Shown here piece by piece: positions 1 to 64,000 of a DNA stretch of 64,000 bases. A model generated the notes under the pieces. The model had not been told where the DNA came from, searched no databases, and saw nothing but the letters and a program-made list of their open reading frames with translations. Both the position numbers and the translations under genes were made by a program. This DNA is from Promethearchaeota archaeon (GTDB lineage Archaea > Asgardarchaeota > Lokiarchaeia > Sigyniarchaeales > SOKP01), in contig JBHLOY010000008.1 of assembly GCA_048939995.1 (NCBI GenBank), positions 64,001-128,000 on the forward strand. Direction: 5' to 3'. The stretch's first letter is position 1, and each line of letters starts with the position of its first letter.

Positions 1-526
1 AGAGTGTACCACTTTGAGAGGCTATAGAAAATTTACTCCTTTTTAGATTTTCCCAAATAAAAATATTGAATGATTTATTTTCTTCTTCTGGTCCATACCA
101 ATTATTAAAAACACCTAAACAATTTGGACCAATAAATCTAATTCCATATTCTTTTGCAATATTATTTATTTCTTGAGTAAGTGTATTTTTGCGTTCTCCA
201 ACTAATTCACGAAAACCACTTGAAATTAAAATTATTCTTTTAACGCCTTTTTCAGCACACTCTTTAAAAATTTGGGGGACAATTTTAGCAGGAAGAACAA
301 TAACTACTAACTCAGGAATGTCTGGAACATCATATATAGATTTATAGGCTTTGTATCCCATGACGGACTCCAAATTTAAGTGGATTGGAAAAACCTTACC
401 CTCATAACCAGACATTATCAAATTCATAATCTGGACAGAACCTAATGAAGTACCATCATTATTTGCTCCATAAAATGCAATAGTCTTTGGATTTAAAAAG
501 CCATGAAGGAAGTGATTTTCACTCAT
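1..526 (-). CDS. Acyl-CoA synthetase/acetate-CoA ligase (ADP-forming), N-terminal CoA-binding part; runs off the window edge
   Basis: Manual translation from ATG at 526: MSENHFLHGFLNPKTIAFYGAN...PELVVIVLP...IILISSGFRE...IRFIGPNCLG...IASQSGTL, typical ACD alpha-subunit motifs. Absent from the ORF track because it is truncated. Confidence 0.9.
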   Translation of the reverse strand, partial: MSENHFLHGFLNPKTIAFYGANNDGTSLGSVQIMNLIMSGYEGKVFPIHLNLESVMGYKAYKSIYDVPDIPELVVIVLPAKIVPQIFKECAEKGVKRIILISSGFRELVGERKNTLTQEINNIAKEYGIRFIGPNCLGVFNNWYGPEEENKSFNIFIWENLKRSKFSIASQSGTL

Positions 527-595
527 ATGTTTTCCCTTAATTTTAAAAAAGTTTCATTACTTTAAAATATAAAATAAAATACAACTAAGTTAAGT

Positions 596-1817
596 ATGAC
601 TAAATTATTCGATGGTTTAAGAATATTAGATTGTTCTCAGTTTATCTCTGGACCATGGACTAGCACATTTTTTGCAGATCAAGGAGCGGAAGTTATTAAG
701 GTAGAATTTTATCTCGTGCATAGCGATTAAACTACATCCTCCACCTTTCGGTGAAGCTTTTCGCTTATTTGTCCTCTATGATAAAACTATATTTCCTTTA
801 TTTTCGATCTTAAATCGTGGTAAAAAATCAGTCTCTCTAGATTTAAGAAAACCCGAAGCACAAGGTATTTTTAAAAATTTAGTTAAGAAGTCTGATATAT
901 TAATCGAGAATTTTGTTAAAGGAACAATGGAAAAATGGGGATTGGGTTATGAGATACTCAAAGAGATTAATCCCCAGCTGATTTATGCAAAAATTTCAGG
1001 TTTTGGGAACAAGGGTTTAGAACGATATACAAATAAGACCGCTTTTGATATAATCATTCAAGGTCAAGCAGGAATCCTAGATGCATTAGGGTTTAGTAAG
1101 GGTCCACCGAGATTACCCATAGCAGATTATACTGCTGGGCATATTGCTGCAATAGGGATAAGTCAAGCTCTCTTTTACCGAGAAAAAACGGGAGAGGGTC
1201 AATTTATTGACATTTCAATGCATGATATAATGTTTGCTATCAATATTAGAGCTCAAGCGAAGGAATTTATGCCAAGAGCACAACATATTGATGTAACTTC
1301 AAAATTTTTACCTATCTACAATCAATATCCATGTAAAGATGGTGTAATCGTTTTGACAACTCTTACAGAAAATCAATTCCAAAGACTAGCCAATGATGTT
1401 TTAAAAAAACCTGAATTGTTAGAAGATCCCAGGCTCGATAATATTATAAAACGCTTTGATCATATAGAGGAGCTAGATGAAATAATAGAAACATGGAGTA
1501 TAAATTTAACACGAGAAGAGGCAATATCGAAACTAGAATCTGTAAGAATCCCATGTGGTCAGGTATTAACCATTAATGAAGTTCACCAACATCCGAATCT
1601 TAAAGAAAGAGGAATGTTATGTGATCAATTTGATTTTTCCAAATGGGGTGTTGAAAAAGCCACCATCCCTTCTGCTTTAATAAAATTTTCTCTATGTGAG
1701 GGAAGCGTGGAAAAGATTGGTCCAGAATTTGGGGAGAATAATAAGGAAATTTATTGTACCTTACTAGGTTATAGTGAAAAAGATCTAAGAAAGTGGAAAC
1801 AAGAAAAAATAATCTAA
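596..1817 (+). CDS. Family III (CaiB/BaiF) CoA-transferase in two exons, 596-706 and 738-1817 (396 aa if spliced)
   Basis: Exon 1: MTKLFDGLRILDCSQFISGPWTSTFFADQGAEVIKVE. Exon 2: PPPFGEAFR...LNRGKKSVSLDL...DILIENF...MEKWGLGYE...PIADYTAG (catalytic Asp). The track ORF 927..1817 is only the 3' part. Confidence 0.9.
707..737 (+). other. Candidate 31-nt bulge-helix-bulge intron in an mRNA
   Basis: Helix GTAG(701-704)/CTAC(732-735), 3-nt bulges AAT(705-707) and ATC(736-738), intron stem TTTA/TAAA plus TCG/CGA. Canonical cuts restore the reading frame. Confidence 0.8.
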
Positions 1818-1906
1818 AAATTAGAAGAACCAAAAAAATGGACTTCATTTTGTTTAAATAGCCTTATAAATTCTTGATATAAAACAAAAATTAAAAGAGT
1901 CGATTA

Positions 1907-2473
1907 TTGATGAGTAAAGTGTTAATCTTATATGGAACAAGATATGGAACCACTAAAGCTATATCTAATGAAATTCAGAAAGTAATCGACGATAAGGGAA
2001 TAATTACGGAAAGTTATAATCTAGAAGAACTCAAAATAAAGGAACTCCCCCCATTGCAGGAATATACTGGCATTTTAATTGGTACAGGTATTAAAATAAA
2101 GAGATGGACTTCAGATGTTAAAAAATTTGTGCAAAAAAGAAAAACAGAACTAATTAGCAACCAAAATAAACTAGGATTCTATGTGTGCTGTGGAGAAGCC
2201 GCAAAAAAAAACAATATTAGTAATGCAATTGATACTTATATCACTTCTAAATTACAAAAATTAGGCATAAAACCCGCTTTAATCGATGCTTTCGGAGGAT
2301 GTTATGATTTAACTGAGGGATCTTCAATAACCGGTATGACACGTAAGATTGTTATAAGTATTATGAAAAATGAGGAAGGGATTGAAAATCCAGATGGTAA
2401 GTTGCATGATTTTAGAGATTGGGAACAAATCAGAGAATTTGCTAATATATTTGCCGAATTAGTAGAGAAGTAA
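1907..2473 (+). CDS. Flavodoxin-domain protein (HemG/Flavodoxin_5-like)
   Basis: LILYGTRYGTT FMN loop; C-terminal DFRDWEQIREFA motif. Confidence 0.85.
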   Translation: MMSKVLILYGTRYGTTKAISNEIQKVIDDKGIITESYNLEELKIKELPPLQEYTGILIGTGIKIKRWTSDVKKFVQKRKTELISNQNKLGFYVCCGEAAKKNNISNAIDTYITSKLQKLGIKPALIDAFGGCYDLTEGSSITGMTRKIVISIMKNEEGIENPDGKLHDFRDWEQIREFANIFAELVEK

Positions 2474-2586
2474 AAGAATCAACATAAAATAATATAAGAA
2501 AGATGATTAAATGTTTCAAAAAATTATTTAACATCTATATATTTATTTCTAAAAATAAAAAAAAGAATTCAAAAGGTAACTAAAAA

Positions 2587-2880
2587 ATGAATGAGCAAGG
2601 AGAAGAAAAGAAAAAAAATCTATTAGATAAACTCAATGATTCGTTTGTAGATTTTGTAGGGGGCGCATTTGGAGAAAGTGGAAAAGAATTCATTGAAGAA
2701 ACATCTGAAAAAATAAAAGATTTTTCCTCGCAATCAATTAAAAAATTTATGGAATTTTCTGATTCTGTTCTAGAAAACCTTAAACTAACAGATAATGAAC
2801 AAGTAATGAAGGCCCGTGATTCTGTTGAGGATTTATTAAAACAAGCTGGGCTTCTAGAGGAAGATGAAGAAGATTTTTAA
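2587..2880 (+). CDS. Small acidic helical hypothetical protein
   Basis: 97-aa ORF filling an intergenic gap, ATG start, AAGGT upstream. Confidence 0.7.
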   Translation: MNEQGEEKKKNLLDKLNDSFVDFVGGAFGESGKEFIEETSEKIKDFSSQSIKKFMEFSDSVLENLKLTDNEQVMKARDSVEDLLKQAGLLEEDEEDF

Positions 2881-2943
2881 GTTTTAGATTCGATCTATAT
2901 CTTTTTTTATATTTATTTTAATTTATATTGAATTAGAAGTAGT

Positions 2944-3198
2944 TTAGAGGACTTTAGCATTCCTTAAAAAAGATTTAACTTCTTCAGTGGTTGCATTAAA
3001 AAGTTCTGAAATCACAGTGAGGCTAATATCTTGATCCATTCCTAGCTTCCTATAATCCTCGTAAAGTTTAATCCATGTTTGCTTCTGGCTATATTTATCT
3101 TGGTGCTCTGCTTGGATATGTATCCAGTACGGATGAGTTAATTCTACTCCACAGTAAGGACAAAATCGTGATTCATCTTCAGACATCAAAAAAACCAA
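2944..3198 (-). CDS. Small C2H2-type zinc-finger protein
   Basis: CPYC-x10-H-x4-H (CPYCGVELTHPYWIHIQAEH) followed by a helical segment; true start may be the ATG of MSEDE. Confidence 0.7.
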   Translation of the reverse strand: MVFLMSEDESRFCPYCGVELTHPYWIHIQAEHQDKYSQKQTWIKLYEDYRKLGMDQDISLTVISELFNATTEEVKSFLRNAKVL

Positions 3199-3365
3199 GT
3201 CGAAATTCGAAATTATTATTTTTTAGAGAATAATTTTAATAAGATAATAATAGTTTAAAAACTTTTAATTTCCCTTATATATTGAAAGGGAAGGTTTTCT
3301 TAATTTTATTAATTAATATAAAACAACTATTTTTATTGGAAAAAAAAATCTATATTTAATAAAAC

Positions 3366-4157
3366 TTGACTGATTTAAAGAGAAGAAGAGCAATTCTTGA
3401 TTTAGTAGCTAGTAGAAACTCCTTTTTAATAAAGTTACTCACTTCGATTTTTGGATTATTAGAATATAATTTTTTAGAGTTTCTTCGCGTGTTAGATAAG
3501 ATTTTTCATATTAATTCTTTAAATTTCATAATTAAGTATTTGCTTAAGGATAAATGGGGTGGAAGGGTTGTTCCACTAAATAAGAATATTGAACCTCAAG
3601 TTAAATTTCTTCCATCTCAAGAAATACTAGAGTTAATAACTAAGTCTAACGTTGTGGGGATTGCTTCTTGTTATTGCAGAGAAAAGCAAAGAAAATGTGG
3701 AATTAGAGCTAATTGTACTCATCCACTTAATACATGTATTCATTTGAGTTATGGAAAATCACTACATGAAATCCCTTTCAAATCTAATAATTTAGAAAGA
3801 AGTTCGAAGGATTATGTAAAAAAGCTCTTGATTAACTTTGAAGATATAGGTTTAATACATCAGATAATTTTCTTTCCTAATCCTGCTTATTATTATGTAA
3901 TTTGTAATTGTTGCTCATGTTGTTGTCTTATTTTAAGCAAATTTTTGAAAATGGGAGCTCCTCCGCTCATTAAAAGTGATTTTATTGCTGTCACAAATCC
4001 AGAGCTATGCAAAAACTGTGGAATCTGTGTAAACTGGTGTTATTTTGAAGCAAGAGTATTAAACACCAAATTAGAAATCAATACAAATCTTTGTTTTGGT
4101 TGCGGATTATGCGTTGGTAAATGCCCAGAAAAAGCTATTATATTGAAGAAAAAATAG
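3366..4157 (+). CDS. 4Fe-4S dicluster ferredoxin-domain protein
   Basis: CYCR, ICNCCSCCC and two CxxCxxCxxxC motifs (CKNCGICVNWC, CFGCGLCVGKCP). Confidence 0.85.
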   Translation: MTDLKRRRAILDLVASRNSFLIKLLTSIFGLLEYNFLEFLRVLDKIFHINSLNFIIKYLLKDKWGGRVVPLNKNIEPQVKFLPSQEILELITKSNVVGIASCYCREKQRKCGIRANCTHPLNTCIHLSYGKSLHEIPFKSNNLERSSKDYVKKLLINFEDIGLIHQIIFFPNPAYYYVICNCCSCCCLILSKFLKMGAPPLIKSDFIAVTNPELCKNCGICVNWCYFEARVLNTKLEINTNLCFGCGLCVGKCPEKAIILKKK

Positions 4158-4257
4158 TATAAAAATTTTTGAAGAAACTTAATAAAGTCTAAAATTAAAT
4201 ATGAAAAGTTTTTTTATTTTTATAATCTAGCGATTTGATCTAATAATTTAAAGATTT

Positions 4258-4692
4258 ATGAAGGGTCTTTATGAACTAGGGATAGTTTTTAGGGGATTTG
4301 TTTTAGTAAACTACACCTCTGAAATTTTTGACGAAAAAGGTGATGCCAGTCAGGGGAATAAAGATTTAAGAGGAGCATTTATTTCTGCGATAGATACCTT
4401 TGCAAAAAATGCTTTTAATAATCTTGCTTTAGAATATCTTGAATCAGATAATATTTTATTTATTTTTAAAGCTTCTGAAATTAAAACCTCTGACTATCAT
4501 GAACCGGAACCGATAATTCTCTATGGTTTGATAGATAAAAAAAAGAGAGATACAGATAAAATTGTGAAAAAATTCCTCGATAAATTTGAAATTATTTTAC
4601 AAATGTTTATCTCAAGGTTCCAAAGTAAGGATTTTACAGAATTAAGTCAATTTCATTCATTCAAAAAGGAGATTGAAAACTTTTTTATTTAA
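4258..4692 (+). CDS. Stand-alone longin-like domain protein
   Basis: Beta-beta-helix pattern (LYELGIVFRGFVLVNY...DLRGAFISAIDTFAKNAF...LEYLESDNILFIF) typical of longin domains. Confidence 0.65.
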   Translation: MKGLYELGIVFRGFVLVNYTSEIFDEKGDASQGNKDLRGAFISAIDTFAKNAFNNLALEYLESDNILFIFKASEIKTSDYHEPEPIILYGLIDKKKRDTDKIVKKFLDKFEIILQMFISRFQSKDFTELSQFHSFKKEIENFFI

Positions 4693-4697
4693 AAAGT

Positions 4698-6371
4698 CTA
4701 ATTTGATAAGTACCATCCTTTTGGATCTGACCTAGAGTATGCAATTACTCCTTGATCTTTTAATAAATCAATCTGGGTTTCTACTGTATTCTTATCATAT
4801 CCTAAAATCACAATATCTTCAACAAGTTTTGTTTTGGAGGGTATAATTCTATTCTTTTCTAGATGGTGGATAATAATTGTTCTTAAGTTTTCTTCTGTTA
4901 TCGTTCCCTGTAGTGATCTCTGATTTTTAACACTTTCTTTTTCTGTTTCTTTAGTTAAAGCATCAATTAAAGCTTCTCCTTTGGGTTTCTCAACTTCTTG
5001 TTCTATTACAATAGGTTTGATTTTTATACTTTTTTTAGGAGGAGCTCCCACTACACCTCCTAAACCTATTTTATCTTCAGGTAGAGTCCAAACAGAATAG
5101 ATAACTTTTTCAAATTTATCTTGCTTTTCTGTAATCATCCTTTCAAATTCTTCAATAACTCGATCTTTAAGATACCCTCTCTTCTTCAAATCATTAGCAA
5201 TCTCCTGAATAATCTTTTTGTCAATTAAATCTTTAAAAATAAATTCTCTAATATTTGTTGGAACAGTTTCTAATTTGAGAGTTTTTACAGGAGGCTCTAT
5301 TAGAGGTTCTTGTTGGTCAACTATATTAATATTTTGTGGTATTTCTAAAACCGGTTTCTCCCCACATTCAAAATCATTTATACATCTTATACTCCTATCA
5401 TAGCCTCCAAATATGATATTTGTCGTTCCTAGCTCAGGATCTGGCATAGTTGACACAATTTTTATTGAAGTAGAAGTAGAAGTTTTCCATTTTAACTCAA
5501 TGTCAGTTGAATTTAATTTTGTATTATGATAGATTCTTAAAGATCCATCAGCACAACCTACAAGAATTTCATTTGAGTTATCACCATCAATATCGGCGAT
5601 TTTTAAAGAAACTGGGCGGCCTTCTTCAATATTTATAACTTTTAAGCTTTCTCCTTCACTATTAAATACTGAAAGATTAGAATCATCTGTCCCGACTACT
5701 ATTTCATAGTAGCCATCATTAGTTACATCACCAACTTGAATAGCATTTATTTGTGTACCTAAAAACTTTTGCCAAACTATATCTGGTTTACCTTCACTGG
5801 ATTGAATTAATTGAAGTAATCCATTTTTCGTTCCAACTACTAAAGCATGGATAGGATGTTCTTCTTTTGGTAGTTTTAGGGATCCTAAATTGCACGCTGA
5901 TACCCATGAATCATAATATAGTATAAATTCGGGTTCTTTTGCATCTATATCCCTAAAAATTTTAAGAGTTTTATCTTCTCCACCATATATCAACTCAACA
6001 TTTCCATCTCTAGTAAAATCCCCTGCAGTGACGCATAAAACTTTTCCCTTTGTCTTAAAGTTCATTATTCCTGCTAATTTGTTAATCCCTTTAACAAATT
6101 TTACAACCAAGAAATTTCCATCACCAGCACCAACAAGAATCTCATCACATCCATCACCTGTAATGTCAACAGGATAAGTTGTTCTTACCCAACCGTCAAA
6201 ACTTATACTATCTAGTATATTTAATTCCTCATCCATTAAATATAAGGTCTTATCATGTCCACCAAATACCAAATAACACTTACCTTCACATCTTAAAGTC
6301 GAGCAAGTCAAAACCGCTTCAGGGGCTTCAAACATCCAGTTTAAATTGAATTTTTTCTTTAGGGAAGACAT
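4698..6371 (-). CDS. FG-GAP/VCBS-type beta-propeller protein (BBS2/ITFG2-like) with C-terminal winged-helix-like domain
   Basis: Repeats DITGDGCDEILVG, DFTRDGNVELIYGGED, DVTNDGYYEIVVG, DIDGDNSNEILVG; no signal peptide. Confidence 0.75.
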   Translation of the reverse strand: MSSLKKKFNLNWMFEAPEAVLTCSTLRCEGKCYLVFGGHDKTLYLMDEELNILDSISFDGWVRTTYPVDITGDGCDEILVGAGDGNFLVVKFVKGINKLAGIMNFKTKGKVLCVTAGDFTRDGNVELIYGGEDKTLKIFRDIDAKEPEFILYYDSWVSACNLGSLKLPKEEHPIHALVVGTKNGLLQLIQSSEGKPDIVWQKFLGTQINAIQVGDVTNDGYYEIVVGTDDSNLSVFNSEGESLKVINIEEGRPVSLKIADIDGDNSNEILVGCADGSLRIYHNTKLNSTDIELKWKTSTSTSIKIVSTMPDPELGTTNIIFGGYDRSIRCINDFECGEKPVLEIPQNINIVDQQEPLIEPPVKTLKLETVPTNIREFIFKDLIDKKIIQEIANDLKKRGYLKDRVIEEFERMITEKQDKFEKVIYSVWTLPEDKIGLGGVVGAPPKKSIKIKPIVIEQEVEKPKGEALIDALTKETEKESVKNQRSLQGTITEENLRTIIIHHLEKNRIIPSKTKLVEDIVILGYDKNTVETQIDLLKDQGVIAYSRSDPKGWYLSN

Positions 6372-6526
6372 TTTCTAAGTTTTTAATGATATAGATTTAA
6401 TATAGAACCATTGATAATAAATGCGTTTCTAATTTATATAATGAACGTATTTTAAATCTATTTAATGCTTTTGGTTTTAAAAAGATTATAAAAAAAATTG
6501 TATATTAAAAAAAAATAAAATAAAAA

Positions 6527-8698
6527 TTATAATCCAAGCTGAGCATCACTCGGACTATATTCACCAGTACCGTTTATTTCATAAGTTATCTCTACCATTT
6601 CTCCAGCATTTAGTAAATCTATTGTCCATTTTAAAGTATCTTGTCCAACTTCATCAGTTATTTCTGGTTTCTTACTATAAGTGCCGTATTCAAATTGATC
6701 AGGCACCTTATCCATTAAAATTAGATTTTGGAGTGGTGCTGTACCTATATTTTCAAGAATTAAAATTATTCTGTAATTTCCTAAGTCGCCAATTGGTAGA
6801 ACTTCTTTACCAATTCTAAACTTCCTTCTCAAGTGTAATGCCTCAATTATTGGTACTTCAGGCATAAATTCTAATTCTTGAGAGAGTGGATAGGTGTTCG
6901 CATTATATATGATTTGAGATTCAAATGTAGCCTCTTGAACAGGATTTATACAATGAATAGGATACTTAAAAACTAGACTTGATTCTGGCTTAAACATCTC
7001 TGTGTCAGAATTTCTTAGTTCTTTTAAACTAATTTTGAACACGCTTCCATCAAAGCTTACCGCTCCAGATGGTAAGTCAATTTCTTCTCCATCCCAAAGC
7101 ATTGTAACGTCAGATGCTTTTGGGGGTTGAAATTCATTAGTGAAGTATTGTTGTGAGATAATTAATTGATCCAAGGGAGCAGAACCGTTATTTATGACTT
7201 TCAAAGTAGCTATTACATCCTGTTCCTTATAAGTAGGTACTTGTGTAATATCATATTGCATGTCACCAGTTATACTGGCGATTTCCAAAATAACATCAGA
7301 AATATTTATTGTCCCATTCACTGCTGTCTGAAAGTCAGGCATAACTCGAAATTCAAGTTTCTTCCTAAATGCGGGATACTCTTCAGATTCGTATCGCCAC
7401 TTATTGGAGTGCCATTGTGCTCCTGCAGGAAGTAGGGGAATATCTCTAGGATCTATATCCACAAACTTTTTGGTTTCATCGTCGGGAGAATAGACATCAG
7501 CATTAAATAATTGGATAATAAACTCAGAGGGATTCTCAAAGACTAGTTTGCAATCCCAAATTTCTGGTTCTTCGTCTCTTTCAAGTGCATCTACATAGAA
7601 TTTATTTCTAGTGTAAGCATCATATTTATCTACCGCAAGACCTCCCGCGAATGATGATGATCCTTCATAAGTGACTTCTATTGGGCCACTTTTTCTTTTA
7701 GTTATGTCAGTTACCATTATAGTGCATGTAAACTTCAATAAAGCTGTCCTTTCGGGCGGTAATTTTTCAATTCTCCATACAACATTGTTACCTTCAATTT
7801 CTGCAATACCAATATTAGACTCTCTAACAACTGGATTTGAAAAGTCTTTTGGAATAGTTTTTACAACTTTTACGTTTGAAATAGCTTTTTCAAATAGACT
7901 TGACATAGCAATAGCAAACGTTACTGTATTTTCCTTATCAATTGAAATACCAAATGCTTGTAATGAAGATGCTGAAGCTACATCATACATATCCTCCTCT
8001 TCATCTTCTTCTTCCTCATCTTCTTCCTCTTCTTCATCCTCATCTTCTTCCTCTTCTACTTTCTTTATTTCAGGTTTACGCTTCTTTACACTAGAACCAG
8101 CTTTAGCAGTTTTATCTTTTAATTCAATCAAATCATTTTCAATATCTCTAAGATTTAACACATCATCAGCATTAGGAAGAGTATTAACATATTCTTTTAT
8201 TAACAAGAGATTCTTAGCCTCTCCTTTGATTAGAAAGTCTTGAGTCTCAGTATTTGTGTCTGGTTCAGTCCCTAATTCTCTTATCTTTATTTCTTTTGAT
8301 TTTAGATTTGTTGCTTCAATGTTTTTTAAACTTAAATCTATATCCCATAATCGATCTTTTTTACTAGGATTCTCTACACTGAACTTACCTTTAAAATTAA
8401 TTGACTCTATATTTCCGTCATGGTCGAGTTCAGTATTAACATCTTCCACAATTTTTACCAATGCAAGCAAACCTTCACGATTTCCAGCTTTCAATAAAAT
8501 TGATCCTTCAAGTGCTCCTGTATCAGCATCATAAGTCTCGATTACAGGAGTAGAAATATCTCTATCGACTAATCGAACTTTTCCTTCATCCATATCTGTT
8601 CTTTTTAAACCTTCAGCCACCTTTGCTTCATCTGCTTCCGTAGTATCCCAACCCATTCGAGATTCTTCTCGTTTTTTCTTATCTTTCTTTCGTGCCAT
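6527..8698 (-). CDS. Mu-homology-domain (adaptin mu C-terminal)-like protein with acidic tract and C-terminal Ig-like domains
   Basis: VEDVNTELDHDGNIESINFKGKFSV and NVKVVKTIP...NNVVWRIEKLP...GPIEVTYE...GLAV segments resemble AP mu C-terminal motifs; no signal peptide. Confidence 0.6.
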   Translation of the reverse strand: MARKKDKKKREESRMGWDTTEADEAKVAEGLKRTDMDEGKVRLVDRDISTPVIETYDADTGALEGSILLKAGNREGLLALVKIVEDVNTELDHDGNIESINFKGKFSVENPSKKDRLWDIDLSLKNIEATNLKSKEIKIRELGTEPDTNTETQDFLIKGEAKNLLLIKEYVNTLPNADDVLNLRDIENDLIELKDKTAKAGSSVKKRKPEIKKVEEEEDEDEEEEEDEEEEDEEEDMYDVASASSLQAFGISIDKENTVTFAIAMSSLFEKAISNVKVVKTIPKDFSNPVVRESNIGIAEIEGNNVVWRIEKLPPERTALLKFTCTIMVTDITKRKSGPIEVTYEGSSSFAGGLAVDKYDAYTRNKFYVDALERDEEPEIWDCKLVFENPSEFIIQLFNADVYSPDDETKKFVDIDPRDIPLLPAGAQWHSNKWRYESEEYPAFRKKLEFRVMPDFQTAVNGTINISDVILEIASITGDMQYDITQVPTYKEQDVIATLKVINNGSAPLDQLIISQQYFTNEFQPPKASDVTMLWDGEEIDLPSGAVSFDGSVFKISLKELRNSDTEMFKPESSLVFKYPIHCINPVQEATFESQIIYNANTYPLSQELEFMPEVPIIEALHLRRKFRIGKEVLPIGDLGNYRIILILENIGTAPLQNLILMDKVPDQFEYGTYSKKPEITDEVGQDTLKWTIDLLNAGEMVEITYEINGTGEYSPSDAQLGL
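7991..8057 (-). repeat. Low-complexity GAA/GAG/GAT tract encoding poly-Glu/Asp
   Basis: Encodes EEEEDEDEEEEEDEEEEDEEED within the 6527..8698 gene. Confidence 0.9.
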
Positions 8699-8842
8699 GT
8701 TAATTTTCCCTTTTTTTACATTTTTGTGATTTAATTTATTTATAGACTAATAAATATTGATTAGTAAAGTAAATATAAACACGATAGTTAAAAAAGATTT
8801 TTTCACAAAATCAAAGATTTGAATAGAAAATTTTTTTTAGTT

Positions 8843-9046
8843 CTAGAAAAGCTTTTTCTCAAACTCGTCTCCTCTATCTAGAAAAAGATCTGACTCTTTG
8901 AATTTATAGCCACACATTGGACATATGGTTACTTTTTTTCTTGTTTTTGGATTATAGGTTCTGAAAGTAAATCCACATACTGGACAAGTTCTTATCAGGT
9001 TACCACTGGCTCTTTTAATCTTAATTCCTTCTTTCTTTTTTTTCAT
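8843..9046 (-). CDS. Small zinc-ribbon protein
   Basis: CPVC...CPMC; start overlaps the glycerate kinase stop. Confidence 0.75.
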   Translation of the reverse strand: MKKKKEGIKIKRASGNLIRTCPVCGFTFRTYNPKTRKKVTICPMCGYKFKESDLFLDRGDEFEKKLF

Positions 9047-10491
9047 TTTTTTGTTTTAATATTTAATTTACTTTTAGAAAGTATTACTAATACTAAATCA
9101 TTGACGTTACTTCCGGTCAAACCAGTAATGATTTCAGAATTAAATCTTTTAAAGAACGTATTTGAGTTATTATCATTCAAATATTCTTCTAAATTGGCAT
9201 TCTGAGAATTTATTTGAACTGTTAGATTGTTGTCAATTAAAGCACCCATCGCTTTACTATTTCCTTCAATTCCATCAAGATTCACTGCTAAAAGACAATA
9301 ATTATAAGTTACATCTTCATATCTAATGAGATTTAAGTAACTAAGTAGCATTTCTTGATTTCTGCCACCAATCCCATTCCCCATAATAGTCACTGTTAAT
9401 TCACCAGTTCCTATTAAAGCAATTTTCTCATCTTTCTGGATAGCTTTAACTTCATTTGAGATGATATCATATAGTTTTCTGGCAAAAAATCTTGCTTCAC
9501 CAGCAATTTGGTTAGAAAAGTACTTACAAGCAATTCCTAATTGACTAAGGTACTTCGATATTTCCTGGACAGCAATTTCTACACTCCCTATTAAATAAGA
9601 GTACACTTTTCGAAAATAGATGTCTCCTTCCTTAGGGTTTTCTAAGTTGGAATTATTTAAACCTTCTTCGATCACTTCTTTTATCGATCGAGGTATCTTC
9701 TCTATTATCTTATATTTAGATAAAATAGTGTAAGCATCTTGATAGGTAGTACTATCTGGTATGGTAGGACCTGAGGCTATTATATCCAACTTATTACCAA
9801 TGACATCAGAAATTATTAAAGCAATTAAAGTAGCCTTACTACATTCATATACTCTTTTAGCTAAATTTCCCCCTTTAAAATTAGATATGTGTTTCCGAAT
9901 CGTGTTAATTTCATCAATTGAAGCTCCAGAAGCTAGTAATAATAAATTAATTTCCTTTAAATCTTCTATTGAAATCTTTCCTTTTGGTAAAGGTAAGAGA
10001 GCTGAACCTCCTCCAGAGATTAAACAGATAATTAAGTCCTCTTCAGAAGCTTTTTCGATCATTTTCATCATAGCTCTAGTTCCATTTAAGCCGCTTAAAT
10101 CAGGAGTAGGATGTGAGGCAAAATTTATTTTAACTTTCTTTGGAAAATCTTTCTCTTTCAAATCTAAACTAGTAGGAACATTTACTATTCCTTCATAATC
10201 TATATTTCCAAATTCTATAAGTATCTTTTCTAAGGAAAGTGCCATTTTTGCAGTTGCTTTTCCTCCACCAATTATGTATATTCTACGGTAAGCCTTTAGA
10301 TTGAATAATTTTTCATTGATTACTAGGTTATCATTATTGATTTTGATTGCTTTTTCTATTAATTTATCAGGTTTAATAGAATTGAGAGCTTTTTCTAATG
10401 CATTAAGTAAAATTTCTCTTAAAATTTTATATCTTTCTGGTAATTCTTCAGATATTATTTGATCATAATTTTTAATCAACATTCGAGTCAT
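9043..10491 (-). CDS. gck: Glycerate 2-kinase (MOFRL/DUF4147 family)
   Basis: GGGKA, ASHPTP, LISGGGSAL, SDVIG, ASGPT, GGRNQE, TGSNVND motifs. Confidence 0.92.
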   Translation of the reverse strand: MTRMLIKNYDQIISEELPERYKILREILLNALEKALNSIKPDKLIEKAIKINNDNLVINEKLFNLKAYRRIYIIGGGKATAKMALSLEKILIEFGNIDYEGIVNVPTSLDLKEKDFPKKVKINFASHPTPDLSGLNGTRAMMKMIEKASEEDLIICLISGGGSALLPLPKGKISIEDLKEINLLLLASGASIDEINTIRKHISNFKGGNLAKRVYECSKATLIALIISDVIGNKLDIIASGPTIPDSTTYQDAYTILSKYKIIEKIPRSIKEVIEEGLNNSNLENPKEGDIYFRKVYSYLIGSVEIAVQEISKYLSQLGIACKYFSNQIAGEARFFARKLYDIISNEVKAIQKDEKIALIGTGELTVTIMGNGIGGRNQEMLLSYLNLIRYEDVTYNYCLLAVNLDGIEGNSKAMGALIDNNLTVQINSQNANLEEYLNDNNSNTFFKRFNSEIITGLTGSNVNDLVLVILSKSKLNIKTKK

Positions 10492-10607
10492 ATTAATTAA
10501 AGGTCTCTAAATATTTTACACTATCACATGTTTTATTAAACTTAAAATTAGTTGCATAATTTAATTTATTATAATCTAAAAAGTTTTAAAATACTAAAAT
10601 TTAAAAA

Positions 10608-12110
10608 GTGAACTCTTACATGAGCAAAAATGAACTCTATGATATAGTAATAATAGGTGCGGGACCAGGAGGTTATCATGCAGCCGTTAGAGCAGCACAA
10701 TATGGAGCTAAAGTTGCTTTAATCGAAAAAGCAAAATTAGGAGGTACCTGTCTGAATTGGGGGTGTATTCCGACCAAAGCATTGTATGCTTCCGCGGAAT
10801 TAATTCACGAAATAAAAGAAAAAGGGGAAGGATTTGGAATTTCTTGTGACCCTAAATTAGATTTTGCCAAGGCTGTTGAAAGAAAAAATAAAGTAGTTCA
10901 GGAGTTGGTAGAAGGAATAGCAGGATTGGAAAAGGCATGGAAAAATGACGTTTATAATGGTTATGGAAAAATAATTGGAGGAAATGCAGACTCTGGTTTT
11001 GAAATATCAATAGAAGGGACTGAAAACAATATTATTAAAGCAAAAAGGGTGATCATTGCAACGGGGTCATCTCCTGCAATAATTCCAGCTTTTAATATTG
11101 ATCATGATAGGATTCTCACTAGTGATGATATTCTTCATCCAGATTTTAAAATTGTTCCTAAGCGATTACTAATCATTGGGGCAGGAGTTATAGGCTGTGA
11201 ATTCGCAAATATATTTTCTACTTTTGGCTCAAAGGTGGAAATTTTAGAATACCTTTCATCTCCAATTGCTACAGAAGAACCTATGATTATAAAAGAATTA
11301 CAGAAGAAATTTTCTAGCCTTGGTATAAAATTAAACGTTTCTCAGAATGTGTTATCAGTTGAAAATACAGGTACAGGAGTAAAAGCAACTACATGTTCAG
11401 CAGACGTTCCGAGAGATCAAATTGAAAGTGCTGAAAAGTTTTATTTTGAAGCAGACTATTGTTTAGTATCAATAGGTCGAGCTAGAATGTCTCAAAATTT
11501 AGGACTTGAAAATCTTGGAATTCAAACTCAACGGGGGGCAATCACAATCGATACTAAAACGACTGAAACGACTATAAAGGGAATTTATGCTATTGGAGAT
11601 GTAGCGGCGTCAGGTGCTCCAATGTTAGCCCATGTAGCTAGTTATATGGGAGATGTAGCAGTTGCAAATGTACTCGCAAGTATCGGGGGTTTCCCCATTA
11701 AAGGAAGAACAACGGACTATAATGTAATTCCAGCAACTATATTTACTAATCCTAATATCGGTTCGGTAGGATTAAGAAGAAACCAAGCAAAAACTTTGGG
11801 AATCGATACAGCAATGGGGAGATTTGCTTATACCTCATTAGGGAAAGCCAAGTGTGCAGGTCATGAGGAAGGATTTCTCATGATATTAGCAGATGATAAA
11901 AGCCATAAAATTGTTGGCGCTTCTTGTATTGGAGCAGAAGCTCCTGAACTTATTGCTGAAATTGCTTTAGCTATGCAACATGGATTAACGGTTCATGACA
12001 TTGGGGATGTGATCCATAGTCACCCTACGATTTCAGAGATGGTATTAGAAGCTTCTGAAGATGTATTTGGGATGGCTATTCATAAGAAGGGGAGACCTGT
12101 TTTCCATTAG
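10608..12110 (+). CDS. lpdA: Dihydrolipoamide dehydrogenase (likely start ATG 10620)
   Basis: GAGPGG, GGTCLNWGCIPTK redox disulfide, GAGVIG, HSHPTISE. Confidence 0.93.
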   Translation: MNSYMSKNELYDIVIIGAGPGGYHAAVRAAQYGAKVALIEKAKLGGTCLNWGCIPTKALYASAELIHEIKEKGEGFGISCDPKLDFAKAVERKNKVVQELVEGIAGLEKAWKNDVYNGYGKIIGGNADSGFEISIEGTENNIIKAKRVIIATGSSPAIIPAFNIDHDRILTSDDILHPDFKIVPKRLLIIGAGVIGCEFANIFSTFGSKVEILEYLSSPIATEEPMIIKELQKKFSSLGIKLNVSQNVLSVENTGTGVKATTCSADVPRDQIESAEKFYFEADYCLVSIGRARMSQNLGLENLGIQTQRGAITIDTKTTETTIKGIYAIGDVAASGAPMLAHVASYMGDVAVANVLASIGGFPIKGRTTDYNVIPATIFTNPNIGSVGLRRNQAKTLGIDTAMGRFAYTSLGKAKCAGHEEGFLMILADDKSHKIVGASCIGAEAPELIAEIALAMQHGLTVHDIGDVIHSHPTISEMVLEASEDVFGMAIHKKGRPVFH

Positions 12111-12185
12111 AATGTCTAATATTTATTTTTCTATTAAAAAACTTCAAATTTTATGAGCAAAATTTGATTAATTTTTTCATAAAAT

Positions 12186-14297
12186 TTAATGTTTTATAAA
12201 ATTTACATTAAAGGAAGTAAGTTTATTTTTTCTTATATTTATTTCTCGATACCCTCCTGCCAATTTTGGATTATGGTAACCCCCTAATCCTAAAGCAGGA
12301 GTTTGTACTACAAAAGGAGCATATAGACTTATTAGTTTGGCATTTGTATATAATTCTGAATATAAATCAAAATATACTGCCGCTGGATTTTCTAATTTTT
12401 TCAAGCTAAAAGGTGGAGCTGTAAACACTTTTGATTTCTCGCCTTTTGGATCTTCCAACCTAAATTCCTTTAGTTCGTGCGTGTGCCCAGAAAGGGTTAA
12501 AATACAATGATCCTTACAGAATTTAATCAATTTCTCCCAATTAGAAGAAATTGTACCAAATTTTACATCAAATTTGCCATCTATTCTAGCAGTGGATGAT
12601 TTCTTACCTAGGCTTCTTAAAACTGTTTCTTTAAACTCATCTACTTTATCTAAAAACTCTTCAAATATATCTTTTTTACTGAGTTTTTTAAAAAAGCTTA
12701 CTGTTTTCCTAGGATTAATTGGTGGTGCGTGTAAAAATAAATATATTTGATCTCTATTATTTGTCTTAAAATTAATTATATTTTCTAGATATTTAATCTG
12801 TCGACTTGTTAGCCCAGTGACTGACGGATGCCCCATCAAAAAATCTCTAATGTTCTTATAAGAATCAGAACCAGAGTTTAGAAATATTAATAAGTGTCTA
12901 CCAAGCCTAATTGAATAATCCAAAGATGGATTTACTTCTATTAAATAACCTTTTAACGCATTGAAACTTTTAGTGATTGAGTTTATTGGGTTTGCCAACA
13001 ACTTATCGTTTAAAGCTATTGCCTCGTTTGCATTCAAACCAAGCTTTCTATATAATCCTCCCCATCTTAAATCATAATGGAATGGTCGAAAATCATGATT
13101 TCCAGGAATAGTGAAAACTGGACATATTAACTCCTGTCCTTTAAACATACCTCTTTTCTTTGTTTGAGGTAGATTAAGAATTATTTCTTTGAAAATTTTC
13201 CAATTGCTATTCTCATATTCGAAGTTTAGTTTCTTTCTTACATCTTTCGGGATTTCTGAGAAAATTGTAAAATCAACAATATCTCCCGTTAAAACTATAA
13301 AGTCTATTTCATTTTTTAGCACTCTTTTATTCATTTGTTTTATAAATTTTCTGAAATTATTATTTGGGTTAATAATGCGCCGAACTAATGGTTTAATAGT
13401 AATAGGTATAGATGATTCTTTTTTTTTAAAAATGCGTTCGAAAAATGAGAGGGTTTTTACACTTTGTTGAGCTATCTCTGCTATTTTTTCTTGTTTAAAA
13501 ATAGAAGTCCAGTTTTTTACAATTCCATAAATATCATCATTACGCTTTGCTAAATGTAGATCAGTAGCATGAATAAATTGAAAATTTTTCCATTTATTTT
13601 TAGATATGACTAATGAATGATAATTAGTTCGCTTCTTTTGAATTTTATCATGGATAATGTCAAACATTACAAATGTATAATTCTTGAGGAATTCTAAAAT
13701 TTCATCGGTTATAGAAAAGGAAATTCTCGCTTTATGAAAAAAAGATAGTTCATCAAAAATATTGTATTTTATCAGATAAGGTTGTGGGCAACAATAACTT
13801 TCGTAATCTGCATTTTCTATTGAAATTAAGGAGGCTTTCTCAACATGAATTATTATAGCTTTTATTGCATCCCCTCTAAAAACTCGATGTTTTAGTTTTT
13901 CGATTTTCTTTTTTTCTACAATATCAAATTTTTCTCCTTGTGAATCAACTATTTTATAAGCTTTTGTTGATACATCGATTTTCTCATCTTTATCTCTATG
14001 AAAAAGTTTTTCCTTTAATCGGTTCCAAAAACTTTTTTTTTCTTCTCTCTGAGCCTCTTTGATTCTCTTCATCCTCTCTTGTTCCAGTAACTTCTTCAAT
14101 TTCCATCTATATTCAAGAATTGGAACTAGTTCGATTTTATGTCTTAAAAAATTTTCCAACCTTTTTGGCTCAGAAATATTGCTGACAAATAGGAAATCTA
14201 TCTCAAATTCCTTCTTTTTTAGCCTTCGATCTATATTCAAAAAGAGAGGATGTCCTAAATTAGGGTTGATTAAAAGAGCTTGCTCCACTTTTTTCAC
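12186..14297 (-). CDS. Calcineurin-like metallophosphoesterase with long basic N-terminal region
   Basis: DLH, GDIVD, GNHD, HAP and GHTH motifs. Confidence 0.85.
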   Translation of the reverse strand: MKKVEQALLINPNLGHPLFLNIDRRLKKKEFEIDFLFVSNISEPKRLENFLRHKIELVPILEYRWKLKKLLEQERMKRIKEAQREEKKSFWNRLKEKLFHRDKDEKIDVSTKAYKIVDSQGEKFDIVEKKKIEKLKHRVFRGDAIKAIIIHVEKASLISIENADYESYCCPQPYLIKYNIFDELSFFHKARISFSITDEILEFLKNYTFVMFDIIHDKIQKKRTNYHSLVISKNKWKNFQFIHATDLHLAKRNDDIYGIVKNWTSIFKQEKIAEIAQQSVKTLSFFERIFKKKESSIPITIKPLVRRIINPNNNFRKFIKQMNKRVLKNEIDFIVLTGDIVDFTIFSEIPKDVRKKLNFEYENSNWKIFKEIILNLPQTKKRGMFKGQELICPVFTIPGNHDFRPFHYDLRWGGLYRKLGLNANEAIALNDKLLANPINSITKSFNALKGYLIEVNPSLDYSIRLGRHLLIFLNSGSDSYKNIRDFLMGHPSVTGLTSRQIKYLENIINFKTNNRDQIYLFLHAPPINPRKTVSFFKKLSKKDIFEEFLDKVDEFKETVLRSLGKKSSTARIDGKFDVKFGTISSNWEKLIKFCKDHCILTLSGHTHELKEFRLEDPKGEKSKVFTAPPFSLKKLENPAAVYFDLYSELYTNAKLISLYAPFVVQTPALGLGGYHNPKLAGGYREINIRKNKLTSFNVNFIKH

Positions 14298-14363
14298 TAA
14301 AAAATTGTATAAGCAATCAGAATTATGCCTTTTTCAGAAAAATTTGGTAACCGAAATTATTGT

Positions 14364-14624
14364 TTAACTTTGTGCTAAGTTAACAAAGATTACATTATCG
14401 CCCCGTACAACAATACTTCCTAAATCCTCATGCTCTTCTCTAATGTTTCCATCCTCATCTTGATATTCAAAAATCTGACTTGTTCCTTCAAGATAGAGGT
14501 TCAAGTGTTCATCAAATCCGGCTAAATTTCCCCGAAATAAACGGTTTCGCTTCACTTTTATTAAAATGATTTTATTCATTGAATTTTTTAAATAGTCAAT
14601 TGGTCTATTTGGTCTTCTTTCCAT
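14364..14624 (-). CDS. Sm-like archaeal protein (SmAP/Lsm)
   Basis: RPIDYL; Sm1 GNLAGFDEHLNLYL; Sm2 LGSIVVRGDNVIFV. Confidence 0.93.
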   Translation of the reverse strand: MERRPNRPIDYLKNSMNKIILIKVKRNRLFRGNLAGFDEHLNLYLEGTSQIFEYQDEDGNIREEHEDLGSIVVRGDNVIFVNLAQS

Positions 14625-14837
14625 AATTAAAAACTCAAAAAAAATGTTTAAAAAATCTACTAATAATATTAGAAATATTAAAAGTGAATTAAAACCTTTG
14701 GTTTTCAGTCTTTTTAATTAGCTTAAGAAATTAAGCTTAAAAATATAAAAAAGTAACTATCATATTTTTATTAAAGAGGGTTATTAAGAATTTAAAAACC
14801 ATATATTATTTATATTCTTAGAACCTTTTATATATAA

Positions 14838-14944
14838 AGGCTCGTGGCGAAGCATGGATATCGCGGCAGCCTCCTAAGCTGACGGACGGGGGTTCAAACT
14901 TCTTTAACGGTTTATTGAAGGAATAAATCCCTCCGGGCCTGCCA
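14838..14944 (+). tRNA. tRNA-Arg(CCT) with 29-nt BHB intron at position 58/59 (14898-14926); CCA encoded
   Basis: Acceptor AGGCTCG/CGGGCCT plus G-CCA; anticodon arm CAGC-CT-CCT-AA-GCTG; removing the intron gives T arm GGGGG-TTCAAAT-CCCTC; T-rich tract follows. Confidence 0.93.
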
Positions 14945-14989
14945 TTTTTAATTTTAAACTTTTTAAGTTATAGTTTTTTTATCAATTTA

Positions 14990-16954
14990 ATGAAAAAGGA
15001 TTATGTGACTAGCCTCTCTTATTTAAAGGTGGGTGTGCGACCTTTATTACCACATTTTGTTAGGAAATTATTCTTAATGTTCAATCCTCACGGCTCGTTA
15101 CCTATTGTTAAGCTTTTGGCAATATTTTTTGGAACTGGTTTTCCAAAGCAAGGTGTTAGAAGATATCCAGAATATATGTTGAAATTAAAAGATGGAACCA
15201 AACTAGCTACTGACATTTATGCCCCAAAAGAGATATATAAGAAGAAGATTAAATGTCCTACTATCTTAATCCGCTTACCATATTGGAAGGACCAGTTAAG
15301 TGTTTTAGGATATAATTATGCCGCCAATGGATTTGTAACTATTATTCAAGATATTAGAGGAACAGGTCATTCAGAAGGTTTCAACTATTACTTGTTTACT
15401 GAAAGAAATGATGGATTAGAAACGCTTGAATGGATCTCAAGGCAATATTGGTATAATGGGAAGATTGGAATGGTAGGGGCAAGTTATTTTGGGATTACTC
15501 AACTAGCGCTATCATGGGCTAATAATTATCTAACTTGCATTACCCCAGCTGTTACTTCCACATTGAATCTATGGAAAAACAATGGAGGACTCCAAATCCA
15601 TGCTTTGGCTACATCAATTTATAGGATTATGGTTAATGTTGCAGCTCATCGGGAAGCTCCTAATGTAGATAAATTAACAAATTTAATGCAAGAGAGATAT
15701 TTGAATCCAAGATATGCACTATTCAATGATCCTATTGAAAAGAAAAGTGGAATTAAACTTTCTCATTTAAAAGGTAAATCAATTGAGGAAATTCAAAATC
15801 TACTGGTAAAGTATTATAGTATAGACAATTTTAATCCTTCAAAGAGAAATTTAAAGGTCTATTTTACTTTCTTAAATGACTTTTTAATAACTCGTGGCTT
15901 AGAAAAGGATACCGAAAAAATGTCAGGCTTTCTAGAAATGGATATAAGTAAATTTTCACAACCTGCATTAATGCTGACTGGATGGCAGGATATGTTTTTT
16001 GAGAAACAATTGGCTGATTTTTTAGATATCAAAGCCAACTCCAAAGGTCTAGCAAAAAAGTATTCAAAATTGATAATTGGTTCTTGGGCTCATGTAGCAT
16101 CTGGACATCCAGAAAGTCGATTAACTAATGCAGGAATTATTAGATTTATTAAAGAGTTTTTAAGTATGGGGTGGAATAAATATTGGTTAATGGATGATAA
16201 AGAGGCTTTTTCTGATATGAGAAAACCTGCTATAAAATATTGGGTAATAGGAAAGAATTTATGGAGATATAGTGATAATTGGCCTCCTGAAGGTTTAGAA
16301 TATCTGAGATTCTATCTACATTCTCAAGGACTTGCAAATGGTGTAAACGGAGATGGTTTATTGAGTTTTGATGAACCATATGATGAACATGAAGATGAAT
16401 ACACATTCAATCCATTAAATCCAGTAATTACAAAAGGAGGGAGAAATTTAGGAATATTAAAAGGTTCTCGAAATCAAAAAGATGCTGAAAAACGGAAGGA
16501 TGTTTTAATTTATACTTCCAAAACCTTGGATCATGGTCTTGAAATTACAGGACCGGTTAAAATGGTATTATTCGCTTCAAGTTCTGCCAAAGATACTGAC
16601 TTTATGGTGAAATTAGTTGATGTATATCCTCATGGAAAAGCAATAAATATTTTAGATGCAGGAATCAGAGCAAGATATAGAAATGGTGAAGATAATCCTT
16701 CTTTAATTGAATTGAATATGGTTTACAAATATGAAATTAATTTAGGAAACATTTCTAATTATTTTAGAAGAAATCATCGAGTAAGAGTTGAAATTACATC
16801 AAGCAATTTTCCGAGATTTGATATTAATACTAATCTAGGTGGAGAAAAACATCTTGAAGGATATAAAATTGCCCATCAGAAAATTTTTCATAATCAAAAA
16901 TATCCAAGTCATCTCATCATACCTCTTTTTCATGAAAAGTCAAAAAAAAGTTAG
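14990..16954 (+). CDS. CocE/NonD family serine hydrolase
   Basis: LATDIY, RLPY, QDIRGTGHSEG, GASYFG nucleophile, ITSSNFPRF. Confidence 0.92.
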   Translation: MKKDYVTSLSYLKVGVRPLLPHFVRKLFLMFNPHGSLPIVKLLAIFFGTGFPKQGVRRYPEYMLKLKDGTKLATDIYAPKEIYKKKIKCPTILIRLPYWKDQLSVLGYNYAANGFVTIIQDIRGTGHSEGFNYYLFTERNDGLETLEWISRQYWYNGKIGMVGASYFGITQLALSWANNYLTCITPAVTSTLNLWKNNGGLQIHALATSIYRIMVNVAAHREAPNVDKLTNLMQERYLNPRYALFNDPIEKKSGIKLSHLKGKSIEEIQNLLVKYYSIDNFNPSKRNLKVYFTFLNDFLITRGLEKDTEKMSGFLEMDISKFSQPALMLTGWQDMFFEKQLADFLDIKANSKGLAKKYSKLIIGSWAHVASGHPESRLTNAGIIRFIKEFLSMGWNKYWLMDDKEAFSDMRKPAIKYWVIGKNLWRYSDNWPPEGLEYLRFYLHSQGLANGVNGDGLLSFDEPYDEHEDEYTFNPLNPVITKGGRNLGILKGSRNQKDAEKRKDVLIYTSKTLDHGLEITGPVKMVLFASSSAKDTDFMVKLVDVYPHGKAINILDAGIRARYRNGEDNPSLIELNMVYKYEINLGNISNYFRRNHRVRVEITSSNFPRFDINTNLGGEKHLEGYKIAHQKIFHNQKYPSHLIIPLFHEKSKKS

Positions 16955-17059
16955 CCAGGCTCTTTTCTAGCGTTTAGTTTCTATATACATATCGTATTTT
17001 ATCTAAGATGAATAAGTTATAAATAAAATCAGAACCCAATTATATATTGCTAAATAGAG

Positions 17060-18805
17060 GTGAAAATTTTGCCAAAAAGAGTTTTAAGAGTAGATATGAC
17101 TAATCTCACAACTGCATTTGAAGATTTACCTGAAGACTATTTTGCGCTTGGTGGTAGAGGAATGACTTCAACAATTGTAGCAAAAGAAGTTCCTGCAACA
17201 AGTAATCCCTTAGGAGTTCATAATAAACTTGTGTTTGCTCCTGGAATAGTAACCGGAACTGTGGCTCCATCATCTGGACGAATTTCAGTGGGTGGAAAAT
17301 CTCCATTAACAGGAGGTATTAAGGAAGCAAATGCTGGAACCCCATTTGCTCAAATGTTGGCGAGAATGCGTATCGGAGCAATAATTGTTGAAGGTAAACA
17401 TGAAGGAGATGATTATTACTTACTAAAAGTGACAAATAATGACGCTGAATTCATGAAAGCAAATAAATGGGTTGGTAAAGGTCTCTATGAAGTCTATAAG
17501 GATTTACAAAAAGAATTTGGAGATAAAATAGGAATATGTGGAGTGGGAATAGCTGCTGAAATTCTTGGTGCGATGTCAGGAATTTGTTTCAACGATCCAG
17601 AAGGATTACCAAGTAGATATGCAGGTAGAGGGGGTCTTGGAGCTGTTATGGCATCTAAGAAGCTAAAATTTATTATGGTAGATGAAACTGGCTCTCCTGG
17701 AGTTGAGATCGCTAATCAGGATGTCTTTGAACAAGGTATTACTAAATTAAGAGATGCCTTAATGTCACATGATGTTACAAAGGTTGGAGGGGCACTAAAT
17801 TCCTATGGTACTAGTGTATTAGTAAATATTATGAATGAAGCAGGAGGTTTACCCCAAAGAAATTTTTCTGTAGGCCGAGATGATAATGCACAGAACATCT
17901 CAGGTGAAGCAAAAGCGGAAGCTATAAAGAAAAGAGGAGGTGTAAGACCTCACTTTTGCAATCCCGGATGTATTATCCAATGTTCCGAAGTATGGACAGA
18001 ACCTGGTGGAAAAAATCCTGTTGGAGTATTAGAATATGAAAGTGTTTGGGCCCTTGGAGCAAATTGTGGTATTTATGATTTGGAAACTGTTGGAGAACTC
18101 AATCGTGCCTGTAATGATTTAGGAACAGATACAATTGAAGCGGGAGATACACTTGCTGTGGCAATGGAAGGTGGTTTAGCAAATTTTGGAGATGGTAAGG
18201 GTGCCTTGGGACTCATGGAAGAAATTCGAAAGAAAACGCCCACGGGAAGAATATTAGCTAATGGAACGGAAATCACTGGTAAAGTTTTGGGAGTTACACG
18301 AATTCCTACTGTTAAAGGGCAAGGTTTGCCTGCTTATGACCCACGAACAGTCTGGGGAATCGGAGTTACTTATGCTACTACTCCAATGGGAGCCGATCAT
18401 ACAGCAGGATATTGTATCGCTCCCGAAATATTAGGAGTGGGTGGACAAGTCGATCCAAGAGACTCTAAAAAAGCAGAACTCTCCCGTAATTTACAATTAG
18501 CTACAGCAGCCTTAGATGCAACTGGATATTGCCTATTTATTACCTTTGCAATTCTGGACATCCCTTCAGGACTAGAGGGTGTCGTTGAATCGTTGAATGG
18601 TGTATTAGGTACATCTCTTACTGTAGAGGATGTTCCTAAAATAGGTCAACAGATAATTGATGTTGAAAGAGGATTTAATAAGGCTGCGGGTTTTACTGCT
18701 ATACATGACAGACTTCCTGAATTCTTCATAGAAGAGAAGGTTGCACCACATGATGTGGTATTTGAAGTGACTAATGATGAATTAGATAAAGTTTGGGGAT
18801 CTTAG
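17060..18805 (+). CDS. aor: Tungsten-dependent aldehyde:ferredoxin oxidoreductase (likely start TTG 17069)
   Basis: KSPLTGGIKEANAG, AGRGGLGAVMASKKLK, C..GCIIQC, EYES, AYDPR, GADH. Confidence 0.93.
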   Translation: MKILPKRVLRVDMTNLTTAFEDLPEDYFALGGRGMTSTIVAKEVPATSNPLGVHNKLVFAPGIVTGTVAPSSGRISVGGKSPLTGGIKEANAGTPFAQMLARMRIGAIIVEGKHEGDDYYLLKVTNNDAEFMKANKWVGKGLYEVYKDLQKEFGDKIGICGVGIAAEILGAMSGICFNDPEGLPSRYAGRGGLGAVMASKKLKFIMVDETGSPGVEIANQDVFEQGITKLRDALMSHDVTKVGGALNSYGTSVLVNIMNEAGGLPQRNFSVGRDDNAQNISGEAKAEAIKKRGGVRPHFCNPGCIIQCSEVWTEPGGKNPVGVLEYESVWALGANCGIYDLETVGELNRACNDLGTDTIEAGDTLAVAMEGGLANFGDGKGALGLMEEIRKKTPTGRILANGTEITGKVLGVTRIPTVKGQGLPAYDPRTVWGIGVTYATTPMGADHTAGYCIAPEILGVGGQVDPRDSKKAELSRNLQLATAALDATGYCLFITFAILDIPSGLEGVVESLNGVLGTSLTVEDVPKIGQQIIDVERGFNKAAGFTAIHDRLPEFFIEEKVAPHDVVFEVTNDELDKVWGS

Positions 18806-18815
18806 GAAGTATATT

Positions 18816-19103
18816 ATGACAATTCTTGTTAAATTCTTTGGGAATCTTGCAAATAAAGTATCAGAGTTGGGATCTAAGATAACTAGTCCCTTGAATGTAT
18901 ATATCAATAGTAATGGAGTCGAATTCGTGTCTGATATCTTAAAAAAATTTTCAATAAATGTAAGTGAAACTAGTCATATTTTCGTGAATGGAATATATGC
19001 GGGATTTAGAAAACGAGTGAAAGATGGAGATAGAGTAGGAATATTTCCTAATAATATGGGATTATTATATAAATGGTATTTCACAAGGCATGAGGATGAT
19101 TGA
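18816..19103 (+). CDS. MoaD/ThiS-like ubiquitin-fold protein lacking the C-terminal Gly-Gly
   Basis: VKFFGNL...IFVNG...VKDGDRVGIFP then NNMGLLYKWYFTRHEDD. Confidence 0.75.
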   Translation: MTILVKFFGNLANKVSELGSKITSPLNVYINSNGVEFVSDILKKFSINVSETSHIFVNGIYAGFRKRVKDGDRVGIFPNNMGLLYKWYFTRHEDD

Positions 19104-19347
19104 AGAAGAGGCAAATATATCTGTTACAGTAAAGTTTTTCGCTGATTTTAGAAATTTTGGACCAGATAAAGAGAAATTAGAGGTTCCAAAAGGAAGTAAG
19201 ATTCAATACCTCCTAGATAAGTATAAAATCCCTAATAACAAACAAAAGTTAATAATTCTTGTAAACGGATTGCCACATAAAAAAATTGATGAAGAAATAA
19301 AAGATGGAGATATAATTGCGATTTTTCCACCGATAGCAGGCGGCTAA
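19090..19347 (+). CDS. moaD: MoaD/SAMP-family sulfur carrier
   Basis: ILVNG...IKDGDIIAIFPPIAGG with terminal GG. Confidence 0.85.
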   Translation: MRMIEEEANISVTVKFFADFRNFGPDKEKLEVPKGSKIQYLLDKYKIPNNKQKLIILVNGLPHKKIDEEIKDGDIIAIFPPIAGG

Positions 19348-19570
19348 TCAATTTTAATTAAATTATTCTTTTCTTTTTTTTTAATGCTTTTTTTTAACGC
19401 TACGAGATCATTCTCATTTTTTAAAATTGATAATTTTTTTACATATAATTATAATGTTATAAAATATAATTAATATGTTAAAATGTATAACCTCTATTAT
19501 GTAATAAACGAGCTTATACTTAATAACAGGGATAGGGAAGTGAACTTTCATAACTACAATTGAAAAATCA

Positions 19571-22183
19571 ATGAAAAATTATCAAAGGATACTAGAAAGT
19601 GCAAAGGATATCATAGGCATTGTTAATGAAGATTTTGTTATTGAATACCTTAATGAAAAAGCTCTAAAAACAATTTTAGGATATTCAATCTCAGATGGTA
19701 TTGGAAAATCGGGATTAGAGTTCGTCCATCCTGATGACGTAAAAAAAGCGATTAATAGCTTAAAAAAAGGTTTGGAATTTGGTCAAAATAGCGAACAGAT
19801 TAGATTTAGGCATAAGAATGGTCAATATATATGGTTTGAAGCCACAGGAAATGTTTTTAAGGATGAAAAGGGTCAATATAAAAGAAGTGTAATTCTAAGA
19901 GATATTCATCAAAAAAAGATGATTGAAGAAAAATTAAAGGCATCAGAAGAGAAATATAAGTTAATATCAGAAAATGCTAACGATCTTATACGATTACTTA
20001 ATTCTAAGTTTGAAATTGAATATATAAATGAAAATGCTCATAAAAAGTTTCTTGGATATACTAAAAATGATTTAATAGGAAAGTTTGCTGGAGAGTTTTT
20101 ACATCCTAATGATTTTAAAGAATTAGATAAACAGTTAACGCCTATAATTAGATCTGGATCAGGTATAAGGGAAGCAAGAGTTAAACATAAAAATGGTAAT
20201 TGGGTTTGGTTTGAATTTACAAATAAAATCATTCTAGACAAAGATGGAAATAGGAAATTCTTATCAATTTCCAGGGATATTACTGAAAAAAAAAATGCTG
20301 AGACAAAGTTAAAAGAATCTGAAGAAAAATATCGCCTTATTTCCGAAAACGCTTATGATTTAATAGTAATTCTAGATAAACAGTTTAGATATGAATATAT
20401 TAATGAAATAACATTCTTACATATTCTTGGTTATTCTAAAACAGATTTAATTGGAAAATCTGTATTGAATTTTATTCATCCTGATGATATTGAACTTGCT
20501 GTCTCATCTTTAAAAGAGGGCTTTGAGAAAGGTAGGGGATCAGCGGATATCAGGTTTAAACATAAAAATGGAAAATGGGTTTGGTTAGAAGCAAAGGGTA
20601 AGACTTTTTTAGATCAGGACGGAAGAATGAAAGCTCATATTATCTCAAGAGACATTACAGAGAAAAAGATTACTGAACAGAAACTTATGGAATCTGAGGA
20701 GAAGTTTAGAACAATCGCAGAACAATCTTCATTAGGTATTATTATACTTCAAGATGGTTTTATCAAATACGCAAATAAGGCAATATCTGAAATAACAGGT
20801 TATTCAGCTCAAGACTTTAAACATTGGCCCCAAAATGAGTTCTTAAAAAAGATTTATATTGAAGATCAAGCTATTGTCATCGAAAACCTCAAAAAGAAAT
20901 TAGAAGGAAAAACTGACTTAAGTTCACATTATAATTGCCGAATTATTACATCTGCAAATGAGATTAAATGGATAGATTTACATTCTAAACGAATAAATTA
21001 TAAAGGAGTATCAGCTATTTTAGCATCATTTATTGATATCAGTGAAATAAAGTTAGCTGAAAAAAGACTAAAAGAATCAGAAGTCAACTTTCGCGAACTA
21101 TATGAAGAAGCTCCATATGCCTACTTATCAGTAGGTGCCGATAGTACCATATTAAGAGGTAATAACGCTGCATTGAATCTTTTAGGCTATTCTAAGCAGG
21201 AACTAATGAATATGAAAGTATTTGATCTCTACGCAGATACTCCCAGTGGATTATCGAGATCAAAAGAAATATTTAAGCATTTTCTAAAGGGGGAAGAAAT
21301 TAAAAACATTGAACTCCAAATGGAAAAGAAAAATGGTGAGCGTATTTGGGTAAGTCTATCGGTAAAACCAATTTTTGATCAGTCGGGGAAAGTTATAGAA
21401 TCTCGTTCTATGGTTATTGACATTACTGATCGTAAGAATGCAGAACAAAAACTAAGAGATTCAGAACAATTGTATCGTGAAGCTTATGATCGGGCAAATT
21501 TCTATAAAGATTTATTCACTCATGATATAAATAATATTCTTCAAATCATCAATTCTTCTGCCGAACTTATTTCTTATCAGTTAAGCGATACTGAAGATAA
21601 TTTAGATATTAAAAATATTGCTGATATTATAAAGAAACAAGTGCAAAGAGGGGCAAAACTAGTAGGAAATGTTCGAACTTTATCTGAAATTGAGGAAATA
21701 AGTTTAAAGATTGAACCAATTGACGTATGCAAAGTTCTAGCGAGTTCAATTGATTATTTACATAAAGCTTATGCAGAACGTAATGTTAATATCCAAGTTA
21801 ATTGTGAAGAGGATAAGTATGAAGTACATGGAAATGAATTACTAAATGATGTCTTCGATAATCTTTTGATAAATGCAATTAAATATAATCAAAACCTTGA
21901 GGTAGAGATTATAGTAAACATTTTGAGAGAATTAAAAAGAAACATTAATTATATAAAAATTGAGATCATAGATAACGCAGTGGGGATATCTGATCCAAAA
22001 AAGGAAATACTTTTTAAAGAAGGATATAGAATAGAAAAAGGTACTAAAGGTATGGGTTTAGGTTTGTCATTAGTTCATAAAATTATTCAAATGTACAAAG
22101 GAGAAATCTGGGTTGAGAATAGATTCAAAGAAGATTTTACTAAAGGAAGCAAATTTGTTATTTTAATACCCGAATTTAATTGA
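19571..22183 (+). CDS. Cytoplasmic sensor histidine kinase with five PAS domains
   Basis: Repeated HPDD...HKNG.W.W.E...SRDITE units; H-box THDINNILQ; NAIKY and GMGLGL ATPase boxes; no TM segments. Confidence 0.92.
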   Translation: MKNYQRILESAKDIIGIVNEDFVIEYLNEKALKTILGYSISDGIGKSGLEFVHPDDVKKAINSLKKGLEFGQNSEQIRFRHKNGQYIWFEATGNVFKDEKGQYKRSVILRDIHQKKMIEEKLKASEEKYKLISENANDLIRLLNSKFEIEYINENAHKKFLGYTKNDLIGKFAGEFLHPNDFKELDKQLTPIIRSGSGIREARVKHKNGNWVWFEFTNKIILDKDGNRKFLSISRDITEKKNAETKLKESEEKYRLISENAYDLIVILDKQFRYEYINEITFLHILGYSKTDLIGKSVLNFIHPDDIELAVSSLKEGFEKGRGSADIRFKHKNGKWVWLEAKGKTFLDQDGRMKAHIISRDITEKKITEQKLMESEEKFRTIAEQSSLGIIILQDGFIKYANKAISEITGYSAQDFKHWPQNEFLKKIYIEDQAIVIENLKKKLEGKTDLSSHYNCRIITSANEIKWIDLHSKRINYKGVSAILASFIDISEIKLAEKRLKESEVNFRELYEEAPYAYLSVGADSTILRGNNAALNLLGYSKQELMNMKVFDLYADTPSGLSRSKEIFKHFLKGEEIKNIELQMEKKNGERIWVSLSVKPIFDQSGKVIESRSMVIDITDRKNAEQKLRDSEQLYREAYDRANFYKDLFTHDINNILQIINSSAELISYQLSDTEDNLDIKNIADIIKKQVQRGAKLVGNVRTLSEIEEISLKIEPIDVCKVLASSIDYLHKAYAERNVNIQVNCEEDKYEVHGNELLNDVFDNLLINAIKYNQNLEVEIIVNILRELKRNINYIKIEIIDNAVGISDPKKEILFKEGYRIEKGTKGMGLGLSLVHKIIQMYKGEIWVENRFKEDFTKGSKFVILIPEFN

Positions 22184-22188
22184 AAACA

Positions 22189-22818
22189 TTATAATGGTTT
22201 AATTTTGGTAGATTTCCATAATTTTATCCCCTGAATGGCGCCCCAAATAATTAATAAATAGACAGTAACTTTTTGAAATGCCGCATTATAAAGAAATACT
22301 AAAATGTATAATAGAATAATTATTGATATGGTAAATCCAATAACAGCATAATAGTTTTCATACTCCCTATTTAATAATATAGTTATGGAATAAATTAATA
22401 TTGCAGATGCAAAAAGTATAAAGAATAACCTTGTTGTAAATATATGGGGATCAAAAAGAACATTACCCGGAAAAATCGCTAATAATGCGAGATTAGGACA
22501 TGAAAGCAAACCTAATAAAGTTCCTGTAAAGCTAAGATATCTTTCCAGAGTTGTCTTTCTAAATAATGAACTCAATGCACACCAAAAAGGGATTAAAAGG
22601 ATTGCCGTTATTGTACAAGTTGAAGCAAATATTATATAACTCGGGATGCTTGGTTGCCCACTATTATAAGATACAGTATAACCTAAATGACTGAAAAAAT
22701 TATCCCAAAAAGAATAACCTCCAGGATAAATTAACATTGCTAATATTGTTAGAATAATAAATTGGATTCCAGCAATAATTGCAAAAATACTACTATGCTT
22801 TTTTGATAATTTGAACAT
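22189..22818 (-). CDS. DUF998-like membrane protein
   Basis: YPGGYSFWDNFFSHLG motif and about six hydrophobic helices. Confidence 0.7.
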   Translation of the reverse strand: MFKLSKKHSSIFAIIAGIQFIILTILAMLIYPGGYSFWDNFFSHLGYTVSYNSGQPSIPSYIIFASTCTITAILLIPFWCALSSLFRKTTLERYLSFTGTLLGLLSCPNLALLAIFPGNVLFDPHIFTTRLFFILFASAILIYSITILLNREYENYYAVIGFTISIIILLYILVFLYNAAFQKVTVYLLIIWGAIQGIKLWKSTKIKPL

Positions 22819-22882
22819 GTTTCTTCACACTTTAAAATTAGGTTAATTGCTATTTAAAATTAGTTAAAATAATATAAATAAT

Positions 22883-23446
22883 TTAAATTCTTTTTTTTAG
22901 CCAATCTTTTCTAAAAATGCAATATTGATATAAATCGAGATATTCTCCATCAACATATACATGTTTTTTAAAAACTGCTTCTCGATTCATGCCAATTTTT
23001 TCTGCAAGCTTCCAGGATGCTATGTTTCGAGAGATCATATTTGCCGTTATTTTGAATAGATTCAATTCGATGAATCCATAATTAACTATTAATCTTCCAG
23101 CCTCAGTTGCTATGGTTTGTCTGTGATATTTTTTCTCACCAATGAGCAATCCTAAATCCGCTCTTTGATCAATCCATTTAATTTCATTTAGTTCAGCGAA
23201 ACCAATTGGTTTATTATCTTTTATATGATAAATTTCAAAATGGACTTTATCTTTAAATTTAGCCAAAGGTGGGTTTTCAATTGCTTGTTTTAGATCTTCT
23301 ATTATAAAAGGAAAAATGTTACGAGAATAATGTCTTATTATAGCATCATTTTCCCATTTTGCATAAAGTTTTGAATTTTCTGAATTCAGAGCACGTAAAT
23401 CTATTCTCTCTCCGGTAATAAAGACAGGGCTATGATTGTATGTTAT
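22883..23446 (-). CDS. RimJ/RimL GNAT acetyltransferase (paralog 4; probable ATA start)
   Basis: The frame is open upstream of the track start (23266) and encodes PVFITGERIDLRAL...YAKWEND...RHYSRNIFP, collinear with the three neighbouring paralogs. Confidence 0.85.
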   Translation of the reverse strand: MTYNHSPVFITGERIDLRALNSENSKLYAKWENDAIIRHYSRNIFPFIIEDLKQAIENPPLAKFKDKVHFEIYHIKDNKPIGFAELNEIKWIDQRADLGLLIGEKKYHRQTIATEAGRLIVNYGFIELNLFKITANMISRNIASWKLAEKIGMNREAVFKKHVYVDGEYLDLYQYCIFRKDWLKKRI

Positions 23447-24020
23447 ACTTATTCTCCTCTCTATAAATTCTTTCCCAATCCTCCTTTAAAAACCCATATT
23501 TTTTCACATCGATGTATTTGCCTTCTTTATAAATATCAGCTTTAATAATTCCCTCGAATGTAAATCCTAGCTTTTCAGCAACTTTCCATGATCCTACATT
23601 CTCTACTGACACAGTTCCACTAATCTTATGAAGGTTTAACTCCTCAAAACCATATTGGAGGATTAATCGAACAGCATCAGTCGCAATATCGTTGCCCCAG
23701 TATTTAACCTCTCCAATGTAGATAAAGGCATTTGACCATTGATTAACCCAATTAATTCGATTTAACCCACAAGCTCCTATAGGTTTTTGATCTTTCTTAT
23801 GGATAATAGTAAAGCTGAAGTAGTCTCTTAGCTTAATGTCAGGAGGGTTTTCAAATCTGTATTTCATATCTTCGAATATTACTGGAAAGGGACCACGAAA
23901 AAAATGGCGAACTTTGTGATCACTCATCCACTTACAATATAAGTGAACATATTCAGCACTAGACGGCATTAAATCTACAATTTCGCCCTTAATGAATGTA
24001 TTAAAATTTTTATTTTCCAT
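23430..24020 (-). CDS. RimJ/RimL GNAT acetyltransferase (paralog 3)
   Basis: YWGNDIA...YGFEELNLHKI...AEKLGFTFEG. Confidence 0.9.
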   Translation of the reverse strand: MENKNFNTFIKGEIVDLMPSSAEYVHLYCKWMSDHKVRHFFRGPFPVIFEDMKYRFENPPDIKLRDYFSFTIIHKKDQKPIGACGLNRINWVNQWSNAFIYIGEVKYWGNDIATDAVRLILQYGFEELNLHKISGTVSVENVGSWKVAEKLGFTFEGIIKADIYKEGKYIDVKKYGFLKEDWERIYREENKYNIQS

Positions 24021-24032
24021 TTATTATCCTGT

Positions 24033-24608
24033 TTATCCACTTTTTTTAAGCCAATCCCTCTTAAAAAGAGCAAATCGATGGTTATCAACAAACTTTCCAT
24101 CGACATACATTTCTTCCTTCAAGACAGCCTCTTTTTGAAAACCTAACTTTTCAGCTGCTCTTAATGACCTTTTGTTTGGACTAAATATACCAGCATAAAT
24201 TTTATGAAAGTTTAACTCGGTAAAGCCATAGTTGATCAATATATTTGCAGCTTCAACCGCTATTCCTTTTCCCCAGTATTCTGGTTCTCCAATTGAAGCC
24301 CAAATATTAGCATTTAAATTGATCCAATTTATATGGCTGAATCCTGCTTGACCGATAGGTCGTTTATCTGCTTTATGATAGATAGTAAAAACTAGAAATT
24401 CCCTTAAGCCATGATCTTGTTGAGGCTCAAACCATTTTTTAACCTGATCCAGAGTATGTGGAAACATTTGTCGTGCATAATGTCTTACTTCTGGGTTATT
24501 CATCCATTTACAGTATAATTCTTTCCATTTTGAATTCTGAGTAACTAAATCTATTTTATCACCCTCGAGAAATGGATAGACTTCAACTTCTTCTTCTTTT
24601 TCATCCAT
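24033..24608 (-). CDS. RimJ/RimL GNAT acetyltransferase (paralog 2)
   Basis: YWGKGIA...YGFTELNFHKI...AEKLGFQKE. Confidence 0.9.
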   Translation of the reverse strand: MDEKEEEVEVYPFLEGDKIDLVTQNSKWKELYCKWMNNPEVRHYARQMFPHTLDQVKKWFEPQQDHGLREFLVFTIYHKADKRPIGQAGFSHINWINLNANIWASIGEPEYWGKGIAVEAANILINYGFTELNFHKIYAGIFSPNKRSLRAAEKLGFQKEAVLKEEMYVDGKFVDNHRFALFKRDWLKKSG

Positions 24609-24623
24609 CTGTTTTTCACTTTT

Positions 24624-25205
24624 TTATTTATTTTGTTGTTCCTTAAACCAATCTTCTTTAAAAAGAGCAAATTTATGATGATCTACATATTTACCATCGA
24701 CATATGCTTCTCCTTTTAGAATTGCTTCCTTCTGAAAGCCTAGTTTTTCTGCAGCACGAAGGGATCTTTCATTTGGTGAGAATACTCCTGCAAAAATCTT
24801 ATGAAAATTTAATTCTGTAAAACCATAATTTATTACTAATTTCGCAGCTTCCCCTATGATTCCCTTTCCCCAGTATTCCGGTTCTCCTATAAGACCATAG
24901 AGATTTGCATTCCTATTGATCCAATTTATGTGACCAAAACCTAGATCTCCAATCGCTTTCTTATCTTGCTTATGCCAGATGATAAATCCCACCCATTCTG
25001 GCATTTGTCTTCTTGCGGGTGGTTCATTCCACTTTTTAATCTCTTCAATAGAGTGGGGAAACATATTTCTGGAATAATGACGTACTCTCGGATTATTAAT
25101 CCATTTAGCTACAAGATTTGCCCATTGAGATCCTGGTGCTACTAAATCAATCCGATCTCCTTTAATAAACGGAAATGGTTCAATCTCTTCTTTTTTTTCA
25201 TTCAA
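24624..25205 (-). CDS. RimJ/RimL GNAT acetyltransferase (paralog 1)
   Basis: YWGKGI...YGFTELNFHKI...AEKLGFQKE; TTG start. Confidence 0.9.
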   Translation of the reverse strand: MNEKKEEIEPFPFIKGDRIDLVAPGSQWANLVAKWINNPRVRHYSRNMFPHSIEEIKKWNEPPARRQMPEWVGFIIWHKQDKKAIGDLGFGHINWINRNANLYGLIGEPEYWGKGIIGEAAKLVINYGFTELNFHKIFAGVFSPNERSLRAAEKLGFQKEAILKGEAYVDGKYVDHHKFALFKEDWFKEQQNK

Positions 25206-25365
25206 TTACGTTCATCTTTTTTTATTATAGTAGGATACTTTATTTATAAATTGAAACATTAGATTAAAATTTTATTTTTGTTTTCGCAAAATCTTTTACT
25301 TAATTTCTTTTAATTTTACTTTCAAGAATTTTTAGGATTCAAAATTTAATTTCCAGATTCTTAAA

Positions 25366-26568
25366 TTAAAGATATTCATTCTTAACTCTCGTAAATATTG
25401 TGAACACCAAAATAGCAATTCCGTTAATAATGAAAAACCAGAAGATACTCAAATTCTGGACGATAAGTCCAATATATATTGGATAAAGTATTGCCATTGA
25501 AAGGCTTCCAAACATATTTATAGTACTTAACACAGTTGCTCTATTTTCAGATTCAATCTGGTTATTAATGCCATGAGTATATATTAAGAATCGGGGATAA
25601 CCAAATGCTACAATAATGAAGAGAATTCCAATACCAAAAAACAAATTTGTAGTAAGTCCTAATGAGATATATGATAACCCAGAGATTATATCTACGAAAA
25701 TTAGAAACATTAGCTTCTTTTTAATCTTCTGAAGGATTTTCGGAATTAAAACTGAAAATAGTGCATTAACCAAATTTATTGCTGCTAATATATAACCAGC
25801 TTCATTTTGCGTCATACCCAATGTTGCTAAATAAGGTTGATATGTCCAGAATAAGAAAAAAATGAATATATTTATGAATAATCTATCAAAGCATAAGATC
25901 CTTAAGATTTTATTTTTCCTCAACTCTTTAAATCCATCCTTTATAATTTTGAGATAACCTCCAGTATTTTTAATATTATTAACTTTAGGTTCATGGTATG
26001 TTAAAGAAGTGATAAAAGCTCCAATATAGATAATTCCTAAGCATGTCATTGTGAACTGTAAGGATATATATTGAGCGATAATTGAACCTAGGGGAGCTGA
26101 GATGGTTAAGGCAATCAAGTTGAACATCTGAATCTTGCCCATAACGTTAGGTAATTTATCCTCCTCTCCAGATACCTTTAAAGAACTGTACATAAAAGCT
26201 TCTTCAGTACCTGATGCTAATGCTATACTAAATGCCCAAAATGTTTCAGCTAGATAAAATAAAAGCATGAAGGGAACTATACTATATAAGAACGCAGCAA
26301 TAACAACAGTTAAAGCAGATAATGATAATGCTTTTTTCCTCCCTAAAAAATCAGCAATAGCTCCTGAAGGGATTTCAAATACAAATATTATGAACATAAA
26401 ATATCCTTGTAAAGTCATCATTTCTGAATAAGTTAGACCACCCCATTCAGTCATATACCAAAAATATACGCCTCTAACGGTATGAATTCCTAAAATGAAG
26501 TAATATATGTATGATTTAGCTATATTTAATTTGAATTTCCTTTTATCTTCTTCAGTATCTATTAACAT
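25366..26568 (-). CDS. MFS transporter
   Basis: FEIPSGAIADFLGRKK motif A, SGTEEAFMY, RATVLS; about 12 TM helices. Confidence 0.9.
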   Translation of the reverse strand: MLIDTEEDKRKFKLNIAKSYIYYFILGIHTVRGVYFWYMTEWGGLTYSEMMTLQGYFMFIIFVFEIPSGAIADFLGRKKALSLSALTVVIAAFLYSIVPFMLLFYLAETFWAFSIALASGTEEAFMYSSLKVSGEEDKLPNVMGKIQMFNLIALTISAPLGSIIAQYISLQFTMTCLGIIYIGAFITSLTYHEPKVNNIKNTGGYLKIIKDGFKELRKNKILRILCFDRLFINIFIFFLFWTYQPYLATLGMTQNEAGYILAAINLVNALFSVLIPKILQKIKKKLMFLIFVDIISGLSYISLGLTTNLFFGIGILFIIVAFGYPRFLIYTHGINNQIESENRATVLSTINMFGSLSMAILYPIYIGLIVQNLSIFWFFIINGIAILVFTIFTRVKNEYL

Positions 26569-26758
26569 TACTAAAATTCATTGAATTTAATCTTTAAAAA
26601 TTCAATCTTTACATGCTATGTATACTTTTATGATAATTTTTCATTATATTAATAGAACTCTATATGAAGTTATATTGAAGTAGCAAATGGGTTGACAGAA
26701 TTAGTAATTTTAATTCCAAAAAAAAGAAAAAATAGATATTAGGGTGAAATAAGTTTTT

Positions 26759-26971
26759 TTACATTAATTTCATTGCTAAGTCCATATCTTCGAGAGTTAA
26801 TTTCTTCCTCCCAGCATGACGAGTCATTTCTAATGCTTTATTTGTGACAGTTTTAGCTGTTTTTTCTAAATAGTCGATTAGAGCATCTACAGCGTCCCGA
26901 GCCACCATCTCAGCATTGTTATCTTTCATTAACTTTCGGACAGGACTCCAAGCAAAAACTTTTTTTGCCAT
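26759..26971 (-). CDS. Archaeal histone (HMf-like, no tail)
   Basis: FAWSPVRKLMK...AEMVARDAV...HAGRKKLTLEDM histone fold; SD GGAGGA upstream. Confidence 0.93.
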   Translation of the reverse strand: MAKKVFAWSPVRKLMKDNNAEMVARDAVDALIDYLEKTAKTVTNKALEMTRHAGRKKLTLEDMDLAMKLM

Positions 26972-27285
26972 GGGTTTTATTCCTCCACTTTTTAATTTAT
27001 TATATTAAAATCTCAAAGTCCACATTTTTCAACATGAACTTTATTATATTATAATACTTCTTTCAAATATTTAAAAATTGCGTAAGATTTCCGATAGAAT
27101 ATATTTCGGTTAATTGATTCACCCGATCGACAAAAGTGCGATGTCAGAGAAGAAAAGTCGCAGAAATAGATCTGAGTCCTTAGAACAGAGATTTTTTTTA
27201 ATTTTTAATTTAATGGTTTCTGGGTGCTAATCTTCTTTAGAATTTACTTAAAATTAATATCTGGAGTCCCATCATTATAATTTTC

Positions 27286-27849
27286 TTATAGATTTTTACG
27301 CATTACAAGAAAATGTTTTAATTCTTTTTCTACATAAAATCCTTGAGAATGATACATAGAATAGGTCCCATGATAATTATGTGCATCAGATTTTGCGTTC
27401 TTTCTAGGATAACTTTCAATATAATCATAATTTTTGTCTTTAAAGTATTGACAAATATATTTTAATAGTAATGTAGCAACTCCCTTCTTTCTATGTAGAG
27501 ATGAAATTAAGAAGCAAACGATCGATGCTATTTTTTCCGTAGTCTTAACTGGTTCCTCATATATTTGATATTGATAATTTTCTTTTGAGTTAGCATTGCA
27601 CCAACCAATTGGTTTTCCATCTGAATATACTAAAAAACCCTGCATATTGCCAGAAAGTATCAATTCTTTAGATGCATTCCTATTCTGTTCTTTAGTGGTT
27701 TTAGCCCAATCTTCTCTTGAACCCTTAAAATGATAAAATTGGCAATAACAATCAGCCCAATCAGGATTATCGGCAAATCCAATTTCATCAAAAAAGTATA
27801 AAAAATCATTAATTAAGTCTACTGAAAGACATTTGATTTCCAATTCCAT
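27286..27849 (-). CDS. GNAT acetyltransferase
   Basis: WADCYC, PIGWC, IVCFLI...RKKGVA, ESYP. Confidence 0.85.
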   Translation of the reverse strand: MELEIKCLSVDLINDFLYFFDEIGFADNPDWADCYCQFYHFKGSREDWAKTTKEQNRNASKELILSGNMQGFLVYSDGKPIGWCNANSKENYQYQIYEEPVKTTEKIASIVCFLISSLHRKKGVATLLLKYICQYFKDKNYDYIESYPRKNAKSDAHNYHGTYSMYHSQGFYVEKELKHFLVMRKNL

Positions 27850-27918
27850 TGAAAATTCCCTATTTATATATTAAATAAAGCTAATATTTCATTTTTTCTA
27901 ATTGGTTCTATAAAGAAT

Positions 27919-29484
27919 TTATTTTATCCCTCGTGTGTTTACAATCGCATTTAACATTACCTTAAGATTTTCATACATAGTCTCTCTATAATCAGGACCA
28001 ATTTTAAGAAAAAGGATCGAGACTAATTTCTCCTCTAAATCTTCTTCGATATGAAACTCTTCCATTAGCTGAGAAATATTACTATTGCCATCAACTCGTA
28101 ATCCCACTATTATTACTCTCTTCTTACGAATCTTTTTAAGTATCTCAATAAGAATATCTTTCCACTCAGATTCGATATCTTTCTTATTTCTTGCATCAAA
28201 TATCACAAAAACACCATCAGTATTAGCAAGATTAAAGTTACTATAAATAAAATCATTTATAATTAAACCATTCTTAAAGGCGAACAATTTTTCTTGAAGA
28301 CTTTCTTTAATTTTGGAATATTCACCCAAATTGCCCAATTCAACAATTGTTTGGAACCCTGGACTCCAATTTAAATTATCTGAGATAAAAGACAACTCTA
28401 ATATAACTAGTTTTTTTAAAGTAGAAAGGATGACATCTGCTAAATCATCTTTAATTAATTCTTTTTCTTTCTGCTTTACTCTTAAAATATAGTGATAAGC
28501 TATCAATTTAAAAGCATCAGATATGTTGGTACCATTTAAGGCACTTGTTTCTGTATAAGATAAACCATTTTCTGATAATGTGTTAGCTAGTTCTTGACCT
28601 TCCTTAAATGAAACTACTCGTTGAACATCTAAATCTGTTTTATTCCCAACGATTACCATTGGAATTTCTTTTTCTTCAATGAATTCAGTTACCTCATCAT
28701 ACCATTCTTTAAGGTTTTCAAAGCTAGATCGATTAGTAATATCAAAAACTAAGAAAGCAGCCTCAGCTCCAGAATAATAAATCTTTCTGAAACGTTTAAA
28801 ATATTGTTGGGCACCTATATCCCAGAGTGTTAGGTTAATTTCATTTCCTTGGAATGTAAACTTATGTGCCAGGATGTTCAAACCAATTGTGGAGCGATAA
28901 TCCGCGGAAAACTTTCTCTCTATAAACCTTCGAATGATAGAAGTCTTGCCTACTTCATGATCTCCCACAATGACGAATTTGAATGTATATGCCTCTTTTT
29001 CCCCTAGACCACCAATTTGATATATTCTCTGTCTTTCTCTTTCATGCCTTTTAGCCTCAGCTTCAAAATTTGGAATGATTAACTGAATAAGATCATCTTC
29101 TTGTGCATGAAGAATCTCGGCAGTTTTTTCAGCAAGGTAATATGCATATGGAGAGAGATGATCTATTGAAGCCATGCTAGCTAAAATCAAACTTAAAATT
29201 CTTTCTTGATCGATTGATACAAATAAGAGCCTATATTCATCAGTATCAAAACTGGCAGTACCAAATTTCTGAAAAGCAAATTCATTTCTTATTCTTTCAA
29301 GTACCGGATTGATTAAAGTGGTTAGGACTGAAACGATCTCAAGTTCACTACCAACATCTTTTCTTTTTTCTCCCGCAATGATTAATCCTTCAATATCAGA
29401 TATAATAATTGCCTCTACTTCATTAAATCTATCTAAAAAATGTCCGAGTAATTCACGAAATAACTTGTTTCTTTTAATTACCAA
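27919..29484 (-). CDS. Roadblock domain + Rab/Ras-like GTPase + degenerate G-domain fusion (paralog A)
   Basis: N-terminal VEAIIISDIEGLIIA roadblock; G1 GDHEVGKTS, G2 STIG, G3 WDIGAQ, G4 NKTD, G5 ETSAL. Confidence 0.88.
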   Translation of the reverse strand: MVIKRNKLFRELLGHFLDRFNEVEAIIISDIEGLIIAGEKRKDVGSELEIVSVLTTLINPVLERIRNEFAFQKFGTASFDTDEYRLLFVSIDQERILSLILASMASIDHLSPYAYYLAEKTAEILHAQEDDLIQLIIPNFEAEAKRHERERQRIYQIGGLGEKEAYTFKFVIVGDHEVGKTSIIRRFIERKFSADYRSTIGLNILAHKFTFQGNEINLTLWDIGAQQYFKRFRKIYYSGAEAAFLVFDITNRSSFENLKEWYDEVTEFIEEKEIPMVIVGNKTDLDVQRVVSFKEGQELANTLSENGLSYTETSALNGTNISDAFKLIAYHYILRVKQKEKELIKDDLADVILSTLKKLVILELSFISDNLNWSPGFQTIVELGNLGEYSKIKESLQEKLFAFKNGLIINDFIYSNFNLANTDGVFVIFDARNKKDIESEWKDILIEILKKIRKKRVIIVGLRVDGNSNISQLMEEFHIEEDLEEKLVSILFLKIGPDYRETMYENLKVMLNAIVNTRGIK

Positions 29485-29614
29485 CTGAGGCTCCTTTTTA
29501 TTTATGATTAATAATATTCTCAGAATATTCTTACAATTAATATAATAAATCTTATTTTTAAAAATAGTTATTTATAAAAAATAATATTGAAGTAAAAATT
29601 CATTAAAAAAGAAT

Positions 29615-31186
29615 CTAAGTTAGATCTTTGATGGTGTTGAACATTATTTCTAATTGATCGTAAATCTCAAGACGATATTCGATTCCAATCTTAAAAAAGA
29701 GAGCAGAGAGCATTTTTTTTTCTAAATATTCATTTAGATCGAAGTCTTCCATAATCTGTGACCAGTTAGTTTCGTCTGATACTCTTATTCCTATTAAAAC
29801 AACTTTATTTTCTTCAAGGTTAGTTATAATCTCTATAACTATATCCTTCCATTTAGGTTCAATATGCTTTTTATCTCGAGCGTCAAAAATTAGAAAGACA
29901 CCATCAGAATCAGAAACGTCAAAATCGTCGAAAAGAAAATTCTTTATCACTAAACCATTTGAAAAATCATAAATCCTTTTTTCTTTATTATCATCAAATT
30001 TTTGACAATCACACAATTTGTTAATTTCTGTTAAAATCTGTAATCCAGGGCTCCAAAAGGGATTTTTAGTTATAAATGAAATTGTTAATCTGTTATTCTT
30101 AGTTAGAATGGAATTAATAATTTCCATTAAATCCACCCTTAAACGTTGTTCTTCTAAATCTTTTGCTCTCATAATATAATGGTATGCAATTAAATTAAAA
30201 GCATCAGGTATGTTTTCACCGGTTAAAGCACTAGTCTCAATGTATGATATACCTCCTTCATAATGACTTCCACTTAACTCATTAGCCAATCTCACACCTT
30301 CTTCATAAGATACGACTCTTTCTTTTTCTAAGTCGATTTTATTTCCTATAATAATGATAGGTATTTGCTTAGCTCTTAAAAACGTCTTAACTTCATTATA
30401 CCAATTTTGAATATTCGAAAATGAATTTTTATTAGTCACATCAAACACAATAAAGGTTGCTTGAGTACCTGAATAATAAGTTTTTCTTAATCTCTTAAAG
30501 AATTCCTGAGCTCCGATATCATATAAAAGAAAAATTACTTGATTCTCATATAACTCAATAGAATGAGACATTACATCAATCCCTATAGTAGAACGGTAAT
30601 CTTCAGAAAATTTCTGCTCTACAAATTGCCTTATTATTGAAGTTTTTCCAACCTCGTGATCACCAATGAGTACACATTTGAATTTATACTTTCCACCTGA
30701 TTCTAGTCGCATTTGATATATTTGTTCCTTAATCCGTTCTAAATCTTCAGAAACGCCAGCCTCAAAATTTGGTATTTTTAATTGAATATGATCTCCTTCT
30801 TTTGCTATTAATATTTGAGCAGTTTTTTCAGCAAGAAAAAAAGCATAAGGAGAAATCTTATCGATTGAGCCTAATGTATTAAGAACTATTGTTAGAGTTG
30901 TATTTTCATCAATTGAAATGAAGAGAAAACGATATTTTTCAGTATCAAAACTTGAACTACCAAATTTCTTAAACGCAAATTCATTTCTGATTCTTTCTAA
31001 AACAGGGTTTATAAGTGCGGTTAAAACTGATACTAATTCCATATCGACGGTAATTTTCTTCTCTCCAGCAATTATAAAACCCTCATGATCAGAAACAATA
31101 ACAGCTTCAATCTCTTTATCAATTTCTAAGAATTTTGTGAATATTTCTTTAAATAGAGGATCAAAATTTATTGCCATTGTAATCAT
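29615..31186 (-). CDS. Roadblock domain + Rab/Ras-like GTPase + degenerate G-domain fusion (paralog B)
   Basis: IEAVIVSDHEGFIIA; GDHEVGKTS, STIG, YDIGAQ, NKID, ETSAL; collinear with paralog A. Confidence 0.88.
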   Translation of the reverse strand: MITMAINFDPLFKEIFTKFLEIDKEIEAVIVSDHEGFIIAGEKKITVDMELVSVLTALINPVLERIRNEFAFKKFGSSSFDTEKYRFLFISIDENTTLTIVLNTLGSIDKISPYAFFLAEKTAQILIAKEGDHIQLKIPNFEAGVSEDLERIKEQIYQMRLESGGKYKFKCVLIGDHEVGKTSIIRQFVEQKFSEDYRSTIGIDVMSHSIELYENQVIFLLYDIGAQEFFKRLRKTYYSGTQATFIVFDVTNKNSFSNIQNWYNEVKTFLRAKQIPIIIIGNKIDLEKERVVSYEEGVRLANELSGSHYEGGISYIETSALTGENIPDAFNLIAYHYIMRAKDLEEQRLRVDLMEIINSILTKNNRLTISFITKNPFWSPGLQILTEINKLCDCQKFDDNKEKRIYDFSNGLVIKNFLFDDFDVSDSDGVFLIFDARDKKHIEPKWKDIVIEIITNLEENKVVLIGIRVSDETNWSQIMEDFDLNEYLEKKMLSALFFKIGIEYRLEIYDQLEIMFNTIKDLT

Positions 31187-31302
31187 TTTGCTAAATTTGA
31201 TATTAAAAAAATATTAGTAACAATGTAAAATATTAATAATGCAAAAGAACATAAACTTAAAAGTAGTAATTTTATATTTTATTAAAGAGTTTTCAGATTG
31301 AA

Positions 31303-31878
31303 ATGGCTAACTGCATAATTTGTCATCTGGGAATTATTATAGGGAAAGATAATTTTCAAGAGTGCCCAAATGGACATCCCACTCATGGAGATTGTCTACA
31401 AGAATGGTTAACACATGCTTCTAATTGTCCTCTATGTAATGAACCATACCCCCAAAATATAATTGAGCAATTTAAAGACTATATAGATAAGAAAGAATTA
31501 GAGAAAAAGAAAGCACTTGAAGAAGAAATTAAGAAAGAGACAGTAAAGAAAATAAAAGAAGCTGCTGATAAGATTGCTTTGATGAAATTCATTGAATCTA
31601 TAGAATCGTTAATCAAACAAAAAAAGTATGACTACGCATTATCTAGATTAGAGTTGCATGATGAAGAAAACATTTCAACAGAGAAAGGAAGAAAAATTTT
31701 GTTTCTTAAAGGAAAAGTAAATTATTTGAAAGGAAGATATGATTTGGCAATCAACTATTTGTTCAAATTGGTTAAAGAGAAATTTGATTACCCCGATGGC
31801 TTTCTTTTCCTAGGACTATCATATGAAGCTCTTGGATTAACCGATAAAGCAAAATGGGCTTATGATAGAATTAATTAA
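31303..31878 (+). CDS. RING-H2 finger + coiled coil + TPR protein
   Basis: CIIC...CPNGHPTHGDC..EW...CPLC (C3H2C3); C-terminal TPR pairs. Confidence 0.8.
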   Translation: MANCIICHLGIIIGKDNFQECPNGHPTHGDCLQEWLTHASNCPLCNEPYPQNIIEQFKDYIDKKELEKKKALEEEIKKETVKKIKEAADKIALMKFIESIESLIKQKKYDYALSRLELHDEENISTEKGRKILFLKGKVNYLKGRYDLAINYLFKLVKEKFDYPDGFLFLGLSYEALGLTDKAKWAYDRIN

Positions 31879-31904
31879 AGCTCTGATTTTATAATACTTA
31901 GATT

Positions 31905-33320
31905 ATGAAAAATTGTTGTTTAACAATAGCAGGTTCTGATCCTACTTCAGGAGCTGGAATTCAGGCAGATATTAGAACATTTGATAGATGTGGAGTTCAT
32001 CCCTTTTCTGCTATTACCGCTATTACATTTCAAACAGCTACAAAGTTTTTGGGGTATAAATCTCTTTCAGATGATCTAGAACGTCAATTGAATGCGATTT
32101 TTTCAGCATATCCAATTAAGTTTGTAAAAATTGGCATGGTTCCAGATTTAAAAGCACTTAATATCATACTTGATTTTATAAAAAAGTATGATCTTTTTGT
32201 TGTTTATGACCCTATTTCAGTTTCTAGCTCAGGAAGAAGGCTTTCAATCAAAGGTCTTGAATTAGAAATTGAAAAAAAGTTATTTCCGAAGGTAAAAGTT
32301 ATTACACCTAATCTTTCTGAAGCTTTTGTTTATTCAAAGATAAATTATGAGAAATTTAATTTCGATAATTACAAAGAAATTGGTGAAGCATTACTGAAAA
32401 AACTTTATAGCAATCCTTCAAAATTTGTTGAAGAAAAAGCAGTAATTGTTAAAAGTCTTGAGCTAGATAACAAAAAATTAGTAGACTTAGTCGTGATAAA
32501 TAAAGAAGATAAGAAGAAATTTAATTTGCAGTTTGAATTTTATGAAAAATTAAGAAGGGCCTTTCAAGGGAATATTCATGGATCCGGATGTGTTTTTTCT
32601 TCCGCGATTGCTGCCTTTTTGAGTAAAAATTATAATTTAAAAGAATCAATAACTTTAGCAGAGAAATTTTTTGATGAAAAATTCCAAACCTTTATAGAGT
32701 TACCTGATAGGGGTAAAGTTATAGACCTCACCATTCCTGAGGAGAAATTAAAAGTAATAAATCAAATTAAAGAAATATACAATTTCATTTCTAATATTAA
32801 AAAATTTTCAAAACTAATACCTGAGGTAAGATTAAACATTTCATGTTCTTTACCTAATGCTAAAAGCAAAATGGATATTGCAGGAATAGATGGTCGAATG
32901 ACTATAGTGAACGATTTTCCTAGAGCTTCTGGTGAAATTAAATTTGGAGCATCAGATCATACCGCGAGACTTCTTTTATCTGCTAAAAAGTTTGATAATT
33001 CAATTAATTTAGTTATAAATCTTAAATATAGCCAAAATTTAGTCAAAAAACTTAATGAGACATCAAGTTTAAAACTTTATGAATTTGTAAGAGAGACAGA
33101 ATCCTATCAAACGAAATTAATGGAAAATTCCACTATGCAATGGCTTATTGAAAAAACTGTAGAAGATACAAATTGGATTCCTGATATTATATGGGATAAA
33201 GGGGAAATAGGGAAAGAGCCTATCATTAGAGTCTTTGCTAAGGATTCTAAGGATATGATAAATAAACTTCAAATTATTATAGAATTGATTGAAGATCACT
33301 CGGAAACTATTAAAAATTAA
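31905..33320 (+). CDS. thiD: Bifunctional HMP(-P) kinase / ThiN-type thiamine-phosphate synthase (ThiDN)
   Basis: TIAGSDPTSGAGIQAD, ITPNLSEA, HGSGC; ThiN motifs IPEVRLN, FGASDH, GEIGKEP. Confidence 0.9.
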   Translation: MKNCCLTIAGSDPTSGAGIQADIRTFDRCGVHPFSAITAITFQTATKFLGYKSLSDDLERQLNAIFSAYPIKFVKIGMVPDLKALNIILDFIKKYDLFVVYDPISVSSSGRRLSIKGLELEIEKKLFPKVKVITPNLSEAFVYSKINYEKFNFDNYKEIGEALLKKLYSNPSKFVEEKAVIVKSLELDNKKLVDLVVINKEDKKKFNLQFEFYEKLRRAFQGNIHGSGCVFSSAIAAFLSKNYNLKESITLAEKFFDEKFQTFIELPDRGKVIDLTIPEEKLKVINQIKEIYNFISNIKKFSKLIPEVRLNISCSLPNAKSKMDIAGIDGRMTIVNDFPRASGEIKFGASDHTARLLLSAKKFDNSINLVINLKYSQNLVKKLNETSSLKLYEFVRETESYQTKLMENSTMQWLIEKTVEDTNWIPDIIWDKGEIGKEPIIRVFAKDSKDMINKLQIIIELIEDHSETIKN

Positions 33321-33383
33321 AAAAAAGTAAACGAACTATTAATGCGAACATTTTAAGTAAACGAGTTAAGCCGTAAATTAGGA

Positions 33384-34697
33384 TTAAAACAAGTTTTTAG
33401 AACTTTTCTTTTCTAAAGCATCTTTTAAGATTTTAATAGCACAAAATTCACCACACATACTGCACACATCATCATCAAAATCACCATTTCTATAGTGTTT
33501 TTCTCTTGAAAGATCTGGATCAATAGATTCCTTTATCATTTCCTCCCAATTCAGATTTTTCCGAGCACAATCCATTCTATAATCCCAATCTGAGACTTTT
33601 TTGCCGAATTTTGCGATATTTACCGCATGAGCAGCGATTTTTGAGGCAATTACTCCTTGTTTAACTTCTTCTTTATCGGGTAAAGCTAGATGTTCAGAGG
33701 GAGTGACATAACACAAATAGTCGGCACCTGCGAGGCCAGCAAGAACACCTCCTATCGCACTTACAAGATGATCATAACCTGGAGCGATATCAGTTACTAA
33801 TGGTCCTAGCACGTAGAATGGGGCGCCATTACATACAGATTTCATTAATTTAATATTTCTTTCAATTTCATGCGCAGGAATGTGCCCTGGACCCTCAACC
33901 ATAACTTGGACGTTTTTATCCCAAGCTCGTTTAACTAATTTAGATATCTCCAATAATTCCTGAATCTGAGCATAATCTGTTGAATCAAAAATGCAACCTG
34001 GTCGCATTCCATCTCCGAGTGATAAGGTAAAATCATATTCTTGTGCTAATTCAAGAAGATAATCGTAATTAGTATAGAAGGGGTTTTCTAAATCATTTTC
34101 AAGTATCCAAGCCGCCAGAAAAGTCCCACCACGAGATACTATACCCATATGTCTCGGGTGTTCTTTTAAATAATTAACAATTTCTTTAGTTACTCCTACA
34201 TGTATTGTAAAAAAGTCTACTCCTTCTTTAGCTTGTGATTCAATAACTTTAAACAAATCATCTTCGTCAAAATTGATTATTGCTCCTTTTCTTTCAATCG
34301 CTCGTAGAGCAGATTGATAAATAGGTACTGTCCCTATTGGTACATCTAACTGATCTAAAATTAGTTTTCGAATCTTTTTTACATCTTGTTCAGTTATACC
34401 AGTACTTAAATCCATAACTGTATCTGCGCCATATTTAACAGCAATTTTAGCTTTTTCTAGTTCTCCTTGAATATTGCATACTTTTTTACTAGAACCTATG
34501 TTTGCATTAATTTTAACTAATAATCCTTCTCCAATTCCCAACGGGTTAGTATTGCCTCGATTAGATTTAGGAATAATAATACGCCCACTTGCGATACCCC
34601 GACGTATAAATTCTAGTTCAACTTGTTCTTTTTTGGCAACAATTTCCATTTCTTGTGTTATTTCGTTATTCTTGGCGGATTTCATTAAAGTAGACAA
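33384..34697 (-). CDS. thiC: Phosphomethylpyrimidine synthase
   Basis: KINANIG, DTVMDLS, GTVPIYQ, SRGG, LGDGMRPG, EGPGH, CSMCGEFC. Confidence 0.96.
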   Translation of the reverse strand: MSTLMKSAKNNEITQEMEIVAKKEQVELEFIRRGIASGRIIIPKSNRGNTNPLGIGEGLLVKINANIGSSKKVCNIQGELEKAKIAVKYGADTVMDLSTGITEQDVKKIRKLILDQLDVPIGTVPIYQSALRAIERKGAIINFDEDDLFKVIESQAKEGVDFFTIHVGVTKEIVNYLKEHPRHMGIVSRGGTFLAAWILENDLENPFYTNYDYLLELAQEYDFTLSLGDGMRPGCIFDSTDYAQIQELLEISKLVKRAWDKNVQVMVEGPGHIPAHEIERNIKLMKSVCNGAPFYVLGPLVTDIAPGYDHLVSAIGGVLAGLAGADYLCYVTPSEHLALPDKEEVKQGVIASKIAAHAVNIAKFGKKVSDWDYRMDCARKNLNWEEMIKESIDPDLSREKHYRNGDFDDDVCSMCGEFCAIKILKDALEKKSSKNLF

Positions 34698-34832
34698 TTC
34701 TTTAAACCTTCAACTAACTAATTGATTTTAAATTCTCTATGAGAAAATAATTATCTTAGAATTAAATTATTTTGTTTATTAAAAATAATCTAAAAGAATT
34801 CAAATATTAAAAAAAAATTAATTAGATTATAT

Positions 34833-35144
34833 TTATTCCAGTCCAGCTAATCCAGAAGCCTCTTCGAATGTCATCCAAACATCTACGGAATATTCAAGCC
34901 CTTCTACATTGATGAATTCATAATAAAATCGTGAAACTCGATTGAGTGCTTTTTCTAATTGACCTTCTTTAACTTTCCAAATAGTCATTAGCTTCACTCC
35001 TTTTTTAGTTGTTTTAACTGGAGTGCCAAGATTTTCGAAAATAGTTTCATCTGGAGGATATTCATCTCTAATTTTAACATATACTTTTATAGCATCACCC
35101 TGTTTATGGGTTGGATAAGACATTGTTCCAATTATATATGGCAT
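34833..35144 (-). CDS. Small hypothetical protein (possible dimeric alpha-beta barrel)
   Basis: 103-aa ORF with SD AAGGTG; no strong motif. Confidence 0.65.
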   Translation of the reverse strand: MPYIIGTMSYPTHKQGDAIKVYVKIRDEYPPDETIFENLGTPVKTTKKGVKLMTIWKVKEGQLEKALNRVSRFYYEFINVEGLEYSVDVWMTFEEASGLAGLE

Positions 35145-35245
35145 AACAATTACACCTTTAATTATTATGTTTTAAAATTATTTAGATTTCAATGCAAGTT
35201 ATTTCTAGATAAATAGCTATTTAAATATTATAATTTTGTAAATAT

Positions 35246-35719
35246 TTAATAACCTATTCTAAGTTGCTTTAGTAGTTCTATAAGCGAATCAGTCAACATA
35301 TAGTCTTTCAACTCCTCAAATGGTACAAATCGTGCTTCTAAGGCATCGTCTTGTGCCTTAGGGGGTTGATTACTATCTCCTTCAATCTGTTCTACAAAAT
35401 AATTGATCAAGACATAGTGATATTCTATTTTATCCTCCTTATCATACATAATTTTATCGATGATTCCTGCAACGTTAGTTACTTTAACGATAAAACCAGT
35501 TTCTTCTAACGCTTCTCTTTCTGCTGCATCCTCAACTCTTTCCCCAAGATCTAAATGACCTCCAGGAATTGACCAAAAACCAGCATCCGGATTATATTTA
35601 CGTTTTACTAACAATAATCGATTATCTCGTACTAGCATAATCCCAACACCAATATGAGGCCTAACAGGATAACGCCGATCATTATGATTCCTCGTTTTTA
35701 TTATACGGGCCATTATCAT
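35246..35719 (-). CDS. Nudix hydrolase (ADP-ribose pyrophosphatase-like)
   Basis: GGHLDLGERVEDAAEREALEETG Nudix box; EYHYVLI. Confidence 0.92.
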   Translation of the reverse strand: MIMARIIKTRNHNDRRYPVRPHIGVGIMLVRDNRLLLVKRKYNPDAGFWSIPGGHLDLGERVEDAAEREALEETGFIVKVTNVAGIIDKIMYDKEDKIEYHYVLINYFVEQIEGDSNQPPKAQDDALEARFVPFEELKDYMLTDSLIELLKQLRIGY

Positions 35720-35750
35720 TAAAAAAAGTATCTATTAAGTATTATTAGGT

Positions 35751-36284
35751 TTGAAACATTATAAAGGTTCAAGGCTATATTATTTTAAGGGGATAATTAT
35801 AGTAAGACCATGGTATTGGCCTAAAGGAGGGCAACCTCACAGGACAGAAGAGTTTACGTGGATAATCAAAGAAATATTAGCCGCAAGTTGGTGGCCAGAC
35901 CCTCCTGTTTTTGAGAGATATAAAAAAGAGAATATATCAGTTATAATTAATTGCTCTGAATTTGATAACAAAAACAACATTCCTGATAGATTTATTTACT
36001 ATCACATAAATGTTCCTGATTTTGGTTTACCAACAGAGGAACAAATTGAGGAGTTCCTTAAAATTTGTGATATATACATTAAATTAGGAAAGGCAATTGT
36101 GGTACATTGTGTGGGAGGATGTGGGAGAACTGCCCAATTCATTGTAGCATGGGCTGCAAATAATGGATTCTTGCCAAAAGGGATAGATCCGGTTAGATGG
36201 ATACGTAAACTAAGACCTTGCAGTTTAGAAACTCGGGAGCAAATGGAAAATGCTAGAAAAATAGCGAAAAAGTATCAGAAATAA
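35751..36284 (+). CDS. Dual-specificity/tyrosine protein phosphatase (start uncertain)
   Basis: VPDFGLP and HCVGGCGRT (HCx5R); LRPCSLETREQ. Confidence 0.9.
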   Translation: MKHYKGSRLYYFKGIIIVRPWYWPKGGQPHRTEEFTWIIKEILAASWWPDPPVFERYKKENISVIINCSEFDNKNNIPDRFIYYHINVPDFGLPTEEQIEEFLKICDIYIKLGKAIVVHCVGGCGRTAQFIVAWAANNGFLPKGIDPVRWIRKLRPCSLETREQMENARKIAKKYQK

Positions 36285-36378
36285 TGATAATGTAAAGCTT
36301 ATATTGTATTATTTTTATATGTTAATTAATTTCTTAATTTTATTTTAGGCATAATATTAAATATCACAAATTAGAAAC

Positions 36379-37539
36379 TTGCATATGAATAAAACTGACT
36401 ATCTTTACATGATTCTAGATAATATATTAGTGTTTAATATTAATCTTCCTGCGGAATTTCAAGATGAGAGATTAAATGAGCACCTCAATAAATTTGATGA
36501 ATATGGATTGAAAATAATTGCCGGATTTAATAAAAATTTCTTGGAATATTTCTTAAAGATCTCTGGTGGGAAAAATCAAAAGAAAATTGAAGACACTCTT
36601 AAGAAAATGGAGAAAATTTCTTACATGATTGGTCCTATAGGCAATTTAAGTTATTTGACCCCAGAACAGGCAGATTATATACTTAAAAAGATAGACTTGC
36701 TCAAATTAGAAGAAATAAATGAAGAAAAGATTAGTTTGATTGCTGACGACTTATTAAGGGAACAGTTTGGAGGCTCAGGTAATTATAGTGCGTCTGATGC
36801 TTTGGAGAATCAATTAGCTAGTGCAGCTTTCTATTTAATGAATATGGGATACTCACGAGAAGAAATTCAAGAAAAGTTTAATGAAGTGAGGCAAGACCAA
36901 TCAAAATTAGGTGAATTGTTTACTCTCCCTCAAAAAGAAATTTATAGTATGCCCACTGAAATCGGGATTGCTGATTCAGTGTCACCCCCAGCAAATCTAG
37001 AATCAAGTATTGATGATAATCGAAGTATCAATGAAGCAATTGCTCGTACCGTTCAATCAATCCACCAAGATATCACTGCTGAAAGAGCTCAAAAAGTAGA
37101 TGAAATCATACAAGAGATAAGGGCTTATGTTAAAGATAGTATGTCAGAACTTCAAGAAAAGGTATTTAGGCAAATGCATCCAGATAGATTAAATCGCGCT
37201 TTAAAGATGCTGAAAACGACCAAAAGAAAATCCAAAAGAATGGAACTTTACCTTGAATGGTTTACAACTAGTTTTCTACTTTCAAAAATAGAATTAAAGG
37301 TTGAACACTGGCAGGTTTCAAGTTCAGCAGGTCATGGAAATGCTGGAGTTTATACAGCAGGTATCGATTTCTCTAGGTATGATAATATTATAAGAGATTT
37401 TCCAGACAGCAAGTTAACAAAAGTCATCAATTTAGCAAGACGAATAATACAAAATCCCACTAAAAATGCAATTCAAAAACTTGGGCAGGATCTGATCGCT
37501 GAAACAGGATTTGATGAGCATCTTTACTTCACAGATTGA
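36379..37539 (+). CDS. Hypothetical helical protein with possible UBA-like segment
   Basis: 386-aa ORF; LMNMGYSREEI segment. Confidence 0.65.
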   Translation: MHMNKTDYLYMILDNILVFNINLPAEFQDERLNEHLNKFDEYGLKIIAGFNKNFLEYFLKISGGKNQKKIEDTLKKMEKISYMIGPIGNLSYLTPEQADYILKKIDLLKLEEINEEKISLIADDLLREQFGGSGNYSASDALENQLASAAFYLMNMGYSREEIQEKFNEVRQDQSKLGELFTLPQKEIYSMPTEIGIADSVSPPANLESSIDDNRSINEAIARTVQSIHQDITAERAQKVDEIIQEIRAYVKDSMSELQEKVFRQMHPDRLNRALKMLKTTKRKSKRMELYLEWFTTSFLLSKIELKVEHWQVSSSAGHGNAGVYTAGIDFSRYDNIIRDFPDSKLTKVINLARRIIQNPTKNAIQKLGQDLIAETGFDEHLYFTD

Positions 37540-37560
37540 ATAATGCTCCTAATTAAAAGA

Positions 37561-39177
37561 CTAATTTTGCTTATAGACACTCTTTCCTCTAATAAATGTC
37601 TCTAATACTTTAATCTCTCTTATCTTATTCTTATCAAAAGTAAGAGGATTATGACTTAATATAACAAAGTCTGCAAATTTTCCGACTTTGATACTACCCT
37701 TTATATCCTCTTCAAATGCAGCATAGGCAGCATTGATTGTATAAGTTTTTAAAGCGGTTTCAACAGAAATGCATTGCTCTGGCACAAATCCATTCCGTGT
37801 GACTAATGCATGTATCCCTAAAATTGGGCTTGGATCCTCAACTGGGCAATCTGAGCCAGAAATTAATACTATGCCAGAATCTATAATTGATTTAAAAGGA
37901 TAGGTGTATTTACAACGTTCTTTACCTAAGCGCTTCTCAAGCCATTTATATTCAGAATTTATAAAGGGTGGTTGGCAGGAAGCAATGATGCCATATTCTT
38001 TCATATCTTTTAAAACATCCTTTGACAGCATTGAAGCATGCTCAATCCTATGCCTATGATCCTTTTTGGGAAATTCTGTTAACAATTTTTTATATAAATT
38101 CACTGCGATTCTATTCCCTTTATCTCCAATAGCATGAATTATGATATGAATTCCATTTTGGTGTGCTCGTTTCATTCTATTATAAATCTCGTCCTCTTCA
38201 ATTACACAAAATCCACATAACGAAGGGTCATCAAAGAAAGATTCATACATACAAGCAGTTTTTGCCCCAAAAGAACCATCTAGAAAAAGCTTTAATCCTC
38301 CAAATTTGAATTTATCATCGACTTGCTGGTCAAAAAAAAAAGACTCTTTAATCCTAAATAATTTTTTTACTCTCTCTATATTGATAAAAGTATAGCAGTT
38401 TTGAAGCATTTTATCTTGCAAGAATCTAAATAATGGCAATTCAATAGCTCCCACTTCCCCAAATTCACCACTTTTATCTCCACTAACTATGCTGTGTAAA
38501 GAAGTTAATCCATTAGCAGCAAACTTTTTAAATGCTTTAAATGCAGCATCTATTATAGCTTGTGCTTCGGGAAATTTCACTTTTGACAGGATTAGGTTGA
38601 TGGCTTTCTCACATATTATCCCATTAAGGTTTCCATCTTCATTTTTTCGAAATTCTCCACCTTCAGGAACTTTTGTATTTTCATCTATTCCAGCTAGATC
38701 CAAAGCTTTTGAATTCGCAATACCAATATGACTATCATATCTTAAGATGAATACTGGATGATCGGTACATGCGTCATCTAAATCCTGCCGTAAAGGTAAA
38801 ATAGGCACCTTAAACTTTTCTTCGTTAAAATTGAAAGCTAATAATAATTCAGATCTATTCTTTCCTTTAACATATTTTCTTAAGAGAAGCTTTAATTCTT
38901 CAATACTCGTTGTATTAGTTAGATCGGGAAACAATTGGTATAATATGTATAAAATAGGGTGAAGATGGCAGTCAATAAATCCTGGTAGAAGCGTATTTCC
39001 ATTTAAATTAATTAATCTGTAATCTGATTTCAAAATACTGAGGACATGATCCATTGACCCAACGGCTACAATTTTTTCTCCTTCAATACCAATAGCTTCA
39101 ACTATAGGTTGTTCTTCCTCTATTGTTAGAATTGGCCCACCAAAAATAAGTTTTTTTTCTAGATTTTGATTATACAT
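37561..39177 (-). CDS. Amidohydrolase family 3 (YtcJ-like)
   Basis: LPGFIDCHLH, KLFLDGS, HAIGD, RIEHAS, GSDCPV. Confidence 0.92.
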   Translation of the reverse strand: MYNQNLEKKLIFGGPILTIEEEQPIVEAIGIEGEKIVAVGSMDHVLSILKSDYRLINLNGNTLLPGFIDCHLHPILYILYQLFPDLTNTTSIEELKLLLRKYVKGKNRSELLLAFNFNEEKFKVPILPLRQDLDDACTDHPVFILRYDSHIGIANSKALDLAGIDENTKVPEGGEFRKNEDGNLNGIICEKAINLILSKVKFPEAQAIIDAAFKAFKKFAANGLTSLHSIVSGDKSGEFGEVGAIELPLFRFLQDKMLQNCYTFINIERVKKLFRIKESFFFDQQVDDKFKFGGLKLFLDGSFGAKTACMYESFFDDPSLCGFCVIEEDEIYNRMKRAHQNGIHIIIHAIGDKGNRIAVNLYKKLLTEFPKKDHRHRIEHASMLSKDVLKDMKEYGIIASCQPPFINSEYKWLEKRLGKERCKYTYPFKSIIDSGIVLISGSDCPVEDPSPILGIHALVTRNGFVPEQCISVETALKTYTINAAYAAFEEDIKGSIKVGKFADFVILSHNPLTFDKNKIREIKVLETFIRGKSVYKQN

Positions 39178-39326
39178 CGTTTTGTAGAATGTGTAGAGAG
39201 ATATAATAGGAAATTTGTATCAAAATAATTATAAATTTTAATATAATTTTAATTTTTCAAAATTTTCTAAGAAAAGTTTAAAAAATTAATTTTAATTCTT
39301 AGGATTAACATAAAATAATATCACGC

Positions 39327-41702
39327 TTGATAGGCGAATTTATTATGGTAAAGAAATCAGATTTGAAAAAGCTGAACTCTCTGATGGAAAAAGCTGAAGA
39401 GCTTAAAATTGAAAAAAAATATAATAAAGCGGTTGAGAGTTATTTAGAGGCTATAAACTTTGTTGAAGCTAAGATAAAAGAAGAGGAAAATAGAAAAGAC
39501 GAGATTGAAAACATTAAATCCCAGATCGATCAAATATATTCTGTTGAGATAATTGATATTCTGGAGAAAGCTTATTCTTATGTCAGTAATAATAATTTCA
39601 ATGATGCATTTATTGCCTTTGATGAGGCTATAAGGATCGCAGACAAAATTGAGGACGTTGATTTAAAGGAAAGTGAACTAAATGAAATAATTGCGAAAAT
39701 TGATTATTATCGATTAGAAGAATCAATTTATCAGGGAGAGAAATTAATTTCAGAAGAAAAATTCGATAACGCAATTGCTTATTTAAAAAATACACTAGAA
39801 AAAGCAGCTCAGGTTTATAAAAGCCAACCTAATCATGAGATTATCACCAGAATAAAGGATAAAATCAATCAAACGTATTCCCAACAAGTTGATATATTAG
39901 TTGAAGAGGGAAATCAATCAAATGTACTTGGAAATTCAGATTTAGCAATAAAAGTCTATGAGGATGCTCTGAAAATTACAAAAAGTTTCTTTGAATCTGA
40001 ACTAAAAAACTCCCAAGTAACAAAAATTAGAAATTTAATTAATCAAATTTATAGTAATGAAATTAAACCATTAGTTGAAAAGGGAAAACATTTCATTGAA
40101 CAGAAATATTTTGAGGATGCTGTAAAAGAATTCGAAAAGTCATTAGAGTTGGCTTACAAAATGTATGAATCTGAGCAAAAGAAAAATGTAATAAGTCAAA
40201 TAAATGAAGTAGCTGCTGATGTATTAAATCCAGTTTATGAAGAAAGATTAAAGCCGATTCTTAGTAAGGGAAAGGAATTAATTATTAAGGAAAATTATGC
40301 TGAAGATATAGTAATTGTCAATGATGCGTTAGGTTTTTTTGAAAAAGCATTAGATATCGCCAGACGTATGGCAGATTCAAAAGAAAAAACCTTAAAAGTG
40401 ACAGAAATAGAGGATCTAATCAATAAAACATGTAAGAAAAGAATTAATTTACTGAATGATAACTCTCTAAGAAAGATTGCTCAAAGAGATTTTGATGGTG
40501 CAGCAAGTGAATTATATGGGGCAATAAGTATTGCAAAAAGAATGACTATACCAGAAGACCACAATAAAGAACTTGAAAAATTAAAAGCTGATGTTAATAA
40601 AACGTACACTTCTCAAATTGAAGAAATACTTCGAGAGGGAAGAGGATTACTGGAACAGAAAGATTACGATAATGCTTTGAACATCTTTAATAAAGCTTTG
40701 GATATCACAAATAAAATGTATCTTAATGAACAAATGGAGCAAGAAGTAAACAAGATTAAAAGTTTAATTTATCAAGCTGAATTGAAACATTTAGTGGGAA
40801 GAGGCGACTTAATTGAAGAGCAGAAGAACTTCGAAAGAGAATTGGAAAAATTAAACAAAAAGATGGAATATGCTAAAACGATAGATGACTCTGAAAGAAA
40901 ATTCGAAGAAATGAATAAGATAAAAAAAGCTATTGATAAGGTGCATCATTCCGAAATTAAATTATTTATTGAACAAGCTGAACAACTTTCAGAAAAGCAT
41001 CAATTTAATGATGCTTTTGAATATTTTGAAAAAGCAATCTCTATTAATGATTTAATTGAAGATTCTGAATATAAAGATAAAATACCAATCAAGACAAAAT
41101 ATAAAAATGAACTCATCAATAAATCAAAATTAGGGGTCAAGAATAAGAATTACGAGAGTGCCATAGAAGATTGTAAAAAGGCGCTCGGTTTAGATAGTAC
41201 ATTTATAGAGGCCTATTTCTATATGGGAATCATAAATACAGAACGCCAAAATTATGATACTGCTATTCAACATTTTAAAAAAGCCTTAGATTTAAATAAA
41301 AATCATTCTAAATCATGGAACTATTTAGGTTTAGTTTATGAGAAGAAAATGGAATTAAATAATGCCATCGCTTCTTATTCTAAGGCTGTGGAGATAGAAC
41401 CTTTCTATACTGAAGCCTTCTATAATTTAGCAAATTCCTATAGATTGAAGCAAGATTATAGTAAAGCTATAGATAATTATAAAAAAGCCATTGAAATTGA
41501 ATCTGATAATGCATTGGCTTGGTTATTTTTAGGGTATACCTATATGGATAGAAAGGAATATAGTACTGCTATTGATCATATTAGTAAAGCGATAGATTTA
41601 AATCCAGAATTTGTATCCGATTTATCTCCCTTGATCAAGGAATTTAAGGAAACAATTAACAAAATAGAAAATAAATTGTCTAATAAGTTTGAGAATCGAT
41701 AA
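39327..41702 (+). CDS. Large TPR/helical-repeat protein
   Basis: Repeated A..F.KAL.I...M helical units; canonical C-terminal TPRs (AYFYMG, SWNYLG, AFYNLA, AWLFLG). Confidence 0.88.
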   Translation: MIGEFIMVKKSDLKKLNSLMEKAEELKIEKKYNKAVESYLEAINFVEAKIKEEENRKDEIENIKSQIDQIYSVEIIDILEKAYSYVSNNNFNDAFIAFDEAIRIADKIEDVDLKESELNEIIAKIDYYRLEESIYQGEKLISEEKFDNAIAYLKNTLEKAAQVYKSQPNHEIITRIKDKINQTYSQQVDILVEEGNQSNVLGNSDLAIKVYEDALKITKSFFESELKNSQVTKIRNLINQIYSNEIKPLVEKGKHFIEQKYFEDAVKEFEKSLELAYKMYESEQKKNVISQINEVAADVLNPVYEERLKPILSKGKELIIKENYAEDIVIVNDALGFFEKALDIARRMADSKEKTLKVTEIEDLINKTCKKRINLLNDNSLRKIAQRDFDGAASELYGAISIAKRMTIPEDHNKELEKLKADVNKTYTSQIEEILREGRGLLEQKDYDNALNIFNKALDITNKMYLNEQMEQEVNKIKSLIYQAELKHLVGRGDLIEEQKNFERELEKLNKKMEYAKTIDDSERKFEEMNKIKKAIDKVHHSEIKLFIEQAEQLSEKHQFNDAFEYFEKAISINDLIEDSEYKDKIPIKTKYKNELINKSKLGVKNKNYESAIEDCKKALGLDSTFIEAYFYMGIINTERQNYDTAIQHFKKALDLNKNHSKSWNYLGLVYEKKMELNNAIASYSKAVEIEPFYTEAFYNLANSYRLKQDYSKAIDNYKKAIEIESDNALAWLFLGYTYMDRKEYSTAIDHISKAIDLNPEFVSDLSPLIKEFKETINKIENKLSNKFENR

Positions 41703-41713
41703 GAAAAAAAATT

Positions 41714-41793
41714 CATAAAAAATAACTACTTTTTTTATGCTTTTTGTGATTATGTACCGAATAAGTTTTGTACAAAATATCATTTAATCACAA
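41714..41793. terminator. Two inverted repeats between convergent genes (possible bidirectional terminator)
   Basis: CATAAAAAA/TTTTTTATG and TTGTGATTA(41744-52)/TAATCACAA(41785-93) with inner TGTAC/GTACA. Confidence 0.4.
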
Positions 41794-41812
41794 GTTTGTG
41801 GTAAAAAAATAA

Positions 41813-43078
41813 TTATTTCAGCATTGCTTTAAAAAAACGGGGACCTAAAGTTATTTTTGAGAGTGTTGGAAGTGCGTTAAATAGGCATTCTCCTACATAA
41901 CGATCTTTATCTGTATCGTATTTTGAAAGGTCTTGGATTGTATGGGCTTCATAAACATACCTTCTAACAGTTTTGTTTGTAAGAAGAAGATTTGTATACT
42001 CATTCCAGAGAGATTTCACATAAGAGCTCCCACTATAAAATAAATATTCACAAGCATCTCCGTTTCTGAAATAACCTTTAAGTAAAACTCGGGCTATTTC
42101 CTGATCGTATTTAGCCAATTCTGCTTTAGTTAAATTACTGTTTTTCTCAAAAAGGGGTTTTACTACATCGTTCGCAATTTGAGCACATAACAACCCACAT
42201 AAAATACCTTCATAAAAGTATGATGTTACTAACCCAGCAGCTTCACCTAAGATAATTACCCTGTCTTTTGTAAATGATTTTATAGGGTGTTTTGAGATTG
42301 AACCGCTAACGAAATCACTTTTATTCCATTTTAATCCATGTAAATATTTTTCTACTTTTTTGTAATTATGCAAGATACGATCTAACTTATCAATTAGTTC
42401 ACTATGCGATTCTTTATTTCCCAAGTAGCCTGTAGAAATCCTTCCTTTTCCTACATTAAAGAAAAATGGACCATTTGGACTTATATTTGGGTTTAGGTGG
42501 AACATATATTGAAAATTGAAATTATCATTAAGTAATGTCTCATCAGCCCAAATATTAGTGTATATCCCCATAAAGGAGTCTGGAATCTCGAATCCTAAAG
42601 ACTGCTGTAGATTAAAAGCACGTGAGCCTGTAGCTAAAACTAATAGCTTTGTTTTATAAGATTCAGCTTTATTATTGATTAATTCAATGTAATCATTATG
42701 CTTATTAACTCTTTTAATTTTTTCATCGTAATGCGGTATACCTCCTCTACTTTCAAAGCTTTCAAGAAGTTTTTCAATGAAAATTTCTGTATGTGATATC
42801 TTTCCTAAAGGACTCCCGAACTCTTTTGAATTTAATAACCCATCATACTTTTCGCTTTTATAATTCAATTGAAGAAACGCTCTAGGAAAAATTGATTCAT
42901 CATTCCAAAACTTATCTTCAATAAAAGGTTTATTATGTTCAGCAAATATGTTAGTCCTTTTTGGAATTTCTTCATTATAATCTTGTGCCTCAATAAGAAG
43001 TGTTTTTGCAAAGTGAGATACTTTATTCGCAAAAGACGCACCGGATGTACCAGCACCAATGACGATTACATCATACAT
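41813..43078 (-). CDS. FAD-dependent oxidoreductase, geranylgeranyl-reductase-like
   Basis: YDVIVIGAGTSG Rossmann motif; LATG; LGEAAGLV...EGI. Confidence 0.8.
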   Translation of the reverse strand: MYDVIVIGAGTSGASFANKVSHFAKTLLIEAQDYNEEIPKRTNIFAEHNKPFIEDKFWNDESIFPRAFLQLNYKSEKYDGLLNSKEFGSPLGKISHTEIFIEKLLESFESRGGIPHYDEKIKRVNKHNDYIELINNKAESYKTKLLVLATGSRAFNLQQSLGFEIPDSFMGIYTNIWADETLLNDNFNFQYMFHLNPNISPNGPFFFNVGKGRISTGYLGNKESHSELIDKLDRILHNYKKVEKYLHGLKWNKSDFVSGSISKHPIKSFTKDRVIILGEAAGLVTSYFYEGILCGLLCAQIANDVVKPLFEKNSNLTKAELAKYDQEIARVLLKGYFRNGDACEYLFYSGSSYVKSLWNEYTNLLLTNKTVRRYVYEAHTIQDLSKYDTDKDRYVGECLFNALPTLSKITLGPRFFKAMLK

Positions 43079-43126
43079 ATTAAGAGTTTAAATTATTAAC
43101 CATAAAAAAATATTATTTTTCTATTA

Positions 43127-43879
43127 TCATATGATATTTTCAATTGTTTTGGAAATTTTATATAAATTGACTTCTGCCATTCCTAGTGGTACTGAAGATT
43201 CAAATAGAACCACAATTAACAAAGGATCTAACTTCCATGGGATTTTCACAATTTTCGAAAATATTTTTTGGTTATTATCTAAACTATAGAAGGTTGTGTT
43301 GAAATCGCTGGCGACCATATATCGAATCTCTAATTCTTTTAATGAGGATAAGAGAATCTCTTGGGGAAGGGAAGAATAAATTACTTTTCCATTAATCGCA
43401 AAAAGAGCCGCTCCAAGAATTTCATTTTCAAATATAAGCGTTTTTATCATCTCAACTATTTTTCTATAGAGCGCTTGACTTGCGGTAATCTCTTCCTCAC
43501 CAGTAATCATTAAATCTATTTTTGAATCAAAATCGGGATTATCGATTTGTTCATATTCTTCAATATCATTTTCCGCTAAAAAAGTGTCAAATACTCTCGC
43601 TATGCCATTTAATCTAGAATTTATGAATAACAGACTAGCACTTGAATCTGCTAAGATTGCAAAAATATGCTCTATTTCAGTTTTAAATACAAACCTAAAA
43701 CCTCCCATTTCAAGGACTTCCGGAGTTTTCTTTGAAATTACAGACTGAGAAAACGAAAAGATTGCGGAAAAGAAAGGAGTAATTAAATTGGGCTCAATAT
43801 TCTCGAAATCACCTGTAAAGTTCCGACTATATATACATGCTCCGCTTTTCGTTAAAATGAACAATGAATGAATTTTCAT
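43127..43879 (-). CDS. Longin + roadblock/profilin-like two-domain protein
   Basis: MKIHSLFILTKSGACIYSRNF...NLITPFFSAIFSFSQ longin; EILGAALFAINGKVIYSSLP second domain. Confidence 0.75.
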   Translation of the reverse strand: MKIHSLFILTKSGACIYSRNFTGDFENIEPNLITPFFSAIFSFSQSVISKKTPEVLEMGGFRFVFKTEIEHIFAILADSSASLLFINSRLNGIARVFDTFLAENDIEEYEQIDNPDFDSKIDLMITGEEEITASQALYRKIVEMIKTLIFENEILGAALFAINGKVIYSSLPQEILLSSLKELEIRYMVASDFNTTFYSLDNNQKIFSKIVKIPWKLDPLLIVVLFESSVPLGMAEVNLYKISKTIENII

Positions 43880-43980
43880 TAACCTTAAACACTCCTATAA
43901 ATGCATTTAAAGAAATATAGGTTTATAAGTATTTTTAGAAAAAGCTATTGAGATAATATATTTCAAAATGATTTTTATTC

Positions 43981-44529
43981 TTAAAATTCTAAAATTTTCC
44001 CCATTTCAAGTCTTACCTCATGACGATCAATATCATTATTAGAATACGCAATTAAATCAAAACCAGTAAAAGTATATCCATAATTTAAGTAGAATTGAAT
44101 AGCAGTATAATTTGAACTTTGGCACTCCAACACAATCGCCCTACAATTCCACTCTACTGCGCGTTTTTCAGCAAACTTTAATAATTTTTCACCAAACCCT
44201 TTTCGTTGTGATTCTTCATTTATAGAAATATCCCATATTCTGGCAGTATTATTCCAAGACTGTTTACCCACTACTATTAATCCAATTTCTTTTCCATTGT
44301 CATTAAATGCTATATAATATTCTGCCCCTTCTTTATATTTTTGAAAGATATCCCCCTCAGAATACTTTGTAAATGTACTTGGAAATTGTGTTTTTTGTAA
44401 ATCGATTGACCATCCACTATTCTTCTTTTTTTCTTTAACTGAAATATCGTAATAAAATTTCGAATAGTATTGGAATATATCTTTCTTATTGTTCGGAAAG
44501 TCTTTTTCGAAAATCTGTATTATTTTAAT
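43981..44529 (-). CDS. GNAT acetyltransferase, streptothricin-acetyltransferase-like (probable ATT start)
   Basis: WNNTARIWDI...QRKGFG...LECQSSN..AIQFY. The frame is open about 86 codons upstream of the track start, back to an SD GGGTGAT followed by ATT. Confidence 0.8.
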   Translation of the reverse strand: MKIIQIFEKDFPNNKKDIFQYYSKFYYDISVKEKKKNSGWSIDLQKTQFPSTFTKYSEGDIFQKYKEGAEYYIAFNDNGKEIGLIVVGKQSWNNTARIWDISINEESQRKGFGEKLLKFAEKRAVEWNCRAIVLECQSSNYTAIQFYLNYGYTFTGFDLIAYSNNDIDRHEVRLEMGKILEF

Positions 44530-44536
44530 AAATTGA

Positions 44537-45397
44537 TCACCCAGATAATTTATTAGATTTTAAGATTCTTTCAAATTGATTTTTTATTTCGCTCCATGAC
44601 GCCATTCGTTTAATTAACGGCTTATCATTCATAATCACTCCTCGAGAAATACCGTACTTTTTAATTATTTCTTTGTTGTCTGTATTTATTAAATTTAAAT
44701 TAATATTTGGATAGTTCTTTAGATTTCTTTTAATATCATCGACCATAAAACAGTTCCATGGACATTGACTATTCAGAAAAAGATTAAGGCCGCTAATCGA
44801 ATTTAATTTCTGATATTTTATTAGAGAGGGAGCTGCTTTTGAGCCTAAATCTAAATAAAGAAGAACTCTCTCATCCTCACGATCGACTTCTTTAAATCCA
44901 AATTTTTGAAAAAATTGTGATGGCATGTACTTTATTGTTGTTCCGAACCATTTCTCATTATCATACGCTAAAACGCTAATTCCTCCAACTTTTTTCGCCC
45001 GTTCAATCAATCTTTTTATTAATGCTTTCCCAACTCCTTTATTCCAGAATGCTGGTAAAATCCAGATACAATTGATAAATAAGGAATCCTTACCCTCAAG
45101 GGGTTCTAATGCAAATTCAATTGGAATACTTTCAATGAGTCCCATGGGTACATAACCTTTTATAGCAAGGTCTGAATGACGCATTTTACCAGCCCATTTG
45201 TAATAAATTATTTCATTTTTAGGCGTATCAAGAGCTAAAAGGATTTCTAAACCAAATCTCATCATTTTCTTTATCCATGATATTCTTTGCTCCATACAGT
45301 TTTTCATCACTTTCTTTAATCCCTTCCCTACACTTGGGTCCATACAAATAGCAGGGATGAATACTAATTCATCTTCAGAGACAATTTTTATTTCCAA
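44537..45397 (-). CDS. GNAT acetyltransferase with YoaP-like C-terminus
   Basis: INCIWI...WNKGVGKALI; SQCPW; FFQKFGFKEVD. Confidence 0.82.
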   Translation of the reverse strand: MEIKIVSEDELVFIPAICMDPSVGKGLKKVMKNCMEQRISWIKKMMRFGLEILLALDTPKNEIIYYKWAGKMRHSDLAIKGYVPMGLIESIPIEFALEPLEGKDSLFINCIWILPAFWNKGVGKALIKRLIERAKKVGGISVLAYDNEKWFGTTIKYMPSQFFQKFGFKEVDREDERVLLYLDLGSKAAPSLIKYQKLNSISGLNLFLNSQCPWNCFMVDDIKRNLKNYPNINLNLINTDNKEIIKKYGISRGVIMNDKPLIKRMASWSEIKNQFERILKSNKLSG

Positions 45398-45647
45398 GAT
45401 TAATTACCTTGATAATTTGAATGTGATTAATTTTTTATATAATTTTTTTTCTAACAATTATTAATCATAAGTACGCTGAAAATATCTTAATATCGTATAT
45501 TTATAAGTAATTTGTGCAAATTTTCATGTTTTACCCTTAAGTTAGGATTTTTTTTTCACAATAAAGACATTTAAATATATTAGATGACTTTTTCAATTAA
45601 AAAAAGGTTATGAAATAGTAACGCACAACCTTTAAAACCAAAAAAAA

Positions 45648-46070
45648 TTGGAGAAGAGAATGTCTAAAGACGAGATAAAACAAATACGGCTTAAAAAGGC
45701 TGAAATGCTATTGAAATCACAGAATATGCCAAAACAGATAATTAAAGTTCATTCAATTGAGGATTTTGATGCTTTATTAAAAGATTATCCTGAAAAAGTA
45801 ATAATCATAGATTTCTGGGCCATTTGGTGTGGACCTTGCATGATGTTTGCTCCTATATTTGAGAAATTACAAAAAGAACATGCAAATGAATTCATATTCG
45901 TAAAAGTAAATGTGGATGAAAACCCATCAATTGCACAGAGATATAGGATAACTGGTATTCCAACCACCCTTTTTATACAAAATGAGAAACAAGTGCATAA
46001 GATAGCAGGAGCTGTAAATCAAGAATACATGGAACGTGTTCTTGAAAAACTTAAATCATTTTCTAAATAG
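45648..46070 (+). CDS. trxA: Thioredoxin
   Basis: DFWAIWCGPC; KVNVDEN; GIPT. Confidence 0.93.
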   Translation: MEKRMSKDEIKQIRLKKAEMLLKSQNMPKQIIKVHSIEDFDALLKDYPEKVIIIDFWAIWCGPCMMFAPIFEKLQKEHANEFIFVKVNVDENPSIAQRYRITGIPTTLFIQNEKQVHKIAGAVNQEYMERVLEKLKSFSK

Positions 46071-46115
46071 GTTTATTTTTTATTTTTTTTAATTTTATAA
46101 TGAGGATAAAAAACC

Positions 46116-46556
46116 ATGGAAAGCATTATTGAGCAATTAGATGAAAAAGAAGTATTTCGAAGTGAAAAATTATTTAAATGTATTCTTGGATTAAATGAAA
46201 TCCAAGCAAATGTATTTTCCTATATTCTGAAGCATGAAAATGTGAGTACAATGGAATTGAAAGAAGTTTTGGATAAAGATAGAAGCTCAATTCAAAAGGC
46301 ACTAGGAGAATTAATTAAGTTAAAAATTATTAGTAGAAATTCATTTTCATTGAAGGATTATTTCGAGGCTAAGGGAATCAGTAATGAAACTAATGATAAA
46401 AGGGGTTATATTTACTTGTATAGCGCAAAAGATATAAATGAGATTAAAGTGGAATTTAAAGATTTATTAGATAAATGGTATCACTCTATGGTTAACTATA
46501 TTAATGATCTAGATAGTTTATTTGATTGCTATGAAATAGATGGAAAACTTTGTTAA
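46116..46556 (+). CDS. TrmB-like HTH transcriptional regulator
   Basis: KCILGLNEIQ...ELKEVLDKDRSSIQKAL..L...GYIYLY. Confidence 0.82.
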   Translation: MESIIEQLDEKEVFRSEKLFKCILGLNEIQANVFSYILKHENVSTMELKEVLDKDRSSIQKALGELIKLKIISRNSFSLKDYFEAKGISNETNDKRGYIYLYSAKDINEIKVEFKDLLDKWYHSMVNYINDLDSLFDCYEIDGKLC

Positions 46557-46612
46557 GTTGAAATAACAGAAATAAATTTTTGAATTTATATTTAAATAGA
46601 AAATAAGAGAAA

Positions 46613-46972
46613 TTATAAATATATACTTAATTTATCGATATCATCCCTTAATTTAGAAATTCTTCTTAATTGCTCTTCTTCTTTATCTACTCCTTGCAAG
46701 TCTTCTTCTGAACTTGTTCGTTCATCTTCATATGCTTGTTCAACCATCATTCCATATCTAATTGCGTAAGCAACTAACTCAGGTATTAATGATATCATAC
46801 TTTTAAAAGTAAAAATCCCACTTAAAGTACTTAAGATATTGATCATTTCTCCGAAAGGGTCAATCTCAATTTTAGGCTTCTTCATTAACTCCATTATCTT
46901 TCGAAATAGAATTTCATAAAATAGTTCAAGTTCTTCTCTATTGAGTTTAAATTCTTCCTCTTCTTCACCCAT
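46613..46972 (-). CDS. Hypothetical acidic protein
   Basis: 119-aa ORF, SD AAGGTG upstream. Confidence 0.65.
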   Translation of the reverse strand: MGEEEEEFKLNREELELFYEILFRKIMELMKKPKIEIDPFGEMINILSTLSGIFTFKSMISLIPELVAYAIRYGMMVEQAYEDERTSSEEDLQGVDKEEEQLRRISKLRDDIDKLSIYL

Positions 46973-47121
46973 TATTCACACCTTTAAATTAACAAAATTT
47001 TAGTTTCTAGTGAAAAATTAAATTAAAAAATGCATTTATTTCTTTTACTTTATTTCACATAAATTTAAAAATTTTCTAAAAAAGCTCTAAATATATTACA
47101 ATAATTTACTTAAAATAACAA

Positions 47122-47934
47122 ATGTCTTTTAATCCAGAAAAAACCGAATTGCGAATTGTAAGAAATCTACTCTATAATATCATAATTCTGCTTATCGTCT
47201 TTTTTTGGTTTTTTCGCTCTACCTATGATAACCTCTCTGGCTCATACATATTATCCTTTTTAATAATAAGTTCTATTACATTATCATTTATTTACAATAT
47301 TAAAAAAGGATGTAAAAATTCTGTTAAAATCTTTCATCTAATTCTATTTTTGATACCAATCTCTTTTATTATTGAATTAATTTATGTTTATGAACCATTC
47401 ACGTCAGCTATCTTTATTTCATTTTACAATTTGATTGGAATCAGACATAATCATGATATTTTTTTGATTACTCTCTATTTTGCTTTAACAGTATTGAAAG
47501 TTCTCCCTATCAAATTATTTTATAATAGAATTATTAAATTAAACGAGAAAAACAGATTTGATGATTTTTTTGAGTATTTTGCGAAGGACTTTAATAGAAA
47601 TAAACTCATTCTTATAATTCTTCTGCTTCCTCTAGCGGCATTTATTGAAGAATTTATTTTTCGAAGTTTATTGTTAACTGTTTTAGTAAATTATCTCAAC
47701 TGGAATAATATTATTGCAGTTCTATTTATATCTCTTGTCTTTGGATTTAGTCATTATTCTTCCTCGAAAAATTGGTTACATTTTCTTTCAACTACCTTTT
47801 CCTCTATAATATATTTTTTGGCTTTAATCCAATTAGGTTTATTATATCCTTGGTTATTACATTTAACCACAAATAGTCTTGCGTTATTATTTTTCTATCA
47901 AAATAACAAATTAAAAACTAAGGAGAATACTTAA
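47122..47934 (+). CDS. CPBP/CAAX intramembrane metalloprotease
   Basis: EEFIFR, FGFSH, LHLTTN motifs. Confidence 0.88.
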   Translation: MSFNPEKTELRIVRNLLYNIIILLIVFFWFFRSTYDNLSGSYILSFLIISSITLSFIYNIKKGCKNSVKIFHLILFLIPISFIIELIYVYEPFTSAIFISFYNLIGIRHNHDIFLITLYFALTVLKVLPIKLFYNRIIKLNEKNRFDDFFEYFAKDFNRNKLILIILLLPLAAFIEEFIFRSLLLTVLVNYLNWNNIIAVLFISLVFGFSHYSSSKNWLHFLSTTFSSIIYFLALIQLGLLYPWLLHLTTNSLALLFFYQNNKLKTKENT

Positions 47935-47941
47935 ATTATTT

Positions 47942-49726
47942 TTAATGATAAAGATAAAGAAATCTCTCCAAATAATAAAGAAAAATTTGAGTGTAATATC
48001 CTGGAAAATAAAAATCGCAACCATGTCCTCCTAACGGCATCCATAAAATTGCACATTCATCATTTTCATGTGATAAATAAATATTCTGGATATTTGTTGC
48101 TATGCTGAAATAATTCAAAATATCATGAGTCCCTTGGAAAATTAGACAAGGGGGGCTATCATTATTAATTAAATTTTCTGGATTTTTGAATTCTTCTTTA
48201 CCGTCTATTCCGAACCATTGCATTGCTCCATTCGCGGGATAATATGGTATCATTCCTTTTACTATAATACTTGGACTAAAAATATCGGTATAATTTCCGC
48301 TTGCTATTGCTAATGCGACAGCGCATGTAAGATGTCCTCCCGAAGACCCACCTGTTATAAACACAGAATCTAAACTAGCACCATACTCAAGGGCATGATT
48401 ATCCAGATAATAAGTAAAATTCCCAATATGTTGCATCATATCATCAATATTGAAATCTCCTTTTGTATACTTTGGAGTAATTGGATCTATTGGAGTTAAA
48501 AAGGTATCAAATAATCCATACTGAATATCAAATACAATATATCCTTGTGCTGCTAAGTATTTATTAAATGGTATCATATCTGATCCCCCTTTATCTCCTA
48601 AAATCCAACCACCACCATGGATACGAATTATAGTCGAATTTTGTCCAGGAAGGTTCCTCCCATTATTTAATGGCATGTAAGCATCAAAATAAAGATTAAC
48701 ACCTTCATTACTATAAAAAAGGATGTTTTCTTTTACGATACAGTCCTCGGCAGGGATTCCAAGGAAGTAGCTTGAAGTTGAAAAAGGCGTTTTTAGAAAA
48801 AAGTCATTTATATTCGTAGGAATTCTATTACGCCAATCATATCCAAAAGCAGTTGAAAAATTATTATGGGCGGAATAAGTTGTTACATGAGTTAAAAATA
48901 ATGGTAGAAGCATAACAAATGCAACAACAAGACCCATAATTGTTTTTCGTTTGAATTTTTTGGGAGACCATTTATTTCTCTTTAATTTTATTAAAATAAG
49001 TGTATTTATTAGAAAGATTAATGAAAAAAATGCTCCAAATTGAGCAGAAAACATAGCAAAAATAGTGGTGACTATTTCAAATGACCCAAATATAGTGACA
49101 AAAGCACATAATATTCCAATATAGAAGGTAATATTACTTAAAATAGTAAGAATTTTCTTTAAAATCCTCTTAGTCCGCATTTTTCTTTTAGATGGAAATC
49201 GTGTTTTATTCCTATTAGAGTTCCAAAGCTTCTCATTTTTAATGTTTAGAATATCGAATAAGGCAATAAAAAAGTTAAATCCAAACAAACTGAAGTAACA
49301 AAAATAGACTAAGAAATAGCCAAATCCACTAAATATGCTTAGTGGGCGATAACTTGAATAAATAAGTAGATTACCACCCATTATCCCCAATACTGCGATG
49401 ATCACAAAACCTAGATAGATATAACAGATCAGGTTTAGTTTTTTCCCTAATCTTAAGGTCTTATTTACTTTAATTGAGTTAATATATACTAATAATCCAT
49501 TGAGAAATAGCGTAATAATAATTAAGATGCCTAATAAATCCCAGAATACATTATATATTGGAAAGATCAAATAAAAAATTCCAGAAATAAGACAAATAGG
49601 ATTTAAAATAATTGAAAAGAAACTAACTCTTTTAATCGTAAAAAAAGCTACAAGATTTTCAACTAATATTCTTGTACTTTTTAATTTGAACTCTATTTGA
49701 ATTAAAGATGGCTGTTCCATCTGCAA
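47942..49726 (-). CDS. Membrane-anchored alpha/beta hydrolase (HSL-like esterase)
   Basis: N-terminal TM bundle; HGGGW, GGSSGG, GTHD, GGHG. Confidence 0.85.
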   Translation of the reverse strand: MQMEQPSLIQIEFKLKSTRILVENLVAFFTIKRVSFFSIILNPICLISGIFYLIFPIYNVFWDLLGILIIITLFLNGLLVYINSIKVNKTLRLGKKLNLICYIYLGFVIIAVLGIMGGNLLIYSSYRPLSIFSGFGYFLVYFCYFSLFGFNFFIALFDILNIKNEKLWNSNRNKTRFPSKRKMRTKRILKKILTILSNITFYIGILCAFVTIFGSFEIVTTIFAMFSAQFGAFFSLIFLINTLILIKLKRNKWSPKKFKRKTIMGLVVAFVMLLPLFLTHVTTYSAHNNFSTAFGYDWRNRIPTNINDFFLKTPFSTSSYFLGIPAEDCIVKENILFYSNEGVNLYFDAYMPLNNGRNLPGQNSTIIRIHGGGWILGDKGGSDMIPFNKYLAAQGYIVFDIQYGLFDTFLTPIDPITPKYTKGDFNIDDMMQHIGNFTYYLDNHALEYGASLDSVFITGGSSGGHLTCAVALAIASGNYTDIFSPSIIVKGMIPYYPANGAMQWFGIDGKEEFKNPENLINNDSPPCLIFQGTHDILNYFSIATNIQNIYLSHENDECAILWMPLGGHGCDFYFPGYYTQIFLYYLERFLYLYH

Positions 49727-50077
49727 TACCCTGTTATTTTATATTAGACAAAAGTCTAATTATAATATTATAAATGCTCCTAATTTTTATTGGTCATGTT
49801 AAGAGCGATTTATAGTAACTTGACAATTTTATAATTAATGAAATTACAAGAATTTAATTTTACCTAATTAGTAAAAATTTATAAAAAAATTTTAAGAAAT
49901 AGTTAGCTTATCTTATTTTTTGAAGCTTATTGATCTTTATTGATCTTAGGTTAAATATTTTAGTTGTTATTCATTTACTTACAATTAGTAGTTAAGGGTA
50001 AAACCCTAAAAAATAGATGATTTTCAATTTAAATTATAAGAATTAAAGTAATAAATACCGTCTAAATATGTTTAACT

Positions 50078-50923
50078 ATGATTATTTGGATTCTTGAAAG
50101 TGACTCAGGTTCAAAATTGCTGTATAAATCTTTTTTAAAGACTGATGCGGATGAAGATATAGTATCTGGTTTTTTAACAGCATTCCACCATTTTTCGATG
50201 GTAGAATTTCATCAATCTTTGGAATCAATAGAAATGGGAGGGTTGAAGTGGATTTATATATTAGAACCAAAGTACAATTTGCTTTTTGTGGCAGCCGGTA
50301 CAAAAAATGTTAGGACTGAAATTTTAATGGGCAGATTGAATGTGATAAAAGAAGCTTTTATAAAACAGTTTAAACCAACATGGAAAAAAAGAGGTGAAAA
50401 CTGGGATGGAAGCATTAGTGTATTCAAAAGTTTCTTGAATACCATTGAAGATTATTATAAACAATGGGAAGAAGTAGAAACTTTGACTCAAGTCGCTGAT
50501 TTCTTTGATATTCTGGGAGTATTTCAACAAATTTTTATTATACTTAGAAATATAATTGAAAATAGAATGTATACAAAATCCAAGAACTTTATATTAAATA
50601 AAGTAGAGGAAAGATATAAAAATCTAATCGAAAAAGGAGAATTTAAAGATCAACAACACTTAACAAATGTTACCTTCTCTAAAGAAGCATGGTTCAACAT
50701 TATTGATGAAAAATTAATTAAGTGTGAAAAGGAATTAGTTATCAAATTTCTGAAACTTTTACTTTCAGATATTGTCTATACCTTGCAGGATGTTAAAGGA
50801 AGTCATCTATGTTTGAAATACTTCAGTGAAGATAACATCTATGCCTATATTTTTAACAACATGAAATTGTTGAAAGATTTAAATTTAGATTCTTTTATGT
50901 TAGAATTGTTTTTATTATTATAG
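50078..50923 (+). CDS. Longin-domain protein with helical C-terminus
   Basis: MIIWILESDSGSKLLY...DIVSGFLTAFHHFS...LESIEMGGLKWIY. Confidence 0.75.
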   Translation: MIIWILESDSGSKLLYKSFLKTDADEDIVSGFLTAFHHFSMVEFHQSLESIEMGGLKWIYILEPKYNLLFVAAGTKNVRTEILMGRLNVIKEAFIKQFKPTWKKRGENWDGSISVFKSFLNTIEDYYKQWEEVETLTQVADFFDILGVFQQIFIILRNIIENRMYTKSKNFILNKVEERYKNLIEKGEFKDQQHLTNVTFSKEAWFNIIDEKLIKCEKELVIKFLKLLLSDIVYTLQDVKGSHLCLKYFSEDNIYAYIFNNMKLLKDLNLDSFMLELFLLL

Positions 50924-50987
50924 AATTTAAATCTATAATTATTAATAATATTTTTATTAATTAACAGCATTATCTTAAAATATTGAT

Positions 50988-52079
50988 ATGAAGAGATTCA
51001 AATCCATAGACTTTTTAAGAGGGATACACGTTTTTTTGATGATTGTTCTACACTACAGTGAATGGTGGCTAGTAGTAGATGCACAATCGCTAAAAATTTG
51101 GCTATTTCATATTTTTGAACCTATAGGTGCAACAGGGTTCTTATTTATTTCAGGAGTGAGTGCATCTTTATCATATAAGAGTAGTAAAAAAAAACTTACA
51201 AGCACAAGCTTAGATTGGTATAAAATAAAAAATATTTATTTATTAAGAGCTTTAATCCTTTTATTTATTGCATTAATTTATAATTTAATATTATCATTTA
51301 GATTTGGTGATTTGTCAGATATTTGGAGTTGGAATGTACTACAAACCATTGCTGTTTCTCTCATTATTGTATGGCCGCTTTTAAAACTCTCTAAAACTGT
51401 AAGATTAATCGTTGGAATTTCTATAATAATCATTAATCAAGCCTTATTAATTTTTTTAAGCCCCTTTGAGGATCAGTTAAATTTCTATGGCATATTGTTT
51501 CATTTATTATATAATCCCTTACAACAATTTACTATCTTGTCTTTTTTCCCTTTTTTTCTCTTTGGAACTGTTATTGGAGATATTATATTTGGAATCAGCG
51601 CAATGGAGGATGAAAATGAAAGAAGAAGTGCTATAAAAGACACATTTCTTAAAAGTGTCTTAATATTGGGGGGTGGATTAATAGTAATTGGAGTATTATA
51701 TCAATTTCCCTATTTTTTAGAGCGTAATACGTTCCCATCTTTTATCTATTCGATAGGAGTGATTTTAGTGATATTTTCAATTTTAATCTCGATCGAAGAA
51801 TTTAATCTTATTAAGGCTAGGAAAAATTACAATTTTTTCTTCTTTTATTCATATTATTCATTTACTGTTTATTTAGGGCACAATGTATTCTATTTTCTAT
51901 TCTTTAACCAGTTAAATGCTATTAGTTTTTGGATTCCTATTATTCTTACAATGAGTTTTATAACCATTTTAATTAGAATAATTTATAAAAAATTAGGACC
52001 AAAAGCTTCTTTAAAAACAGGAATATCAACATTAAGCTATCTATTGGTAACTAAATTTAATAGGAAAGAAGCACATTAG
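50988..52079 (+). CDS. DUF1624/heparan-alpha-glucosaminide N-acetyltransferase-like membrane protein
   Basis: RFKSIDFLRG..VFLMIVLH; FLFISGVS; WNVLQTIA. Confidence 0.82.
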   Translation: MKRFKSIDFLRGIHVFLMIVLHYSEWWLVVDAQSLKIWLFHIFEPIGATGFLFISGVSASLSYKSSKKKLTSTSLDWYKIKNIYLLRALILLFIALIYNLILSFRFGDLSDIWSWNVLQTIAVSLIIVWPLLKLSKTVRLIVGISIIIINQALLIFLSPFEDQLNFYGILFHLLYNPLQQFTILSFFPFFLFGTVIGDIIFGISAMEDENERRSAIKDTFLKSVLILGGGLIVIGVLYQFPYFLERNTFPSFIYSIGVILVIFSILISIEEFNLIKARKNYNFFFFYSYYSFTVYLGHNVFYFLFFNQLNAISFWIPIILTMSFITILIRIIYKKLGPKASLKTGISTLSYLLVTKFNRKEAH

Positions 52080-52160
52080 TTTAGATTAGAATTATTAATT
52101 TTATAAGATTGCAGAATTGATATAAGAATTTAATTAAAAAAAAAAGTAGATTTCAAAAAT

Positions 52161-53075
52161 TTATGATTTTGGTTTTATTGCTTTCACTTTTATACTAGTA
52201 CTATCAATATCTAATTGATCCAATTCTTTAACTTTTTCAATTTGATCTCCTAATGCTTTTTTGATGTTATCGTCATTGAGCAGAAATTCGTTTGTAGAAA
52301 AATTACTTTGTTCAATAATTTCAATTTCTTGAAACCCGGCTTTTCCAATAGCCTCCAAGTATTTATTTTTCATAATTGCTCCACCAATACAACTTACATA
52401 AGCTTGTGCATTCTTTCTAATAACATCAGGAAGTTCTTTAAGTAGAACAATGTCAGATACCATCACCCTCCCTCCTGGTTTTAAGACGCGATAAGCATCT
52501 CGAAATACTGCTTCTTTATCTGGTGAAAGATTAATAACACAATTTGATATTATAAGATCAATGCTATTATCTGCAACAGGTAGATGTTCAATTTCACCAA
52601 GCCTAAACTCAACATTATCGTAATTACCCTTTTTTGCATTTTCTCGCGCCTTATCAATCATAGCAGGAGTCATATCTACACCAATAACTTTTCCAGTTTT
52701 CCCAACCTTTTTTGCTGCAATAAAGCAATCTAACCCACCTCCTGAACCGAGATCTAAAACGATTTCACCTTCTTTTATGGAGGCATGAGCTGTAGGATTA
52801 CCACACCCTAAAGCTAAATTGGCACCGGATGGAATATTGTTCAAATCTTCTTCTGTATATCCTAATTGTTCGCTATATTTCTTTAAGAATTCATCCCTTT
52901 TATCAGCAGGAATCCTAATTGCTGTACCGCAACTACAAGAATTTTCGATTTTTGTTTTAGCTTCGGGAGATGGTCCGCAACAACTCGAACTCAATTTGCG
53001 GTTTGCAGCAATCGAATACTTCTCTCTTACAATTTTCCTTATATTTTCTATTTCTAAAGGTTTATCTTCTTCCAT
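52161..53075 (-). CDS. arsM: Arsenite S-adenosylmethionine methyltransferase
   Basis: [36 protein letters not shown]. Confidence 0.93.
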
Positions 53076-53205
53076 TTTTATCTTCTTTATTTTCTTTTTA
53101 TAAATTTAAATAGTAGTCTAATATTCCAATTGCTTTGACTACTTTCAAAAAATTTTTTTGAATTACATGTGCCATATGTATCTCACTTTGTTTGATGTTA
53201 TTCAT

Positions 53206-53496
53206 TTACTCACTTTCTCTTCTTACAATAATTTTCAAAGCTGGTCCTAACGCATCTTGGACCATTGGCTCCAGAATATCCGCTTTCATTAAAATTAGGC
53301 AACAAGGTTTCCCTTTTGGTGCTACATTTATAATAGCAAACTTATCGCCTTTTTGAATATTTTCGTTTTCTCTGAGATCTTTTGGTAATAATATTTGTCC
53401 TTTTGCATCTACAGTAACAAGTGCTTCAACTTTACAACATGTGGAATCTGTATTTGGTGAGTCACAAGCACAATTTTGATTTTCTTGTCCGGACAT
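53206..53496 (-). CDS. AbrB/SpoVT-fold protein resembling HgcAB-associated HgcC
   Basis: CCKVEALVTVDAKGQILLPKDLRE...GDKFAII...CCLILMKA. Confidence 0.75.
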   Translation of the reverse strand: MSGQENQNCACDSPNTDSTCCKVEALVTVDAKGQILLPKDLRENENIQKGDKFAIINVAPKGKPCCLILMKADILEPMVQDALGPALKIIVRRESE

Positions 53497-53519
53497 ATTT
53501 TATATAAGAAATTTCTTCC

Positions 53520-53567
53520 TTATAAACTTTTTCCCCGATTTCTGATTTTTCTTATTAATCCTATTTT
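53520..53567 (-). promoter_or_regulatory. TATA box with three upstream 9-bp periodic repeats (promoter of the HgcC-like/arsM genes)
   Basis: TTTATAA (minus strand, 53520-26) 24 nt before the ATG; TCTGATTTT/TCTTATTAA/TCCTATTTT at 53541, 53550 and 53559. Confidence 0.45.
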
Positions 53568-53728
53568 TCACTGTTAAAAAATTTATAGAAAAGGGGGATG
53601 GAAATAAGCTCACTGACTCAACAATCATTAAATTTATTTAGGACCTATAAATCCTTCAATAAGAATTAATCTTTAGATATATAATTTATATAGGAAATAG
53701 ATAAATTGGTCAAAATTAAAAAGTAGAT

Positions 53729-54442
53729 ATGATAAAAGCAATAACTTTTGATCTTTGGAATACTTTGTTCGAAAATAAATCATTCTCGAAAATCAGATTA
53801 GATTTTCTTGAAAATTTCCTACAAAAAAAGAATTATGACTATAACTTCAAAACTATTAAGGATTCCTATGAAAACTCCTTTAAATTTTTAGATTATAAAG
53901 AAAGTGGTTTTGATTTCCATCATATATATATTGAAGAAAGAATCTCAAGTATGGTTAACAAGCTAAAACTTCAAATTTCTGATGCCGAAAAGAAAATTAT
54001 TAAGAAAAATTTGGAGGAGGCTATGTTAAAAGATCCTCCATTATTAAAAAAAAGCGTTAAAAGAACTTTAGAAATTCTTTCAGAAAATTATAAAATTGGT
54101 CTTATTTCAAATACAGGTATTACTCCCGGCTATGTAATAATTGACATTTTTCAAAAATATGATATTCTTAGATATTTTCAAGTTACCATTTTCTCTGATG
54201 AAATCGGCTATTATAAACCACATTCATTATTGTTTGAATATGCTCTTAAGAAGCTCCAAAGTAAACCGGAGCATGCTGTTCATATTGGAGATTTATTACA
54301 TACAGACGTTAAAGGTGCAAAGAGTTATGGGATGCGAGCTATTTGGTTTAACGATACTAATCAAGTAAAAGCACCAGAAATCCAACCGGATTATGAGGTA
54401 AAAGAGATGTTAGAAATAGTAGATATAATTAAAACGTTTTAG
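53729..54442 (+). CDS. HAD-superfamily hydrolase
   Basis: FDLWNTL, ISNTG, KPH, HIGDLLHTDV.GA. Confidence 0.92.
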   Translation: MIKAITFDLWNTLFENKSFSKIRLDFLENFLQKKNYDYNFKTIKDSYENSFKFLDYKESGFDFHHIYIEERISSMVNKLKLQISDAEKKIIKKNLEEAMLKDPPLLKKSVKRTLEILSENYKIGLISNTGITPGYVIIDIFQKYDILRYFQVTIFSDEIGYYKPHSLLFEYALKKLQSKPEHAVHIGDLLHTDVKGAKSYGMRAIWFNDTNQVKAPEIQPDYEVKEMLEIVDIIKTF

Positions 54443-54451
54443 TGATAATAA

Positions 54452-55477
54452 ATGAAAGTAATTGAAGAGATCAATAGAAGAAGAGAAGTAATTGCCTATA
54501 TCTTGTTAATAATTGCTGGAATAATATGGGGGGGAACATGGCCTCTTGGAAGATGGTTGGTCTTTGAAGGTTTTGGACAAACTATCCCTCCATTGATGAT
54601 TGCAACAATCCGATACATTCTAGCAGTTATTTGCTTTTTTCCTCTGCTTAAGCTTCGGGATGGAACGATAAATTGGCAATTTGCAAGAGCAAATTGGAAA
54701 ATTTTAATGTTTATGGGATTAACCTCCGTTACAATATATCAAATAGGCTATCTCTTTGGTGAAATGTTTACTGCAGCAAGTGATGCAAGTATAGTTGTCG
54801 CTACAAATGCCATCTGGGTGGTAATACTTTCTAGTTTTTTCTTAAAAACAGAATTTTTTAGTTGGAAAAAGCTTTTTGGAACCCTTGTAGCATTCACAGC
54901 TGTAATTATCGTTGTAGGGTTCTCTAAGAATATAGAAGTGTCAAATAGAATCTTTGGAGACCTCTTAATATTAATTGGGGCATTTTCCTATGCAACTTAC
55001 ACTATAACCTCACGTGTTTTTTTAAATAAAACTGCTGGTGTACCTGAATCGTACCAACCAAGCTCTTTATGGATAATAACGTGGGTCTCATTTTTTGGTC
55101 TTTTAACAACCGCTCCAATAGCTTTACTTATTAGCCCTCAATATCTTAACCCAATAGAATATTTTACTATTCCTCCTCGTATATGGTTTGGAATTGCATA
55201 CTTAGCATTTCTATCAACTGTCGGAGCATATACGTTTTATCTAGAAGGAGTCAAACGCTTAAATGCTAGCAGAGCAGCAATATTTCAAACACTTGTACCA
55301 TTATTTGGAGTAGTTTTCTCAGCTATATTTCTACAAGAACCTTTTGATGTTTTCGTTTACCCTTTCGCCTTATCTTTAGTAATTCTAGGCATAACGCTTG
55401 TAAATATTTCCCCAAAAAAAACTCAAAGCTTTGATAAGGTCGAAGAAAAGCCTCCACATTTAAAAAATGAAAATTGA
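54452..55477 (+). CDS. DMT/EamA family transporter
   Basis: IWGGTW, 10 TM helices, GDLLIL, two EamA repeats. Confidence 0.9.
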   Translation: MKVIEEINRRREVIAYILLIIAGIIWGGTWPLGRWLVFEGFGQTIPPLMIATIRYILAVICFFPLLKLRDGTINWQFARANWKILMFMGLTSVTIYQIGYLFGEMFTAASDASIVVATNAIWVVILSSFFLKTEFFSWKKLFGTLVAFTAVIIVVGFSKNIEVSNRIFGDLLILIGAFSYATYTITSRVFLNKTAGVPESYQPSSLWIITWVSFFGLLTTAPIALLISPQYLNPIEYFTIPPRIWFGIAYLAFLSTVGAYTFYLEGVKRLNASRAAIFQTLVPLFGVVFSAIFLQEPFDVFVYPFALSLVILGITLVNISPKKTQSFDKVEEKPPHLKNEN

Positions 55478-55530
55478 AAGTCGGTTGTAAATTAATTTAT
55501 TCAAAATAACAAGATTAAAAAAAAGTTAAA

Positions 55531-57657
55531 TTATAATTTTCTTTTCTTTTTACGCCAAATTAACACTAGGGTTGTTATGGCTATAACCGCTCCGACACTA
55601 ATAGTAGAGATCACAATAATGAGTTCAATAGGAATATCTTCATTTTTGGGAATAACCTCAACATTAACAATATCATATGCTAATTTATATGTATTTGAAA
55701 CGTAGATCTCATATTTATATGTACCAACAGAAAGATCATCTAAATCAACAATTATGGGAACATTATTTTGCCAAGTACCTGTTTCATTAGGAGGAGGAGG
55801 AACAAGTAAATATGCTCGATTAATATAGATATCATATGATGGATTTGCAAGCTCTTCAGCAGTTATTATCCAAGTTATATTATTTCCCGTAGAACCCTTT
55901 ATAAATGACATATCTCCTGAACTAATAATATTTATACTATATGAGTCCTTCCATTTATAATAGTAGAAATAAGTCCTTTGTAAGACATTTTGATTAAAAC
56001 CAGTGAGATCAATGTGATGAGCGTCATACATCTTGCTGACATCAAGCCAAGCCATTGGTATAAGTTCTTCAACAAGATATCTTTGAATTTCATTATAAAT
56101 TCCATTCCTTAGAATTGGATCAACTTCTTCTGTCCCTAATTCGATGAGATTTTGAAGATAAGAATCACTGCTAAATCCAAACATCCAACGAAATATTGAA
56201 GAATTTGAGAACATTGAGTTAATATAATTGGAAGGATCATTATAATCAGCAAGCCAACCCCCGACCCAGGTATCAATCCAATTAGAATCTATTTGCATAC
56301 TATCCACCCATGTAATCCAATCTGTTTCTCTCTTACTAAGATTAACGCCTATCGTTCTGAAAGTCCTATTTAGTGAAGTAAAGAGATCCTTATGAAATTG
56401 ATTTGTATTTAATACCCACATTGAAAAATTGAGTTTTCCAGTATCTGCTAAGGCATCCCAATTTGAATCATCTGGTCCTGGATAGCTTGGATTTAGACTA
56501 CTCCCATGTCCTATACTCTGGATAATTTCTCTTGCTTTAGTTATATTAAAGTAAGGATAATTTAAAGTTGCATTAGAATATAAAATCCCTGGAGGAATAG
56601 GAGATTTTAATCTAATTGAAGTCCCTTCATGTAATTCATCAATAATGTCTGTATAATTTACAGCATAAGAAAAAGCTTCACGAAGTGTTTCATTTAATGT
56701 GTTGTAATTAAACACTAAATATCTTGCTAGACTATTTGTTTTTCCATCATCAACGACTACTAAATCTGAATCAGCTTTAAACATATCAATATATGCTGGA
56801 AGGGGGGGATCTATAAAATCAATATTATGCGCCAACATTGCCATATTCAAAGTTATAGGATCAGAAAAGTATGCGAATACCATCCGTTCAATATTGGCTT
56901 TTTCTCTCCAATAACTTTCAAATGCATGAAATCTAGCCTCTAATCCCGAAACATAATATTCAAAAACATAAGGACCAGTACCAATAATTTGATCTGTTCC
57001 TAAATTTAACTTATTAAAAAATGGTGTCGAGTTCATGGACAGCATAGCAAAAGCTGAATGTGTCAATAAGTTAAACACACCAGCATTAGGTTTGGTTAAC
57101 ACTAATTTAATTGCATACTCATTAACAATTTCAACTTTATTGAAGATTGGTGTTATTCCATCTTCCCAATAACCTAGGTAAGTTGCATATCCCAGAATCT
57201 CATAAGAAGGTAATAATCCAGAAATGTTCCACCAATAACTCATTCTATCAAAATTCCACTTTACTACTGTTGAATTGAACTCAGATCCATCATGAAAAGT
57301 GACTCCCTGCCGTAAATATAAAGTAATATTAAGTTCTTCAACTGGCTCTAAATCATAGCCTGTCGCCAATAGCGATAATAATGGCAATGATGGATCAGAA
57401 TAGTTATAAGTGAATAATGTCTCAACTACTTGGTCTATAATGATACTTGAACTACGGTCTGTGCAATCAACAGGATCTAAACTGTTTGGAGCTGAAGATG
57501 AGCCGTACAAAAATGTGTTATCAATGGGAGGAAGATTACTTTTTAAAATTTTATTGAATTCACTTTCTGATTTACTATCTGCTATTCTTATCGTACTATT
57601 AAAGGTAGAGATTAAAAGAAATAAAAATATTACATATAGAATTGCCCTTTTTCTCAT
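55531..57657 (-). CDS. ABC substrate-binding protein family 5 with C-terminal membrane anchor
   Basis: Signal peptide; SLDPVD, LRQGVTFHDG, IGTGPY, GWLADYNDP; C-terminal TM helix plus KKKRKL. Confidence 0.9.
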   Translation of the reverse strand: MRKRAILYVIFLFLLISTFNSTIRIADSKSESEFNKILKSNLPPIDNTFLYGSSSAPNSLDPVDCTDRSSSIIIDQVVETLFTYNYSDPSLPLLSLLATGYDLEPVEELNITLYLRQGVTFHDGSEFNSTVVKWNFDRMSYWWNISGLLPSYEILGYATYLGYWEDGITPIFNKVEIVNEYAIKLVLTKPNAGVFNLLTHSAFAMLSMNSTPFFNKLNLGTDQIIGTGPYVFEYYVSGLEARFHAFESYWREKANIERMVFAYFSDPITLNMAMLAHNIDFIDPPLPAYIDMFKADSDLVVVDDGKTNSLARYLVFNYNTLNETLREAFSYAVNYTDIIDELHEGTSIRLKSPIPPGILYSNATLNYPYFNITKAREIIQSIGHGSSLNPSYPGPDDSNWDALADTGKLNFSMWVLNTNQFHKDLFTSLNRTFRTIGVNLSKRETDWITWVDSMQIDSNWIDTWVGGWLADYNDPSNYINSMFSNSSIFRWMFGFSSDSYLQNLIELGTEEVDPILRNGIYNEIQRYLVEELIPMAWLDVSKMYDAHHIDLTGFNQNVLQRTYFYYYKWKDSYSINIISSGDMSFIKGSTGNNITWIITAEELANPSYDIYINRAYLLVPPPPNETGTWQNNVPIIVDLDDLSVGTYKYEIYVSNTYKLAYDIVNVEVIPKNEDIPIELIIVISTISVGAVIAITTLVLIWRKKKRKL

Positions 57658-57932
57658 TATAATCCTCTTAATTATTTCATTTTAGATTACGTATATGCAC
57701 GAGATATAAAAAACTTAGATAAACGGCTATATAACGATATTGCTTATACATTTTTGTAAATGGCTCAGTAATGATTAGATTCACCCTTGTATTTATATCC
57801 TAAGAGAAAAAATTCCAATTAATGTTAAAAAAAGAAGTTAATTTATAATATTGGTTTTATAGTATAACGTCAATTTTTAAATTAGACTCTGAAATATCTT
57901 AATAAAGATTCTTAAAATATGAGGTTTATATT

Positions 57933-58253
57933 ATGAGTTTAGATTTCAACTTCTACTTAAACTTAATTTGCTCTATTGGAGGCATCATCTTTTTTATATA
58001 CAGCCTATACTTAATTAGGAAAATTAAAAAGTTATTTCCAGGAGGTAAAGTCACTAAAAAATGGCTTCTCAGGCAGAGTTTAATTATTATATTTCTGGCA
58101 GGCTACATTCTAAACATTATATTTCTTTTGTATGATTTAGTTGATTTAGTCGCTATTATGACAGCTTTAGTTTATTTCTTTGGTGGATTATTTGTTTTTA
58201 TTATCATTAAATTAGTTCATAAAACTTATAAAACCATACTTTTATCGAAATAA
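57933..58253 (+). CDS. Small 3-TM membrane protein
   Basis: Three hydrophobic segments; SD GAGGT. Confidence 0.7.
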   Translation: MSLDFNFYLNLICSIGGIIFFIYSLYLIRKIKKLFPGGKVTKKWLLRQSLIIIFLAGYILNIIFLLYDLVDLVAIMTALVYFFGGLFVFIIIKLVHKTYKTILLSK

Positions 58254-58264
58254 TAGAAGAACTT

Positions 58265-58362
58265 TGGATTTTGTCCATAGAAGGCTCTGATTAACCTATT
58301 TAACTGGAATAACTCCATATCTTATAATAGTTTTAATCAGAGTAACTATAATAATTTATAGT
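58265..58362. other. Multi-hairpin intergenic element
   Basis: Perfect 10-bp IR CTCTGATTAA(58285-94)/TTAATCAGAG(58333-42) with inner CTATT/AATAG and TGGA/TCCA stems, plus flanking small hairpins. Confidence 0.55.
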
Positions 58363-58408
58363 AAGTTTGCAACAAGTAGAAAGGACTAATAAGCTAGCAG
58401 TTGATTAA

Positions 58409-58888
58409 TTATGATTTAGGGATAATAATGGAATGATCTTCCTTTATCCTGTCTAAAACGAGCTGGGTTTTTATTTCTTCTACTTCTGGAAGATTACGGA
58501 GATTCTCAATCAGTTTCATAGAATCTTCATGATCAAGACATTTAGCCATTATAAAGATTGGATAATCTCCTGTGATAACATAGGCGTATTTAATTTTATC
58601 CATCCGTTCAATTTCCTCTTTAATTTGCTGAAGTGGTTTCCTTGAATTCACTCGAAGGGACGCAATTACCATCTCCCGATAGTTTAATTTTCGGCAGTCT
58701 ATAATCGCCATGTACTTTTTAATAAAAGTCTCTTCTAATTTCTGAATACGAGCCCTTATTGCCGTCTGGCTCATATTAGTCTGTTCTGCAATTTCTCGAA
58801 TTGTTATTTTACCATCTTCTTGTAATAACTCTAAAATTTGTTTATCAATCGCATCAAGCGTTCCAGGGGTAGAATTTGCTATTACCAT
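58409..58888 (-). CDS. Lrp/AsnC family transcriptional regulator
   Basis: LDAIDKQILELLQEDGKITIREIAEQ HTH; ITGDY RAM domain. Confidence 0.93.
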   Translation of the reverse strand: MVIANSTPGTLDAIDKQILELLQEDGKITIREIAEQTNMSQTAIRARIQKLEETFIKKYMAIIDCRKLNYREMVIASLRVNSRKPLQQIKEEIERMDKIKYAYVITGDYPIFIMAKCLDHEDSMKLIENLRNLPEVEEIKTQLVLDRIKEDHSIIIPKS

Positions 58889-59147
58889 TTAAAAACTCCT
58901 TTTTGAAAAAATTATAATTTATTATAGATCATTAATTATTAATTGCCTTTTATACTTATATTTTTTTTCACTAAGAATCAACTAATAAAAGTTTTATTTC
59001 ACTAATAATGCTTTCGATTGTAAATTATTTAGCTATGATTTAAATATGAGAAAGTATTTTTATCCATAAAGTAATTCACATTTAAATTATTGTGATTGAA
59101 AAAGTTGAAAAAACAGATAAAATAACTAAAAAAGGTGGAAATTTTAA

Positions 59148-59372
59148 ATGTCGGATTTAACACTTGATTGTTTAGGAAAGAAATGTCCAATGCCAGTTTT
59201 AATGACCAAAAAAGAATTGAAGAAGTTGAGTCCAGGTCAGACACTTGAGTTGGTAGTTGATGATAAGGGAGCATTAAAGGATGTACCTGCATTATTGACT
59301 AAAACTGGTGATGAATTGCTTGAAACAAGAGAAGATAATGGTAGAATTACATTCGTGATTAAGAAAGCCTAG
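59148..59372 (+). CDS. tusA: TusA/SirA sulfur carrier
   Basis: LDCLGKKCPMP (CPxP), LELVVDD.GA..DVP. Confidence 0.92.
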   Translation: MSDLTLDCLGKKCPMPVLMTKKELKKLSPGQTLELVVDDKGALKDVPALLTKTGDELLETREDNGRITFVIKKA

Positions 59373-59384
59373 AAAAAGGAGAAC

Positions 59385-59759
59385 ATGAGAATGTCAACAT
59401 ATACTTTCATGATATCTACTGAGCCGTATAAGTTCGAAGCAGTTGATACTTTGCTTAATTTATGTAGAGCAGTGTTACAAAAAGGACATAATATTAAGGG
59501 AATATTTTTTTACGGAAGCGGTGTCTATAATATTAAAAAAGATATTGAAACTGGTATTACTGTTCGTAATTTACCAGCACGTTTGGAAGAATTTATTAAG
59601 GAGAATCAGATTCCAGTCGCTGGGTGTACAACATGGATTGGACTTTGTGGATTAAATGAGCATTGTTTTATTGATGGTGCAAAAGAAGAAGGATTGGGTG
59701 AATTGTCCAATTGGACAGCAGAATCAGATAAACTAATAATGTTTGGAACAGGGGGATAA
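59385..59759 (+). CDS. dsrE: DsrE/TusD-family sulfur relay protein
   Basis: PY...GHNIKGIFFYGSGVYN...AGCTT (conserved Cys)...GLGEL...SDKLIMF. Confidence 0.82.
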   Translation: MRMSTYTFMISTEPYKFEAVDTLLNLCRAVLQKGHNIKGIFFYGSGVYNIKKDIETGITVRNLPARLEEFIKENQIPVAGCTTWIGLCGLNEHCFIDGAKEEGLGELSNWTAESDKLIMFGTGG

Positions 59760-59764
59760 GGAAA

Positions 59765-60133
59765 ATGATCAAATCGGTTGTAATAGTAAGTGACCAATCT
59801 CCAGTCGGAAAAAACTCTGCCATTGAAGCTTTAAGGCTAGGGTCAGGATTTAGGGGATTAGGGGAGGAGATTGACTGCCAGGTGGTACTTATGGGTGATG
59901 CGGTTTACTTATTGAGTAAACACGCAGATCCCTCTAAAATTGGAGTTGATTCTTTTGATGAACCAATGGAAATGGCGGAATTGTCTGATTTAGAAATATC
60001 AGTACTTGACAGCGCTATAAGTGATGCTGGATTAACAAAAGAAGATCTTGTGGAATTTGAGGGTTTAAAGATAATCGATCTCAAAACTCTTGCAGAAATA
60101 ATCGAAAATGCCGATACTACATTTAGATTCTAA
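59765..60133 (+). CDS. dsrF: DsrF/TusC-family protein
   Basis: SPVG..SAIEALRL...VLMGDAVYLL. Confidence 0.78.
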   Translation: MIKSVVIVSDQSPVGKNSAIEALRLGSGFRGLGEEIDCQVVLMGDAVYLLSKHADPSKIGVDSFDEPMEMAELSDLEISVLDSAISDAGLTKEDLVEFEGLKIIDLKTLAEIIENADTTFRF

Positions 60134-60147
60134 GGTGGTGAATAAAA

Positions 60148-60489
60148 GTGGAAAAAGTTATTGATATGGTATATCTTTTTGGATTTAGTCCTAGATTTGG
60201 GAATGAATTAAACCGATTAGTACCAATTCTAAAAAGCCAGATAGAAAAAGGAAAGAAAATAAGCATAGTGTTCATTCATGATGGCGTTATTGGTACTAGT
60301 TCAAAAGGAAAAATTACAGAATCAGTGAATATACTTAGAGGGTTAATGCTTAAGAAATATGTTATGACTCCTGACTTAGCCGCAAGAGGAATTCCATTAG
60401 AGCATATTCAAGAAGATTTACAGCCCATAGATTATATGGAGCTTGTTGATATAATGGAGAATAGTAATAAAATTATCTCATGGATGTAA
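60148..60489 (+). CDS. dsrH: DsrH/TusB-family protein
   Basis: FIHDGV, DLAARG, IDYMELVD...ISW. Confidence 0.8.
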   Translation: MEKVIDMVYLFGFSPRFGNELNRLVPILKSQIEKGKKISIVFIHDGVIGTSSKGKITESVNILRGLMLKKYVMTPDLAARGIPLEHIQEDLQPIDYMELVDIMENSNKIISWM

Positions 60490-60616
60490 TTTAAGAAAAA
60501 ATAGATAAAGTAAATTCAAAAATATTTTTTAAAACAAATAAATCATGGTTAACAAATAGTTAACTCACATAATTAACAAAATCAAAACAAACAAATTTAA
60601 AAAAAAGGTGTAAATT

Positions 60617-61033
60617 TTGGTAGAAAAAATGAACTTTATTGTAAAAGACAAATCTTTTGAAAAGTTTATGATGATGACAATCTTGGGAACCACTGGAAGT
60701 GCAATGGATGTGGAAATGAATTTCTTTTTCACTTTCTGGGGATTAAACCTTTTAAAGAAGAAGTTTAAGCCCAAAGTAGCCGGAATGCCAACACCTATGA
60801 AAGGTATGGCAGCTGGAATGTTCAGGAAACGATTAAAGAAATTTGGTATGGAAGATCCATGGGCCTTGATCAAAGAAGCTATTGACGAGGGAAAAATGAA
60901 ACTATATCCATGTCAAATGACAATGGATTTAATGAACATTAAAAGAGAAGAAATGTGGGATTTTGTAGAAGATCCTATCGGTGCAGCTGGTTTCATAGAA
61001 ATGGCTGATGGTGGCCAAGTAGTCTCATTATAA
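60617..61033 (+). CDS. DsrE2-type (DsrE/DsrF/DsrH-like) sulfurtransferase
   Basis: FFFTFWGL, KLYPCQMTMDLM, IGAAGF. Confidence 0.85.
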   Translation: MVEKMNFIVKDKSFEKFMMMTILGTTGSAMDVEMNFFFTFWGLNLLKKKFKPKVAGMPTPMKGMAAGMFRKRLKKFGMEDPWALIKEAIDEGKMKLYPCQMTMDLMNIKREEMWDFVEDPIGAAGFIEMADGGQVVSL

Positions 61034-61073
61034 AAATTTTTTTTTTTATTTTATATTTAAAGAGGATGATAAA

Positions 61074-61634
61074 ATGTCTGATGTGGAAGAAGAACAACAT
61101 CGGGAATTTATGATTGATGAGGATTTTGACTCAGAGTTTTTTAGAAATATTGAACGTAGATCAAATATATTAAAATGTATCCAATGCGGCACTTGTACTG
61201 CCAGTTGTGAAAGCGGAAGATGGACCGCATTAAAAACACGTTCAATTATCAGGAAAGTTGTGCTAGGAGATTTATCGGTATTAAAGGATCCTGATATTTG
61301 GTTATGCACAACATGTTATCAGTGTTATGAACGATGCCCACGAGATGTAAGGCCTACAGATGTAATTATGGAATTACGAAATTATGCTACTAAGTTAGGA
61401 AACATTTCTCCTAATCATAGAGCGGTTGTTGGATACTTGAAACAATTTGGGCATGCAGTACCCATAAATGATGAGATAAGGAAGCGAAGAGTTGAATTAG
61501 GTTTAGAAGAATTACCTCCTACTGCATTCAAGTTTAAGCAAGAGGGGGATGATAAAGATTTAAAAAATATTGAAGAAAAAATGTTTGATTTACCTCCTGT
61601 TAAGGAGGAAAAAAAGAAAAAAGAGGAGGCATAA
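61074..61634 (+). CDS. hdrC: Heterodisulfide reductase subunit C
   Basis: CIQCGTCTASC and WLCTTCYQCYERCPR; GHAVPIN. Confidence 0.93.
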   Translation: MSDVEEEQHREFMIDEDFDSEFFRNIERRSNILKCIQCGTCTASCESGRWTALKTRSIIRKVVLGDLSVLKDPDIWLCTTCYQCYERCPRDVRPTDVIMELRNYATKLGNISPNHRAVVGYLKQFGHAVPINDEIRKRRVELGLEELPPTAFKFKQEGDDKDLKNIEEKMFDLPPVKEEKKKKEEA

Positions 61635-61637
61635 AAA

Positions 61638-62552
61638 GTGGTAAAAGAAAAAACTTTTGCGTTTTTCCTTGGTTGTATCATGCCCAACCGTTATCCTGCG
61701 ATTGAAAAGTCAACCAAATTTGTTATGGAAAAGTTAGGATACGAGATTTTAGACATGGAAAGAGCAACATGTTGTCCTGCACCTGGTGTATTTCGCTCAT
61801 TTAACAAATTTGATTGGATGGTTGCAGCAGCTAGAAATCTTTGTATCGCTGAAAAAATGGATGCTGATATTTTAACAGTATGTAATGGTTGTTTTGGTAC
61901 ACTTCAAGAAGTAAATAAACATCTTAAAGAAAATGAAGATCATAGAGATAAGGTAAATGAGAAGTTGAAAGAAATTGGAGATTATCAGTTTCAAGGAAAA
62001 ATCAACGTCCGACATGTAGCAGAAGTTCTGGGATATGAGGTTGGACCTTGGGGGATTGAAGATTATATTGTAAGGAAACTGAATGCTAAGGCGGCTGTTC
62101 ATTATGGATGCCACTTTTTGAAACCAACAAGGATTCGAGAAATTGAAAGTTCTGAAGGACCAACAATTATCGAAGAATTCGTGGAAGTCTTAGGAATACA
62201 ATCAGTTAGATTTAAAGAACAACTAACGTGCTGTGGCGCAGGAGGAGGTGTAAAAGCATATTCAGGTGATGCAAGTATGACAATTTTTGCGGAAAAAATG
62301 AAGAATATTGATGAAGTGAAGCCAGATTTTATATTAGATATATGTCCCTTCTGTCATTTACAGTTCGAATCGGGACAGGATTACTTAAACAAAAACAAGG
62401 CATGTAATTATGATTACCCTGTAATCCACCTTTCTCAATTAGTTGCATATTGTATGGGCATGGATCAAGAATTTGTGGGTTTACAATACCAATTAATGGG
62501 TCGGGATTATATTTTTGGGGAAGTTGAAGCGAAAAGAGAGGAGGTAGCGTAA
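61638..62552 (+). CDS. hdrB: Heterodisulfide reductase subunit B
   Basis: FLGCIMPNRYP, CCPAPG, CNGC, HYGCH, CCGAGGG, CPFCHLQF. Confidence 0.95.
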   Translation: MVKEKTFAFFLGCIMPNRYPAIEKSTKFVMEKLGYEILDMERATCCPAPGVFRSFNKFDWMVAAARNLCIAEKMDADILTVCNGCFGTLQEVNKHLKENEDHRDKVNEKLKEIGDYQFQGKINVRHVAEVLGYEVGPWGIEDYIVRKLNAKAAVHYGCHFLKPTRIREIESSEGPTIIEEFVEVLGIQSVRFKEQLTCCGAGGGVKAYSGDASMTIFAEKMKNIDEVKPDFILDICPFCHLQFESGQDYLNKNKACNYDYPVIHLSQLVAYCMGMDQEFVGLQYQLMGRDYIFGEVEAKREEVA

Positions 62553-64000
62553 ATGACTGTCAAAGAAGAAAAAGTAAAAGAGACAAATGACACTCAAGAG
62601 TCATTAGAGCATGAGGAGAGTGAACCTAGAATTGGAGTGTTTGTTTGTCACTGTGGGCATAATATAGCTGGTACTGTTGATGTTGCTGAAGTTGCAGAAT
62701 ATGCAAAAAGTTTACCGAATGTAGTGAAAGCAGAACATTATATGTTTATGTGTAGTAAACCAGGCGTCCAAATGGTTAAGGATTCAATTAAAGAATTAGG
62801 AGTAGATAGAACTGTGGTTGCCTCATGTTCAAAAAATCAACACGGAAGAACCTTTGCTAATGCCATCCAAGAGATGGGTTTAAACAAGCATCGTCATCAA
62901 CAAGTAAATATTAGAGAATTTGATAGTTGGGTGCATCAAAAAGAAAAGGATAAAGCAACTAAAAAAGCAGAAAGATTAATTGAAGCAGGGGTCAATAGAG
63001 CACGTAAATTAGAAGATGTAGAAACTCGGAGAATTCCTACAACCAAAGCTGCATTAGTTATTGGTGCAGGTATTGCCGGTCTTCGAGCAGCCCACGATCT
63101 AGCAGAATTAGGGATTCCAGTTTATCTGGTTGAGCGAGAATCAACTATAGGAGGACATATGACCCAATTAAACAAGACCTTTCCAACCTTAGAATGTCCC
63201 CAGTGTTCCATATCTCCACTTACTAATGGAGTTGCGAATCATCCATTAATCGAACTTTATACAAATGCTCAAATTAAAGAAGTAGAAGGTTCAATGGGTA
63301 ATTTTGAAGTGGAAATTGAAATCAAACCACGATATGTTAAAGATAATTGTACTTCGTGCGGGGAATGTGCAATTCATTGCCCTGTAGAAGTTCCCAGTGA
63401 ATGGGATAAAGGCATGTCTATAAGAAAGGCTATTTATAAAGCATATCCTCAAGCTATCCCAGCCACATATGTGAGAGACAAGAAAAATTGTATCGAGTGT
63501 AATACATGTATTAATGTTTGTCCAGTTCAAGCTGTTGATTTTTCAATGGAACCAGAAACAAAAAGATTTAAAATAGGCTCTATAGTTGTAGCTACTGGGT
63601 ATGATGAATACGATCCTTCCGAAATTGAAGCTTATCATTATAAACAAGAGGGTTATGAAAATGTTATAACCCAACTGCAGGTAGAACGGATGCTTGCTCC
63701 TGGCTCTTTAACTAACAGTCAAGTACTAAGACCTTCTGACGCTAAAATCCCAAAAAATGTAGTGATGATTCAATGCGTTGGAAGTAGAAATGATCAGGTA
63801 GGGAATATATATTGCACAGGAGTTTGTTGTAAATTTGCGATTAAAAATGCTCGAATTATTAAGGAAATGTATCCTAATTCTAATGTTACCATATGTTATA
63901 TAGATGTAAGAACTCCTGGGTTAAATTTTGAGGAATTATATAAATCCTCCCAGGAAGTGGGAGTACGATTCATAAGGGGAAGACCTTCTGAAATTCTTCG
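62553..64000 (+). CDS. hdrA: Heterodisulfide reductase subunit A; runs off the window edge
   Basis: Manual translation: RIGVFVCHCG.NIAG, NIREFDSWVH, IGAGIAG, KTFPTLECPQC, two ferredoxin motifs, IQCVGSR, YCTGVCC; no stop codon before the edge. Confidence 0.95.
   Translation, partial: MTVKEEKVKETNDTQESLEHEESEPRIGVFVCHCGHNIAGTVDVAEVAEYAKSLPNVVKAEHYMFMCSKPGVQMVKDSIKELGVDRTVVASCSKNQHGRTFANAIQEMGLNKHRHQQVNIREFDSWVHQKEKDKATKKAERLIEAGVNRARKLEDVETRRIPTTKAALVIGAGIAGLRAAHDLAELGIPVYLVERESTIGGHMTQLNKTFPTLECPQCSISPLTNGVANHPLIELYTNAQIKEVEGSMGNFEVEIEIKPRYVKDNCTSCGECAIHCPVEVPSEWDKGMSIRKAIYKAYPQAIPATYVRDKKNCIECNTCINVCPVQAVDFSMEPETKRFKIGSIVVATGYDEYDPSEIEAYHYKQEGYENVITQLQVERMLAPGSLTNSQVLRPSDAKIPKNVVMIQCVGSRNDQVGNIYCTGVCCKFAIKNARIIKEMYPNSNVTICYIDVRTPGLNFEELYKSSQEVGVRFIRGRPSEIL

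What the first reader, a model, noticed from the sequence alone, without database searches (positions are those of the whole stretch)
699..740. Candidate bulge-helix-bulge mRNA intron in an Asgard CoA-transferase gene
Seen: the ORF from ATG 596 encodes a clear family III CoA-transferase N-terminus up to EVIKVE(706), then FYLVHSD-stop(730). The rest of the enzyme resumes at 738 (PPPFGEAFR...) in the +1 frame. The junction folds as a BHB: 4-bp helix G701:C735, U702:A734, A703:U733, G704:C732; 3-nt bulges A705-A706-U707 and A736-U737-C738; intron stem U708-A711/U728-A731 plus UCG/CGA; exon-side pairs G700:C739 and A699:U740. Established: archaeal EndA cuts after the 2nd nucleotide of each bulge. 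Those cuts (706/707 and 737/738) remove exactly 31 nt and give GTA GAA CCT CCA = V-E-P-P, the family's conserved KVEPP motif, in a 396-aa protein with the catalytic Asp intact. The well-established archaeal mRNA intron case is crenarchaeal cbf5. Inference: this Asgard archaeon splices mRNA of a metabolic gene. Caveat: the exon-side stem is only 2 bp unless extended by pairing of 681-689 with 741-748.
Basis: partly seen in the sequence, partly recalled or inferred. Interest (0 to 1): 0.95.

Follow-up and report, generated by a model that had tools for sequence, protein, structure and literature searches.

The report
tRNA-type intron in Asgard CoA-transferase mRNA
A metabolic enzyme gene of an Asgard (Loki-type) archaeon is broken by a conserved 31-base insert with the exact shape that the archaeal tRNA-splicing enzyme cuts, so the messenger RNA very probably has to be spliced, something the papers I could search report inside only one other archaeal coding gene (cbf5).

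Summary
Observation confirmed. Removing window 707-737 restores a 396-aa family III CoA-transferase (KVE|PPP), matching intron-less orthologs. The insert is identical in four other assemblies, so it is no sequencing error. Of 61 distinct orthologous alleles (Promethearchaeota), 30 carry a 30-31-nt insert at this boundary. All 30 stop exon 1 early; 25 form a 4/4 and 5 a 3/4 BHB helix, with compensatory changes. Both exons stay under purifying selection. Fourteen alleles carry a second BHB intron 68 nt upstream. The genome encodes two EndA subunits (catalytic triad and CSL lysine present) and RtcB. It holds at least seven more BHB-interrupted coding genes, among them single-copy metG, EF-1alpha and dnaG. 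Frameshifting, ribosome hopping, a split gene and a pseudogene fit poorly. Against: no spliced RNA was found, and this allele folds no better than shuffles. Intron presence is patchy, partly through recombination of the 5' block. In print I found only cbf5 and one Haloferax 5' UTR intron. This scan noted the same phenomenon before in other Asgard genomes and genes (AI notes, not used as support).

The parts
596..706 (+). Exon 1: codons 1-37 of a family III CoA-transferase (CaiB/BaiF), ending in KVE
   Evidence: PF02515 positions 2-33, E 3e-10; pN/pS 0.16 among intron-bearing alleles
707..737 (+). 31-nt BHB intron (intron B); shifts the frame and holds the in-frame TAA at 728-730
   Evidence: identical in four other assemblies
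701..704 (+). Central helix, 5' strand GUAG (exon; Val codon plus first base of Glu codon)
   Evidence: pairs with 732-735; GTA in 28/30 intron-bearing vs 6/31 intron-less alleles
705..707 (+). 5' bulge AA^U; predicted cut 706/707
   Evidence: sequence; register test
708..731 (+). Intron hairpin: h' stem 708-711/728-731, inner stem 714-717/723-726, 5-nt loop 718-722
   Evidence: 6 of 8 pairs show two-sided changes
732..735 (+). Central helix, 3' strand CUAC (intron)
736..738 (+). 3' bulge AU^C; predicted cut 737/738
699..740 (+). Whole h-B-H-B-h' motif; exon helix h is only G700:C739 and A699:U740
   Evidence: G:C kept in 28/28 aligned alleles, A:U in 15/28; h lost in one further lineage, L252-L257
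738..1817 (+). Exon 2: residues 38-396, with the predicted catalytic Asp167 (PIADY)
   Evidence: PF02515 E 2e-76; ortholog aligned with solved family members; position
638..640 (+). Gln15 codon: empty site of a second BHB intron (intron A, 32-56 nt) that 14 orthologous alleles carry
1..526 (-). Divergently transcribed NDP-forming acyl-CoA synthetase-like gene (494 aa, runs off the window); frequent neighbour in relatives
   Evidence: PF13380/PF02629
14839..14944 (+). tRNA-Arg(CCU) with a 29-nt BHB intron in the T-loop (14898-14926): same geometry at a non-canonical tRNA site
   Evidence: 4/4 helix; ARAGORN recognises it only after excision

Best explanation
The 31 nt are an intron removed from the pre-mRNA by the cell's tRNA-splicing machinery. 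The transcript folds into a bulge-helix-bulge (shown possible and conserved). The two-subunit EndA cuts after the second base of each bulge, at 706/707 and 737/738 (inferred from established EndA chemistry). RtcB joins the exons (inferred), which gives KVE|PPP and the 396-aa CoA-transferase; the unspliced message yields only a 44-aa peptide. The intron is old within this Promethearchaeota clade, since the inserts are homologous. It is now polymorphic through precise loss and through recombination that swaps the promoter-exon 1-intron block between alleles (inferred). It is one of at least eight such coding introns in this genome. It is most likely a tolerated passenger of a broad-specificity EndA; a regulatory role is untested.
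For: Same-site insert in 30 of 61 alleles, 30 or 31 nt; all close the exon-1 frame within 7 codons. 4/4 helix in 25/30 at the EndA register versus at most 4/30 at shifts -8 to +8. 88.7% of cells paired, 7 pairs with two-sided changes, 0/500 shuffles as high, slid controls 27-55%; e.g. GUGG:CCAU in L036. Helix-forming codons AAG 30/30 and GTA 28/30 are kept although exon-1 synonymous sites are near saturation (pS 0.70); intron-less alleles have 10/31 and 6/31. pN/pS 0.16 (exon 1) and 0.15 (exon 2), like intron-less alleles (0.13, 0.15). A second, independent BHB intron in the same gene. EndA alpha matches Aeropyrum EndA (E 5e-37) with Tyr/His/Lys triad, Arg/Trp and the CSL lysine; a second subunit and RtcB are present (PMC3241643). 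Five BHB-predicted introns elsewhere in the genome were confirmed at the exact cut sites by intron-less orthologs; two more restore invariant motifs in single-copy EF-1alpha and dnaG.
Against: No spliced transcript or full-length protein from an intron-bearing allele was found. The window allele folds no better than shuffles, and its exon helix is 2 bp and absent from the MFE. Five of 30 alleles have a G-A mismatch in the helix, and one lineage lacks h, so relaxed recognition must be assumed. Central-helix covariation rests on few events; the covariation and paired-tree tests overstate because alleles are related and exon 1 travels with the intron.
Confidence: 0.93

Rival explanations
1. Sequencing or assembly error (one extra T), so the gene really has a 10-aa in-frame insertion.
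For: The +1 frame is open across the insert in this allele; one deletion gives a 406-aa ORF.
Against: The insert is identical in four other assemblies; 21/30 relatives have a stop in the exon-2 frame inside the insert, and 8 are 30 nt with an in-frame stop.
Confidence: 0.003
2. Translational recoding: a programmed +1 frameshift, or ribosome hopping over the hairpin as in T4 gene 60.
For: Hairpin and stop codon after the take-off point; a U-run at 707-710 in this allele.
Against: A frameshift cannot work in the 30-nt alleles or in the 21 with a stop in the exon-2 frame. The triplet before exon 2 is never GAA or GAG (15 TAA, others varied), so there is no matched landing codon. The same geometry occurs in a tRNA, which is not translated.
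Confidence: 0.02
3. Pseudogene, or a split gene whose 3' part is translated alone from an internal start.
For: Databases annotate these alleles as 296-368-aa proteins; one allele (L042) has a further frameshift.
Against: Purifying selection on both exons; internal starts are scattered from residue 30 to 101 and not conserved; exon 1 holds the start of the PF02515 domain; the same kind of insert sits in the only metG, EF-1alpha and dnaG copies found.
Confidence: 0.015
4. Removed at RNA level, but by another nuclease or with a dedicated helper that reads the conserved loop (C-NNN-UC-G), or removed at DNA level in part of the population.
For: The loop motif is in 26/30 B and 12/13 A introns and in the PAC2 and dnaG introns; EndA should not need it.
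Against: The cut sites follow the EndA rule at eight different sites; the window allele lacks the motif; it is not enriched genome-wide (49 vs 45-52 in control registers); the RNA model finds no second copy in any genome.
Confidence: 0.03

Closest known systems
cbf5 pre-mRNA BHB intron of Desulfurococcales and Sulfolobales (Yokobori 2009, PMC2738675; Watanabe 2002 and Yoshinari 2006 as cited there)
   Same: Short intron (16-44 nt there, 30-31 here) in a coding sequence; BHB junction cut after the second bulge base; hetero-oligomeric EndA; intron-less lineages exist; gene callers miss it.
   Different: Asgard lineage; metabolic gene unrelated to RNA modification; phase-0 site; two intron sites in one gene; much patchier (17-18 state changes on the exon-2 tree, at least 11 forced); one of at least eight coding introns in one genome. 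Splicing is shown for cbf5 and only inferred here.
HVO_1309 5' UTR BHB intron of Haloferax volcanii (Schwarz 2020, PMC7714728)
   Same: EndA substrate in an mRNA, 46 nt.
   Different: Lies in the untranslated leader and does not break the reading frame; alpha2 EndA needing a strict motif.
Non-canonical tRNA introns of Asgard archaea (bioRxiv 10.64898/2026.10.13.758758)
   Same: Same motif and size class; repeated gain; two-subunit EndA background; this window holds such a T-loop intron.
   Different: That study covers tRNA genes only (no occurrence of 'mRNA' or 'cbf5' in its text).
HAC1/XBP1 unconventional mRNA splicing (own knowledge; IRE1 with RtcB or Trl1)
   Same: Short frame-shifting intron cut by a protein nuclease and sealed by a tRNA ligase.
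   Different: IRE1 cuts in two separate stem-loops, not a BHB, and is stress-regulated; no regulation is shown here.

Membership tests
Archaeal BHB intron (EndA/RtcB) | 4-bp central helix with two 3-nt bulges on opposite strands | tested here: met
   (25/30 with 4/4, 30/30 with at least 3/4)
Archaeal BHB intron (EndA/RtcB) | At least one flanking helix (h or h') | tested here: met
   h' 4 bp and h 2 bp in the window allele
Archaeal BHB intron (EndA/RtcB) | Cuts after the second base of each bulge restore the functional RNA | tested here: met
   gives the 396-aa protein of intron-less orthologs; other registers lack the helix
Archaeal BHB intron (EndA/RtcB) | Structure kept by selection (covariation) | tested here: met
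   strong in the intron stem, few events in the central helix; relatedness inflates the test
Archaeal BHB intron (EndA/RtcB) | Host encodes EndA and RtcB | tested here: met
   residues per PMC3241643
Archaeal BHB intron (EndA/RtcB) | Spliced RNA or circular intron detected in vivo | tested here: inconclusive
   no spliced form among homologs and cluster members; no RNA library could be queried directly
Archaeal BHB intron (EndA/RtcB) | Cleavage by EndA in vitro | not testable with these tools
   needs experiment
Family III CoA-transferase (PF02515) | Domain spans both exons; catalytic Asp present | tested here: met
   the catalytic role of Asp167 is inferred from alignment; substrate unknown
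Group I/II self-splicing intron | Large ribozyme core | tested here: not met
   31 nt; no relevant Rfam match
Spliceosomal intron | GU...AG ends | tested here: not met
   ends are UU...AU here and vary among alleles
Translational bypass or programmed frameshift | Matched take-off and landing codons, or an open shifted frame | tested here: not met
Multi-copy mobile mini-element | Further copies elsewhere in the genome | tested here: not met
   RNA model gives one hit in each of 7 of 42 genomes, each in this gene; the model includes exon bases, so it is biased to this site

The most novel reading that the evidence does not exclude
This Lokiarchaeia lineage splices messenger RNA routinely with its tRNA endonuclease and ligase: many genes (at least eight here, including essential ones), sometimes two introns per gene, with new introns arising from a common hairpin (the A and B introns share a C-NNN-UC-G loop) and moving among alleles by recombination. 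That would be a spliceosome-free, multi-gene pre-mRNA splicing layer in the closest prokaryotic relatives of eukaryotes.
Probability: 0.8. Interest if true: 0.92.

Novelty: new variant of a known kind. Interest (0 to 1): 0.86.

Why it matters
Pre-mRNA splicing inside archaeal coding sequences is documented, in the papers I could search, for one gene (cbf5). A conserved case in an Asgard metabolic gene, with a second intron site and with sister introns in metG, EF-1alpha and dnaG, suggests that Asgard archaea already tolerated coding introns and tied translation to RNA processing. That bears on the origin of eukaryotic gene structure and of HAC1/XBP1-type splicing. It also has a practical effect: intron-bearing alleles sit in databases as N-terminally truncated proteins, so Asgard proteomes and pathway reconstructions are mis-called. 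The patchwork of intron-plus and intron-minus alleles makes intron gain and loss directly testable.

Tried and rejected
Looked for spliced RNA through full-length proteins identical to intron-bearing alleles: none. The closest full-length hit checked (P0134, L244) has the last 66 nt of exon 1 identical to the intron-less genome L030, so it is an intron-less DNA allele; two other look-ups returned no DNA. The de novo genome scan was not enriched over shifted-register controls (17 vs 13-19; 188 vs 180-206), so I picked candidates by eye and accepted only those checked further; one fetched candidate (L112) was not tested. Two scan scripts timed out. A motif-free census with neighbouring genes of relatives (about 117 genes hit) recovered five of the six introns then known (not PAC2) and no new one, so the rate per gene is low. 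The paired-tree test for intron A codons was not significant (p 0.45). Folding energy against shuffles gave no support. Rfam and sigma-70 scans gave nothing relevant. A homing endonuclease beside the gene was considered: upstream neighbours vary and only one lineage has a weak LAGLIDADG hit, so rejected as a general cause. Cultured-type complete genomes among the relatives hold only distant paralogs. Rows left out of the tree: L042, L057, L101, L103 (broken or cut short).

Full report
Observation. ATG 596 opens a 37-codon N-terminus of a family III CoA-transferase (PF02515). Read on, it ends at TAA 728-730. The rest of the enzyme starts at 738 in the +1 frame. All stated pairs are present. Excising 707-737 gives 396 aa with KVE|PPP. 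The insert is identical in three Logan assemblies and one more NCBI MAG of the same organism, so the T3/T4 error is excluded. The proposed exon-stem extension is not the predicted fold, and the element is no more stable than shuffled sequence. The case therefore rests on comparison, not on energy.

Relatives. Orthologs at 69-87% identity come mostly from records titled Promethearchaeota, some under other Asgard names. Of 61 distinct alleles, 30 carry an insert of 31 nt (22) or 30 nt (8) at the same codon boundary and 31 have none. The intron-less alleles fix the boundary without any appeal to RNA shape. All 30 inserts close the exon-1 frame within 7 codons, and 21 also have a stop in the exon-2 frame. 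At the EndA register the central helix is 4/4 in 25 alleles and 3/4 in five; at sixteen shifted registers 4/4 occurs at most four times. At random positions the window's full geometry arises in 0.008%. On an alignment of 28 alleles, 88.7% of cells pair and 7 of 14 pairs show two-sided changes; no shuffle of 500 reaches this and slid controls pair 27-55%. Most covariation is in the intron stem; in the central helix it is one A-U to G-C change (L036) plus one-sided changes. Relatedness inflates such tests.

Selection. Pooled pN/pS among intron-bearing alleles is 0.16 in exon 1 and 0.15 in exon 2, against 0.13 and 0.15 in intron-less alleles, so both exons are still translated. The codons that build the helix are constrained where the intron is present: AAG 30/30 and GTA 28/30 versus 10/31 and 6/31, although exon-1 synonymous sites among these alleles are near saturation (pS 0.70). 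Independent pairs on the tree agree (about 9 of 11 one way, none the other; median p 0.004), but that test is weakened because exon 1 and the intron travel together. One further lineage has AAA and no exon helix (L252-L257), which implies relaxed recognition.

Second intron. Fourteen alleles carry another insert of 32-56 nt inside the Gln15 codon, with its own BHB (GCUC paired with G(A/G)G(U/C); 11 of 13 scored are 4/4) and a C-G to U-A change in L010. Twelve carry both introns, two only this one. Both intron families share a five-base loop C-NNN-UC-G (26/30 and 12/13), which hints at a common origin; the window allele has lost it.

History. On an exon-2 tree the intron changes state 17-18 times, at least 11 forced by well-supported branches, and the outgroups lack it. 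The inserts are homologous, so one gain with many losses or swaps is simplest (inference). Recombination is visible. The window's exon 1 is 89-90% identical to L020 and L025, whose exon 2 is about 77-84% identical, but 72-77% to its intron-less exon-2 neighbours L002 and L074. L244 (no intron) and L245 (intron) differ at 17 of 1000 bases in exon 2 but at 13 of the last 66 bases of exon 1.

Machinery. The genome has two EndA paralogs and RtcB. The alpha subunit best matches Aeropyrum pernix EndA (E 5e-37) and keeps the Tyr/His/Lys triad, the Arg and Trp, and the lysine of the Crenarchaea-specific loop, which PMC3241643 ties to broad substrate range. ARAGORN calls most of the genome's tRNAs only with inserts, and the window holds a tRNA-Arg(CCU) with a 29-nt BHB intron in its T-loop.

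Other coding introns in this genome. A de novo BHB scan was noisy, with no excess over control registers. Five candidates picked by eye were all confirmed at the exact predicted cut sites by intron-less orthologs: metG (C6, 32 nt; also in two relatives), fwdA-like (C17, 30 nt; one), an AIR-synthase-like gene (C23, 30 nt; four), a MoxR-like ATPase (C7, 30 nt; one) and a PAC2 gene (C7, 29 nt; none). Leads from earlier notes gave dnaG (34 nt) and EF-1alpha (33 nt, in the P-loop Lys codon); both have 4/4 helices and restore invariant motifs, but I did not check their orthologs. For metG, dnaG and EF-1alpha no second close copy was found in the assembly, so the cell must remove these inserts somehow. 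About 110 unselected neighbouring genes showed no further insert, so the share of genes affected is small.

Mechanism and rivals. Best reading (0.93): EndA cuts the BHB at 706/707 and 737/738, RtcB ligates, and the spliced mRNA makes the enzyme. The fold, the conservation and the enzymes are shown; cutting and ligation are inferred. Error is excluded. Frameshifting fails for 30-nt alleles and for those with a stop before exon 2. Hopping lacks a matched landing codon. A split gene or pseudogene conflicts with selection and with scattered internal starts. I found no spliced RNA. The enzyme's substrate is unknown; the divergent acyl-CoA synthetase neighbour points to acyl-CoA metabolism.

What is known. 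cbf5 is the one coding case; Yokobori 2009 says no other was confirmed, though some were predicted (PMC2738675). Schwarz 2020 adds a 5' UTR intron and repeats that cbf5 is the only other example (PMC7714728). A 2026 preprint treats Asgard tRNA introns only. Eight literature searches found no report of Asgard coding introns; the library lacks most subscription papers. This scan has noted the same phenomenon in other Asgard genomes and genes; those are AI notes and were used as leads only.

Verdict. A real, conserved feature that works like the cbf5 intron and meets every membership feature testable here. It differs in lineage, gene class, number of introns per gene and per genome, and allele turnover. 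New variant of a known kind; interest 0.86.

Noticed in passing
L004, L005, L007, L009, L010, L017, L018, L029, L037, L042, L080, L081, L085, L101 (site equals window 638-640): Second BHB intron (32-56 nt) in the Gln15 codon of the same gene; the 56-nt version in L101 may hold a nested insert.
   Followed up: partly
G000 C6:82172-82203 (+): 32-nt BHB intron just before the HIGH-like motif of the only metG found; also in G019 and G010.
   Followed up: yes
G000 C17:377423-377452 (-); C23:175418-175447 (-); C7:20329-20358 (+); C7:27864-27892 (+): 29-30-nt BHB introns in fwdA-like, AIR-synthase-like, MoxR-like and PAC2 genes, confirmed against intron-less orthologs.
   Followed up: yes
G000 C11:167313-167345 (-) and C11:487217-487250 (-): 33-nt BHB intron in the EF-1alpha P-loop and 34-nt BHB intron in dnaG; motifs restored, orthologs not checked.
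   Followed up: partly
window 14839-14944: tRNA-Arg(CCU) with a 29-nt T-loop BHB intron (14898-14926), missed by ARAGORN.
   Followed up: yes
L206 (G007 C2, MoxR-like gene): Besides the shared intron, a second in-frame insert of about 10 codons with a TAA lies further downstream; probably another intron.
   Followed up: no
window 596-737 vs L020, L025, L002, L074; L244 vs L245: The exon 1-intron block and exon 2 have different nearest relatives, a sign of intragenic recombination.
   Followed up: partly
L246-L247, upstream of the gene: A 571-aa gene with a weak LAGLIDADG hit lies directly upstream in one lineage; the upstream neighbourhood is very variable.
   Followed up: partly
L042, exon 2 near its codon 75-80: Extra frameshift in an allele carrying both introns: assembly error or decay.
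   Followed up: no
window 1907-2473: Flavodoxin-like gene (PF12724) follows the CoA-transferase on the same strand.
   Followed up: no

Follow-up and report, generated by a model that had tools for sequence, protein, structure and literature searches.

Genes for a longin, a beta-propeller and a mu-homology protein lie side by side on one archaeal chromosome, which raises the question of whether they encode parts of a single ancestral adaptor or coat complex. The locus lies in a 64,000-nucleotide stretch of DNA from a Promethearchaeota archaeon, which was analysed whole and is termed the window here. A preliminary description of this DNA had placed a mu-like gene and a propeller gene next to each other in the same orientation, with a convergent longin gene 5 nt away, and had proposed that their products belong to one proto-adaptor or coat complex. 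The open reading frames (ORFs) reproduce that layout, and the features discussed below are as follows.

4258..4692, plus strand: P0001, longin-fold gene (ORF, 144 aa)
4698..6371, minus strand: P0002, FG-GAP-type beta-propeller gene (ORF, 557 aa)
4701..5339, minus strand: P0002 C-terminal tail, residues 345-557, outside the propeller
5352..6314, minus strand: P0002 propeller region, residues about 20-340 (Pfam propeller matches at 29-332, invariant alignment columns)
6372..6526, no strand: AT-rich spacer of 155 nt between the P0003 and P0002 genes
6527..8698, minus strand: P0003, mu-homology and two Ig-like domains (ORF, 723 aa)
6554..6820, minus strand: P0003 third domain, residues 627-715, DUF11-type Ig-like sandwich with its strands present in the model
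6830..7282, minus strand: P0003 second domain, residues 473-623, CnaB/pilin/cohesin-like beta-sandwich
7295..8479, minus strand: P0003 complete mu-homology domain in the predicted model, residues 74-468 (VIA-align, Foldseek, Pfam)
7967..8092, minus strand: acidic disordered loop within the mu-homology domain, residues 203-244 (pLDDT below 50)
8843..9046, minus strand: zinc-ribbon ORF, 67 aa, directly upstream of P0003 on the same strand

All three main ORFs are stop-free on translation, and a Kyte-Doolittle(19) scan found no hydrophobic segment in any of the three proteins, in keeping with a cytosolic location. The P0003 and P0002 genes are neighbours on the minus strand, and the 155 nt between them contain T-runs after the upstream stop codon and TATA-like stretches ahead of the propeller start. 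The P0001 gene converges on the P0002 gene, with the stops separated by positions 4693-4697. The three folds named earlier are borne out by Pfam for P0002 and P0003 and by predicted models for P0001 and P0003.

P0003 is a cytosolic protein in which, judged from its model, a complete mu-homology domain is followed by two Ig-like domains. The structure is an AlphaFold2 prediction from 21 sequences, not an experimental one, with a pLDDT of 80.9 and a pTM of 0.64. When its domains were compared with 48,161 chains by VIA-align, residues 74-468 matched AP-2 mu2 (9fiw_M) with Z 16.0, rmsd 3.5 and 228 of 252 residues aligned. Further matches of this domain were mu4 (Z 14.9), mu3A (14.8), delta-COP (14.1), mu1 (13.8) and the muniscins SGIP1 (13.4) and Syp1 (11.7). 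Foldseek likewise matched P0003 to mu2 (5wrk_A; E 1.8e-7, TM 0.66 on the target), and the two-lobed beta-sandwich fold is complete in the predicted model. The sequence signal appears weak but specific: the Pfam family Adap_comp_sub (PF00928) exceeds its cut-off of 31.6 with 33.2 bits over residues 255-363 (profile positions 123-237 of 259), and AP-2 mu accounts for the best 17 of 19 matches of the family profile to PDB sequences, at E of about 0.016-0.03.

Across the entire domain, with 209-230 residues aligned at Z 11.7-16.0, the predicted fold resembles the mu chains of AP-1 to AP-4, delta-COP, the muniscins (FCHo, Syp1, SGIP1) and TML. In mu, delta-COP and TML a longin domain shares the chain, whereas P0003 lacks one. 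Its residues 1-73 contain none, being mostly disordered with a few short strands in the AlphaFold2 model, and no longer, longin-fused relatives of P0003 were found, which is weak evidence. It also differs from known mu-homology proteins in its two C-terminal Ig-like domains, a 42-residue acidic insert and an acidic surface overall. Residues 203-246 hold 24 D+E against 6 K+R, the mu-homology domain has a pI of 4.6-4.8, and the whole protein has a pI of 4.5 and a maximum Kyte-Doolittle(19) value of 1.50. According to the available sections of PMC7909872, the eukaryotic TML domain binds anionic lipids through positively charged patches, in contrast to the acidic domain of P0003.

P0002 is, from its sequence, an FG-GAP propeller that most resembles BBS7, BBS2 and ITFG2, although such blade-level matches do not imply orthology. 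The Pfam families Beta-prop_BBS7, BBS2_Mid and Itfg2 score 78.8, 50.2 and 48.4 bits, respectively (cut-off 27 each), and FG-GAP_3 scores 44.9. Against PDB sequences, the family profile finds BBS2 at E 6.6e-12 and ITFG2 at 2.6e-11, with the next unrelated chain at 2.7e-5. The likeness to BBS2 and ITFG2 lies in short repeated stretches and could be a general feature of FG-GAP blades. BBS2 and BBS7 of the BBSome and ITFG2 of KICSTOR, the best Pfam families and profile relatives, are all FG-GAP-like propellers of cytosolic complexes, and the maximum Kyte-Doolittle(19) value of P0002 is 1.28. In contrast to these relatives, with which it shares similarity in short blade-level stretches, P0002 has its own post-propeller tail. 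Residues 345-557 gave no Pfam match to BBS coiled-coil, GAE, platform or helical modules (E up to 5), and their sole match is a weak one to MCM5_C (E 0.039), with no match in a protein-language-model atlas; the tail is possibly winged-helix-like. It is kept in orthologues from a second family, f2, in which the match spans query residues 15-556.

The sandwich domains of P0003 invite another comparison. In VIA-align, the second domain matches BcpA (Z 14.1), RrgB (13.8), SpaD (13.7) and cohesins (about 11), while the third includes a DUF11-type repeat match (TIGR01451, residues 648-674) that falls under its cut-off; Pfam DUF11 reaches 35.5 bits on the whole protein. Together with the FG-GAP repeats of P0002, this resemblance to CnaB/pilin and DUF11 sandwiches would fit a split version of an integrin alpha chain, with an FG-GAP head and Ig-like legs, that serves at the surface or in adhesion and is exported by an unrecognised route. 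Whole-model Foldseek matches to integrin alpha ectodomains, pilins and adhesins do reach E of about 1e-8 to 1e-9, but their TM is 0.1-0.2 and their rmsd exceeds 25, and residues 74-468 match the two-lobed mu-homology fold at Z 16. Neither P0002 nor P0003 has a signal peptide or transmembrane segment, their N-termini are charged, and the propeller gene comes after the sandwich gene rather than before it. A surface role is therefore very improbable.

Each of the two families is already known. Eme et al. 2023 (Nature 618:992, PMC10307638) listed Asgard Adap_comp_sub (PF00928) proteins as candidate eukaryotic signature proteins, and its Supplementary Table 3 has 44 PF00928 occurrences; according to the same source, the mu subunit's C-terminal domain is detected in Asgard archaea, unfused to other adaptor domains. 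P0003 belongs to the same Pfam family as that set, of which a Jordarchaeia entry shares its conserved blocks by eye. It differs in being of a longer sub-type that occurs chiefly in this order and has the acidic loop and extra sequence at the N-terminus. The BBS7/ITFG2 cluster is among the catalogued Asgard signature proteins in the portion consulted of a 2026 preprint (10.64898/2026.10.28.762692). The available text and table rows of PMC10307638 yielded no mention of a propeller neighbour of PF00928 proteins, and no description of the mu-homology/propeller gene pairing was found in the literature searched.

Every one of the 20 genus loci, that of the window included, has the P0003 and P0002 genes in tandem. 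Where a mu-homology gene of the same type occurs in other genera, the propeller gene is also present (7/7 loci: five in g12 and one each in g15 and g18), and in g17 the two genes lie side by side on contig C505 of genome G195. The region is syntenic throughout the window's family, metabolic genes too, so adjacency within the family says little alone. Pairing outside this family was assessed in 12 genomes of families f2 and f3. In seven of them (G037, G034, G030, G040, G039, G032 and G026) the genes are adjacent or have one gene between them; in G038 they are 5.5 kb apart with five genes between, and in G025 the contig ends before linkage can be judged. The remaining three (G028, G035 and G036) have a propeller gene without a mu-homology gene beside it. 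In these families the pair is convergent and its flanking genes are unlike those of the window's family. The mu-homology and propeller genes stay neighbours across three families of the order despite a change of orientation.

Part of this pattern is what would be expected if the proteins acted separately and the adjacency were a slowly decaying ancestral gene order. The broad synteny in the window's family fits such a history, as do the three unlinked f2/f3 genomes, the wide spacing in G038 and the fact that, outside the order, a propeller gene was found near a mu-homology gene in 0/28 loci. The convergent orientation in f2 and f3 excludes a shared transcript there, and adjacency of this kind argues for coupling less strongly than an operon would. 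However, the pair outlives an inversion and a complete turnover of its flanks between families. Of the 57 mu-homology proteins placed in a tree, the 16 that are propeller-linked all belong to a single clade of 23 rows (SH-aLRT 100), and none of the 34 rows outside it is propeller-linked. Both genes are also jointly absent from five of five syntenic loci (g13, g14 and G174) in which the flanks remain. The genomes concerned lack an orthologue of the propeller gene (their best matches have E 1e-17 to 1e-28, or there is none at a 1e-15 cut-off, versus 1e-119 or better in module-bearing genomes), and their mu-homology genes are of another kind only, or missing. The pair is thus lost or gained as a block, and common descent as the whole explanation is unlikely. 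In one genome, G169, the propeller gene adjoins a gene for a 1936-aa Ig-domain protein in place of the mu-homology gene.

A further gene may belong to the neighbourhood. The 67-aa zinc-ribbon ORF has two CPxCG motifs, and its Pfam matches are generic zinc-ribbon ones under cut-off. By tblastn its position is kept in 27 loci, namely all 20 genus loci (L001-L020), L035, L036 and five g12 loci, whereas g15, g18 and family f2 gave no match. It is possibly a fourth local member.

P0001 is a stand-alone, true longin-fold protein according to its predicted structure, an AlphaFold2 model from 26 sequences (pLDDT 83.7, pTM 0.80) with the element order beta-beta-alpha-beta-beta-beta-alpha-alpha. Its best 17 structural matches are longin-domain chains (Z 10.6-13.4, over residues 1-144), led by the longin domain of a Lokiarchaeal Roadblock-Longin protein (8yqg_B; Z 13.4, rmsd 2.8, 129 residues aligned) and continuing with CPLANE, Mon1-Ccz1, TRAPP, VAMP7, AP-5 sigma and Sec22. 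No Pfam or NCBIfam family matched at its cut-off (E up to 1), and the family profile found no solved relative at E <0.1. At E up to 0.001 the sequence family counts 311 representative clusters, most of them of about 150 aa. While the model is like the Asgard longin/roadblock proteins, and nearest the longin domain of 8yqg, P0001 differs from that Roadblock-Longin protein in being a stand-alone domain of its own small family, with no Pfam match; no GTPase gene lies beside it in the window.

Whether the longin belongs with the pair can be judged from its distribution. Of 25 genus genomes, 22 have its orthologue directly next to the propeller gene, and three (G001, G003 and G022) yielded no orthologue. 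The propeller match in G022 starts 487 bases from the contig start. A longin gene also lies beside the propeller gene in all seven module-bearing loci of g12, g15 and g18, and G169 has propeller and longin side by side. In the genus genomes and these seven loci, genes further out vary. This layout, and the co-occurrence of the same three folds in TSET/TPLATE and COPI as the available sections of PMC7909872 describe it, would favour the proposal that the three proteins belong to a single proto-adaptor or proto-coat complex. Against it, the five syntenic loci without the other two genes all keep the longin orthologue at the same site (43-52% identity), and in f2, f3 and f4, outside the window's family, longin relatives are unlinked, on other contigs. 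In g14 the orthologue adjoins a Ras/Arf-like GTPase gene. No fusions of the longin family to a mu-homology or propeller partner were found.

The expected partners of such a complex also bear on the proposal. In eukaryotic adaptors, longin domains bind large solenoid subunits. A sigma-like small chain (PF01217) had no match in the genome or in any of 14 control genomes, and Adaptin_N (PF01602) gave weak HEAT-like stretches of 17-29 bits each, and the family also matched in three controls (Bacillus subtilis and two methanogens). A complex of all three proteins is quite improbable, and the longin appears to be independent of the pair, a mere neighbour. Given its retention beside the propeller gene, it may still have a facultative role with the module. 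Of the original proposal, then, the mu-homology/propeller neighbourhood survives between families, and the synteny it looked for across Asgard genomes holds for the pair in three families of the order but, outside the window's family, not for the longin.

TSET/TPLATE, which unites longin subunits, a mu-homology domain and beta-propeller proteins, is the known system with the same three folds as the locus. In the sections of PMC7909872 available, it differs in having longin and mu-homology domains on one chain, propellers joined to alpha-solenoids, and two large solenoid subunits as its core; the locus shows none of these features. A more ambitious reading takes the mu-homology scaffold and the BBS/ITFG2-like propeller to be the two subunits of a minimal archaeal adaptor for membranes or cargo, related to the machinery from which the AP/COPI/TSET adaptors and the BBSome arose, with the longin and the zinc-ribbon protein as lineage-specific accessory subunits in the window's family; this is decidedly doubtful.

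The best explanation, with a probability of roughly one half, is a conserved two-gene module, P0003 and P0002, whose products work together beside an unrelated longin neighbour. P0001 would sit next to the module only through the chromosomal site that the module occupies in the window's family. P0001 probably has the usual kind of longin partner, either a small GTPase or a further longin/roadblock protein. P0003 would be a cytosolic scaffold and P0002, with its BBS2/BBS7/ITFG2-type propeller and C-terminal tail, a second cytosolic protein, the two most likely joined in a soluble heteromeric complex. Eukaryotic mu-homology domains bind short peptide motifs; that of P0003 would bind such motifs or another partner, and the P0002 propeller would give a second docking or oligomerising surface. 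We infer that the two proteins bind each other physically and that they have an adaptor-like role.

The preliminary description of this locus proposed that three neighbouring genes, coding for a longin-like protein, a beta-propeller protein and a mu-homology protein, may contribute parts of one proto-adaptor or coat complex. All three open reading frames translate cleanly at the positions first assigned to them. The window has a low G+C content (~0.30), the sources named for near-identical homologues place it in an Asgard archaeon, and the ORFs surrounding the three genes appear metabolic when their translations are judged by eye.

4258-4692, + strand: P0001, longin-fold protein of 144 aa
4698-6371, - strand: P0002, FG-GAP propeller protein of 557 aa
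6527-8698, - strand: P0003, mu-homology protein of 723 aa
8843-9046, - strand: zinc-ribbon ORF of 67 aa with two CPxCG motifs, immediately upstream of P0003

The ORF coordinates agree with the arrangement originally described: P0001 and P0002 converge with 5 nt separating their stop codons, and P0003 and P0002 are adjacent on the same strand, with an AT-rich spacer of 155 nt in between. The zinc-ribbon ORF is found by tblastn at the same position in 27 loci of the window's genus and one other genus (g12), and was not found in genera g15 and g18 or in family f2. A search of a defence-system library gave no match for P0001, P0002 or P0003.

P0003 matches the Pfam families Adap_comp_sub (33.2 bits, cut-off 31.6) and DUF11 (35.5 bits). 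When a profile of its family (21 members) is compared with the sequences of solved structures, AP-2 mu takes the best 17 of 19 hits, with E-values of only ~0.016-0.03. The AlphaFold2 model of P0003 (pLDDT 80.9) divides the protein into the following parts.

Residues 1-22 and 34-37: N-terminal stretches of low confidence (pLDDT <50)
Residues 74-468: predicted mu-homology domain, complete (Z 16.0 against mu2, with 228 of its 252 residues aligned)
Residues 203-244: acidic disordered loop within the mu-homology domain (24 D+E and 6 K+R in residues 203-246)
Residues 473-623: predicted CnaB/pilin/cohesin-like sandwich (Z ~14)
Residues 627-715: predicted third Ig-like domain

The modelled residues 74-468 also match mu1, mu3A, mu4, delta-COP, SGIP1 and Syp1 (Z 11.7-14.9), and the mu-homology fold first proposed for this protein is thus supported by both the Pfam match and the predicted structure. 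Integrins and adhesins match the whole model with Foldseek TM-scores of just 0.1-0.2. The protein is acidic and has no hydrophobic segment. A search for longer fused relatives of P0003, which is weak evidence, found none.

P0002 has Pfam matches to Beta-prop_BBS7 (78.8 bits), BBS2_Mid (50.2), Itfg2 (48.4) and FG-GAP_3 (44.9). Among solved structures, its family profile ranks BBS2 (E 6.6e-12) and ITFG2 (2.6e-11) at the top, and the next unrelated chain follows at 2.7e-5. These matches to BBS2, BBS7 and ITFG2 support the propeller fold. Because they are short stretches at the level of single blades, P0002 is termed BBS/ITFG2-like and not an orthologue. The sole hit of its tail (residues 345-557) is a weak one to MCM5_C (E 0.039), and the tail has no usable match in a protein-language-model atlas.

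P0001 has no match among Pfam or NCBIfam families, and its sequence profile finds nothing below E 0.18 among solved structures. Its model, built from 26 sequences (pLDDT 83.7), has the element order beta-beta-alpha-beta-beta-beta-alpha-alpha. The best Foldseek match is the Mon1-Ccz1 longin (E 1e-3); with an exhaustive structural aligner, the top match is the longin part of a Lokiarchaeal Roadblock-Longin protein (Z 13.4). Lower-ranked structural matches include CPLANE, Mon1-Ccz1, TRAPP, VAMP7, AP-5 sigma and Sec22. On the evidence of this model, P0001 is a real longin-fold protein, as had been suggested. Its family is small, comprising 311 representative clusters (E up to 0.001) of mostly ~150 aa, and paralogues in the same genome are adjoined by housekeeping genes.

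A search for longer fused relatives of P0001, again weak evidence, found none. A profile search of 1.84 billion representatives gave a few longer proteins of the family, which carry TIR, or TPR and PRTase-CE, parts and neither a mu-homology domain nor a propeller. Two such rare fusions are P0234 (TIR, 445 aa) and P0184 (TPR and PRTase-CE, 683 aa), in combinations typical of conflict or signalling systems. In other families, P0001-like longin domains begin two proteins encoded in tandem (560 aa, L049:4735-6417, and 593 aa, L049:6745-8526, both - strand) and a 269-aa protein (L047:5314-6123, + strand), with E-values of 7.6e-15 to 8.2e-13 against the P0001 family profile. The remainder of these proteins has no Pfam match, and their length and layout are reminiscent of longin-DENN proteins.

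Close to the window, the three genes are regularly found together. All 20 loci of the genus have P0003 and P0002 orthologues in tandem, and a P0001 orthologue lies directly beside the propeller gene in 22 of its 25 genomes; none was found in the other three (G001, G003 and G022). In one genome (G002, C126:8628-10774, locus L020) the mu-homology gene is read in two overlapping frames with matches at 8628-9278 and 9266-10774, likely a frameshift or an assembly error. The triple layout recurs in all seven loci of other genera that have a P0003-type mu-homology gene (five in g12, one each in g15 and g18). Such adjacency alone proves little, because gene order is broadly shared within the family, even among metabolic genes.

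More can be learned from loci without the module, meaning the mu-homology gene and the propeller gene taken as a block. Propeller orthologues are missing from genera g13 and g14 and from genome G174 (g16): at a search cut-off of 1e-15 their best E-values are 1e-17 to 1e-28, or nothing is returned, compared with 1e-119 or better in module-bearing genomes. They have a mu-homology gene of another kind only, or none. P0001 orthologues (43-52% identity) are nonetheless present in these loci, and in five of five the longin gene adjoins homologues of the window genes at 9043-10491 or 10608-12110, and what is absent in between is precisely the module. This means that the mu-homology and propeller genes come and go together, and that the longin gene appears to be independent of them.

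Some related loci show other arrangements. In g14 (L096:7701-9352 and L097:7631-9284), a 334-aa gene stands back to back with the P0001 orthologue; in L096 this gene codes for a Ras/Arf/RagA-like small GTPase. In G169 (L101:1-8163), the gene before the propeller gene is not a mu-homology gene but codes for a CARDB/Ig-domain protein of 1936 aa, truncated where the contig starts, and two P0001-like copies come after the propeller gene. L080 and L101 have small ORFs between the pair genes that appear to be spurious.

Outside the family, the pair persists. The flanks in families f2 and f3 (12 genomes) differ from those in the window's family, and of the three genes only the pair is kept, now in convergent orientation, so that it is not co-transcribed there. 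The two genes are adjacent or one gene apart in seven of the 12 genomes; in one they are 5.5 kb apart, one locus meets a contig end, and in three, all of f2, they are unlinked. A small helical ORF lies between them in three f2 loci and is unrelated to P0001. In family f4, mu-homology relatives are present and propeller hits are weak only.

The mu-homology family itself is widespread, occurring in 172 of 201 genomes of the phylum (E up to 1e-10). No propeller or P0001-like gene lies within ~7 kb in the 28 mu-homology loci fetched from outside the order. Among 57 mu-homology proteins placed in a tree, the 16 rows linked to a propeller all belong to a single 23-row clade (SH-aLRT 100), and the link is seen in none of the 34 rows outside it. 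The remaining neighbours of mu-homology genes in related loci, which are metabolic or of varied kinds, show no conservation.

A metallo-beta-lactamase-fold gene adjoins the mu-homology gene in many of the 28 loci outside the order. In six loci from several families (L060, L063, L064, L071, L075 and L092), a Lactamase_B_3-type gene around position 6300-9800 stands beside a usually single-copy mu-homology gene of ~600 aa. A mu-homology paralogue in G008 (L033:3600-10625) is flanked by CheA-like and CheC/CheW-like chemotaxis genes. In G035, a 738-aa protein (L054:998-3214, + strand) that is TPR-like by eye converges with the propeller gene, and its last ~120 residues resemble a roadblock/longin-type domain, also by eye.

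Conservation of the neighbourhood therefore holds across families for the mu-homology and propeller genes and fails for the longin gene, which stays when the module is absent. The proposal of a single proto-adaptor or coat complex survives in part: the mu-homology and propeller genes form a conserved two-gene module, and the longin protein P0001 appears to be a bystander. In the best reading of the locus, this module pairs a mu-homology scaffold with a BBS/ITFG2-like propeller, and the two proteins probably act together in the cytosol. With respect to further adaptor partners, no sigma-like subunit was matched in this genome by a search that matched none of the control genomes either, and Adaptin_N gave weak HEAT-like stretches only.

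Many single domains resembling those of eukaryotic trafficking occur in Asgard genomes, mostly scattered. The available text of Liu et al. places the majority of eukaryote-like trafficking genes outside conserved neighbourhoods and names the ESCRT cluster and an operon of a LAMTOR1-like protein, a Rab-like GTPase and DENN (bioRxiv 10.1101/2020.10.19.343400). According to the accessible portions of Eme et al. 2023, all adaptor domains have Asgard homologues, sparse and unfused, and PF00928 occurs 44 times in their Table S3 (PMC10307638). The consulted part of a 2026 preprint has a BBS7/ITFG2 cluster among its catalogued Asgard signature proteins (10.64898/2026.10.28.762692). The parts are already known; literature searches found no published description of an archaeal neighbourhood of mu-homology and propeller genes, and the pairing appears to be unpublished. 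The result also cautions that a neighbouring longin is not automatically a subunit. The order-wide pairing of a mu-homology protein with a BBS/ITFG2-like propeller gives experiments a defined pair of proteins for expression, purification and imaging, and makes it testable whether any adaptor-like complex predates eukaryotes.

Follow-up and report, generated by a model that had tools for sequence, protein, structure and literature searches.

Methanogen-type hdrCBA genes linked to TusA and DsrE sulfur carriers in Asgard archaea, with a candidate role in the reduction of sulfane sulfur

What Hdr reduces in non-methanogenic archaea is an open question, and metabolic models of Asgard archaea lean on this enzyme. 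The question is raised by a 64,000-nt stretch of DNA (the window) from a Lokiarchaeion whose genome is 98% complete, in which an original prediction had placed a tusA-dsrE-dsrF-dsrH-dsrE2-hdrC-hdrB-hdrA operon with a divergent lrp gene, proposing that HdrB may reduce a protein-bound persulfide or disulfide. All of these genes are present as described, as is the 127-nt gap before dsrE2, and the cluster extends beyond the window through mvhD, mvhG*, frhB::gltD and a second tusA (tusA2), following hdrA in that order (Table 1).

Table 1. Features of the cluster. Positions are counted in the window; genes past its end are given in the frame of locus L001 (G000:C38:121000-140999).
Feature	Position	Strand	Basis or remark
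lrp, Lrp/AsnC-family regulator, 159 aa	58409-58888	-	Pfam, conservation, synteny
Candidate archaeal TATA box TTTAAATA of tusA promoter	59039-59046	+	Recurs in orthologous loci; putative function
Inverted repeat TCACA-N10-TGTGA, 3' of TATA box	59076-59095	n/a	Candidate Lrp operator or 5' hairpin
tusA (TusA1 sulfur carrier), 74 aa, CPMP, Cys13	59148-59372	+	Pfam, conservation
dsrE, DsrE/TusD-like subunit, 124 aa, active-site Cys81	59385-59759	+	Profiles, conservation, alignment
dsrF, DsrF/TusC-like subunit, 122 aa	59765-60133	+	Profile matches
dsrH, DsrH/TusB-like subunit, 113 aa	60148-60489	+	TIGR03011 above cut-off
T6 tract and short inverted repeat, dsrH-dsrE2 gap	60525-60564	+	Possible partial terminator or processing site
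dsrE2, DsrE2B-type, 138 aa, single invariant Cys99	60617-61033	+	Closest solved structure 2QS7
T11 tract, dsrE2-hdrC gap	61037-61047	+	Terminator-like
hdrC, two [4Fe-4S] motifs	61074-61634	+	Profile and conservation
hdrB, with 10 Cys for the two non-cubane sites, and His159; R18, G50, G203, K206 and S245 in the pocket	61638-62552	+	
hdrA, methanogen-type, full length 676 aa	62553-64000 in window, continues to L001:7584	+	
mvhD	L001:7538-8029		Outside window
mvhG*, MvhG fused to Cys-free NiFe large-subunit remnant	L001:8019-9254		Outside window
frhB::gltD	L001:9257-11725		Outside window
tusA2, Cys14	L001:11765-12004		Outside window

The order is kept across Lokiarchaeia, MK-D1 and Loki-B35 included. 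Among the loci with enough upstream DNA the only exception is L063, which has no adjacent carriers, while L052 and L053 are without an adjacent tusA2. Since, in addition, none of the HdrB paralogue clusters elsewhere in the host genome has TusA or DsrE neighbours, the linkage is not a matter of chance. Searching from TusA2, we found frhB directly before tusA2 in 66 of 71 metagenome loci, and in the other five tusA2 follows an inserted second hdrCB pair. The linkage also survives rearrangement. In Thorarchaeia, TusA2 and DsrE-family genes adjoin the same HdrB clade in other gene orders, as in hdrCBA-mvhD-mvhG*-frhB-tusA2-dsrE-dsrF-dsrH (L095, L097, L105). Further rearranged loci have a different DsrE-family gene ahead of hdrC, and in L094 tusA2 and the gene for a YeeE sulfur transporter are oriented divergently from hdrCBA. 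In a tree with Methanobacteriales as the only outgroup and sHdrB left out, the relay-linked HdrB proteins group in a single clade (99/95) that does not include the paralogues of the same genome.

Of the two TusA proteins, TusA2, whose gene lies outside the window, has the tighter link to Hdr. It is the most conserved protein of the cluster, conserved as well as the enzyme itself (median identity 0.90 vs 0.86 for HdrB), and is common to Lokiarchaeia and Thorarchaeia; TusA1 belongs to the Lokiarchaeia form of the cluster and is absent from the Thorarchaeia loci examined. The TusA tree is weakly supported (85/74). The carrier cysteines, which had been described as intact, are all present and invariant among orthologues (TusA Cys13 in 52/52, DsrE Cys81 in 53/53 and DsrE2 Cys99 in 63/63), and Cys81 aligns with Cys78 of A. 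vinosum DsrE. DsrH exceeds the TIGR03011 cut-off; DsrE falls short of the equivalog cut-off for TusD, and DsrF of that for TusC. The prototype of DsrE2B bound no sulfur compound in vitro (PMC4175335), which counts against the explanation favoured below. Two further carrier modules in the genome, dsrEFH-tusA-thiF-thiS (8 kb further on) and tusA-dsrE-iscS-iscU, are for biosynthesis.

The usual acceptors of DsrEFH, namely DsrC/TusE, DsrA and MnmA, were not found. The lack of dsrC and dsrAB, noted for the window, extends to DsrC in 0 of 121 and DsrA in 0 of 61 Lokiarchaeia genomes, and no MnmA exceeded the cut-off in 16 genomes, which leaves the E. coli route of tRNA thiolation incomplete. The cluster thus resembles the DsrEFH-DsrC (rDsr) and TusA-TusBCD-TusE-MnmA relays in combining tusA with a dsrE-dsrF-dsrH triad that has the active DsrE cysteine, but its partner genes are hdr, and we do not count it as a member of either.

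Turning to the enzyme, we find that hdrCBA is indeed of the methanogen type: HdrB and HdrC pass the cut-offs for methanogen CoB-CoM Hdr (TIGR03288, 377 > 345 bits; TIGR03290, 177 > 160), and HdrA is full length. HdrB is 47-49% identical to its counterpart in hydrogenotrophic methanogens, has a TM of 0.88 to chain B of 5ODC, and keeps both non-cubane [4Fe-4S] sites and His154 of the methanogen enzyme. Judged by its residues, it also retains most of the CoM/CoB pocket, a caveat to the persulfide reading. In methanogen numbering, Gly46 and Gly198 (CoM sulfonate) and Arg14 are kept and Arg201 is replaced by Lys, and Arg240 is Ser/Thr here and, in Methanobacteriales, not Arg either but Val/Ala; the deepest HdrB branch (L103, L108) retains Arg14, Arg201 and Arg240. 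A long anionic thiol would fit the crevice of HdrB well, and TusA is not known to have a swinging arm of the kind that DsrC has. HdrA has all its cluster motifs, and neither K431 nor E378 varies (64/64 for each). An alignment by way of 9SFI_A, an HdrA chain, pairs K431 with the FAD-N5 lysine Lys409, whose role in bifurcation has been described (PMC6405883); its retention is in keeping with the electron bifurcation that had been predicted. The host was also predicted to be a non-methanogen, and we found no McrA in its 98% complete genome, which speaks against CoM-S-S-CoB made by Mcr as the physiological substrate.

The electron-input arm differs from that of methanogens. Residues 265-411 of MvhG* have the fold of a hydrogenase large subunit (6QGT_A, with Z 12.5, rmsd 2.3 and 145 aligned), which came to light by structure search alone; when this tail was compared by BLAST with the large subunit of the hydrogenase that the genome itself encodes, there was no match. 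Being without Cys, the remnant has no Ni site, and the cluster contains no catalytic NiFe subunit MvhA, the hydrogenase large-subunit matches of the genome sitting on other contigs. Given this fusion, the probable source of the electrons is F420H2 or NADH rather than H2. The frhB::gltD product contains the N and C domains of FrhB, and the F420 synthesis genes cofD and cofE are over cut-off in the genome. The cluster shares with HdrABC-MvhAGD of hydrogenotrophic methanogens (PDB 5ODC) the type of HdrA, HdrB and HdrC, all the cluster ligands, His154, Lys409, MvhD and an MvhG domain, but the missing MvhA and the Cys-free remnant exclude it from Mvh-Hdr, and an FrhB::GltD input, the lack of Mcr and the flanking TusA and DsrE carriers set it further apart. 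Another relative in outline is the F420H2-dependent Elp-Hdr of Methanothermobacter marburgensis (PMC12350162), likewise a hydrogenase-free Hdr with an F420-oxidising FAD subunit acting via an MvhD homologue and a catalytically dead remnant as scaffold. There, however, the remnant (ElpA) is a truncated FdhA, whereas here an MvhA remnant of a NiFe hydrogenase is fused to MvhG, and an extra NAD(P)H module, a non-methanogen host and co-encoded sulfur carriers are added.

Of the predicted operon, order and co-orientation stand, but a single transcript is doubtful owing to conserved oligo-T tracts after dsrH and dsrE2. Runs of at least five T occur in 49 of 55 dsrH-dsrE2 gaps and 62 of 63 dsrE2-hdrC gaps, and are rare in the comparison gaps (frhB-tusA2 2/47, tusA-dsrE 3/52, dsrF-dsrH 0/53). 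This suggests that transcription of the upstream carriers can be separate from that of hdr, and that transcripts of the relay genes may terminate before hdrC. A sigma-70 promoter and terminator scan, a model that suits archaea poorly, returned nothing useful.

In the explanation that we favour, HdrABC, MvhD, MvhG* and FrhB::GltD would form a hydrogenase-free flavin-bifurcating complex, with the sulfur carriers supplying the oxidant. Electrons from F420H2 would enter at FrhB and, in most Lokiarchaeia, those from NADH at the GltD-like insert. TusA1, DsrEFH and DsrE2 would load persulfide onto TusA2, and HdrB would split an S-S bond, the extra sulfur being brought as the TusA2 persulfide, to give sulfide and the free carrier thiol. 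The hand-over could be direct or, because the HdrB pocket is still built for one, pass through a small anionic thiol arm. The net outcome would be that zero-valent sulfur is reduced, whether to dispose of electrons from peptide fermentation, to provide sulfide for biosynthesis, or both. Gene content, conservation, residues, fold and the missing genes are direct observations; complex formation, the electron donors, bifurcation, substrate, direction and physiological role are deduced from them. There are precedents in Aquifex, where TusA pulls down sHdrB/C (PMC11094781), and in DsrK, a relative of HdrB that reduces protein-bound sulfur (bioRxiv 2026.08.25.746951). Reduction, by a bifurcating Hdr, of the sulfane sulfur that TusA2/DsrE deliver seems to us evenly poised between right and wrong. 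The failure to find McrA, DsrC, DsrA and MnmA and the constancy with which the carriers stay with this HdrB clade speak for the predicted persulfide reduction, and the CoM/CoB residues of the pocket, the presence of ComDE and marker 16 and the oligo-T tracts speak against it. Complex prediction for HdrB with TusA2 gave a score of 0.01, which is not weighed on either side. One could also speculate, though we think it rather unlikely, that these bifurcating Hdr enzymes make up an ancient Asgard clade that draws on F420H2 or NADH via a decommissioned hydrogenase and has a dedicated TusA persulfide as direct substrate, TusA having the role here that DsrC has with DsrK, and that it gives Loki- and Thorarchaeia a sulfur reduction independent of DsrAB and Mcr and coupled to ferredoxin reduction.

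Alternatively, the substrate of HdrB could be a disulfide of small molecules, CoM-S-S-R, in which CoM is paired with a CoB-like thiol, CoA or lipoyl. The carriers would then help indirectly, by providing sulfur for the thiol cofactor or for the sulfur-rich non-cubane clusters, or would recycle the thiol of the partner. We consider this unlikely, despite the largely kept pocket residues, the T-tracts between carriers and hdrC, and the tolerance of methanogen Hdr for altered CoB amino-acid tails (PMC13261682). ComD, ComE and marker 16/ComF are over their cut-offs in the host genome, and within the family 76 of 92 genomes have marker 16, the CoM synthase of M. acetivorans (PMC12068725); the notion that the host cannot make CoM is thus rejected. 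ComA and cysteate synthase were, however, not found in the host genome, and neither the closed MK-D1 genome nor the cluster-bearing Thorarchaeia have ComA, ComD or marker 16 over cut-off (marker 16, 0 of 58 Thorarchaeia). A lipoyl partner could draw on LipS1/LipS2, a lipoate ligase and a second GcvH-like protein encoded elsewhere in the genome, but the cluster has no lipoyl-carrier gene. As to maturation, carriers are not a general requirement for Hdr, since eight Methanobacteriales hdrCB loci have none as neighbours.

If the donor is NADH or F420H2 and the acceptor a persulfide at about -270 mV, standard potentials put bifurcation to ferredoxin at equilibrium or slightly past it, and the direction is therefore not fixed by the genes. 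The system might thus run oxidatively, in the manner of sHdr, with carrier sulfane or sulfide oxidised at HdrB and electrons confurcated with reduced ferredoxin to F420 or NAD+. TusA, DsrE2 and DsrE-type carriers are hallmark neighbours of sHdr in the sHdr-LbpA sulfur oxidisers (PMC11094781, PMC4175335), and a second hdrCB pair beside tusA2 in about a dozen loci echoes the sHdr layout with two B and two C genes. We nevertheless regard this direction as distinctly improbable, since the cultured hosts are fermentative syntrophs obliged to shed electrons (PMC7015854) and HdrA is of the full-length methanogen kind (634-651 bits, against 130 for 6TJR, a short chain of the sHdrA type). Compared with the sHdr core order shdrC1B1AHC2B2 or B3 (PMC11094781), the cluster has a single core hdrCB, the MvhD/MvhG*/FrhB arm, DsrEFH rather than DsrE3, an anaerobic, fermentative host, and no shdrH or linked LbpA/ligase, and belongs to neither sHdr type I nor type II.

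The T-tracts and TusBCD-like profile matches could suggest that the carriers serve housekeeping (tRNA thiolation, Moco, thiamine) as a relay that only happens to lie beside hdr and has its own transcription. This is very improbable and largely refuted by synteny; against it stand the failure to find TusE/DsrC and MnmA, the paralogous dsrEFH already present with thiF, thiS and tusA, the persistence of the linkage in several gene orders across classes and the position of tusA2 inside the hdr unit.

The persulfide idea itself is already in a preprint, and every module belongs to a known family. The accessible part of the Nerearchaeum marumarumayae preprint (bioRxiv 10.1101/2025.07.22.663070) lists the cluster and proposes Hdr reduction of TusA/DsrE persulfides, coupled to H2 and a group 3c hydrogenase whose hdrBC sit in another cluster; that part does not treat the present cluster as one unit, nor does it describe the F420/NADH arm without hydrogenase or the spread to Thorarchaeia. 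It was the only account of an Asgard link between Hdr and TusA/DsrE returned by a literature search that was thin on subscription journals. The cluster points to TusA2/DsrE persulfides as candidate substrates and to F420H2/NADH, in place of H2, as candidate donor, and it includes a regulator; its occurrence in cultured strains (MK-D1, Loki-B35, Nerearchaeum) makes the question testable now. Should the persulfide reading be true, zero-valent sulfur could serve many Loki- and Thorarchaeia as a sink for electrons or a source of sulfur with no need of an H2-consuming partner, which would bear on sulfur cycling in sediments and on syntrophy-based models of how eukaryotes arose.

In the Lrp regulator, for which a response to amino acids had been proposed, Cys65 and Cys117 are invariant among orthologues. 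The gene is divergent here, as predicted, and in MK-D1 and Loki-B35 it is co-oriented and lies inside the cluster, between dsrE2 and hdrC. The inverted repeat 3' of the tusA TATA box has a mean score of 11.3 vs 8.1 for shuffled sequence, with 40 of 46 loci exceeding their own shuffle mean, a descriptive comparison, since the loci are related. Its arms vary between genomes, and their complementarity is kept.

Profile searches recovered all nine genes of the original prediction, their products matching Lrp/AsnC, TusA, DsrE, DsrE/F, DsrH, DsrE2, HdrC, HdrB and HdrA, with HdrB and HdrC above the curated cut-offs of the methanogen CoB-CoM Hdr profiles. Past the window edge, the cluster continues (locus L001) with the remainder of hdrA (676 aa), mvhD, an MvhG-like gene (411 aa; mvhG*), the gene for an FrhB protein of 822 aa that carries a GltD/NfnB-like insert (frhB::gltD), and a second tusA (tusA2). 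McrA was not found in the host genome (G000; 3.75 Mb, about 30% GC, 98% complete), in keeping with its reading as a non-methanogen, and the closest relatives of its HdrB (65-94% identical) belong to Promethearchaeota/Lokiarchaeia, with P. syntrophicum MK-D1 and Ca. Lokiarchaeum ossiferum among them. A hydrophobic ORF of 106 aa, convergent with lrp, has no Pfam or NCBIfam match, and its adjacency to the cluster is not kept at other loci.

Coordinates of the cluster and of related features in the host genome
Feature	Window	Genome (contig:positions)	Locus	Remark
Hydrophobic ORF	57933-58253 (+)
lrp to hdrA	58409-64000
Locus in which the cluster runs past the window edge		C38:121000-140999	L001
Second dsrE-dsrF-dsrH, with NMT1-like protein, tusA, thiF/moeB and divergent thiS-like gene		C38:140900-144478	L082:1901-5479	8 kb beyond tusA2
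tusA-dsrE-iscS-iscU, then CoA-disulfide reductase/rhodanese/TusA/rhodanese fusion		C11:526127-531418	L083:6128-11419
lipS2, lipoate ligase, lipS1, cofE, cofD		C23:39759-44967	L110:5760-10968	one run
Second GcvH-like gene		C23:85963-86358
ComD/ComE and marker 16		C28:55475-56526 and C5:19242-20537	L109:9476-10527 (C28)	curated cut-offs passed

What speaks most strongly for a functional link between the sulfur carriers and Hdr is that their linkage is kept through several rearrangements, also with non-orthologous DsrE proteins. In Lokiarchaeia, all loci with enough upstream DNA, bar L063, keep the order tusA-dsrE-dsrF-dsrH-dsrE2-hdrCBA-mvhD-mvhG*-frhB::gltD-tusA2; an adjacent tusA2 is absent at L052 and L053, and in MK-D1 and Loki-B35 lrp sits, co-oriented, between dsrE2 and hdrC. 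The synteny is retained in this class, and it recurs rearranged in Thorarchaeia (family f7, placed there by protein names), where FrhB is without the GltD insert, hdrC is often preceded by a different DsrE-family gene, frhB is followed by tusA2-dsrE-dsrF-dsrH (L095, L097, L105), and tusA2 with a YeeE sulfur transporter diverges from hdrCBA (L094). Taking TusA2 as the starting point, we found it directly behind frhB in 66 of 71 informative metagenome loci and behind an inserted second hdrCB pair in the other 5. Carrier genes occur near hdrCB at none of eight Methanobacteriales loci, and the host's other HdrB clusters have no TusA/DsrE neighbours; in a tree with a narrow outgroup, the relay-linked HdrBs form a single clade (support 99/95) with the host's paralogues outside.

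TusA1 Cys13, DsrE Cys81 (aligned to Cys78, the active cysteine of A. vinosum DsrE), DsrE2 Cys99 and TusA2 Cys14 are invariant among orthologues. No protein of the cluster is as conserved as TusA2, with a median identity of 0.90; HdrB reaches 0.86 and the upstream carriers 0.47-0.74. DsrE2 belongs to the DsrE2B type (2QS7), and the prototype of that type did not bind any sulfur compound in vitro (PMC4175335). The single operon originally proposed holds as to co-location of its genes; that they form one transcript is not established, given the oligo-T tracts after dsrH (49 of 55 gaps) and dsrE2 (62 of 63). Such tracts are the usual archaeal termination signal and occur in just 0-3 of about 50 cases in three other gaps counted, so the upstream carriers may be produced in excess or separately. 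Another follows tusA2, which appears to be the final gene of the hdr unit. A TATA-like box and an inverted repeat with variable arms, the latter a candidate Lrp site, recur upstream of tusA, and since Lrp has two invariant cysteines, it may just as plausibly sense sulfur or redox state as amino acids.

On the electron-input side, the confidently predicted structure of MvhG* (pLDDT 90) matched, along residues 1-259, the MvhG chain of 5ODC (Z 20.9) and, in a structure search, a NiFe large-subunit fold over residues 265-411 (6QGT_A, Z 12.5, rmsd 2.3, 145 aligned). Because every cysteine lies N-terminal of residue 190, this tail cannot bind nickel; the host's hydrogenase large-subunit matches lie on contigs other than the cluster's, and we infer a hydrogenase-free complex. 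MvhG* was found in 48 of 92 genomes of the host's family, 2 of 7 of the MK-D1 family and 5 of 58 of the Thorarchaeia family f7. Behind its second dinucleotide motif the GltD insert carries an acidic residue (D464 in 46/50), a feature that generally favours NADH over NADPH, and F420 is plausible in the host since cofD and cofE score above cut-offs.

Electrons from F420H2 or NADH would pass through FrhB::GltD, MvhG* and MvhD to the FAD of HdrA, which would split them, one branch leading to ferredoxin and the other to HdrB, where a persulfide brought by TusA2, either without an intermediary or with a small thiol in between, would be cleaved and sulfide released. Such reduction of carrier-delivered sulfur is the reading we favour, with evenly balanced confidence. 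By standard potentials (NADH -320, F420 about -360, sulfane about -270, CoM-S-S-CoB -140, ferredoxin about -450 mV), the reaction is near equilibrium with a persulfide acceptor and clearly downhill with a CoM-type disulfide, which leaves direction and substrate unfixed.

HdrA retains K431, counterpart of the FAD-binding Lys409, and HdrB has all ten ligands and His154; among the substrate contacts of methanogen HdrB (PMC13261682), Gly46, Gly198 and Arg14 are retained, Arg201 is Lys, and Arg240, variable in methanogens too, is Ser. Whereas DsrK is remodelled for the DsrC arm (bioRxiv 2026.08.25.746951), this HdrB keeps a methanogen-like pocket that still looks suited to a long anionic thiol, so the hand-over from carrier to enzyme may run through a small thiol. 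DsrC, at first noted as missing from the window, was found in none of 121 genomes of the class, and DsrA in none of 61; MnmA and cysteate synthase were above cut-off in none of 16 genomes.

The same pocket speaks for a small-molecule disulfide as the HdrB substrate and indirect roles for the carriers, which we consider rather unlikely. The coenzyme M genes give a divided answer to the question raised by the original prediction. ComD, ComE and methanogenesis marker 16, the CoM synthase ComF of M. acetivorans (PMC12068725), are unexpected in a genome without Mcr and make CoM possible in this host, in which ComA was not found; marker 16 occurs in 76 of 92 genomes of its family and in 0 of 58 Thorarchaeia, and many Lokiarchaeia may synthesise coenzyme M. 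The closed MK-D1 genome and the cluster-bearing Thorarchaeia have no ComA, ComD or marker 16 above cut-off, and the cluster is therefore independent of those genes. An oxidative, sHdr-like role, for which the unfixed direction leaves room, seems improbable, and that the carriers are mere neighbours of hdr would, beside the conserved linkage, be very surprising.

The input side of the cluster works like Elp-Hdr (PMC12350162) and its carrier side like sHdr (PMC11094781); the cluster nevertheless lacks features by which Mvh-Hdr, Elp-Hdr, sHdr and the DsrC/TusE relays are defined. The Nerearchaeum preprint (bioRxiv 10.1101/2025.07.22.663070) lists the same cluster (LOKIASV2_09800-09920) and already proposes that Hdr reduces persulfides carried on TusA and DsrE, in a model tied to H2 and a group 3c hydrogenase, unlike the hydrogenase-free complex suggested here. 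The original idea that HdrB reduces a persulfide remains favoured, with that precedent and with the possible small-thiol mediation suggested by the CoM/CoB-type pocket. New in our analysis are the linkage centred on TusA2 in both classes, the test by structure of the hydrogenase remnant, the finding that the CoM/CoB pocket is kept, the caveat raised by ComDE/ComF and the T-tracts inside the cluster.

Elsewhere in the host, the second dsrEFH-thiF-thiS-tusA set and the tusA-dsrE-iscS-iscU set indicate that the biosynthetic sulfur relay has its own genes, the latter locus being also a possible persulfide source and second persulfide reductase; a comparable second dsrEFH set converges on tusA2 in L057, L149 and L179. 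In one further run, sHdr-type lipoate assembly genes adjoin those for F420 synthesis. Immediately before or after tusA2 lies another hdrC-hdrB pair (identity 28-37% in the cases measured) at L040, L071, L123-L125, L138, L141, L144, L148, L157, L160, L171, L184 and L188, with FrhB apparently without the GltD insert at L148, L157, L184 and L188. In MK-D1 (L068, L069) a paralogous second hdrCBA cluster, including mvhD in L069, diverges from the tusA end. Host contigs C7, C17, C19 and C33 carry at least seven more HdrB-like genes, four with altered pocket residues, and many HdrA variants, among them a 1648-aa HdrA-GltD-MvhD fusion.
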